From Sminthopsis crassicaudata (Eukaryota), in the NCBI RefSeq assembly GCF_048593235.1, contig NC_133620.1, positions 296,685,765-296,749,764 on the forward strand: 64,000 nucleotides of DNA, written 5' to 3'. The first letter of the stretch is position 1. Each line of letters opens with the position of its first letter. The translations under genes were made by a program, and so were the position numbers. The notes under the pieces were generated by a model that was not told the DNA's origin, did not search any database, and saw only the letters and a program-made list of their open reading frames with translations. This document shows, one piece after another, positions 1 through 64,000 of this stretch.

Positions 1-147
1 CTTAATTCTAGTTCCTCCTGTGTCTTTCTCATTATTCCCTTCCTAAAATATACTTCTCTGGGATCCTGTAGCTTCCATGTCCTCCTATGATTTCCCCTAC
101 TTCCCTTTCTTTTCTTTACTTTCCTCCTTCCCTCTGACCTCTGGTAG

Positions 148-1798
<1,651 letters not shown>

Positions 1799-2397
1799 AA
1801 GGGCCCCAGCTCTGCCATTCAACCCGCCCCAGGGGCCGTCCTCCAGCCCACATCCCACCCCTGGAACTTGCTGCCAATCCTCCACCTTCCCCACCCCTTG
1901 GGCCACCATCAGGATAGGAGCCCCTTTCTCCTCCACCCTTATTTTCCAAACCAGGGCTTTCTCTCCGTGTTCCCCCATCCCTTTGCCCCAGGTGCCTTCT
2001 CCAGTGATTCTTTGAATGAAGGTGCTGTGGTTGGGAAGGGGTGTAAGGGAGTTGCTCTTCCAAAGTAGCTCCAATCTTAATACATTCAGCTCTCGAGCAA
2101 ATGGTTTGGGGTAAGAGGGGATGGAAAGAGGTAGGGCTTCCCCATTTTTCCCCATTCCCTTACAGTATTAAACTCTATCCTCAGTAACCAAGGAGGGGAA
2201 TTTGCCCTACCTGTCCCTTTCGGACCCACATGGGGAAATGGAAAAATTCTTGAGAAGGGAGGGAAAATCTTGAGGTGGGATGGGAAATGACCCCTAGGGG
2301 GAAGGGAGGGGAGTCATGGCTGCATGTTTCTCTCCTCTACCTCCCCAAAATTGAGGGTGGGAAATTGGGAGGGAGGGCAATCCATGTTCAGCCTCAG

Positions 2398-2403
2398 AAT
2401 AAA
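2398..2403 (+). terminator. Candidate proximal CHD3 poly(A) signal AATAAA
   Basis: Canonical hexamer about 600 nt after the stop; usage unverified. Confidence 0.4.
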
Positions 2404-3028
2404 GGCGCCATGCACTGGCTGAGTCACCTTCCCGTGTACTGGATCCTTGTGTTAGGGGGATTTCTCTCCCCTCCCCTCAAGGGACCAAGTACCACCTCCC
2501 CCTATGAAATATGTCAGGGATGGAGGACACTCAGGCCAAAGAGGAGCCTCCCTCTTCCCCCATCCACAAGCTCAGCAACCCAGGTATTGTAGAGAAGATG
2601 GGAAGGAATACAAAGGGCCAGAACCGGGGAACAGGCCCTTTTGTGCCCCAGCTCTGGAAACTCAGGTGTCCTAAGAGTGCTCTATCAACCCCTTCCTTCC
2701 TTTGTCCTCGTCCCTCCCCCTTCCCCCTCCCCCAGCTCCAAGCTTGGACCAAGGGGCTGAATTTGACTGGATAAGGTAGGGTGTACTAGCTAGGGGAACC
2801 TTGCCTCCATACCTCTGAGACTGTAACAGAGAACTTGGGGGTGAAGCACTATAGGGAAGTATTCCCCCCATGGGGACCAAGGGAAAGTGACATTTTGCAT
2901 GGTGAACCCCCAGCTACCACAGCCCTCTTTGCTATCCCCTTTACCTTTTCCTTACTCCAACCCTTCTGCTTTTTCACCTGCTCCTCACCTATCCCACTTC
3001 CTTCTGTATCGGGTTTCTTGGTTGTACA

Positions 3029-3034
3029 TATAAA
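3029..3034 (+). terminator. Candidate distal CHD3 poly(A) signal (TATAAA variant)
   Basis: Preceded by TGTA and followed by GU/U-rich tctgtgtgctctgttattttgg. Confidence 0.4.
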
Positions 3035-4105
3035 TTATACTTTCCTTTCTGTGTGCTCTGTTATTTTGGAGGTGGGGTTCTTTGGTTTTGAAGGGTGGGG
3101 ATTGATGAAGGGAGTGTTTATCAGGCTTCTGATGCTGTTCTGAATAGCATTCTCTATATTTTATGATTTTTCTTTTCTCTCTTTAAAAAATTTCAGTCAT
3201 TAAGGATGAAGCAAACTTGTGTGCCTAGTAGTGTACTAAGCACTGAGGATATAAAGAAAGGCAAGCAAATCCTTGCTTGAGCTTAGACAAAACGGTCTAA
3301 TGGGAAAACAACATGTTAACAAACTACATACAAACAAGAATATAGACATCACAGGCTTCCTGACCCCATTCCTGGACACTCTTATGTTAAGCTCAATGAA
3401 AATGTGGTTAGGCAGAATGTATTGTAGAGTTGAAAGTATAATTAAGCTGCCTCAGGTGGAGTGAAGCTGAGCCGAAGGGACTTAAGGCGGCAACTGCCTC
3501 ATTTTTTACAGAGAAAATCTGCAGTGGTTAGAGGTGGGACTCAAACCCAGTACTCTGCCTGCAGAGCTTGCCTACTGTACTACTTAGTATTCTCTCTCTT
3601 GAATAATGAAGCCTGAAGTGGGAGAGGCTTGGATTTATGGAAGAATTCTATTACTCATCCACATCTTCCGGTAGTCTTATCAAGTTGGTCAATTAAGCAA
3701 TTAATTTGTTGTAGAGGGAAAACTACAAGGCTTACTAAACCCCAAGTAAAGTTTTTGGTAACAGATTAATGGAACTACTGGGCAACTAAGGAATGAAAAA
3801 ATGAACTGGCCAGAAAAACAATTTGTAGTTAGGAGTGGGGATGCCCTCTGCCACTTCACAAGCTCTATTGTGAAAGTAAGGGTATGAAGAGAATTGGAGT
3901 AAAGAGTCTTGGTTCTTCATCTGCTCTCCATTTTCACCATGTTTTATGATATATCCCTCAGACTTCCTATTACAGGGGGAGACAAAGACATGTTACCCAT
4001 CCCCAAAATTGAGGGAAAATGAGTAGCTACTAGGAACAGGAATAATTAAGGGTATAGTTGAAGAAAGGAAGTGAAAAATAACAGGGAAATTATATTTAAC
4101 AAATG

Positions 4106-4111
4106 TTTATT
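4106..4111 (-). terminator. Candidate RNF227 poly(A) signal AATAAA
   Basis: tttatt on +, about 485 nt downstream of the RNF227 stop; convergent with CHD3. Confidence 0.5.
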
Positions 4112-4595
4112 AGAAATTGGGAGTATCTTTGACAGGTATACAATTTAGTAGGAAAAATAAGAAATATGCACAAATGAGTAAGTGCAAAAAAGGATGTCCA
4201 TACAAAGTACAAATTCATCAGGAATTGAATGGGAAGAAGTGATGATACTAAAGCAACAACAAAGGTGTTTTAACACCTCAAACCATTTCACAAAAATATG
4301 GGAGCTGCTCCACCATACAGGTCAAAGGAATTATTGTGGATCTGACCTATCACATATGAAGACTAAGCTGTTAGTCCTCTGTATCCTAATATAAAGGAAG
4401 ACTGAGGCAAGAGCCCAGGTTCATATGCCACCTCATGAATTTTAAATTCCATGTGCACGGGCATGCGCACATACACAAGCACCAATCCCCGGAGCTGGCA
4501 GGAACAAAAGCCTTTTAACCCACCCTCGTGGGTGGGCAGCAAAAAGAGGTAGCAGCTGTTTCCACTTTCATTCTTACAGCCCACAGTATCCTCAG

Positions 4596-6125
<1,530 letters not shown>

Positions 6126-6449
6126 TTTGCCCCTGGAGCTGACAAATTGTAGAGTTTGAAGTTTGAGGCCGGAGAATGCTAGGAGCCTTGATGAGGGGAG
6201 TCAGTTCCTTAACTTAAGCATTCCCGACTAAAGCAGATTTACCCTACCTCCCTTTCCTATCTCCCACAAATTGGTCTTTTCCCCCAAGTTCTTTCTTTTT
6301 TAACCACAGATCTCCACACCAGAATTCTAGCAGTTTAGTTTAACGAGAACATATCAAGTGGTCATCTATTTTTTATTCAAAGACCTCCAGCAAGGGAGAG
6401 CCTACTATTTCCTGAGACCCCCGTTTTCGCACTCTTAACAAACCTTTAA

Positions 6450-6720
6450 GGTTAAATGCCTGTTATGTTCAGGCATTGTGCTAAGAACTGGGAATACATA
6501 AGAGTTTGTAAAAGTCAGTTCCTGCCTCTTGGAAGCTTTCGATCTAACATGCAAACAAATATATACAAAGCAAGTTAGATTCAGGTTAAATAAAACAGAA
6601 GGAAGGCACTGGGATTAAGGATTGGTGAAGGCTTCCTGTAAAAGGTGGAGATTTATAAAGGAAGCCAGAAAAGTCATTGATAAGGAGAAAGAAAAGTATT
6701 TTAGACATGGGGAACAACCA
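6450..6720 (+). mobile_element. L2 LINE 3' fragment (old)
   Basis: aaatgcctgttatgttcaggcattgtgctaag...cagttcctgcctc motif typical of the L2 3' end; ends approximate. Confidence 0.55.
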
Positions 6721-7130
6721 AAGAAAATAGCTGGAGCATTTTTCCCTATGTAGACTCCAAATTTATCCCTTTGCATCTTCTATTTATTACTCTTAATTCT
6801 ACTCTCCAAAACAAGTGCATCCCCTCTTCCACATTATAGCTTTTCGAAGATACTCTTTTGAAAGGTATCCTCCCCTAAATTTTCTCTGAGCAAAATCTCT
6901 CCAGTTCCTTCAATAGATTCTTCAGTATCCTGATTTCTCTGGACATTCTATCCTGTCAATATCCGTCTTAAAATATGTCCATAATAATATGATACTTTAG
7001 ATACCGTACAAGCCTAGTACAGTGGAACTTCACTTCTCCAGTTAGGGATAACATGCTTTTCTTAATATACCCTATTTCCTTTATTGATTTTCTACCTACC
7101 AACTGTCCTCCCAAAAAGCACAACTTTGAT
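6720..7130 (-). mobile_element. L3/CR1 3' fragment (old)
   Basis: Degenerate antisense CR1 3' sequence; ends approximate. Confidence 0.5.
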
Positions 7131-7139
7131 CTTTTAAAA

Positions 7140-7604
7140 AATTTTAAGTTATATGTGTACATTTTTTTTTCATATTTCCATGAGAGTCATGTTAGGAGAG
7201 AAAAATCAAAACAAAAGGGAAAAAATCCATGAGGTAAAACAAACAAACAAACAAAACAAAACAAAACAAAAAAACAGAAGAAAAATTGTTGCTGTGTATA
7301 ATGTTTTCTTGGTTCTGCTTGTTTCACTCAACATTAGTTCATGTAAATCCAGGCTTTTTAAAATCAGCCTGTTCCATCATTTTTTAATAGAATGATAATA
7401 TTCCATTACTTTCATATGCCATTCCCCAATTGATGGGAATCCATTCATTTTCCAATTCTCTGCCACCACAAAAAGAGCTGCTACAAACATTTTTGTACAT
7501 GTGGGTTCTTCTCCCTCTTTTATAATTTCTTTGGGATACAGACTCAGTAGTGGCATCATTGCATCAAAGAGTATACAGTTTTTATAGCCCTTGGGGCATA
7601 ACAA
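7140..7604 (-). mobile_element. L1 3' fragment
   Basis: ORF 7377-7604 encodes L1 ORF2 C-terminal PLLSLYPKEI...KMFVAALFVVAENWK; (AAAC)n within. Confidence 0.85.
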
Positions 7605-9975
7605 CTTTGATCATATTTGATCCTTGGGAAGTTCCACTTCCTCCTGAAATGTGACTATTGACTAAACATAATTCCTAAATTCTGAAATCTTACTTATCCT
7701 AGCCTATCCAACCTTGCCATCTTCTCTGGACAAGCTTAGACCTCACTATTCACACCTTTTTTTTTTTTTTTTTTTTTTTTTTCCTAAATATTCTTTGACA
7801 GGGAGTTCCTATCTCAGTCTTTACACACAGTTGTTTGTTTTTGTTTGTTTGTTTGTTTGTTTTTTGTTTTTTGCTGTTGTTGTTTTTTACTATCTATGTT
7901 TTTATGACCATTCAAAAATGAGATGCTGGGTTTTTTGGGGTTTTTTGTTTTGCCTCTGTTGGAATCAGTTTTCATCAGGACATTAACTAAACTCTTATAT
8001 CCTTCTATTCTTAGACCCAACCTTCAGCCTGACTCTTCAATACCACAGTACCACTTTCTTTTTGTCACTGCCACAAAAGCCAATATACCCAAGTTCCAGC
8101 TAAAGGTGGGTTGGAGTAGAAATATGAATCCAGATTCCAGGACCATACCTCAAGAATGCCAGAAATGAATCCCTTCCAGAGTGGCAGGACCTGTACACTG
8201 ACACACCATCCTTTATGCTAACACAGCGTAGAATAATGTATGACTCAGGGTTCCAGCTTCCCCCATAGGTAAACAGGACGTGGTTCCTTTGGCCTACATT
8301 CCCCACTGGGGCCCTATCACCAAATTTACCACCCTAAAACCACACCTAAGGCTTTAGTTAAAGGCAGTTAAAGAGCTGCCTGCTCTATCTCCTATATTCC
8401 ACCATTCCTTTAGGACATTCTTCCTTACCTCCTTTTTTCCCATTCTAGTCTAGTCCCCAATTCCCTCATCATCTTCTGGATGTTCTAAGCCAATACTTAA
8501 GTATTAAACAACAGAATCAGATTTTGAACTCAGGTCTTCTGACTCCAAATCCAATATTATTCCTATTGTACTATAATGCATCCATCTAAAAAACTTAAAA
8601 CAAATAAAAAAATCAAGCTGCTTTTTCTAGCACAAAATCAGACTCTTCAGATTACAACTATTGCATGAAGATGCTGTGTGTGGATATGATATGTACCCAG
8701 ACTATGTGCTTATCTTTCAGTTATTACTTACTTCTGGGCCTAAAGTTAGTGATAAATAAGATAATGGCGTAGGTAAATTTAACATTCTTTCATTGGGAGT
8801 CCTGGGGAGTATGCTCTTGAAATAGGAAGTCATATAGTGGGCAAGAAGAAGGCATAAGCTTTGTGTGTTGTGCAGATTTGGGATTGTCTTCCTCCCATTT
8901 GAATTTCCTGGTCACTGGATAACTGAGGCAATCAAGGACTGCTGTTAAAACTAGAATTGCTGATTGTCACATGGGCCAATGTAAGCAAAGGGAGCAGCAA
9001 AACCCACTGTGGTAACAGCTGTTAATTGTCATGATCCAAGACCATATTGGCCAATAACTGTGGCTTTCAGAGACAGGAATGAAGAGGTCCCTGGGGAAGA
9101 GATTGGGGCAGAAGAAAAGACCACCTATAATTGGCAGCATCTATTGAAAATCTTGTCAGTTGGTAAACAAGGTAGACAGAATTTTTCTTTCCCTACTCTC
9201 CTTGGCTTCTCTATAAAGAAGATGGAAATTATACCATATAACAGAAATAGTCTTATCAGGAGAGCCACACTTAGAAATGTATTGAGCCTGGTAAGGTAAG
9301 TCAGAAGTTTCAAAAGTCTTAGTGCAATTTTAAGTTCTAATAGCTTAAAAGCCCCAGGGTGTTTCCAAAATCTTAGTGCAGTTTAAAACTAAGACTTTTG
9401 GGACAACCTATGTTGGGATCTTTAAAAAGCCCATAGAAAGAATCAGACCTTTGCTTGGCCTACATAGGAAGGTGATTATCGATAACAGAAAGGAGGCATT
9501 TTTTAGTTTGTTTCTGTTTTTTCTGAAGAAGAAGATAGCCTTTACACAGGAAATGAGAGGGAGAAATGATTAATAAGGAGTTTATTAACTTATAAAGTAA
9601 GTTACTTTGTTAATTACAAAGTAAGTGATTAAGTAGAGAGCACCTAGCTGCCTGTGATAAAATTAAGTCCCTTGATCCAAATGACCTTATATCTTTGGGT
9701 TCTAAAAGAACTGGTAGATGTGATTGCTTGATGTAATTTGTACTTGGAAAACATGAAAGGTGAACCACAAGATTTGAGAAGGGCAAATATTACTAATTTT
9801 CTTCTAGTAAAGGGAAGAGAACAATGTGTAAACAATCAATAAGCTTGACTTGAATTCCCATAAAAATTCTAGAAAAGATTATTTAAAGAGATGCTTGATA
9901 AACATCTATTAAAAGGAATTCTGGTTATAAGGAACTGGTGTGACTTCTTCAAGAACAAGTTGTGCCAGACTAATC

Positions 9976-10357
9976 TGTAAAGGGCCAGAACTTGGGAGAA
10001 ATATACTTGAAACAAAGATTCTTACAAACGGAGTGTTAACTCAGTGGAATTGATAAGATGATGGTTCTTTAGTATACATATACTTAGTACTTAGCATGGT
10101 GATATAATGGTTCTCTAAGTTCACACATAAGTATGGTGTAATAATGTAATTGTAATAGGGTATTTAAGGGCTGAGAAATACTGGAAAAGAGACATTCTAT
10201 TTTTGACCATCCTTCTGTTGACTCTCATGCTTCCTAAAATCAATACTGAGCCAGAATAAAGATTCTAGACTCTATTCCTGATCATTCTCATGGTGTTTAT
10301 CCTGCTGAGACCAAGGCCTGACTGAAGGACCTTCTGGAAGTTAGCCCGAACATTATA
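9976..10357 (+). mobile_element. Solo LTR, 382 bp, 6-bp TSD CTAATC
   Basis: Starts TGTAAAGGG, ends AACATTATA (CA mutated), internal AATAAA; CTAATC at 9970-9975 and 10358-10363. Confidence 0.85.
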
Positions 10358-10428
10358 CTAATCTCATTTCATTTTTTGGACAGGATTACTAATCAAGGAA
10401 GGGAGAACTGCAGAGAGTTTATCTAGAA

Positions 10429-10620
10429 TAGGGGTTCTCAAACTACGGCCTGCCGGTCAGATGTGACCAGCTGAGGATGTTTATGAGGCCTGCCGATTAT
10501 GGCAAATGGGCTGAGGGGGAGAGACAAGAGTGTGAGTTTTTGTTTTTACTATAGTCCAGCCCTCCAACAGTCTGAGGGACAGTGAACTGACCTCCTATTT
10601 TAAAAGTTTGAGGACCACTG
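10429..10620 (+). mobile_element. Non-autonomous hAT (OC1/OposCharlie1-like) MITE, 192 bp
   Basis: 16-bp imperfect TIRs (TAGGGGTTCTCAAACT / CAGTGGTCCTCAAACT); 8-bp TSD ATCTAGAA/ATCTAGAG fitting the NTCTAGAN Charlie target. Confidence 0.9.
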
Positions 10621-10971
10621 ATCTAGAGTTTGACCAAACTTTTCATAAAGTATCTTACACTACTCTTGTGGAGGAGATGAAGAAATATGAATTAATGATA
10701 AAGTAGTCAGATAGATTTAATGTTTAATGTGTGGCCATTCTCATTCTTATTAATGATTTAATTTTAATGTGGCAGAACATGTTTAATGGAGTAACCCAGT
10801 ATAATCTACTACTCTAGATTAGAGGCTATTGATTGATTTCACTCAAAATATGGCACATATTACTGATGTAATCAGGTAGACTTGAATTTAAATCTGGCCT
10901 CAGAATTTACTTGCTATATAATCCATAGCAAGTCACCTCTTTTTGCCTCAACTGCCCGATGCTCCTGGGAT

Positions 10972-11149
10972 GTTTTTCCCAACATCGACCCTAAATTAGC
11001 CTCCTGGAATTTCTGCCCACTGCTGCTGGTCCGACCCTCGGGAAACAAAAGAATTGATTCCTATTCTACATGTCAACCCTTTAAATACAGTTATGTCACC
11101 TTGAGTGTTTTTCCCCAGAATAAATGTATCCAGTTTGTTCAACCAATCT
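10972..11149 (-). repeat. Inverted near-copy (about 93%) of 11945-12121
   Basis: Manual alignment: 9 substitutions, 2 indels, first 48 bp identical. Confidence 0.9.
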
Positions 11150-13069
11150 ACAGATTCAATATCTTTCATTATTGTAGAGTTCTGTCGTCTCTCAATTGTA
11201 ATCTTTCTCTGGGAGGAGGTTTCTTTTCTGTAAATCCTTTTCTTTGTGAGCAGATTTCTTGGGAGGTAAGTTTCCCTGAACATTCTCCCTCTTATTAATG
11301 TTTCTCCTCAACTGTGAAATGGGGATACTAATAACAAAGGGTTGTTGTAAGGCTCAAAAAAGATAAATATTTGTGAAAAGGACCTAGCACAGTGACTGGA
11401 ATATAGGAGGTGCTATTTAAATGTGCATTTCTTTCTCTCCCCAGCTCCCATTTAAAATTTTTAGCAGTGATTTGGTTAAAGTCACTCAAATTTACAAATA
11501 ACATCAAGTTGAAAGAAGGAGCTAAAACATAGAATGACAGAGTAAATATTCCAAAAGACATTGATAAGTAAAAACATTGGGCTGAATCTTCTAACACGAA
11601 ATTCAATAGGGATAAATGTAAATGTTGCACTTAATATACCAACCCCCCCTCCCCCCCACAAATTAGCTATACAAATATAAGATGTGGAGATATGGAGTTT
11701 TCATTGACTGCAAACAATCAAAATTAGTAATATGATAGGAAAACCAAAAAAATCTAATGTGATCTTATGTTGTATCAAAAGGGATTCCAGCATTATGGAG
11801 TCCCAGGATACTTTGCCTTTGTCAGCCCTTATTTGGACTATTGCATTCTAGGCACCACAGTTCAGGAAAGATATTAATAAGAGGGAGTGTGTTCAGGGAA
11901 ATTCACCTAAGGATAGTGAAAAACTTTGAATCTATAACATCTGAAGATTGGTTGAACAAACTGGATACATTTATTCTGGGGAAAAACACTCAGGGTGACA
12001 TAACTATTTAAAGCGTTGACATGTAGAATAGGAATCAATTCTTTTGTTTTCCGAGGGTTGGACCAGGAGCATTAGGCAGAAATTTCCAGGAGGCTAATTT
12101 AGGCTGGATGTTGGGAAAAACTTCCTAACAATTATAGCAACTTAAAGTGGGAAGAGGCAGCCTAGAAAGAGTGGGAAGGCTTTAAGTAATAGAGGCTGGA
12201 TGACTACTTGTTAGGTGTAATCACAGTGAAGATTCCTTTGGTGGATGGGGCTGATGGGATTCATTCTGCCTCTCACATCCTACTTGAGATGTTTTGGATT
12301 CATCCTCCATCTTATTCCCTCAATAATCCTTAGATGCCTATGATTGACATACTTGAAATGGGAACATTTTTTAAGAAGGCTTTGGGAAATGGCTGAAAGG
12401 AAAATGACCCCTAGCAGGAGTGCATTATCTTTTTATTTATATTTCTGCTATTTCCATCAAATTTTGAGGGCATGATATATTAACTATATCAGTCTTGTGA
12501 ATAATAGTGGTCCTGGGTTATGACTATAGAAGAATCTACGTGGAGGTAGAGACTCTAGAGAAGTGGGTTTTAGAGCTTTGATATTGTGAGCAATAAAATG
12601 TTGTTGAGTAACATGCCTGAGCTAAACCTAAACAAGTTTCTGGTAGTGATCAGGCAGAACACTGCTACCTTTTAGGGGCCTGTTCCCACATACCTCACTG
12701 AAGAACTGAGGTAGAAATTGGGCAAGTGTATCAAAGAGAAATACCTCCTGTGGGGAATTCAGATATTACAGCCACTTGATCCTCTGCCTTCCATCTTCAG
12801 GAAGATGGCACACCATTACTAGAGTGCCCCAAGTATCACATGAGAGTCATATATGTAAATCTTCCCAATTAATCTGTTAATTCCTAGATAGCAAGGATTA
12901 TTTCTAATATGAGATATGGCTATAAATGTAATGAAATAGTTTTAAATAAATAAGTCAGAAGTTATATGTGCAAGTAAGTACTGTCTCTTTCAAAATTGTC
13001 ATCTTGGAATACCATATGTATCCTAGTTGTTTAAAGCATCTAGAATTTGTCTCAAAGGGACTCAGTTTT

Positions 13070-13140
13070 GGGGCAGCTAGGTGGTACAGTGGATAGAGCA
13101 CCAGCCTTGAATTCAGGAGGACCAGAGTTCAAATCTTATC
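13070..13140 (+). mobile_element. WSINE1-type SINE (runs into N gap)
   Basis: GGGGCAGCTAGGTGGTACAGTGGATAGAGCACCAGCC...GAGTTCAAAT with A/B boxes. Confidence 0.9.
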
Positions 13141-13275
13141 NNNNNNNNNNNNNNNNNNNNNNNNNNNNNNNNNNNNNNNNNNNNNNNNNNNNNNNNNNNN
13201 NNNNNNNNNNNNNNNNNNNNNNNNNNNNNNNNNNNNNNNNNNNNNNNNNNNNNNNNNNNNNNNNNNNNNNNNNNN
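13141..13275. other. Assembly gap (135 N)
   Basis: N run. Confidence 1.
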
Positions 13276-13748
13276 AAATGGATTAAGTTATCTCTAATGT
13301 CCTTTTCAGATCCAGAACCTTCAACAATTTTGTGACCATCCTTAGTGGTAGCAAATATATCCTCTTGAATTGAAATCTTGGAAATATCCAACAATCAGTT
13401 AAAGCCAAGAAAAGTATGTGATCAAGCCAGGAAATGTTATTTGCCTGGAATGGAGGCTGAGTTTGATTATTCATATATGCCATAAATTGGCCGAGGTGAT
13501 TACCAAAAAGCATTCCAGGAATGCCCTGAGCAATGGTAGCATCACTGAAATAAATATGTATAGCTTCTCAATAGAACAGCTTTGAATGTAACAACATTCA
13601 TGTAGACAGATGAGCTCTAGAATATTAACTTAGAAGAATTGCTCTCTATGTGCTTTATGTCCTTACAGTGAGTGACCCAAGATGAATAGGAGATGGCTGG
13701 CAGGAATAACCAGGGATTGGAATGTCAGTATATTTTTGTAGCTAAGCA

Positions 13749-13754
<6 letters not shown>

Positions 13755-13787
<33 letters not shown>

Positions 13788-13913
13788 TTTGCTGAGGCAG
13801 TTGGGGTTAAGTGACTTGCCCGGGGTCACACAGCTAAGAAGTGTTAAGATTTAAACTCAGGTCCTTCTGACATCAGGGCTGGTGCTCTATTCACTGTGCC
13901 ACTTAGCTGCCCC
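13755..13913 (-). mobile_element. WSINE1-type SINE with (TAA)n tail, 10-bp TSD AGCAATTATT
   Basis: TSD at 13745-13754 and 13915-13924. Confidence 0.9.
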
Positions 13914-14104
13914 TAGCAATTATTCTTTTCTTCTGAAGGTTAGATGTATCTCTCTTCTAGATTTAGGGAGTGGAAGTGGTGATGAGACAATCTAGTGGGA
14001 GAAAGAGTGGAAATGACATTTTGATTATAGCTTCTTTCTACATCCCTAGTGATTTAACACTTGAGGGATCTTAGCAAACTTCTTTTATTCATTTACTTAT
14101 CTTC

Positions 14105-14289
14105 CTGAATTCAAATTTAGTCTCACACACTTACTATGTGACTCTGGACAAGTTACTTAACCCTGTTTGCCTCAATTTCCTCATCTGTAAAATAAACTAG
14201 GAAAAGAAATGGCAAACCACTGCAGTATTCTTGCCAAGAAAACACCAAATGGGGTTATAGAATCAGATATGACTGAAAACAACTGAACA
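14105..14289 (+). mobile_element. Mar1-type CORE-SINE
   Basis: CORE (gcctcaatttcctcatctgtaaaat) plus RTE-derived tail (gaaatggcaaaccactgcagtattcttgccaagaaaac). Confidence 0.8.
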
Positions 14290-16623
14290 AGAAGATCTTC
14301 ATGGATCTCTGCATTCACCTTAATCCAGTATTTCTACCCATTTAATTTTTTTTATCTTTGTGGGACCATCTCTTTGAATATTTCTATTCTGCTTCGGTCT
14401 GTCTCTGTACCTGCATCGTGTGTCCTTATTGCTCAGATCCACAGAGATGAGGATTAGTCTAGTCCATCCTAATATGATAAAATTGTTTGTAAACTATACC
14501 TATTCCTTTGGAATAGACCATAGCAGGAGAAGGAGGAAGAAGAATAGACTTGGTGGGATGGTGGAAATAACTTTAAACTTAATATCAAAAGACAGGTTAA
14601 AATCCTGATTCTGTTACTTGTATGAGCTTGCACAAGTTGCTTTTCTTCTTTTTGTGCTACAAAAATTTAGAGTTTGAAGGGCTCTTAGAAGCTATATATC
14701 ACAACCTGTAGTTACAAACATTTTCTCTACAATATAGCTAAAATCAACTTTTGATCGAAAACTTTCGGTATCAAGGACTCCACTTCTTCCCAAGAAAATC
14801 ACTTTTGACTAGCTCTAATTGTTAGAACTTTTTTCTAACAATTAGGGGGTATTAAGCCTAAATCTTTGCAACCTCTACCCCTTGTTTTGATTTCTGTCCT
14901 ATGGGACTAAGCAGAATAAATAACAATCATCATCCATTTAAATAACTTGAAGATAGTTATCATGCAACTCTTCTCTCATGTCTTCTCACTAAATCTACCT
15001 TCTTCAATCAATCCTCACATGTCATGAATTTCAGATCTTTCAATTTACTTGTAACTGGATATTTTCCAACATCTCCTCCCCTCCCCAGCCCCCATTCCCA
15101 TGAAAACTGCCTCAGGCTCAGCAATATTCTGAGGGCTTCAAGAGTACTTTGGATCTTTAAGTCCAACTTTTATAAGAAATGGAAACTGAATCCCACAGAG
15201 GGTAAGGGATATAAAACTCATATCACTATATTTGTAGCTCAAAGCTAATTAGGGATTATTAGAACCAAAGCTCATTTTACAGATGAAGAAGATAAAAGTG
15301 ATTTGCCCAGAATCATGTAGTTAAGTCAGTGGCACAGGAAGGGATCATAGGATTTGGAGCCTGAAAATCATGCTATCCAATTCCCTTGTTTTGTAGATAA
15401 ACCTGAAGCTTCAAGACAGGAATTATTCAAGCAATTGAGTGGACACTACTCAAATATAGGCCCTCTGACTCCAAATCTAGAGTTCAGTATTACCTCTTCA
15501 GAAGGGAGAGAAGGAACGAATACTTGTGTGGTCATGATTTTGGAATGTAAGAATCTTGGGATTTCAGCATTTTACCTCCAAAATAAGGAGGGGGCATAAT
15601 GGTCTAGATGTTATCTAAGGGCCCTTTGAAGATTTAATTTCTATAATCATTTTATAGTATTTGAGGGGGGAGGGAATGTAGAAAAGATAAAGGGACTCAA
15701 GAAAAGAGTCCCTAGGACTTAGCATCGAAGAACATTTATAATTAGAAAGGTTAGTGGAAAGAGTCCATATTGAAAAGAGCATTAAAAAACGTGGGTTTCG
15801 ATCCTGTTCTGATTGTGACCTTAGCTAAACTACTTAATCTCCCTTAACCTGTTCCCTCATCCTCACATACTTCACAGTGTTGGTAGGATTAAATAAAACA
15901 ATGCAGGTAACATACTTTGCAAATCTTAAAGCATTACATAAATATCAGTTATTTTTCAGGAAAGGTGGCACAAAAAGAACAATAAAAGGTAGAAGAGGGA
16001 AAAACATGGGAGCTAGAAGTTGTGGTACAGAGGAGACTGTGTGATACAGTGGAAAGAATGTTGAATTTGGAGAGTATCTAAGAACTACCACTTCAAGCTT
16101 ATTAGCTATGTTGCCTTGGCCCAATTAATCTTCCTAGGGCTGATTTCTCATAAAATGAGGGATCTCTGAAATAGTTTCTGACGTCCCTTCTGGCTTTAGA
16201 TTTGTGGTTCTATGGCCAGTGTTACCAGGGAAAAGGACACAAGATGGGAGAGAAGTTTTTTGGCTATCAAATGTATCTATGTCCAAAACGTAAAGGGGTG
16301 AAAAGATGGAACAATGAGGATGATACTTTTTGCCTCTGAATTATATGCTCTTATAGAACTAGATGTCTGACTCCCTGAGAAATGCAAGGACAAAGGTTTG
16401 GGAAGGACTGGAACTGGTGTGTCACCCTGGGCTTTTGATAAAAACTGTCTGTAGGGGTCCCTGAGGCAAATTTCAATGGTAGGGAAAACCAAAAAATGTG
16501 ATAGCATGTCAGAGCCCCTAGAAAGATTGGAAAAGAGAACCTATGGGATATCTGGCTTAGGTGCCTGAGTACTAGGACTTTTCCCCCTTTCCCTCAAAGA
16601 CTCTGAGAGGAAGAAGCTAAGTC

Positions 16624-16629
16624 TTTATT
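16624..16629 (-). terminator. Candidate KCNAB3 poly(A) signal AATAAA
   Basis: tttatt on +, about 975 nt after the stop. Confidence 0.45.
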
Positions 16630-17603
16630 TTCCCTGGGAAGGCCCATTATTATTGCTTTAGGATTACTGTGAGGAGGTAAAGGTAGGCTTGCGACTGTTA
16701 ATAGCAAGCAGCACTTTCCATTTCTGAAAACCCATCACTTGGGGGCCATTCTATGAGAGTCCCACTCCTCAGTGTGAGTGTGAAAGGCTGCCATGTTTAC
16801 CATGTCAGTTTCCACCTGTGCCCAATCATCGTCACCCACTTCCTGCCCTATTCCATCTCCCAAGTCTGTAGGCCTGACTCCTGTGTACTCCCACAAGGCG
16901 ATGCATAATTTCACATCTGAGGGAGACCCACTCTGTTCCGGGAGGGACTGGCTTTCTCCATGACTTTTGACTGCTTCCTGTGAACAGCTCTTATGCTGTC
17001 TCAATGTGAAGGCACCACTACAGTCCAGTTTGGGCTCTCTGGAAAGTCAAGTGACCGCATTCGCTTCCCAGCACAAGGACTTGTCTATTTCCCCCCGAGT
17101 TCCCTTCTCTGGAAACCGTTCTATGTAGGCTTTTGTACGGCCAGCAGAACTCTTCCGGTATTGGGTGACGTCATGCAATCTTCATTATCTGTCGAAGGGT
17201 TCTCTCAAGGTCTCCGAGCAGTTTTGGGGGTGAGGGGCGGAGGAAAAGTGCAGGGCGGGAAGGAAAAGGGATATCCCTCCCTCCCCCAACTCATGCCCGG
17301 GAGAAGCTTATATGCCAGGAAGAGATGCCAAAGACTGGACGGGAGGATAGGGAGGTGGCGAACTACTTTCCTTTCCCAGCCATGCTGTGGCAGGATATGG
17401 CTTGTAAAATCATGCGTGTAGCTGGAATTCCTTGGTGGGCGGGATCCTCCCGCCGGAGCATGGAAAGCATCAGTTTGCCTTTGGGGCTGTCTGGCTGCTG
17501 TGTGAGCTGGAGCTGCTGCTGCTGGCGCGGGATAGGGAAGAGTGCAGTGCTGGCTGCTCCTGCGCCTGCTCCTGCGCCTGGCCGGAGTGGGTGGGGGATG
17601 TCA

Positions 17604-17681
17604 CTATTTTTTAGTGTGTGGTTTGTTTCCTAGGAGCCAGTCGATCTCCAACACCTTCTGCGGCGTCAGCTGGGCCAGAAC
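17604..17681 (-). CDS. KCNAB3: KCNAB3 exon 14
   Basis: [25 protein letters not shown]. Confidence 0.95.
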
Positions 17682-20600
17682 CTGGGAAAGAAGGGAAGGC
17701 GCTGGGAGTCAGGCCAGGGAAAATGAAGAGGAGGGAGTGGAGCTCAGGGCCGAGAGGAATAAGCAGAGACCCGGCAGCCCGCAACGTGAAATGTGTCTCA
17801 GCCCCTTCTCTTCCTCTCCCTTTCCCAGTTACCTGCAGGGCTCCTAGGTTTTCCATCAGCTGTTCTGTGTTGGACACCTCCAGCAGGACGGAGCTGACAG
17901 CCTCGCTACGGAGACACCAAGCTGGGATGAAATGGAGAGGGGCGGGGGAAGAGCGCCAAAGAGAGGAAGATTAAGGGCCTAGACATCCCCATCAATGGAG
18001 CCTTTCCTTGGGCACCTAAACATTTTCTGATTTAAGTCATCATATGCAGTAATCCAATATTAAATTTCAGAGTACTAACAAGTGGGTTTAGATGGAGGGA
18101 GGGGTATACGTAGCTACAAATCCTCCAGAAATCACGTTTGTTCCTCTCATCCTCGAACTATATAAACTAATATAGTTGAGGGCTCACGTGAAGGTCCTAG
18201 CTAGCCTTAGGAAGACTTAGATTAAAATCCTGTTTCTCGGCATCTCATGCAACTCACTACAATTAGAACTTTACAGACCAGGTACCCATCTACATAGGTG
18301 GAGAGTTTCCACATTAAAAGTTCTCTAAAAGAATGAAATCCAGCTTAACCAAAATAGAAAGTAGATAAAGCATTTCTTGTAAGGACCAAATGAGATCATT
18401 TGGGTAAAACTATTTTTAAATCTTAAAGTGGTATTTAAATTTAGCCATTATAATTACATAGATTTCCATGTTTCTTTCCTCCTCCCCCAATCCCAAACTA
18501 AATAAAATCCTCTGATAGATTTATGATAAATTGTTTGAAGGCAAGGAAAATACCATTTTTGTTTTTGTTTTTCTCCTCTCTCAACTATGATTTTGAGAAT
18601 TACATGAGGAAAATGTCTAGCACAGGCTAGTCTATTTTAGGTTATGGGTTGAGGGTTTGTAGGAAGAGAGACTCCTTTTATTGTTTTTGGTTTTGACAGC
18701 AATGTCTCTTCACCAATAGAAAGCTGAGCCACTGTGCAGCCTAGTTGATGAGCAATAGGGAGCAGGTCCATGACCTTGACTTGTTGCTTCTTGCCATCTT
18801 CACTCTGTACTTTGTCCTTGAGCCACTGGTAGCTCTGGAAGAGAAAGGGAGGTAAAGAGGGGAGGGGAGAGGAGAGAAGGAAGCTGAGAATAACCCACAG
18901 ACTCATCTTTTTCCTTCCCAAGTAGCTAAGGTAGCTGAAAATTCCCAAACCTTGCTCTCTTCAGGTGCCATGGAATGGAAGTCTTAAAAGTGTCTTACCT
19001 TGATGGTACCCCTGCAGGTCTCTGGGATTCTTCCTTCATTCTTGCTAGTAATGACACCACAGGCCAAAGGAGACCGAGTCACTGATCCAACACCTGAGTT
19101 CAGGAGGAAAAAAGATTATGGGAAAAAAGGATAGGGAAAGGATGTGGACCAATTTTAATGGCTGGCAGAAGGGAAGAATATTGAGAAGAACATATAGAAT
19201 AAAGAGATAATATGTGGGGAGGAAAAGGACCAGGGAAGCTGAGGCTAGAAATGTCAGGCAGGATAGGGAGAATAGTCTCTAACCTATCTTGTGGTAGAGC
19301 TCAGGCAGCTGTGTTTCCATCTTATCCCTTTGAAACAGGTGATACTCAGCTTGTTCACATGCAGGGGGAATCAGGTTGAATTGTCGTGCCACTGAGTAGG
19401 CCTCCTAGATTAGAAGTAGGCATCAGAATACCCCAAACCTTTTAGCTTTTCTCCATATCTCCCCTCAACCCAAGTACATGGTAAGCATGTATTCTGTGAA
19501 TTAGAAGTTGAAATGTTTTTAAGGAAATATATAGTGGGAAGGTACTTACCATGATTTCTGCAGCTCCCCAGCGTGATGTCCCCCAGTACAGTGCCAGTCC
19601 CTGATTAATGACAAAAGTCATGGCCCGGACAATCTCTGGATGTGTGAGGGTGATGAAATCCTGACAGTTAGATCACTAGGATTCAAGGCGTTCATTCTCC
19701 CAGATGGATAAACCCTCTTCTCTACAGCCATTTCCCTCTAAAAACCTAGGTATCTCTATGTGATGATGAAAGGTTAACCCCAGTTTTCCCCTACCCTCCT
19801 TTCCTTTGCCCTCTTCTGAAATCCCTGATGGGAGATATGGGAAACATGGGAGCACCTTGATGTCCCTGGGATTGGAAAATTCTAGGGTTTAGTATACTAG
19901 AGCTGGGGAGGTGATCCCTGGGTTTATGGACGTCTTGTAAGTTTAGGCATTCTTGGGGTTATTTTCACCCTCCATGGGACTGTTGGGGTCCGAGCGATTG
20001 GCGAAGACTATATCTACATATCCCAGTTGAAGCCGTTCCAAGGAGCCCCATAAGCCTGGGGGAGGAGGAAGAGAAGATAAGTGACCCAATTCCTTCAGAT
20101 ATGGCCCCCTATGTTCCAACTCCCTAATATTCTACCTCTTAAGTTCAGTTTGCATATTTCATCCACTCTGATATGACACCCTTTCCTCCACCCCAGCTTT
20201 TTAATTTGCTGATCTAATTCCTGCATTCTCATTATTTACCACCATCCCCCTCCCCCACAACATTCTTTAACCCCTTACCCACTCAACATTCCTAGTCCCT
20301 TACCCTCAATGATGTGTTTTCGGCTCAAGCCTTTTTCCGTCTCTGCCCTGTGGAAAAGTTGAGTTTACACTGGATGGTGCTAAAGATAGGTGGTAAGAAT
20401 TACAATTCGATCCCTACATCTCCTGATTAAGGACTTAGCTAGAGTGATAAGTATGATAAGTATTTGAAAAGGATAAGTAATAAGTATTTGGAAAGGACTA
20501 GCAAGTTCAAGAATCCTTTTTACAATGATAAATCAATCAACAGGCATTTTTATTAAGCACCTAGTATGTGGTAGGTGCTAGGGATATGGAAACAAAAATC

Positions 20601-23600
20601 AAACAGTCCCTTGCACTCAAAAGATTACATCTCAAAAGTCTCTGGTTGAAAATCTCAGGTGAAGGAAAATTCACTATCTCTAAAGGCAATTCATTTCATT
20701 TTTGAACAGTTCTCATTATTTAGCTTAAATTTGCGTTTGCAAATTTTATCATTGCTTCTTTTCCCTTCATTTGCAATAAAAAGAAGGTTTTCTTCATGAC
20801 AGCCTTTTCAAATATTTGGACAGCTATCATGTCTCCACTTCAAAATGTCATCCCTAGTGAAGGGTATGGGGAAAGGGAATACTCACTGCCCTCCCCAAAA
20901 GATTTTGGTGGTGATGATATAGCTGGATCTCCTTAAAAAGAAAAAAGGGAAGTGGGGGTAGGGTCAGCAGGAATAAGGTCAATGTGAACCTCCCCACCCA
21001 AATATCCTCTGCCTTGTACCCCAAATCCCAGCCTCACCTCCAACCCTTGCTCTTAAGGATATTGCCCAGAGTTCGTTCTGCCCTAGAAAAGGGGAAATAA
21101 CAGGGAGCAAGGGGCTCTCTCTTCTAGTGATAGCCCCCTACAACCTCTACTTCTTGTTCTAAGAGAGTTCAAAAAGCACTTATTATTCCCTAGGTCCTAT
21201 ATTACATTGAAAAGAACAAAGAACTTGTTCTAGGGAGTTATAGCTCTGTAGTCTGGTAAGAACAAAAATACAGATTTTTTTTTTTTTCCATTTGCCCTAA
21301 CCCATTCTTCCATTTACTTTGCAGTATTCTTTGACCATCTTATTTTGAATGCCTGTGAACTTAAGAATAATATACAACTCACATTTGCATGACACTTTAA
21401 AGGTGTACAATTGTTCCCCCCCCCTCGGCCAACATCCCTATAAAGTAGGCAGTGCAAGTATTATTCCTATTTTTCAAACAAGGAAACAGCTTTGGTGGTT
21501 AAAATGCTTTGACTAGGGTCATACAGCTAAGTAAGCATCTTACTTAATAGGTTTGAATCCTAGCTCCTCCTTTGTCTTCTGTCTTTGTAATCATTTAGAA
21601 ATTCATTGTCTTGTAACATTCCTTTTATTTTTGGTATTTACAATTTATAAATCTTGTTAACTAAATTTTTAGTCTCCAAAGTCTCCTTGTTGGCCTCACA
21701 TGTTGGTGCTCAATAAATATATATTATTTTTATTTTATTTTGCCTATATTTCCTGTTTGTTCACACTTAATATTTAAAGAGAAAATACTTTAGGGGTTTC
21801 AACATCCATATTTTGGAATCCCCTCTATGACCCAACATGATAGGAGAAGCAAACGTTCACTGGAGACAGAGATTACCTAAATCAAAGATGAGACACCCAC
21901 TTTTCCTTTCCACTCCCAATCTTCCCCTCACTAATTTAACTCATACCCTTCCCCTTTTCCCTGGTTCATACTTTCCTGCTGCATACACCTCAGCTGTGTC
22001 AAACAGATTTACTCCATGCTCATATGCCACAGTCATCAGATTCTCTGCTGTCTAGGAATGAGTATGTTGGGGTAGAGTTAATACTATTTACCTTTCCATT
22101 GGTTTTCTCACCTTTCTTAACCTTCCAAATCCCAAGAGACTTCTAAGTGCTTTGAGTCTTCAAATATAACACCATTATCCCATGCCTGCCCCCCATATCT
22201 TTTCCACCCTTTTCCCAATTTCCCCCCACCTTGTTTCTCATATCCCTTATAATCTCTTCTCTGACCCACCCTTCCACAATCCATCTATTTCCCCATCTAT
22301 TTCTCCCACCTTTCTTTCTCTATTCTCTATAACCCTCCCAGTATTCCCAACTATCTTTTGGTATCAGAAACATTTATACCTCATCTGAGATCTGAGACCC
22401 AAATGTGACCCAGGTACCTGCAGAAAGAAAATCCAGGGACATGGGGCTGTGAGAGACAAGGCATCTGAAAACCTTTACCCTTGCAGCCTCTTCATTCTTT
22501 CATTTCCCATTAGACTCACCAAGGCCAAGACAGGATACTCGAAGACCAGACTTTCCCAAATTCCTGTTGGATAAAAGAGAATCCAATAGAAGGATTTTCA
22601 CCTTCGGTTCCCCTTGAAGATCTAAATAATAAGCTTTCTGGCTCTTTGCTTCTCTGAATGTGTTTCTCCATCCCATATTCTATTCCCCCATTTCAAAACC
22701 CCAGGCAAATTCTACTCTGAGTGAAGCCCAGTGATATCAGTGTAGACTGTTCACATTCAAATATTTGTTGAATGAATGAATTCATCTTCCTTTGGCACCT
22801 ACTGTGCAATTTCTATTTTCTCTGCTATCAGTAAAATCTGCTACCTGATTTCTCTTGACTCATGTTTCTCTTCACAGTCATATTCATGGTTTTCCCTGTA
22901 TAGCAGCACATGATCAGTATTAGTTTGTGAGACTATCTTGAGTTGGGGAAGCCTGAAAAGACTGTTAATATGGAGGGGGAAAGGTAACAACAGGGTCCAG
23001 GGAGGGTGAGCTATCTCCAGAAAATTAATCAGCAAATTGAGGTTTTGGTTGGTGGAAAATAGAGACCCCTGGGATCCCCTAAATGCTTGTGAAAGGTGGA
23101 TATAAAGCTGATAAATGATTAATTCCCTTCAATCCCTTAGGCAGATAGTTGTCTGTCAGAAGGAATCTTTATTCAATCATCAAGATTGGTACAGCAAAGG
23201 GAACAGGAAACAAGGAAGCCCAGCCCCTTTTCTTATGGTTCTCCACCCCACTATTCGTATTGGCTAATGAAACTCCTTTTGAGACCCTTTTGAATCTTCT
23301 CCCCCCTTCCCCAAAAGTTTCAGTTATTTAACTCTCAGAGACTGAGAAACGATGGGAGTGGGGGGCAGGATGTGGTAAGATATCTGATTCCTTAGGTGAC
23401 TAAACCTTATCAGATTAATAACCTCACCACCCCATCCCAGAATAGGATACAATCCCTTTTGCAATATCAGAACAATGCTATTTACCAAGAAATCCATCTA
23501 TTTTTTTCTGCAGTGGAAGGGGGGAAGAGGGAAAGAGCTCGATGTTCTATGCCTATGGGGTGGGGTTGTGGGCTCCTAGCAGCATCTTATATACAGTATC

Positions 23601-24542
23601 AATTCCTTCTCACTACTCCTTCCAAAGTCCCTTTTGCTTTGCCCACAGTTCTGCATATCCCCTTGATACCTTGGGGACCCAAAGTTTTTTCCCCTTGACT
23701 GGGGTCATTTCATGCCTGAAAAAAAGTAGAGGATGATGAAGTTGGAGTCAGGAGGGTGGGAATTGTTGGTGAAAATGGGTCAAAACCATTACTGCTTTAA
23801 TGACAATAGGGAATTTAGCTAGCCCTCTGCCAAGTCTAGAGATGTAGCGGTTGGAACGCATGGGGGGGGGGGGGAAGAGGAACAGACCCAAAAGACACTT
23901 CCTAAGTAGCATGAGGAAATCTTAAATACCCTCTCAGCCCAACCTCAGGACACTTTTTTTTTGAGGTACTCATGCCTTAGGGATGAGAAGGAAGATACAA
24001 AAAGGTACACAGCGAACCCTAACAACTTACTCTGATTCTCAAAAGAGTCAGGAGGTGGAGATGGAGAACAACAGACAGCCAAGGAGAGAGAATGTGAAAA
24101 AGAGATGGAGATAGAGATGTAAGTAAGGAATTGGAATGTTGCTGATGAAATTTGAGGAGTCTAGGATAATGGAATGTAGGTCGCTTGGGAGGCATGGGGT
24201 GGTGGGGTTGCCGAAGCAAGGGGAGGCAGAGGCAGGGGCAGGGACCCGGCTAAAAAGGGGCTGTTCTGGCCCTCTCCTTCAGTACCTGTACTTCATGCTG
24301 GTGCCTCGGCCGGTGCTCTCTCGTAGGGGCCCCGAGTGGGTCACAGCTGCAGGACCCAGGGGTCGTGCGACTGGCACAGTCCGCGCCTTGGGGCCGTTTC
24401 CCCCTCCCCCTGAAGGATTTCCGTGACTGCTGGCCACTCCACTGCCGTTCCCGCCCCCAGGGACAGGTCGGGGTCCACACAGACGGTCCTCACTGCTCCT
24501 GCTGCGGAGGTTTTGCTCAGTGCAAGCGATGGACACCTGCAT
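17604..24542 (-). CDS. KCNAB3: Voltage-gated K+ channel beta-3 subunit (AKR6 family), 14 exons, 409 aa
   Basis: [25 protein letters not shown]...[17 protein letters not shown]...GNKPHTKK*. All introns GT-AG; 1230-nt CDS in frame; catalytic D/Y/K/N tetrad present. Confidence 0.97.
17833..17921 (-). CDS. KCNAB3: KCNAB3 exon 13
   Basis: [30 protein letters not shown]. Confidence 0.95.
18714..18834 (-). CDS. KCNAB3: KCNAB3 exon 12
   Basis: [40 protein letters not shown]. Confidence 0.95.
18999..19093 (-). CDS. KCNAB3: KCNAB3 exon 11
   Basis: [32 protein letters not shown]. Confidence 0.95.
19284..19404 (-). CDS. KCNAB3: KCNAB3 exon 10
   Basis: [40 protein letters not shown]. Confidence 0.95.
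19550..19635 (-). CDS. KCNAB3: KCNAB3 exon 9
   Basis: [29 protein letters not shown]. Confidence 0.95.
19969..20055 (-). CDS. KCNAB3: KCNAB3 exon 8
   Basis: [29 protein letters not shown]. Confidence 0.95.
20304..20347 (-). CDS. KCNAB3: KCNAB3 exon 7
   Basis: [14 protein letters not shown]. Confidence 0.95.
20887..20931 (-). CDS. KCNAB3: KCNAB3 exon 6
   Basis: [15 protein letters not shown]. Confidence 0.95.
21038..21082 (-). CDS. KCNAB3: KCNAB3 exon 5
   Basis: [15 protein letters not shown]. Confidence 0.95.
21972..22051 (-). CDS. KCNAB3: KCNAB3 exon 4
   Basis: [27 protein letters not shown]. Confidence 0.95.
22380..22417 (-). CDS. KCNAB3: KCNAB3 exon 3
   Basis: [13 protein letters not shown]. 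Confidence 0.95.
22520..22563 (-). CDS. KCNAB3: KCNAB3 exon 2
   Basis: [14 protein letters not shown]. Confidence 0.95.
24286..24542 (-). CDS. KCNAB3: KCNAB3 exon 1 (inactivation ball N-terminus)
   Basis: [10 protein letters not shown]...GTSMKYR; donor gtactg. Confidence 0.95.
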
Positions 24543-25110
24543 TCCGGCTCAGGAGAGAAGGAAAACGGAATCCTCGAGAAATCGGGGTGATTTCAAGGGG
24601 AAGAGGGCAGAAAGGAAGGAGTAGGAACGAGGGGGTAAGAGAGGTATGATAAGACGTGGCCGAGGCTTGGGGTTAGCAGGGGTAGGGACAAACCAAAGGA
24701 GGCGAAGGTCCTCTAGATTCAATTTTCTGCGAAGACTAGGGGACGAGGAGGAAGCCAAGCAGACCGGAGACAGAGGGGTGACTGGAGCAGACCCAAGAAG
24801 GGGAACATGGGGGGCAGGATGAGAACAGAAGGGGCCCAGGAGTTAGGTTGGTAGAAGCAGATCCCGGGGACGGAGATCTGGGGATGCGTCTAGAAGTGGG
24901 GAGAATTGTTTTGGGGTGCCGGACAATTGGCACAGGAGCTAGAGGGGTTGGGGGCTCCGAAAAGATCCTCGGAGGACAAGGAACCCCAAGGAGGGAGATG
25001 GAGCGGTGTAGCTGCAGCAGCCCAAACCGCAATCCGAGGGGGGTTTGCATCCAGCCTGCAGCTGCTTAGGTCATCTGCATATCCCCCACCCCTCATCTGC
25101 ATAGCTTTAT

Positions 25111-25233
25111 CTCCACCTCCCCAGTCTGCACACAAGCTCCACCTCCCCAGTCTGCACACAAGCTCCACCTCCCCAGGCTGCACACAAGCTCCACCTCCCC
25201 AGGCTGCACACAAGCTCCGCCTCCCCAGGCTGC
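25111..25233. repeat. 26-bp minisatellite, about 4.7 copies (CTCCACCTCCCCAG[T/G]CTGCACACAAG)
   Basis: Units start at 25111, 25137, 25163, 25189 and 25215 (partial). Confidence 0.95.
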
Positions 25234-25449
25234 CGACAGGGGGCAGTAGAAGCCTAATCTGCATAACCCGGCCTCGTCGGTGGAGAGGGGAAAAAGGAGA
25301 CTCCGTCCTTCTTCCTCTGGAGGTCTGCTGCCACCCATCCAAGACCTGTGTTTATTACTGGCTCCGGAAATTCCACCTCTCCCTTTCAGTCTCCCAAAAC
25401 ACCCTCCCTTTAGCACAGACGCTCCCAGAGCCACTAGACAGCTGATAGT

Positions 25450-25455
25450 TTTATT
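25450..25455 (-). terminator. TRAPPC1 poly(A) signal AATAAA (candidate)
   Basis: tttatt on +, about 245 nt after the stop. Confidence 0.6.
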
Positions 25456-25697
25456 CTCCGTTCTCAATACAGTATCAAGAAAGGGGATTGATGGGAGGTA
25501 GGCATTGACTAGGTGGGATTACAGCATCAGAAGCAAAGGGCAACTGGAGCCGGAAGAGTCTGGAGGGGAATTCGGTGCTAAATTCTCTCGAGTAGCCAGC
25601 CACTTTGGAATGAGGCAGGGATTGGAAGGCTCCTCCGGTGACAAAAACAAACAGGAAGAACTATAACGAATACAGATGTTTCAGAAGAATGCTGTTC

Positions 25698-25826
25698 TCA
25701 GCCAGCCCGGGCAGAGAAGAAAGGAAGCGATCGAATGTAAGCGTCAAGCCGACTGCGAAAAAGTTCACTTTGTACAGTCTGACCCAGTGGGCACAGCGGA
25801 TTCTTCACCACCAACTCCACGTAAAG
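25698..25826 (-). CDS. TRAPPC1: TRAPPC1 coding exon 4
   Basis: ttcttccatag|CTT; 129 nt ending TGA. Confidence 0.95.
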   Translation of the reverse strand, partial: LYVELVVKNPLCPLGQTVQSELFRSRLDAYIRSLPFFSARAG

Positions 25827-28800
25827 CTATGGAAGAAGAAGGGAGGGGGTGAAGAGACAGGGGGTTGGGGATGAAGTAAAGTTTTTTTCCCCTAAGCCCC
25901 CATTCTTTCCAAAAACTCTTCCTCTTTTCCCTTTTAACCTTTGCATTTCCCCAAGTCATGAGGACTGAAGTGAAATATAATTCCCCAGGTAACAATAATA
26001 ATACTAGCTAGCATTTGTAAAGGACTTTGAGGTTTGCAAAGCACTTAACAAATATTAAATATCATCTCTTCGATATTGCAATATCCCTGTAATCTAAGTG
26101 CTATTATCCCCACACAGATGAGGAAATTGAGGCAGAGATTACATGACTTGCCCAAGGATCAGAGATAGAAACTGTTTGAAGGATTATTTGAACTCAGGTT
26201 CAAACACAATAAAGTCAGAGGCCCTTAGAACTTGGAGAAAATATATGTACTGGAGGGTCTATAGCAGTCAATGAGCTCTAAGTGGGGCAGGGGGGAATGG
26301 AGAACCATCCACTCCAATATGGATATTATCATCAGTACCAAATGAACAAAGTTGTTAATTTAGGCAGATGAAAGCACCATCTTTTTAGTCACTCAGGTTC
26401 ACAACTTTGAAGACATCTCCACTCTGCACTATCCCCAAGTCAGCACATACAAGATTTTTGCTCAATTCCAACGTCATAAACATTTTTTCAATGCATTCTC
26501 TCCTTTCCACTTACATAACTAATTCAGGCCCTCCTTACCTCTGCAATCCTGACTATTCTATTAGGCTCTTAATTGGCCTCTATCTCCTATTGAGCACTTA
26601 GGTGTCCCAGTAGATACAGTTTCAGGCCTAGAGTCAGGAATTTTGGAGTTCAAATCCAGCTTTAACTGAATAACAATCTTCTCTTTCTTCTCCAATCTAT
26701 TCTCTACACAGGTCTGACCAAATTCTTTTTTGGAATTCACACTCTGATTTTGATCTGCTTTTTCATACTGATTTCACATTATCTCTCTTCACGAGCTTCA
26801 TGAGTCTGGCCATTTTAGCATATTTCTCAAGACAATGCATCTCTCACCTCCCTTTGTACAGGCTATTTCCCATGCATGCTATATACCGCCTCATCATTTT
26901 TATTCAAGCAACTCCTCTCCTACATTATTCCTTTCCTAATCCTTTCACCCCACCCTCAGATGCATTTATTTTGCATATATTTTATATCTACCTATACATG
27001 TGTAGTTTCCCTTAAGGGCAGACTATTTTGTAAAGACTTTTTACTTTTATATTTGCATTCCCAGCACCTTGCACAGTTCTTGGTCCATGTTGTTCAGTCA
27101 TGTCCAATTCCAAGTCCCTGTACCCTATCCACTTAGCTACCACATAGTAGCCCCCTAATGAATGCTTTTTGATTGAATGTAAATAGACAATCTCAGAAGT
27201 TGATGTAGGGCTCAATCATATTGAGATCTGTATGCAACATCATAAGTGTTTTGCATATAGGCTGCAATACTTTTATCATGACCTATATGCAAAATATGAC
27301 AGAGATGTCATATCCCATTAGCTATCCTCATTACAATCTCCAAACTATTTGGGCATGATGAGTTTCAGATGTCTAAGGGAATCAAGACTGAAGACTTATG
27401 GGTTGCAAGGTTCCAGGTAACTGGAAAAGTAGTGATGTTCTCAACAGAAATAGGGAAATTAGGAGGAATGGGGGAAAGATGAATTGTTTTATTCATATTG
27501 AATTTATATGCCTATAGAATATCTAGATGAAAATTGATAAAGTGAACCTGGAACTCAAGAGAGAGATGAAAGCCTGAATATGTAGATTTTTGGAGTAAAG
27601 AGATGATAAGTGATAGGGAGCTGAGTGATCAACAAGTATAATGAGAAGAGGCAGAATACTGGGGCATACCTATGCATAGGGAGCATGATATAGATAACTC
27701 TGCAAACCAAGAAGCATTGGTCCAACAGTTAGGAAAGGGACCATAATAGTGCAGTATCATGAAAACCAGAATGAAGAGATGGTTAGTAGAATCAAAAACT
27801 GCAGAGGTCAAGGCAAATGAGGATTGGGGGGGGGGGGGAAGGCTAATAGATTTAGCATAAAGAGCTCTGGAATTGCCAACTGCCTGCTGGGCAACTTCAG
27901 CTAGATATCACATAGGCATTTCAAATTCAAAACATCTAAAGCAGAATTTATTTGCTTTTCATCTAAATGCACCCTCTCCTTCACATTCCATTTCAGTGGA
28001 AAGTATCATCATTGTTCCAGCCATCCAAGTTTTCTACCAACAATCAACTTCTGTTCTTCAGTCTCATTCACCCTGCCCATATCCAATTGGTTACCACATC
28101 TTATTATTCTCACCTTAATGTTTTTCTAATTTCTAATTCATTCTCATTTCTGCCAAAATTATATTTCTAAAGTCTGATAATAGCCACCCTCTGCTCCAGA
28201 AGTTTGGTGGCTCCACCCTGCCTTAAAATGAAATGAGTCCTCTGTTTAACCCTTTACCATCTGTCTCCAGCCTCTTTTCCTGGCTGATTATAAACGCTAT
28301 GTTCTAGTTAAATAATCCTGCTTGTTACGCCCTGTGTACAATATTCCATCCTTCATCTCTATACTTTTGGACAGACTGTTCTATTACTGAAGTGCCTTTC
28401 CTCATTCCTTCTTCCTATAACTCAACTCTCAGCTCTCTTCAAAACTTAGCATCTTTCAAGATGACTTTCCTAATTTTCCCAGTTGTTAATGCCAATTCCT
28501 GTTCCTTCCATTTGCTGTATATTTACTTTGTAAAAGTAACTATGTCCCTTATATCCTTATTTGTGAATGGGGGTTGTGTCCCCCTGGTTTAATATAAAAG
28601 TGCAGAGGCCCTATTACATTTATATATTCAACATCTAGTGTAGTGTCTGGCACTTAATATTGTTGACTGATGGATTGGAATGGGAGATGGACTGGTCTTC
28701 AATCAGGGAGAGGAATAATAAATGGATAGCACAAATGCTATTTGTTCCAACAACACAGAAAACTGATCAACAAAGCATTTAAACACCCACTACAGGCCAG

Positions 28801-30844
28801 GAACTGTAGTTATTGCCTAGACAAGAATGAAATAGTCCTTGTTTTCAATCAATCAGCAACTTTCAACCAACCTTTATCAACATTTTGCAATTATATCATT
28901 AATATGCTATGATCAACCTTCACTAAAGTACTACTTTGAAACCTCATTTCTGGAAGCTACCTCTGCTAGATCTTACCATATTGGGAAATTTTTAAAAAAG
29001 CAGTCTGGACTATACACTTAAGATCTGAAGAGAAGCCTCACATTTGTAGAGTAGTTTGGATATCAAGTGATACTCCTCTTTGGTTCATGAGAAAACATTT
29101 AGATGTGGTGTGACAACTGGTAGAGAGGGTATCCATCCCAAAGAAATCTCATAATTTTAAAGTATGTTATGACCAAATCTTATCATATTTCAATATTTCA
29201 GTGTATTCTAGAATTTAGGGTCTCATTGACATGGGGATTCCTTCCACTGGTTAGGCTTACAATTCTATCCCATAGAAATCCTATGCTTTTTAATTCTGTG
29301 ATGTTTACCCAGTGTCATCTATAGATCCTTATATATGATATATATAACTTACTGAAGACCTTTCTCTAGATAGTTAAGCTCTTTGAAGGTAAGGTTCATT
29401 TTATTTTTGTCTTTGCGCTATGTGTGTATAGCCAGTAACAGATGCTTAATATTCTGCCGATTAATCATTTTTTTCATCTGTTTATGCCACAGACAACCAA
29501 CAGAAAAGAGAATTTTGAGCTGAGTCCACAAATGTGCAAGAAAAACGATAAAAATTTTTTAGAACCTTTGAAGCTTTATAATCTTTGATATTTGTCTTGT
29601 CCCTTGCAACAGACAATTTCATGCCATATATAATAACATGCATACCAGGACTTTTTTGGGTTAGCATAAAACTGGAAACAAAGTGAATAGCCATCAGCTG
29701 AAGGGCAGGAAAATTTGTGGCATATGAATGTAGTAAAAGATTATGATGATCCTGAAGAATTCAAGGAATCATGGGAAGACTTATATAAGTTGAAACTATT
29801 CTGGACCCTTTTTCAGAATGATGTTTTTAAATGCATAGGCTTTAAAGGAAATCAATTATATTCTGAGAGTTTCTCAAAATATTTTTTTTAAACTTGAGAG
29901 ATATTGACAGGCAAAGTAGAGAGAGGACACTAACCCCACTGTAGATATGGTGTAGAACATCCCGAATGGGTCCTACCCCCAAATCGGTGTTCATTACAAC
30001 CTTGACCCCAGTGGGTGTCTCATAGTAATGGAGCTTGTATCGACTTGTCTGGAAAGCCAGGAATCCATCTTTCCTGAAGAATGGATGTTAAGGAACACGT
30101 CTGATCTGGATCTATGATCACACACACGTTCAGTCCCTAATGAGAGGCTTTATATAGTTTCCCTCCCTACGCTAACTTTTTTTTTCCCCATTTGGTCCCA
30201 TCCACTAAGTCGTATCTCCATTCCTTGTGGTCAGCCAACTTCCTCTCCAGAGTCTTTGTCTCTATAGATCCAAGAAGCCCACACCCCATTTCCACCCGTA
30301 GGATACATGTCCACAGGTGACATCTTGCTGACAAAAGATCGGATGGAGAAGAGCATTCCATACATCAGCTTGTACTCCTGACAGTAGCAGGGAATAAACA
30401 AACATTTTATATTTATGCAGTACTTATCAAGTGTTTTTTTTCACCACATTCCTTTCGGAGGGTGGGGGGAGGAGGAACTATATTGTACCCATATTACAGA
30501 GAAAGGAACTGAGACCCAGAGCAATTAAATTATCTCATACAAGGAAGCCGAGGCAGGGAAGGGCAGAAATGACTTGGCAAAAGTTAGAATAGTGAATTAA
30601 ACCCAGGGTTCTTTTCACTAGGCCACACTTCTCAGAATGGGAGGGGATGGGGAGGTCTTTCGGGGCAGGGCAAGGTTTCAGGAGAGCAGGCTGTGATGCT
30701 GAATTCCCTCCTCCCTCCCCCCCATCCCCGTATCCTTCGAGTCACCTCCTCCTTGGGGATCCCCGCCTGCTTCTTTCGGTGCCACTCGCTATAGTGCAGG
30801 CAAACCCCATCTCGGTCAAACAAGTACAGGTTGTGGACAGTCAT
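25698..30844 (-). CDS. TRAPPC1: TRAPP complex subunit 1 (Bet5): complement(join(25698-25826,29935-30073,30307-30377,30746-30844)), 145 aa
   Basis: MTVHNLYLFDRDGVCLHYSEWHRKKQAGIPKEE|EYKLMYGMLFSIRSFVSKMSPVDM|KDGFLAFQTSRYKLHYYETPTG...YSG|LYVELVVKNPLCPLGQTVQSELFRSRLDAYIRSLPFFSARAG*. Confidence 0.97.
27350..27830 (+). mobile_element. L2 LINE fragment in TRAPPC1 last intron
   Basis: Degenerate purine-rich L2 sequence; ends approximate. Confidence 0.5.
29535..29892. repeat. Inverted near-copy (about 94%) of 37420-37779
   Basis: Manual alignment: about 18 substitutions and 3 indels over about 360 bp. Confidence 0.9.
29935..30073 (-). CDS. TRAPPC1: TRAPPC1 coding exon 3
   Basis: 139 nt; donor gttagt. 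Confidence 0.93.
30307..30377 (-). CDS. TRAPPC1: TRAPPC1 coding exon 2
   Basis: 71 nt; donor GTATCCTA (U12-like). Confidence 0.95.
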
Positions 30845-31620
30845 CTGTGGGGCGGGGAGGAGGCTGCGAGTTAGTCAGGGGAGCACCCACTTCCCGTTCC
30901 CGCCTAAAAACTTCTTCCAATCTGGGATCTTCTCATTCCCCCCTCAGTAACCCATCCAGCCCCCTCCCCGCGCTTATTCCAGGACACACCTAGGACTCAC
31001 CAAAAATACACACCGGTAGTGCGCGTGCGTACCTGAGAATCTCGGCAGTGGGGGTGGAGAGGGAAGGTCCCTTATCATCCACCACTTCCGGTTCCTGCTG
31101 CGCCCCAACTCTCTTTGCCCGGAGACGCGAATCAGACAGTCGCACTTTCTCCAATGGCTCCATCTCTCCTAGCCCCGCCACATTTAGCGGCCTCGGCTCG
31201 CTTCCCCACAGCCAATCCTCTGTGGCGCTGGAAAGACGTACGCTCCTCCCTCCCAGTTCCTCCAACCCCATTAAAGTGCACGCCCCTCGGCCCGCCCCTT
31301 TCCCGGGCTCTTTGAGCAGCTCCGGTTCAAACGGGCGATTTGGGCCTCGTGTGCTGCCAGACCCTTATCGGGGCGGATGGTTTCTGTGGTGCGCGGGCGG
31401 GAAGCCGGGTGAACGAGCAGGTGGCATCCAACTGTTCTTGGAGGGTGGAAGGGAGAAGGGGTCTCCCGCCCCGGGAGGTGGGGGGGAAAAGCTGCGAAGG
31501 AGCGACTCCCAGATACATGTCTTTCCTGTGTTAGCTTGGTTAGAGGTGGGAGGGTCCGAGTAGAGGGAAAAACGAATGTGGGGGTGGCCTGGGCTCCAGA
31601 ACTAGGTGAGGATGGCGGTC
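30700..31620. promoter_or_regulatory. Bidirectional CpG-island promoter TRAPPC1/CNTROB
   Basis: Head-to-head genes; ETS CCGGAAGT (31084-31091, -), CCAAT (31151-31155, 31212-31216), GC box (31291-31298), NRF1-like GTGCGCGTGCG (31019-31029). Confidence 0.85.
30746..30844 (-). CDS. TRAPPC1: TRAPPC1 coding exon 1
   Basis: cacag|ATG; 99 nt; donor gtgact. Confidence 0.95.
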
Positions 31621-32472
31621 AAGGGAAGCTAGGAAAAGTCCTCTCCACTGGCTGACGTTGGCTGAGGAGATGGATGGCCTAGAGAAGCCGGGTGATGAAA
31701 TTCTTCCCAGGAAAGATTGGAGAGTATGTTCAGGACCTTGAGATTCTCTCTGGGAGGATACTGGGCCCGTTAGGGATTTATTTTTCCGGGACATTGATCA
31801 GGTAGGGGTCTGAAGGAAGCCGAGCTATATTTGGTATCCTCTTGGGGGTCCCCAGTCTTAGTTTGTTTCACCCCCTCCCTACTAGGAATGCTTAGAGCTC
31901 AAAGTGGGGCATCTGCTGCAAAGTAGCTTGCTCTCCCTGCTTTTCCCATTCCGTACTGGTCAGGAAGAATGGCAGAGTCCCTCTGGCCATCATCTTCCTC
32001 CTCCACTTTTCCTTCTTTTTCTCTTTTTCCTCTTCCTTCTCCGATTCTGAAACAGGTAAGCTCCCTTACTTTGCCTACTACCCTTTACTCTCAAAAGCTG
32101 CAGAAGAGAAGTTTCTTGCTCATTTGTGGCCTCCAGAATCGGGAGAATCGGCAGGCTTGGTCTGGGAGCCATGGTGACTTGGAACAATGAAGTATTCTTG
32201 GACTAGAGTCCTGATCCAGGGGGAGTCATCCAATTGCACGCACTCAGGGCCAAAGAAGCAGCAGTGATTTAAGCCTCTGGAGATGTCTCAGCAGGCTGAC
32301 CTCCTGGGTATGCGCCCATTCTGTTTGGGGGAGATTCCTGCTACTCCTTCCTAGACTCCATCTCAGCAAACCCTTTTCCTATGCTGTTTTCTTTTTCCCC
32401 AGGCCCCTTTTAAATAGAACCAAGAGACCTCTTGTTCCCCACTGCCTTTAGCTTTCTCCCCCTCTAGCCTCC

Positions 32473-32748
32473 ATGGCAGCTCAAGTTCCAAGCCCCAACT
32501 TACCCCTCGGGCCAGAGGACTTCCTGAGTGATCCCCCAGGGCCCCCTGGGCGGAGCCAAGGAACGTTCTCAGAAGTGACCTCTCAGCTTTATGCTAACCT
32601 ACGGCAAGGCCAAAAGGCAGAAGCTACTGCCAGGACCAGTCTCTACCTGGCCTCCAACTCTCCAACCCCTCCTGAGGAATTAGAGGGTCTAGCTCAAGAG
32701 CTGAGCCGAAGTCTGTCAACTGGGGTGGAGACCAGTTCACAGAAAAAG
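32473..32748 (+). CDS. CNTROB: CNTROB coding exon 1
   Basis: MAAQVPSP...SQKK|gtgggg. Confidence 0.92.
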
Positions 32749-35700
32749 GTGGGGCTGGGCACTAGGGGTGATGGAAACGCTGATCATTGGATGAATATAG
32801 AAAAAAGATAGGATTTTTAAAGGGTTGAATTTGGATTGCATGCTTTAATTCAATAAACATAAACAATAAACTTTGAGAAAGGTTTGGTGCTAGACAAAAA
32901 TNNNNNNNNNNNNNNNNNNNNNNNNNNNNNNNNNNNNNNNNNNNNNNNNNNNNNNNNNNNNNNNNNNNNNNNNNNNNNNNNNNNNNNNNNNNNNNNNNNN
33001 NNNNNNNNNNNNNNNNNNNNNNNNNNNNNNNNNNNNAGTGTCTGAGACCAGATTTGAACTCGGGTTCTCTTGAATTCAAGGCTGGTGCTCTATCCACTGC
33101 GCCACCTAGCTGCCCCTTATATATATATTTTTAACAACTTGCATAAATAAGCAGCTTTAGGGTGGAGGCCAGGAATTAGGAAAATATTCCCACTGGAGCT
33201 GGAGAAAATAAGAATTCCAAAAACTGTGGTACTGATGGGTGAATTCCAGGTATGAGTGATACCTATGGGAGAATATGAAGCTAGATAATAAAATGCTACA
33301 TTTGATGAACTTCTAGTAATCTAGTTTGGGCTGAACAGGAAATTTGTCAACAGAAATTAATGTGAATTAAGTCAGATTATTGATAAATTGTAGAAAGTTT
33401 TAAATGATAACTTGAAGAATTTATATTTTATCCTAGGGGATCAGGGATCTGTTGAATAAATTTGAACAGGAGAATGACATAATCAGATATGGCCTTTAGA
33501 AAGATTATTTTGGCAGTGTTGTGAAGTTAGGCTTGGAAAGAGAAAATTGGAAGCAGAAACAGAATTAGAAAGGTATATAAACTATGATATCTTTGGCTTA
33601 ATGGTATGTAAGAGGATATGGTCCTGTGTAGAAGGGGGAAGATATGGAGATAAGAGTTCCCAGCAGCTGAGTGGATATAGCAGGTGAGGGAAAAGGAATC
33701 ACTGTTGGCTCAGAGCCTACAAACCTGTACCTGGAAAGAGAGTATTGTTCTCAAAGAAACTGCAGAGTAGAGGAGTGGTTTTAAGGAAAAAGATAATTCT
33801 ATTTTAGATATATTGAGTTTGAAGTTTAGTGGTAAATTCAGGTGGAAATGCCAAGTAGGCACTTGGCAATTTAGGACTTGGAGTTCAGAATAAAGATTAA
33901 GGCTTGATGTATATATTTGAGAGTCATCCTCCTAGTGATAATATAATCCTTAGGAGAGAGGAAATCTCAGAATAAAAGGCAGGAAATATATGATTATTCA
34001 TTGAAAGAAGTGAACTGTTCAGGAGTAGCAGAGGGTAATCAGCAATGACAAAACTGTAAAGATTAGGCAATTTGAGGACTGAGAAAATATAAATTTAGCA
34101 GTTGTTGAAGTAACCTTAGAATTTAATGCCTAGAAAGCTAACCATTATAGTAATAGATAGCATAAGTAGTGACGAAGAGTGCCAGATTTGGAGGTAGGAA
34201 GACCTGAGTTCAAATCTGGCCTTGAATATTTACTAGTTGTGTGGCCCTAGGCAAATCATTTAACTGTTTGCCTCTGGTTGCCCATCTATAAAATGAACTG
34301 GAGATAACAAACTATTCCACTATCTTTCCCATGAAAATCTCAAATGGGGCCACAAAGAATCAAGAAGCTACTGAATTTAGTGCCTTAAGGTTTGCAAAAT
34401 GCCTCACAACAAGAAGATAGGTGCTATTATCAACCCCATTTTATAGAAGAGGAAACTGAGGCTGAGAAAAGTTAATTGATTTACCCAGGTTACAAGCTAG
34501 TAAAAATCTGAAGCAAAAATAAATTCAGATCTTCCTGATTCCAAGTGCTATTCATTGTACCACATTACAGTATGAAGCCAGTTATAACTTATACTAGTAA
34601 CTGTGTTTGTGAATAAGAAAAAGGACCAGGATTTTATGAGTTTGGCACACTGGAAAATTCTTCCTAAAATGTCACATAAGTAATACTTTTGGGAACAGTT
34701 AGAGATGTGCCACTGCTGGGAATATAGCTCCTAGGAAGATCTAGAGTCATATCTACTGAGAAGTATAATCATGGTGGTAAAATGTGTGGGTTACAAGATA
34801 GGAGCAGGAGTTAGGGATAGTAAAGTAACAAAGTTTAACATTAGCATTTTGAATTTTGAATCTAACAAGTTAATCACAAAACATAGTATTCTAATTGAAC
34901 TTATAATCAAACGGGTTATTATTTCTTATAGAGAAAAAGCTAGTGAGAGAAGTGGCGCTCAATGGAGTCACTTCATTTATACGTTTTTACTGAGACAGGA
35001 AAGTAATTAATTCCTAAAGTTGGGAGTGGGATAGGGAACAGGGAAGATTATAATATCTCCTTTAACAGGAAACAGAGTGTAGGAATAAACAGGCTTTGGG
35101 TCTCTGCCCTTTAGGGAGGCTCCCAGCATATATTGGAAATGGAAAATGTACGGGGTCACCTCCAAAGCATGCTCCAAGCTTCTCGGGACACTGCTCCTCG
35201 TAAGTGAGCCTGCTTCTCTGGGTCCATAAAAGGGGTATAGCCAGAAGGGCTGGAAGACCATGAAAGGGAAGCAACAGGGAAGAAGGTGAGGTGGAAAGGA
35301 CTATTTGTTCTTTCATCTTTAAATGGGCTCTGCCCCTGTCCATACCTTACCCCTAGCCCTTCGATTCCTCTGGCTGCTTGCAGGGGATAACCTTATTCCA
35401 GGTACTGTCCCAGAGAGACGAGAAGAAGACTCTTTTGACAGTGACAGCACAGCCACTCTGCTCAAGTGAGTTACCCTTAGATCCTTGTGAGTCATATAGA
35501 TGTTCTCTGTAGTGGGATTTTAGCTCTTAAACTATCTGTACTATCCTCTGTAACTCTGCTTTGTTTTTGGCATACAGGCATTCAGCTTTCCCAACTTGTC
35601 TCATTTTTTTGCTCAGAATTTTCTTCCTCTTACTGTTAACTTATCTGCATAAGGTGGTAGAGCAGTTTAATGGTGTAGTGGAAAGGGCACTGGACTGAAT

Positions 35701-38700
35701 CCCAAGAGTTGAACTCTTGGCTCAGCCTATCATTAATTAGTTAAGAAATCCCTTTGGGTATGTTTCTTTACCTCTGTGAGCTTTGATTTCCTCAGTAAAA
35801 GCAATCTAATCTAAAGTCCCTTCTAGTTATAAGTTTCTGTGATTTGCTTAGTACTCGGCCCCTCCAAGAGCTATCTCCACCCAGCTCAGCTCCAGCCTTG
35901 GAGGAGTTGTTCCCTCGATATACTAGTATCCGTCCTGGAACTCCTCACTACTTTCCTGATCTGCAGGGACTAAGAGATGCCTTGGACACAGAACATACCC
36001 GCCGTAGGGTAAGTTGAGGAATTGAAGTAGATGAATCATTCCTGAGGGAATAACAGATGTTGAAAGAGTCAATGAATGTCCAAATTTGTCCAGAATGACC
36101 AAGTAAATAGGTGCTGGACCTAAACTATAAACTACTTTATGTCCCCCATTTTAACATCCTTTGCACTAGTTGAGAGGGGAAAGAAGTATGAAGATAAAAT
36201 AAATATTGCCCTTCATTCTTCTCTTCTAGGTGACCTAATTGCCCATATGCCCTGTTCTCCTAGATGGGAAGGAAAGTGTGGGGAATCTTCCTTAAAACCT
36301 TGCCATGTTTAGGTGATGTGTATATTAGGCTTCTTAGGTGGAACTTGCTTCCCATTTTTGTTATTCCTTGTGTTTCCAAGGACTCCAAGACTCTTTCCCA
36401 GTGCTCTGGGGGGAAAAAAAGGAACTCTATTCCTGAAGGCTATGAATAACATGTTAGAGAGATAATTGAAGTTCAGTCCTAAACCCATCTTCCTTTTTGT
36501 GACTCTGATTCTTGCCCCATAGTCACCAAGTATCCCTCTTTTAGTCTAGACTGTGCCACCAGAGACCTAGACAACCTTTTTCAGTTTTCATTTTTCCCTG
36601 CCAGAAGGCTCTGAGCCAGGACAAGTAAAAAGTGAATGCTATTCCTTGCTTTTTGTCCTTAGCATTGTGAACGTCACATCCAGAATCTACAGACTCGTGT
36701 GTTAGAACTACAGCAGCAATTAGCTGTTGCTGTGGCTGCAGACCGAAAGAAAGACCTTATGATTGAGCAACTGGACAAGGTGCCAAGGGAACAAGGGAAA
36801 CTAGACCTGGAGTACAATATCACCTGCCCAAAACAAACAGGAAACAAGGGATTGGATTTAGCCGTAGTGGAATTGTGGAATGAATGAGAGATTATATTTA
36901 TTTATGATTTTAATTTTGTAATGTAAAAAGCATTTTTAACATTCATTTTTTAAAATTAGAGTTCTCAGTTCTCTGCCTCCCCTTTGATTGAGAAGACAAG
37001 CAATTTGATATCGTGCAGTTATGCAAAACATTTCTGCATTGTTCATGTTATGAAGAATGAGGGCATTATAAACAGGTTTTTCTGACTATTGTCATATACA
37101 TGCTAGGAGACAGAGGTGACTACCAATCCAGTCAGAAGACAGAGACACAACTGTTGTAAGATTTCACCAAACCTTCCCTTTCTCCACCTCCTATATACTA
37201 TTTAGACCTTGGCCCGAGTGGTAGAGGGCTGGAACCGACATGAGGCTGAAAGGACAGAAGTTCTTCGGGGGCTGCAAGAGGAGCAAAAGGCTATTGAACT
37301 TACACGAAGCCAACAGCAAGAGGTACATGACCTAGGCATTAGAAGACAGTGCTTAGAAAGTAAGGAAGTTGGAATTTTAGTCATAAGAAACATGATACTA
37401 GATCTGGGTTCACCTGTTTTTTAAAAAAAAATATTTTGAGAAACTCTCAGAAGATAATTAATTTCCTTTAAAGCCTATGCATTTAAAAACATCATTCTGA
37501 AAAAGGGTCCAGAATAGTATCAACTTATGTTAAGTCTTCCCATGATTCCTTGAATTCTTCAGGATCATCATAATCTTTTACTACATTATATGCCACAAAT
37601 TTTCCAGCCCTTCAGCTGATGGTTATTCACTTTGTTTCCAGTTTTATGCTACTACAAAAAAGTCCTGCTATGCATGTTATTATATATGGTATGAAATTGT
37701 CTATTGTAAGGAACAAGACAAATATCAAAGATTATAAAGGTTCAAAAGTTCTAAAAAAATTTTAATCATTTTTCTTGCATAATTTCAATCTAGATCAATT
37801 AGACCAATTTTAAACTCCACCAACAGTTTATTAATGTGCCTATCATCCCGTTAGCCTTTTCAGTGGTGACTTTATCAATTTGATAGTCAATTTGATGGTC
37901 AGAGTTGTTTTAATTTTCATTTCTTTTATTAGTAATTTGGAACATTTATTCAAATAACTTTTGTTAGTTTGAAAACGTTCCATTCTTTGTCCATTGAACA
38001 TGATCTTGAAGCCTCATTTGGTAAGCCTATAACTCTACCCCCCAAATTAATAACATTTCATTGTCAACACTATCCCTCTCACCTCTTCTTGCTCCATTTG
38101 GCATTCAAAAAAATATTTGGGAAAAGTTGGGTGCCCCAATCTAATCAGCCCTTTGGTATTAAGAGTTAACTTTAGTTTGGAATGTGTATACTTTGTGTGT
38201 TCTGGGACTTGGCTTCTCATTTTCTCTGAATTCTATCATCTCTTCTTCCTCCCTGCCTGTAGACTATAGCTCGACTAGAACAGAGTCTAAAGCAGACGAA
38301 GGAAGCCCTGAGTAGGGAGCGGGAAGGGACCAACCAACAGCAACAGGAGCAAGAGACATTGGTGAGAGAGCCAGACTATTTCACTTACCTGGGACTGTGA
38401 CTTCCTGGGAACTGGGCTATCAAGGAAGTTTGGTATGCAGGAAGCTGATAACCTGCTTCTGGGTTCTGACTGAAAAGCTGATATGTGAATCTGGTGGTAG
38501 ATAGATAATGAAATAATTACTAACATAAGCTAGGAGNNNNNNNNNNNNNNNNNNNNNNNNNNNNNNNNNNNNNNNNNNNNNNNNNNNNNNNNNNNNNNNN
38601 NNNNNNNNNNNNNNNNNNNNNNNNNNNNNNNNNNNNNNNNNNNNNNNNNNNNNNNNNNNNNNNNNNNNNNNNNNNNNNNNNNNNNNNNNNNNNNNNNNNN

Positions 38701-41700
38701 NNNNNNNNNNNNNNNNNNNNNNNNNNNNNNNNNNNNNNNNNNNNNNNNNNNNNNNNNAGTAGAAGGAGACCAATTTTAGTGGTAAGGAATGTTCAACCAG
38801 AATTCCAAACTTAGATCTTTTGTTGTCTACTGAGATTTATTTGGTTTATAATTTGGAGCTTATAATAATAATAATAACAACTCATTTTTATAGGATATGA
38901 ATATTTAACAATCACTTTATTACAATAATCTTATGATATAGATAGTATAAGTAGTAAGTAAATCTTTTTTTTTTTTCACAAATTTTTACAAATAATTTCT
39001 CTGAACCACAGTTTCCATAATTGAATTGTGTAACGTCATATGGTTAGTAAACAACAGATATGGTACTTAAACCCATTTTTTTTTTTTTTTTAAACTGCAC
39101 TAAGTATGAGTGCTATCTACTGGCTAGCTGGAAAGACATAGGTATCAAGAGATATTTCCTAAGTATGGGAGATGAGGTTTGTCAATATACTGGGCCTTGG
39201 TAGTTATCTTTTTTTTCCTTTCTTTTTTAATTAATTAATCTTTATTAAAGCGTTTTTATTTATAAAGTATATGCATGGGTAATTTTTCCAACATTGACTC
39301 TTGCAAAACCTTTTTTCCAAATTTTCTCCTCCTTCCCTCCCACCCCTTCCCCTAGCTGGCAGGTAGTCCAATATATTAAATATGTTAAAATACATGTTAA
39401 AGCCAATATATGTGTAATATTTGTACAGTTTTCTTGTTGCACAAGAAAAATCAGATCAAGAAGGAAGAAAAAAAAACTATGAAAGAAAACAAAATGCAAA
39501 CAAACAACAGAGTGAGAATGCTATGTTGTGGTCTACACTCAGTTCCCATGATCCTCTTTCTGGGTGTAGATGGCTCTCTTCATCATTGAACAAGTGGAAC
39601 TGGTTTGAATCACCTTAATGTTGAAGAAAGCCACGTTCATCAGAATTGATCATTGTATAGTCTTCTTGTTTCCATGTATCTCCTGGTTCTGCTCATTTCA
39701 CTTAGCATCAGTTCATGTAGGTCTCTCCAAATCTCTCTGAAATTATTCTGCTGGTTGCTTCTTACAGAACAATAGTATTTCATAGCATTCATATACCATA
39801 ATTTATTAAGCCATTCTCTAAATTGATGGGCATCCATTCAATTTCCAGTTTCTTGTCACTACAAAGAGAGCTGCCACAAACATTTTTGTACATGTGGGTC
39901 CCTTTTCCCTCTAAGATCTCTGAGATATAATTCCAGTAAAAACATTGCTGGGTCAAAGGGTATGCACAGTTTGATGACTTTTTGAGCATAGTTCCAAACT
40001 GCTCTCCTGAATTGTTGGATTCACTCACAGTTCCACCAATAATGTTACCAGTGTCCCATTTTTCCCACATCCCCTCCAACATTGGTCATTATCTTTTCCT
40101 GTCATCTTTGCAAATCTGAGAGGTGTGTAGTGGTATCTCAGAGTTTTCTTAATTTGTATTTTTCTGATCAATAGTGATTGGGAGCACCTTTTCATGTGGC
40201 TACAAATAGTTTCAATTTCTTCATCTGAAAATTGTCTGTTCATATCTTTTAACCGTTTATTAATTGGAGAATGGCTTAAACTATTATAAATTTGAGTCAA
40301 TTCTTTATATATTTTAGAAATGAGGCCTTTATCAGATCCTTTGAATGTGAAAATGTTTTCCCAGTTTATTGCTTCCCTTCTAATTTTGTCTGCATTAGTT
40401 TGTACAAAAACTTTTAAACTTAATATAATCAAAATTATCTATTTTGTGATCAATAATGATCTCTAGCTCTTCTTTGGTTACAAATTCCTTCCTCCTCTAC
40501 AAATCTGAGAGGTAAACTATCCTATGTTCTTCTAATTTGTTTATAATATCATTGTTTATGTCTAAATCATGAACCCGTTTCAACCTTATCTTGGTATACA
40601 GTGTTAGGTACTTTCTGCCATACTAGCTTCCAATTTTTCACAGCAGTTTTTGTCAAATAGTGAATTCTTATCCCAAAAACTGGGGCCTTTGGGTTTGTCA
40701 AATACTAGATTGCTATAGTCATTGACTATATTTTGTTCTGTGAACCTAGTCTATTCCACTGATCAACTTCTCTATTTCTTAGCCAGTACCAAATGATTTT
40801 GATGATTGTTGCTTCATAATGTGGTTTTTGATCTAGGACAGCTAGGCCACCTTCATTTGCTTTTTCTTCATTAATTCCTTTGAAATCTTGACCTTTTGTT
40901 CTTCCAGATGAATTTTGTTGTTATTTTTTCTATGTCAATAAAATAGTTTCTTGGGAGTTTGATGGTATAGCACTAAATGAATAGATTAGTTTAGGGAGTA
41001 TTGTCATCTTTTTTTATATTCGCTTGACCATCCATGAGCATTTGATAGCACTTGATATTTTTCCAATTGCTTAGTTCTGACTTAATTTGTGTGGATAGTG
41101 TTTTGTAGTTTTGCTTATATAGTTCCTGACTTTCCCTTATTTTAAATGGAATTTCTTTTTGTATCTCATGCTGTTGGATTTTGTTAGTGATGTATGCTGA
41201 TGATTTATGTGAATCTATTTTGTATCTTGCAACTTTGCTGATGTTGTGGATTATTTCTAATAGTTTTTTAATTGATTCTCTAGGGTCTAATAGTTTTTTT
41301 AGTTGATTCTCTAGGGGCCTTGGTAATTACCTTGTAATTATCTTGGCTGTCTGTTGCGGCTATAGAAGGAAGCTCGACAAGCTTTAGCTCGTAGCTTAGA
41401 GCGGGAACAGCAACGGTGTCGGACTCTACAGGAGGAGCGGGATGAGGCTCGGGCAGAGCAGCTAAATCAGAACAGAGAACTAGAAGCACTCCAAGCTGCC
41501 TTGGAGGAAAAGCATCAGGCCTGGACCCAGCGTGAACATCAGCTTGAAGAACGCTGTAAAAGTATACAAGAAGAGGGCCGGATCCAATTGGAGAGGGAAC
41601 AGGTAAGGGTAGGAGAGAAACATGGCCTGAAGCCTAAGGTAGAGAGAGGAGAATGAGCAGAAAGTGATACATAAATGGGGAAAGAAAAGGCAAAGAGACT

Positions 41701-41889
41701 GAGTATAGAAAGTGAGTTTATTAGGAAGGCTATGCGGGCATGGTTTTAGCAGGATGAATAAATTGCTAAGGGGAGTTAGGGATGTATAGTAGTTTGGTTT
41801 AAAAAAGAGGGATGAAGCATGAGTTACGATATTTAGAAGCAGAGCACAGAGTATAGAGATTAGACTGGGGACAGAAGAAATAGCCTTTG

Positions 41890-41921
<32 letters not shown>

Positions 41922-44900
41922 TTTTTTTTTTTGCAAAGCAATTGGGATTGTGACTTGCCCAGCTTCACACAGCTAGGAAGTGTGTCTTGAGGCAGAAATC
42001 AGGTCCTCCTGATTCCAAAGCTAGTGGTTTATTCATTGTGCCATCTATCTGTCCACTATTTGTCCAATAACCTCTGAAGACAATATAAAGTCCTTGGATT
42101 TTCCTTTCTCCTCAGGCAAACTCCCAGCGGGATGTACAAGCTGCCCGAGAGGCTCAGCAACTCCTATCATCTGTTCAGTCTGATGTGCGGAGGTTAGAAG
42201 AGGAATTGGACACAGCACGGCGAGAAAGAGATGCTTTACAGCTGGAAACCAGCTTAGTGCAGGTTAGGGGTTAGGAAAAGTATTGTGATTCATTGACTTT
42301 TTTTCTAGTTGAGAAAGGTTTATCCAAGATCAAAAAAGAAATGATTTCCAGTTGCTAAGTGTATATTTCTACTACATTGCCAATGTTGTAGAAATAATAC
42401 ACATACTAATTACTTTTCCTCCCAATATATTTCACTTGAGGGTATCATTGTGTCAATGTTGCATATCAGAGGTGTTGCTATTTCTCTCAGCAACTCCAGT
42501 TTTTGATTCATTCAGCCTGGCATTTTGCATGATGTTTTGCATTTTAGTTAAATAAATGAGATGGTAATATATTAACTTATCATACTCCTTTCTCAATCTT
42601 GAAATAATCAATTAGTTCCTTAGGAGACAAGTAACATGATCTGGTACTCCTATCCCATCCCATGGGAGTCTCGAGGACAAGCCACAAAAGTAGATATTTA
42701 ATGTTTGTTCAATTTATTAGAATTGGAAGTACGCAGTAAAGTATGTACCTTTATGCAGGTCTAAATCATGGTTTTAGTATATTATCTGTTAATAAGTTGA
42801 TGCATATTTCATTCCTTGTAGACTTATTTTTAAATTCAAATTTTCTTTTTTAAAATTTTAATAGTTAAATTACATACACACACAACACAAACACAAACAC
42901 ACATAGTAGCATTTATTTCTTTCTCCCCTCGGGGAGGAATGAAAAGCAAAACCCTTGTTACAAAAAAAACCCATAATTAAGCAAATTGTGTCCCAAATGT
43001 GCCTCATTCTGTCTGTCAGTATGGTAGACTGTACTCTTCATTGTTGCTTATCTGGAATCATAACTGATCATTGTGTTGATCAGTTAAGTGTTTCAAATTT
43101 GTTTCTATAATGTTAATGTTATATTTTAAATTCTTCTGCTCAAGTCTTCTGAAGTTTCTCTGAAATTATCTCTTTATTAATTCCTAATTGCATAATAATA
43201 ATCCATTATGTTTATATACCATAATTTGTTCAACCATTCTCCAATTGATGGGGACTTCTACTCCTTAAGTTTCTAGTTCTTTGCATCATAAAAAGAGCTG
43301 CTATAAATATTTTTGGACACAGATTCTTTTCCTCTTTCTTTGATTTTCTTGGAATATAGATCTAATTGTTTTATTTTGGGTCAAAGGGTATGCCCAGTTT
43401 AGTAACTTTTTGGGCATTGCCCTAATTTGCTTTTCAAAATGGTGTTATTAATTTACAGCTCTACCATGAACTGTTGTAGATCGATGTGCTTGCTTTCTCA
43501 AGTTGGGTAATTTTAGAAGATGGTTAATCTTTCTTATTTAAAAGAATAATTTGGTTTCAATTTTTGAAAAATGATTAATCCATAGACATGTAGGAAGAAG
43601 GCAACATCTTGATTGAAAGAAACTCTTTGTTTTTCTTTCCTTATGCTTGTGAATTCTGTGTGTACACAGAGAAACAGAAATTAAGATTTGTTCTACGTTC
43701 TGCCTCTGGCCTCTTTAAACCTCAATAAGGAGCAGAGGCTGTACCCTCGCTTCCTAGGCCAGCCTGAATATCCTCTGCATATCCTCATTACCAGGCCCGG
43801 TTTGAAGCCCAGCGAGTACAAATGGAGTCAGAGCTTGCTATTTTGCTAGAGCAGAGAGTAACTGAACGACTAGCCCAGGTGCAAGAGAGCAGTCTTCGAC
43901 AAGTGAGCAGTCTTCGGGAACAACACAGGTATCAGGGATGGTCCACAGTTTTGCTCTTTGCTAACAGTCTCTCACTCCTACCCTGTGTTTATGGGCAAGC
44001 TAGCTTTTTTTCTTTTTCTGACTTTTTTCTCCTCTTGTTTTTCCCTTTTCATTCCCAGACTCGGGCCTGTTTCATTTATGGCTCTTACCTACTTAGAAAT
44101 TAGAAACTTGCAGTATTCCATAAAAGTTTTTATAACAAATTATTTGGAATTTTATTGTTATTAGGAAGCAGTTACAAGAGTTAACTGAGCAGCATCAACA
44201 GGAATTGTCTAATCAATTGGATCAATTCCATGGGGAGTTGTCAGAGCGAGAAGATCGGCATCAGCAGGTGGCTCAAGACTATGAGCTCAGGTGCTAGCTT
44301 TGAGAACCTCCTCAAACTTCTCTTCTGACTTTGGGTGGCCCAGAATTCTGCTTCTCTCAAAATTTTAAGCGTCAGATTTCTTAAGTCCTAATTTGTCTCA
44401 TCACCACATTTCCCCAAGGGACTCAAGAGTCTGGACCCTAAATCCTTTTTCCTCTCATTTTCCCAGATTGGCTCATGAGCAGGCCCGAGTACGGGAATTA
44501 CGTATGATACACCGGCAGCTAGAAGAACAGCGGGTAGAGCTGGTAGAGAGGTTCCAGTCCATGCTTCGGGCTCATTGGGATGAGGCACACCAGCTGCTCA
44601 GTACCACAGCCCCTTCTCAGGTAGGCCTTGTCTTTTCGACATGCACAGTGAGCTGAGATCACTTGGATTCAGATAAAAAATATTAAGGCTAATGAGACAA
44701 GTTTTTTGAAGCTATTTTTGGGAAACTCAGATCAGAGAAGGAATAGAACTTGATATTCAGAATAGATATGGTTATAACTGATGTCAGAGAAAAAGCAGAG
44801 TTGCTCATTTCTTCCAAGGAGAATGATCTTAGTATTGAAAAATACAGAACAAAAGTGGCTAATAGGAACTTAATTTCCAAGACTGAGAGAGATAGTTAAA

Positions 44901-47900
44901 GAATACTTATATGCCCTTATAAATTCTAGTCACTTGACCCCAGTGACCTATATCTTTAATCGTACTAAAATTAAAAACAAAAACCCAAAACTGGTGGATA
45001 AAATTACTGAGTCATTGCCACTGATCTTTGGCAATAGACACGGGATTGGAGAAAGACCAATGTAGTTCTGATTTTCAAAAAATGGAAAGAATATAATATA
45101 GTTCAATTAGATGCCAATGAGTTTTGCTTGGATTTCTGGCTAGAAAAAGTAGTAGTGATCACAGAGTCAGTAAAGCTTTATCAAGAATAGATTGTGCCAG
45201 TTGTTGTTGTTCAGTCATTCATTCACATCCAATTCTTCCTGACTCCATGGACTATATATAACACAGCCCTTCTAACTTCCATTATTTCTCAAAGTCTTTC
45301 AAAGTTCATGTTCATGTTTCCATGACACTGTCTTTTTTATCCTCTGCTTTTTTTTCCTTTTCCTTTTCCTTTAGTCTTTCCTAACATCTGAGTCCTGTTT
45401 TCTCATTATGTGGCTAAAGTATTTAAACTTCAGTTTCATTCTTAGCCTTTCAGTGAATAGCCTGAATTGATTTATTTTAATATTGACTGAATTGATCTCT
45501 TTAGTGTCTAAGGACTGTCTTCTAGCACCAAATTTAAACCATATTTCTTTTTTGATGAAATTTTGAAGCTGTTAGTTAGATATGGAGAATTTTGTAGGTA
45601 ATGTAGATTTTAACAGCACATTTGATAATGTCAGTCATACTATTCTTATGCAAAAAAGTATGTTTAATTAGTGAAATAAAAATTATCTAAGGAGCCATTG
45701 ATTATCAAAGAGATAGTTAACTGCAATCATTACAACCAAGAATGTAGTCTTCACTGAACACGAATTGATCATCAGTTTCAATATCCTTATATAGAATGTG
45801 AATACATAAGCAGTGGAATGTTATAGAAAGCAAGAGGAGAAGATACAAAGAACAGATAACAGAGGGGAGAGAAAAGAATTTCTGCATCAGGAAGCTCAGG
45901 GAACTAGTTGGTCAAAACTGAAGTTGAAGTTTATGTACTAGCTTTGACAATTTCCACTTTGATTTTAAGTCTAAAAAAAAAAAAAGGAAAATATCTGAGG
46001 TTCAAAACTTCAGAGTATAATGATTTAATGAACAAGGTCAATTATTGCCAGTCAGATCAGGTCATTGATTCCTCATTGGTCAGAGATAAAGGATTAATTA
46101 ACAGTTTATTTGTATAACAGAAAAGAGGAGTTAAAAATTGGATCAATCTTAGGAAATTTGTCATTTTGTCAACGAGAGGTATGTAGCGGTACAGAGTTGT
46201 TTTAAGTTGCATTTCTCTTATCAGTAGTGATTAGAGCATTTTTTTCAAAGTGCTGTAAATGAAAAAATACATTTGACTAGAAATGGCTTTAATTTATTTG
46301 TTTGAAAATTGTCTGTTAATTGGAAAATGACTTGTATTCTTATAAATGTGAGTCAATTCTCTATATATTTTAGAAATGAGAACTTTATTAAAAATGCTGC
46401 CTGTAAAATTTTTTTTCTTCCCTTCTAATCTCCTAAACTAATCTGCATTAGTTTTGTTTGCATAAAACCTTTTAAATTTAATATAATAAAATTATCCATT
46501 TTATAATGTTCTCTAATTGTTCTTTGGCCATAAATTCTTTCCTTTTCCACAAATCTGAGAGTAAGACTATCCCTTGTTCTCTTAATTTGCTTATAGTTGT
46601 CATCCTTTATATCTAAATCATGAACCCATTTCAACCTTATCTTGGTATAGGATATGAGATGTTAGCCGATGCCTAGTTTCTGCTATACTATTTTCCAGTT
46701 TTCCCAGCAGTTTTTGTCAAATAGTGAGTATTTATCCCAGAAGCTGGGAGTCTTTGGATTTATCAAACTCAAAAAGGTTTTTTCATGCTAGAATGCTGGA
46801 CCAAACTGATAAGACATTCATTTGTAACACATTTTTGCCATAATCCCTTTTTTTCAGTAAGCAAAAATCTGCCTTCTTATCCTAGTTCAGGCACTTTCCT
46901 CAGTTGAAGACAAAAGAAAAAATGAAACCCTTTACAAACATGTGTAATTAAAACCAAATTTGCAAATTGGCCACATCCAGAAAAATAAATTTGTTTCATT
47001 CTGCATTCTTGGGTCTTTTATCTCTATATCAGGAGAGGGAAATATGTTTCATTATTAGTCCTCTAAAATTGTTTTGGTCATAATACTAAGAAGAATACCT
47101 GGTGCTTTCAAAGTTGTTTGGCTAGACCATGTTGTCATTCTACAAATTATCCTTTTAATTCTGTTCTTTTGACCCCCTTTCAGTTCATACTAGGTTTTTC
47201 TAAGACCTTAATCATTTTTTATGGCACAAAATATCACATTTATACACAATAGTTATTCCCCAATTGATAGACAACACATCAGATTTTCATTCTTTGCTAT
47301 CTCACAAGGGGCGTGTTGACCACAGGACTGATATCCAAAGCATCCAGCGCTAATGTGTGCTTCCCATGAGGTATATATGCACATAGCTTTAAGCGACTGG
47401 AGTAGACCAAAGCAGGGCAGAGTCAGAGCACCTCATGAGAGAGGGAATTGACTATCAATCCAGTTCTGACAGGGTGAGGGGGGGAGGAACCAGACATTCT
47501 GATAAATTGGGATCAAGAAGAACAATGACAGAATGGGGGGAGGCACATTCTGATAAATATGAAGTCATGATGACTAAAATAGAAGATCTTTCTTCATATC
47601 TGGATTAAACATTTACAGTTTATAATCTTAGCATAGCCAACCCTAAATTATATCAGTTCTAATGATCAGGAGGGAAGGGTTCTGTTGCAACCAGAGGGAT
47701 TGGGGCAAAACAATTGAGGTAGGACAATTCAAGGAGACTATGGCATAACAAGTCTGCATTAACAACATAGCAATAAAATCCTTTCCTCTTGAACTAGTCT
47801 AACTCTACAAATTATTTTGAGGTACCTCATAACACTGGTCTGGAACCCTAATAATATTTTGGGGTTCTGCTTTAAAACCCCAATACTTTCTGTTGATATT

Positions 47901-50900
47901 TCTTTCATAGGTGATAGTGGGTTCTTTCTATCTTTAATTCATTTTGACTTTAAATAGCAGATTTGGGCAATTTTCATTTATAATTTCTTGAAACATAATA
48001 CTCATGTTAAAAAAAAAAAAGTCATAGTTTTAAGGACTCCCAATGATTAATACCTTTCTTTTTCTTTCCTTTTATCAACAGTTGGTCACTTGTTTTTGTT
48101 AGTAACTATTCTGTATTTTTTTTACATTTTTCTAATCTTTTAATTTTGTTTTAAAATCAACTTCTGTTTCATGGAATTTGTGTTGGTCTACTCTAGTTTT
48201 CAGGGCATCTATCACTTAGGCCAGATGTACCATTTTCTCTTCTAATCCTTTTATTCTTCTGGTTCTTTCCTCCAGAGCTTTTATTCCATTTTTTGGCTTT
48301 TGCATCATTTTTCCTAGGTATTTATATGATCCTTGTGGAAATCCTTTTTTCCCCCCTTTGTGTCTGTTCTTACAATTGTAATGGAGTTACTCGCTCTTCC
48401 TTGTTGGGCTATCCTAGAGCTATAATTTTTGGTTTTGGCTATTTATTCATTCCTCCAGCTTTAGTTCATGAAATGAGGATTTGTGATAGGGGCTAGTTCT
48501 GCCTCAAGCTATGCTTTTGGGTAGAGTGGTTTGCTCTATTTTGTCTTATCCTGGCTGTTACTTGGGTTTCTGGGTTAACTAAGACTTGCTGTGCTCCTGA
48601 GGTTTGAACTACACTGCTTGAATTTCTTCATTTCTGGTATACTGCTGAGGACCTCTTCTACCTAGAATTGTGACCCTCTAGGGGTGCATTTCTGGGTTAA
48701 TTCCACCTCTCAATATTATCTTCTGAGACTATCATCAGGGCCCTCTCTGGCATCTCTGAGCAGAATGTTAGGAACCTCCAAATTCCTCTTCTGAATGCAC
48801 TCTGATCTTTGCTTTTTTCCAAAGTTCCCTATTCTTCCCTTCCTTTCTCAGAAGCTCCTTTGCTTTTCCTACCTTTGGACACAGAGGCTTGTAGGCTTCA
48901 TGTGTCTCTTGCCCATCTTTGATCACTGAGATGCTGGTGGACAAAGAGCTTTTATTAAGAGTAGAATAGCACCAATGCTGCCATTTTTCTTGTTTGCTTG
49001 TGCTTGCATTATTAGTATTATCTTCAGTTTATAGTTTCTCTGCAGGAATCTTTTTAAGCCACTGGTCTGGTTTGTGGTGGTTAAAGATAGATAATGTAAT
49101 CCATAAATCCACTTATCATTACAACATACGTGAGGGATTCACTGTCAATCCCCTCTTCCCTCTGGATACTTTGAGAACAATTGTGATATATGACTGTCTA
49201 GCATACAGGTTACTTGAGGATGCCAGAAAAGAACATAAGTAATATTTGAGACCAATTTCTTTTTGATATATAAGTAAGAATTCCAATTTTTTCTCCTGCA
49301 TCACATTGATTATGATGCACATTGCTTAGAAAGTCACAAATTAACATTTTTAATTGAATTTTTATTTATTTTTAAAACATTTCCCTATTACATTTTAATA
49401 TGATTCAGTGATCTCTATGTCTTAGAAAGTTGTCTGGAACAGAGAAATTAAATAACTTGAGTTGGGGAGAAGAGGGTAGGGAATCATACGTCTGTTTTGT
49501 GTCAAGAGACAGGGGATTTGAACCCAGAAGCTTATCTCAGCTCTCTATCCACTGTATCACAGGCTGTTTTTTATTATGTCTTACTAAATGATAATATTCC
49601 ATTCTATTTATATACCTGAGGTTTTTTTTAGCCATTCCCTGATTAATTGGTGCATACTTTGTTATGAGTTGCTTGCTGTACCACAGAGAATGCTGCTGTT
49701 TTGTACTGAGCCTTGCTTCTGCCTTTGGCTTCCTTGGAAAAGATGCCAACAATGAGATTTTTTTGGTTAAAGAGTTCAGATAAATTTTTTTTTTTTTGCA
49801 GAATTACAAATTAATATCCAGAAAAATTGGATCAATTTATAACCCTATCCACAGTATATCGTATGCCATAGGGTCCACTGGCATTAACTATTCCTTTTTT
49901 GTCATATTTGACTTTTTATAGGACATGAGATAAAACTTTTTATTATTTTGAATTTGCATTTCTTTTTAGTATTAATGATTTGGAACATGTTTTCAAATAA
50001 TCATTTATAGTTTGCAATTCATCTTTTGAAAAATGTATTCTTGTGCCACAGTTCCCTTTTATTGTCCTGCCTCAGTTTCCCTAAATTGTTCTGCCTCATT
50101 CCCCCTGATTGCAAACCCTCCTAACCATTAGGACTGATATAATTTAGGGCTAACTACTTTAAGGTTATAAACTGTAAATGTTTAATCTCAGTTAAGGGGA
50201 AGATCTTCTATTTTAGACATCATGGCTCCAGACCTTCCCAACTTATCAGAATGTCCACTGCTCACTCTGCCTTTGTTATCCCTTATCACTAAAATCCTAT
50301 AAAGACTCTCTGGAGACTCACATTCCATGCTGGATTCTTGGAGAGGAAAGTCTAATTCAGCCCTGGAGGCAGAATGGATTCTGTTGTCTCCAGACTATCT
50401 CTCCCGCTAAGAAATTTGAATAAAATATTAAAAACTTTCTAATCTCTATCTTGCCTCAGCATTACACTTGAAAGAGATATGTAAATATGTATGTGTGTAT
50501 GTGTATGTGTATATCTGCATATGTATATATAAATATATCCTTTCTTAACTATAATCTGATTGGGTATGGTGGGGGGGGGGGGAATGAAAGGAGGGAAAAA
50601 GAATAAAGTAAATAAGGTGAGCCCAGGAGAACAAAAGAACAGTTTACAAGGAAGAAAAGAAAAGATGGACACTTGTGAATATAATTTCTTCTACTAATAT
50701 ATATATATATATTTTTTTAAGTTGGTATTTGTTATATATTTTGAATCCTCCCTCTGTTGGGCATATGATAATGTTCTCTTTTGTTTTGTTTCATTTTGTT
50801 TTGTATTGCTTTTCTGTTTTTCTTTTTGCTTATTCTGTTTCTTCAAATAAAATAAATTTGAGGAAATTTTTTTTTTAAGTCTTTCCTTTGGACTTATGAA

Positions 50901-62788: not shown

Positions 62789-63639
62789 CAGGAAGTCTTT
62801 CTGCTTCTTCCTCTCCAAGTCATCTTTGTATTTTTTTGTCACTTATTTACAATTAAGTGTCTTGCAAAGGATCACACAACTAGTAAGGTAGGATTTTGAA
62901 CTCAAATTTTCTTGATTCCAGGCCCAGTGCCCTATCTACTGTGCCACCTACTTGCCCAAAAGATGTAGGATTAAAAAGAAAAAAAAAACTTTTGAAAGCT
63001 ACTCAAGAAGCCCTTTTGTATACACAGATGGTTACAGGACTAACACTGAAAATGTATTGATTGGACACAAAATTTTTGGCTGGACAAAATCATTAAAAAA
63101 TGATAACATTTCTGTTGAAGAACCTATTCTTACCCTCCCTTTGTTCACTTTCTTTCCAGTAGATGGCAGCAGCAGCTTGGTCCAGAAGCGGTCAATTATC
63201 ACTTTGATAGAGCCGAGGACTGATAGCTGTGGAGAGAGAAGGAGGGGGCATCTAGGCCAGAGTTTGAGACATAAGAGTTGTAAAGAAATATTTGCAATAG
63301 GGATGTTGTCCTAGAAACAGGAGTAAATTAGTAAAATAGGAATAAAAGGCAATGTGCACTTTTTTGTAGTTTGTGTGTTGAGTCAGTTGAGTGAGAGGTG
63401 TCCTTTTGAATAAGGTGATATTTTCTTTTTAATTTGCTTTGTTAATCTATCCCAGTTAGATTTAATATCTGGTTGGGGTTTGAGTTATAGCTATGTGGCA
63501 AGGCTGGCCAATAAGCCCAGTCCTTGGGAGTCTATGCAGAATGCTTGGCTGCTAGAATTCTCAAGTGGACTTTGGACACTGGACTTGGGAACTCAGGGTC
63601 TGGTCTTTTGGGAGTTTAGTTATAGCTAAACACAGTTGC

Positions 63640-63860
63640 AACTAGAAAGTGCGGTAGATAGAATACTGGGCTTTCTGAGTTCAAATCTGACCTAGGATGC
63701 TAACTATGTGACTCTGGAAAAGTCACTTAATCCTGTTTGCCTCAGATTCTTCACTTGTAAAATAAATTGAAAAAGGAAATGGCAAATCACTCCAGTATTT
63801 TTACCAAGATAATCTCAAATGAGATCACGAAGAATCAGACACATCTGAAAATGACTGACT
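63640..63860 (+). mobile_element. Mar1-type CORE-SINE
   Basis: B box, CORE and ggaaatggcaaatcactccagtatt tail. Confidence 0.75.
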
Positions 63861-64000
63861 AAAAATACTTGCACAGCCAGAATCAGGGTACTTTCAAAAA
63901 GCACTAGTCAAACAGAAAACCTCTCGGTGTTCCAATAAGAGAAGAGACATAATGCTGTAAGGTCATTTAATAGTTAACAAAAGGAGATTTATTTACCATA

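Follow-up and report, generated by a model that had tools for sequence, protein, structure and literature searches.

Substitutions at near-invariant cofactor-pocket sites in an intact Kv-beta3 gene of the dunnart and other marsupials

Introduction

Whether Kv-beta proteins serve as redox sensors in vivo, and which nucleotide they read, is debated, and to our knowledge almost all evidence on Kv-beta redox function rests on pocket mutants that were engineered and studied in heterologous cells. The Kv-beta3 gene (KCNAB3) of the dunnart Sminthopsis crassicaudata carries radical changes at residues of the NADPH pocket, which raises the question of whether the gene is decaying, whether the changes are peculiar to this animal or species, or whether a working channel subunit has had its cofactor pocket altered. 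We addressed this question in a stretch of 64,000 nucleotides of the dunnart genome (contig NC_133620.1, positions 296,685,765 to 296,749,764 of the forward strand), referred to below as the window.

KCNAB3 is complete in the window

We found that KCNAB3 is complete in the window (17604..24542, minus strand), with 1230 nt of coding sequence over 14 exons making 409 codons and a TAG stop. All introns are GT-AG, the exon 11/12 junction having been read by eye, and the exon translations agree exactly with the S. crassicaudata RefSeq Kv-beta3 X1 (XP_074167954.1, P0372) over residues 1-314 and 335-409; over residues 315-334 the window and P0372 are likewise identical. The claim of an earlier note on this DNA that the gene is intact thus holds. 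Residues are numbered as in full-length Kv-beta2 (3lut_A), that is, by position in the 409-aa protein minus 46. The exons, all on the minus strand, are:

24286..24542, minus strand: exon 1, N-terminal inactivation ball and chain, with the dunnart-private T37A
22520..22563, minus strand: exon 2, placed by translation match to P0372 and splice sites
22380..22417, minus strand: exon 3, T56, W57 and Q63 kept
21972..22051, minus strand: exon 4, catalytic D85 and Y90 within NLFDTAEVY; 22.8 bits to PF00248 by itself
21038..21082, minus strand: exon 5, placed by translation match to P0372 and splice sites
20887..20931, minus strand: exon 6, catalytic K118 within TTKIFWGG
20304..20347, minus strand: exon 7, placed by translation match to P0372 and splice sites
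19969..20055, minus strand: exon 8, N158 within IVFANRSD
19550..19635, minus strand: exon 9, S188 and R189 within WGTSRW
19284..19404, minus strand: exon 10, Q214, and the marsupial-wide V211A within IPPACEQ
18999..19093, minus strand: exon 11, strand beta-7 and the next loop, with R243, K254, N255, E256 and R264
18714..18834, minus strand: exon 12, beginning with the Ser269 codon (S-YQWLK)
17833..17921, minus strand: exon 13, strand beta-8 and the adenosine 2'-phosphate loop (PF00248 positions 247-274)
17604..17681, minus strand: exon 14, TAG stop, with the dasyurid-specific G353W

The PF00248 profile scored 22.8 and 14.6 bits on single dunnart exons, under its 24-bit cut-off, because the exons are fragments; on full-length marsupial Kv-beta3 orthologues the domain is annotated (precomputed). 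The four catalytic residues Asp85, Tyr90, Lys118 and Asn158 are all present in the dunnart (exons 4, 6 and 8) and in every marsupial sequence compared (30-32 of 30-32, depending on the site); the Asn at 158 is usual for AKR6, where AKR1 has His. Exon 1 encodes the Kv-beta3 inactivation ball exactly; its first 23 residues are the same in marsupials, monotremes and the placentals inspected, with a turtle differing at two, and channel inactivation by the protein would be expected in marsupials.

In the Kv-beta3 tree P0372 lies within the marsupial clade, with placental Kv-beta3 as sister and the monotremes outside. Minus-strand positions of about 30746-30838, upstream of KCNAB3, hold the first exon of a Sybindin-family (TRAPPC1) gene, with a PF04099 score of 25.6 bits where the cut-off is 25. 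This fits the conserved KCNAB3-TRAPPC1 neighbourhood; a camel read-through model has PF04099 fused with PF00248. Tree placement and synteny together establish the orthology of the gene.

Near-invariant pocket residues are replaced in the dunnart protein

For the pocket we used Kv-beta2 (AKR6A2) as reference, whose structures PDB 1QRQ, 3EAU, 3LUT and 2A79 were solved with NADP+. Kv-beta2 is a paralogue that has no inactivation ball but shares the AKR fold of the dunnart protein, gap-free over residues 238-338, and it has the canonical pocket W243, K254-Y255 and G323-A324-S325. In phmmer alignments with the solved Kv-beta2 chains, exons 11, 12 and 13 run gap-free to residues 238-268, 270-308 and 310-338. 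In-frame translation of these exons gives the following replacements:

W243R: CGG at 19074..19076, minus strand; differs from TGG by a single T>C step; the replaced Trp stacks on the nicotinamide ring
Y255N: AAT at 19038..19040, minus strand; adjoins the 2'-phosphate contact K254
D256E: GAA at 19035..19037, minus strand; translated in frame
G269S: AGC at 18832..18834, minus strand; translated in frame
G316A: GCT at 17899..17901, minus strand; translated in frame; marsupial-wide
G323E: GAG at 17878..17880, minus strand; at the position of the IPKS Lys of xylose reductase; marsupial-wide

The codons that the earlier note had read at 243, 255 and 323 are therefore exact, and KSYQW (G269S), EAVSS (G316A) and KNE (Y255N with D256E), which it had also listed, are present by translation and phmmer alignment. 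The residues D85, Y90, K118, N158, S188, R189, Q214, R264, Q329 and N333, which it took to be retained, were all found in the exon translations, and K254, S325 and E332 are kept as well.

The nicotinamide ring of the cofactor is stacked against an aromatic residue, and in AKR6A2 the 2'-phosphate is contacted by K254, S325 and Q329 (PMC9427786). At the stacking position the dunnart has Arg243 and the other marsupials have Trp. At the canonical 2'-phosphate site (K254-Y255; L-L-G323-x-S325...Q329), K254, S325 and Q329 are kept, Tyr255 is lost and Gly323 has become Glu. Across some 220 non-marsupial Kv-beta sequences, a set that contains isoforms and does not count independent species, residue 323 is Gly in 211 of 212, 316 is Gly in 212 of 213, 255 is Tyr in 214 of 219 and 243 is Trp in 202 of 219. 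Four proteins labelled Homo sapiens (P0002, P0221, P0272, P0278) did not enter the alignment, the tree or the site counts; the motif census covered them. As judged by these comparisons, the odd pocket residues of dunnart Kv-beta3 are not chance variation. Position 269 varies among Kv-beta proteins, other members having S, C and V, so G269S, which the earlier note had also listed, is not notable.

Most of the changes date from the marsupial stem

We compared 13 marsupial species, namely the opossums Monodelphis and Gracilinanus, Dromiciops, bilby, koala, wombat, possums, wallaby and three dasyurids. All 13 carry G323E, G316A and D256E and lack Tyr255, while monotremes, placentals, reptiles and amphibians retain G323, G316 and Y255, which places the origin of these changes on the marsupial stem. 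At position 255, 10 of the species have His and the three dasyurids have Asn; the dasyurids also have S269 in common. Losses confined to a single marsupial are K254Q in the koala and R264K in an opossum. Only W243R was found in Sminthopsis alone, both other dasyurids having Trp, and together with T37A it makes up the dunnart-private substitutions, 2 of 409 residues. The idea that the pocket residues are a dunnart peculiarity thus survives for Arg243, which no other marsupial has, and fails for positions 255, 256, 316 and 323. From this comparison the pocket changes are mostly old and maintained, and are not a trait of the dunnart genome alone.

Placental and monotreme Kv-beta3 (for example mouse P0315 and platypus P0214) are orthologues that resemble the dunnart protein in their 14-exon core, ball, D85/Y90/K118/N158 and length of 404-409 aa; however, they carry W243, Y255, G316 and G323, which in the dunnart are replaced by R, N, A and E. 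Placental Kv-beta3 in turn has N333H, which marsupials lack. Departures at the pocket also occur among placentals: elephant Kv-beta3 has Y255C, and every cat species examined (cat, lynx, cheetah, tiger, leopard, jaguar, jaguarundi, Geoffroy's cat and fishing cat) has W243L. Felid Kv-beta3 is intact and, like that of the dunnart, without the stacking Trp243; the replacement is Leu (a TGG to TTG type of change) in contrast to the dunnart Arg, and G323 and Y255 are kept except for Y255H in Leopardus. Felid W243L is a natural precedent for the loss of Trp243 in the dunnart.

W243R might nevertheless not be a fixed trait of the species: the reference animal could be heterozygous or carry a private allele or, with less likelihood, the base call could be wrong. 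Outside the window, Arg243 is found only in RefSeq isoforms of S. crassicaudata, presumably derived from the same assembly; Trp is present in both other dasyurids; and an old orangutan model has R243 where newer models have W, so that calls from a single model can mislead. Against this, in six runs from two samples and two studies, 97-100% of the 31-mers sampled from 17600-19400 were recovered in the runs' own contigs, which makes a consensus error unlikely; the sample held 194 of about 1771 words, with an estimated chance of about 3% that none covered codon 243, and either sample may be the assembly source. The felids, moreover, show that a fixed residue other than Trp is possible at 243. On balance we regard an allele or error at this codon as unlikely, and the marsupial-wide pocket changes stand whether or not W243R is fixed.

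The gene shows little sign of decay

The earlier note had allowed for relaxed selection. In that case KCNAB3 would be at the start of pseudogenisation in the dunnart, with the pocket changes as the first hits. There are indeed at least three radical changes at near-invariant pocket sites, and Kv-beta3 of other mammals loses pocket residues too, which hints at a looser constraint on the pocket in this paralogue. However, the reading frame is open and every splice site is canonical, the private substitutions are few, neither the ball nor the catalytic tetrad varies, and the majority of the odd residues date from the marsupial ancestor and have been fixed since, with a second change only at 255 (His to Asn in dasyurids). 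In the protein tree the marsupial stem measures 0.069 and the mean crown depth 0.028, as against 0.042 and 0.054 in placentals, so that crown branches in marsupials have roughly half the length of those in placentals, and core identity between marsupial orders is 95.4-99.1%. Since the cores are conserved, the crown branches short and the ball and tetrad kept, relaxed selection on marsupial Kv-beta3 is not supported by this protein-level argument. Decay appears largely refuted at the same level, and we consider it highly improbable.

Possible consequences for cofactor binding

In Kv-beta1.3, the mutations Y307F and R316E, at the equivalents of Tyr255 and Arg264, reportedly abolish NADPH binding. 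Xylose reductase, with its IPKS loop (K270/N272/R276), and the AKR18 enzyme DepB (K217/R290/Q294) have the same 2'-phosphate loop after strand beta-8, and acidic or neutral changes in it shift AKRs from NADPH to NADH (PMC2213684; PMC9427786). Residues K270, S271, N272 and R276 of xylose reductase bind the 2'-phosphate, and their replacement moves the preference to NADH (PMC2213684); in AKR18, acidic replacements at the equivalents of K254, S325 and Q329 raise the Kd for NADPH 6-11-fold and that for NADH 1.3-1.8-fold (PMC9427786). Those variants were engineered, whereas the acidic residue of marsupial Kv-beta3 is natural and lies in a channel subunit, and G323 is matched to K270 by motif spacing (S325/Q329 against K270/N272/R276) rather than by superposition. 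Inactivation of Kv1.5 by Kv-beta3 is enhanced by NADPH (PMC9317154).

By analogy with these enzymes, our best functional guess is that in Kv-beta3 of marsupials, the dunnart included, the NADP(H) site is weakened or altered. Glu323, beside the 2'-phosphate of the cofactor, should weaken NADPH binding, and the retained catalytic residues and most contacts argue that some nucleotide would still be bound.

It is possible, though rather unlikely in our view, that the pocket changes are functionally silent, with the Glu323 side chain turned to solvent, His or Asn tolerated at 255 and NADPH bound essentially as usual. The direct 2'-phosphate contacts K254, S325 and Q329 are kept, as are S188, R189 and Q214, which contact the pyrophosphate and the nicotinamide; conserved catalytic residues make sense only with a bound nucleotide, and positions 256, 265 and 326 are variable in other Kv-beta proteins. 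G323, G316 and Y255, however, are almost invariant in all other Kv-beta proteins compared and so are not free to vary, acidic residues in the same loop of related AKRs carry the 6-11-fold cost in NADPH affinity (PMC9427786), and the pocket is eroded further in the koala and opossum.

The explanation that we think probable, if far from assured, is that KCNAB3 here encodes a functional Kv-beta3, an AKR6-type aldo-keto-reductase subunit of Kv1 channels, whose cofactor pocket has been remodelled stepwise and whose redox coupling has been retuned. Five near-invariant sites would have changed jointly in the marsupial ancestor (V211A, Y255H, A307S, G316A and G323E), along with D256E and several loop residues; later, in dasyurids, His255 would have become Asn and Gly269 Ser, and in the dunnart lineage alone the nicotinamide-stacking Trp243 would have given way to Arg. 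Purifying selection probably acted on the protein throughout, and since the ball, the tetrad and most cofactor contacts were kept, Kv-beta3 would still be a channel subunit conferring N-type inactivation. Glu323 would put a negative charge where other AKRs carry a 2'-phosphate-binding lysine, and together with the loss of Tyr255 next to Lys254 it should lower either NADPH affinity or the degree to which NADPH is preferred to NADH throughout the marsupials. In the dunnart, Arg243 should make nicotinamide binding weaker still. As a result, coupling of inactivation to the pyridine-nucleotide redox state would be reduced or retuned.

A stronger and more doubtful proposal is that marsupial Kv-beta3 has switched cofactor, Glu323 and His or Asn255 favouring NAD(H) over NADP(H) or leaving the adenosine site empty. 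If so, Kv1 inactivation in marsupial neurons would report NADH/NAD+ (glycolytic or mitochondrial) and not NADPH/NADP+, and Arg243 of the dunnart and Leu243 of cats would mark additional natural stages on the way to a beta subunit that does not depend on nucleotide.

Significance

A literature search on KCNAB3 and marsupials, within one collection of papers, found no earlier report of the marsupial pocket changes. Marsupials, cats, elephants and the dunnart are natural clades in which an intact, maintained Kv-beta3 departs from the family at near-invariant pocket sites. For annotation, the message is that odd pocket residues of this kind are lineage traits, neither errors nor signs of a pseudogene. 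They also provide ready-made constructs, namely marsupial G323E/G316A/Y255H or Y255N, cat W243L, elephant Y255C, and dunnart W243R on the marsupial set, which could test whether Kv-beta3 needs its cofactor for inactivation and trafficking, and whether cofactor preference can shift.

KCNAB3 is an intact gene in the dunnart

Six-frame reading together with exact matching revealed a complete KCNAB3 (Kv-beta3) gene on the minus strand, at 24542-17604, with 14 coding exons.

Coding exons of dunnart KCNAB3
24542-24286, minus strand, exon 1
22563-22520, minus strand, exon 2
22417-22380, minus strand, exon 3
22051-21972, minus strand, exon 4
21082-21038, minus strand, exon 5
20931-20887, minus strand, exon 6
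20347-20304, minus strand, exon 7
20055-19969, minus strand, exon 8
19635-19550, minus strand, exon 9
19404-19284, minus strand, exon 10
19093-18999, minus strand, exon 11
18834-18714, minus strand, exon 12
17921-17833, minus strand, exon 13
17681-17604, minus strand, exon 14

The coding total is 1230 nt, that is, 409 codons plus TAG, all introns are GT-AG, and the exon pieces match exactly the RefSeq Sminthopsis crassicaudata Kv-beta3, XP_074167954.1 (P0372), which identifies the window as DNA of the fat-tailed dunnart. Dunnart KCNAB3 is a real, intact gene, as the earlier note had held. Upstream lies a TRAPPC1-like gene of the Sybindin family, whose initial coding exon (MTVHNLYLFDRDGVCLHYSEW...; 30746-30838, minus strand) scores 25.6 bits against Pfam PF04099, and we take such a neighbour to be part of the expected mammalian KCNAB3 surroundings. 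About 570 bp upstream of the start codon, a G+C-rich stretch carries a 26-bp tandem repeat (25111-25233, 4.7 copies, 97% matches), and the window has three N runs, at 13141-13275 (135 bases), 32902-33036 (135) and 38537-38757 (221).

Exons 11, 12 and 13 were compared, exon by exon, with solved structures using phmmer, residues being numbered after the full-length Kv-beta2 chain 3lut_A. The alignments to Kv-beta2 were gap-free over 238-268 (exon 11), 270-308 (exon 12) and 310-338 (exon 13), and translation confirmed the altered pocket codons and residues that had been called from the sequence alone.

Altered pocket codons in dunnart KCNAB3
19076-19074, minus strand, CGG, R243
19040-19038, minus strand, AAT, N255, followed by E256
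18834-18832, minus strand, AGC, S269
17901-17899, minus strand, GCT, A316
17880-17878, minus strand, GAG, E323

Residues reported as kept, namely D85, Y90, K118, N158, S188, R189, Q214, R264, Q329 and N333, were all found in the exon pieces. S269 is common to the three dasyurids compared (dunnart, devil and Antechinus), and is not remarkable, as many other Kv-beta proteins carry S, C or V there.

Most altered pocket residues are marsupial-wide

Relatives of Kv-beta3 were gathered by a profile-free exon 12 search, word searches with database proteins and cluster look-ups, giving a comparison set of named Kv-beta3 from 13 marsupial species (genera Monodelphis, Gracilinanus, Dromiciops, Macrotis, Phascolarctos, Vombatus, Trichosurus, Petaurus, Notamacropus, Sarcophilus, Antechinus and Sminthopsis), 2 monotremes, many placentals, reptiles, amphibians, lungfish and coelacanth. 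A316, E323 and E256 are common to all 13 marsupials, and Tyr255 is absent from every one, replaced by His in ten species and by Asn in the dasyurids; G316, G323 and Y255 are found in platypus, echidna, placentals, turtles, lizards and frogs. Among about 220 non-marsupial Kv-beta sequences, which include isoforms and so are not independent species counts, the usual residue was present in 211 of 212 at position 323 (G), 212 of 213 at 316 (G) and 214 of 219 at 255 (Y). Simple stem reconstruction with an 80% threshold placed 13 substitutions in the Kv-beta3 core on the marsupial stem, four of them at near-invariant sites (V211A, A307S, G316A and G323E); a fifth change of this kind, Y255H, fell under the threshold because dasyurids have Asn. 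The residues given in the earlier note are correct, but only W243R is the dunnart's own; most of the others recur across the 13 species as lineage traits. They are marsupial synapomorphies that arose on the stem and have been kept ever since.

Some species have additional pocket changes of their own: K254Q, affecting a 2'-phosphate contact, in koala (protein P0373), R264K and A247T in Monodelphis (P0340), and C248Y and S160W in Antechinus (P0366). In the otherwise conserved C-terminal tail, the three dasyurids have Trp for Gly at Kv-beta2 position 353 (codon 399 in exon 14, 17640-17642 in dunnart).

Relaxed selection on the gene had also been suggested. The core tree (LG+G4, quick search, 42 sequences, human isoforms excluded) recovered the expected clades, and its marsupial stem is the longest among mammalian clades, with a length of 0.069 against a mean crown depth of 0.028 (placentals, 0.042 and 0.054). 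Opossum and Australasian cores are 95.4-97.9% identical and those of dasyurids 98.5-99.1%. All marsupials share, unchanged, the first 23 residues of the N-terminal inactivation ball, the catalytic tetrad and the majority of cofactor contacts. Since a long stem is followed by a shallow, highly identical crown with invariant ball and tetrad, these protein-level data argue for a burst on the stem and then tight conservation, and against relaxed selection or decay of dunnart KCNAB3.

Among the marsupials compared, Arg243 is found only in the dunnart sequence

Among the 13 marsupial species Arg243 occurs in Sminthopsis alone, Sarcophilus and Antechinus having Trp. Its CGG codon is a single T>C step away from TGG, and the dunnart-private substitutions amount to two of 409 residues, W243R and, in the chain that follows the N-terminal ball, T37A. 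Besides the window, the RefSeq isoforms of S. crassicaudata show R243, and these probably derive from the same assembly. A consensus error at codon 243 is unlikely, because the own contigs of each of six runs (two samples, two studies, both samples being possible sources of the assembly) hold 97-100% of the sampled 31-mers of 17600-19400, and we estimate at about 3% the chance that none of the 194 words sampled from ~1771 covers the codon. An older Pongo abelii Kv-beta3 model (P0331) also reads R243 (VTRYPLACG) where current orangutan models have Trp. The discrepancy probably stems from the assembly or the individual, and it counsels caution on single-model calls such as dunnart R243.

Pocket changes recur in mammalian Kv-beta3

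W243L is present in each of the nine cat species examined, Leopardus also having Y255H, with the gene intact in all; both elephant species (P0305, P0395) have Y255C, and all placental Kv-beta3 have His at cofactor contact 333 (N333H, IEHLG), where marsupials, monotremes, reptiles and amphibians keep Asn. The felid proteins (P0343, P0381-P0394; Panthera, Prionailurus, Lynx, Felis, Acinonyx, Leopardus, Herpailurus) share with meerkat a one-residue deletion in the loop after position 243 (RA-IK). Departures at 243 and 255 lie nearly all in proteins named mammalian Kv-beta3 in the database, as do those at 323 except one Ser; the exceptions are 243 K, 243 T and 323 S, each seen once. Mammals have thus altered the Kv-beta3 pocket repeatedly without losing the gene. 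The dunnart change belongs to this wider lability of the paralogue's pocket and is no unique event.

Predicted effect on cofactor binding

In AKRs an aromatic residue stacks on the nicotinamide ring, Trp206 in AKR18 (PMC9427786), which pairing of K217 with K254 puts in register with Kv-beta2 Trp243. The 2'-phosphate of NADP+ in Kv-beta2 touches K254, S325 and Q329, and acidic swaps at the equivalent AKR18 residues raise the Kd for NADPH 6-11-fold but that for NADH only 1.3-1.8-fold (PMC9427786). In the xylose reductase loop IPKSNTVPR, K270, S271, N272 and R276 bind the 2'-phosphate, and altering them moves preference to NADH (PMC2213684); judged from spacing (N272 with S325, R276 with Q329) rather than superposition, we infer that Kv-beta G323 corresponds to Lys270. 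Glu323, adjoining the lost Tyr255 beside K254, should thus repel the 2'-phosphate, and in all marsupials NADPH affinity should fall or the preference for NADPH over NADH lessen, while Arg243 would additionally deprive the dunnart pocket of its platform for nicotinamide stacking. That dunnart Kv-beta3 keeps the catalytic residues, together with S188, R189, Q214, K254, R264, S325, Q329, E332 and N333, argues that it still binds some nucleotide. Kv-beta3 is reported to inactivate Kv1.5 more strongly in the presence of NADPH (PMC9317154), so redox coupling would be expected to weaken or be retuned while the ball mechanism stays intact.

Our literature search found no paper describing a marsupial Kv-beta3 pocket variant. 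Dunnart Kv-beta3 adds a new natural variant to a known subunit; together with its marsupial counterparts, it lends itself to testing in nature the idea that Kv-beta acts as a redox sensor.
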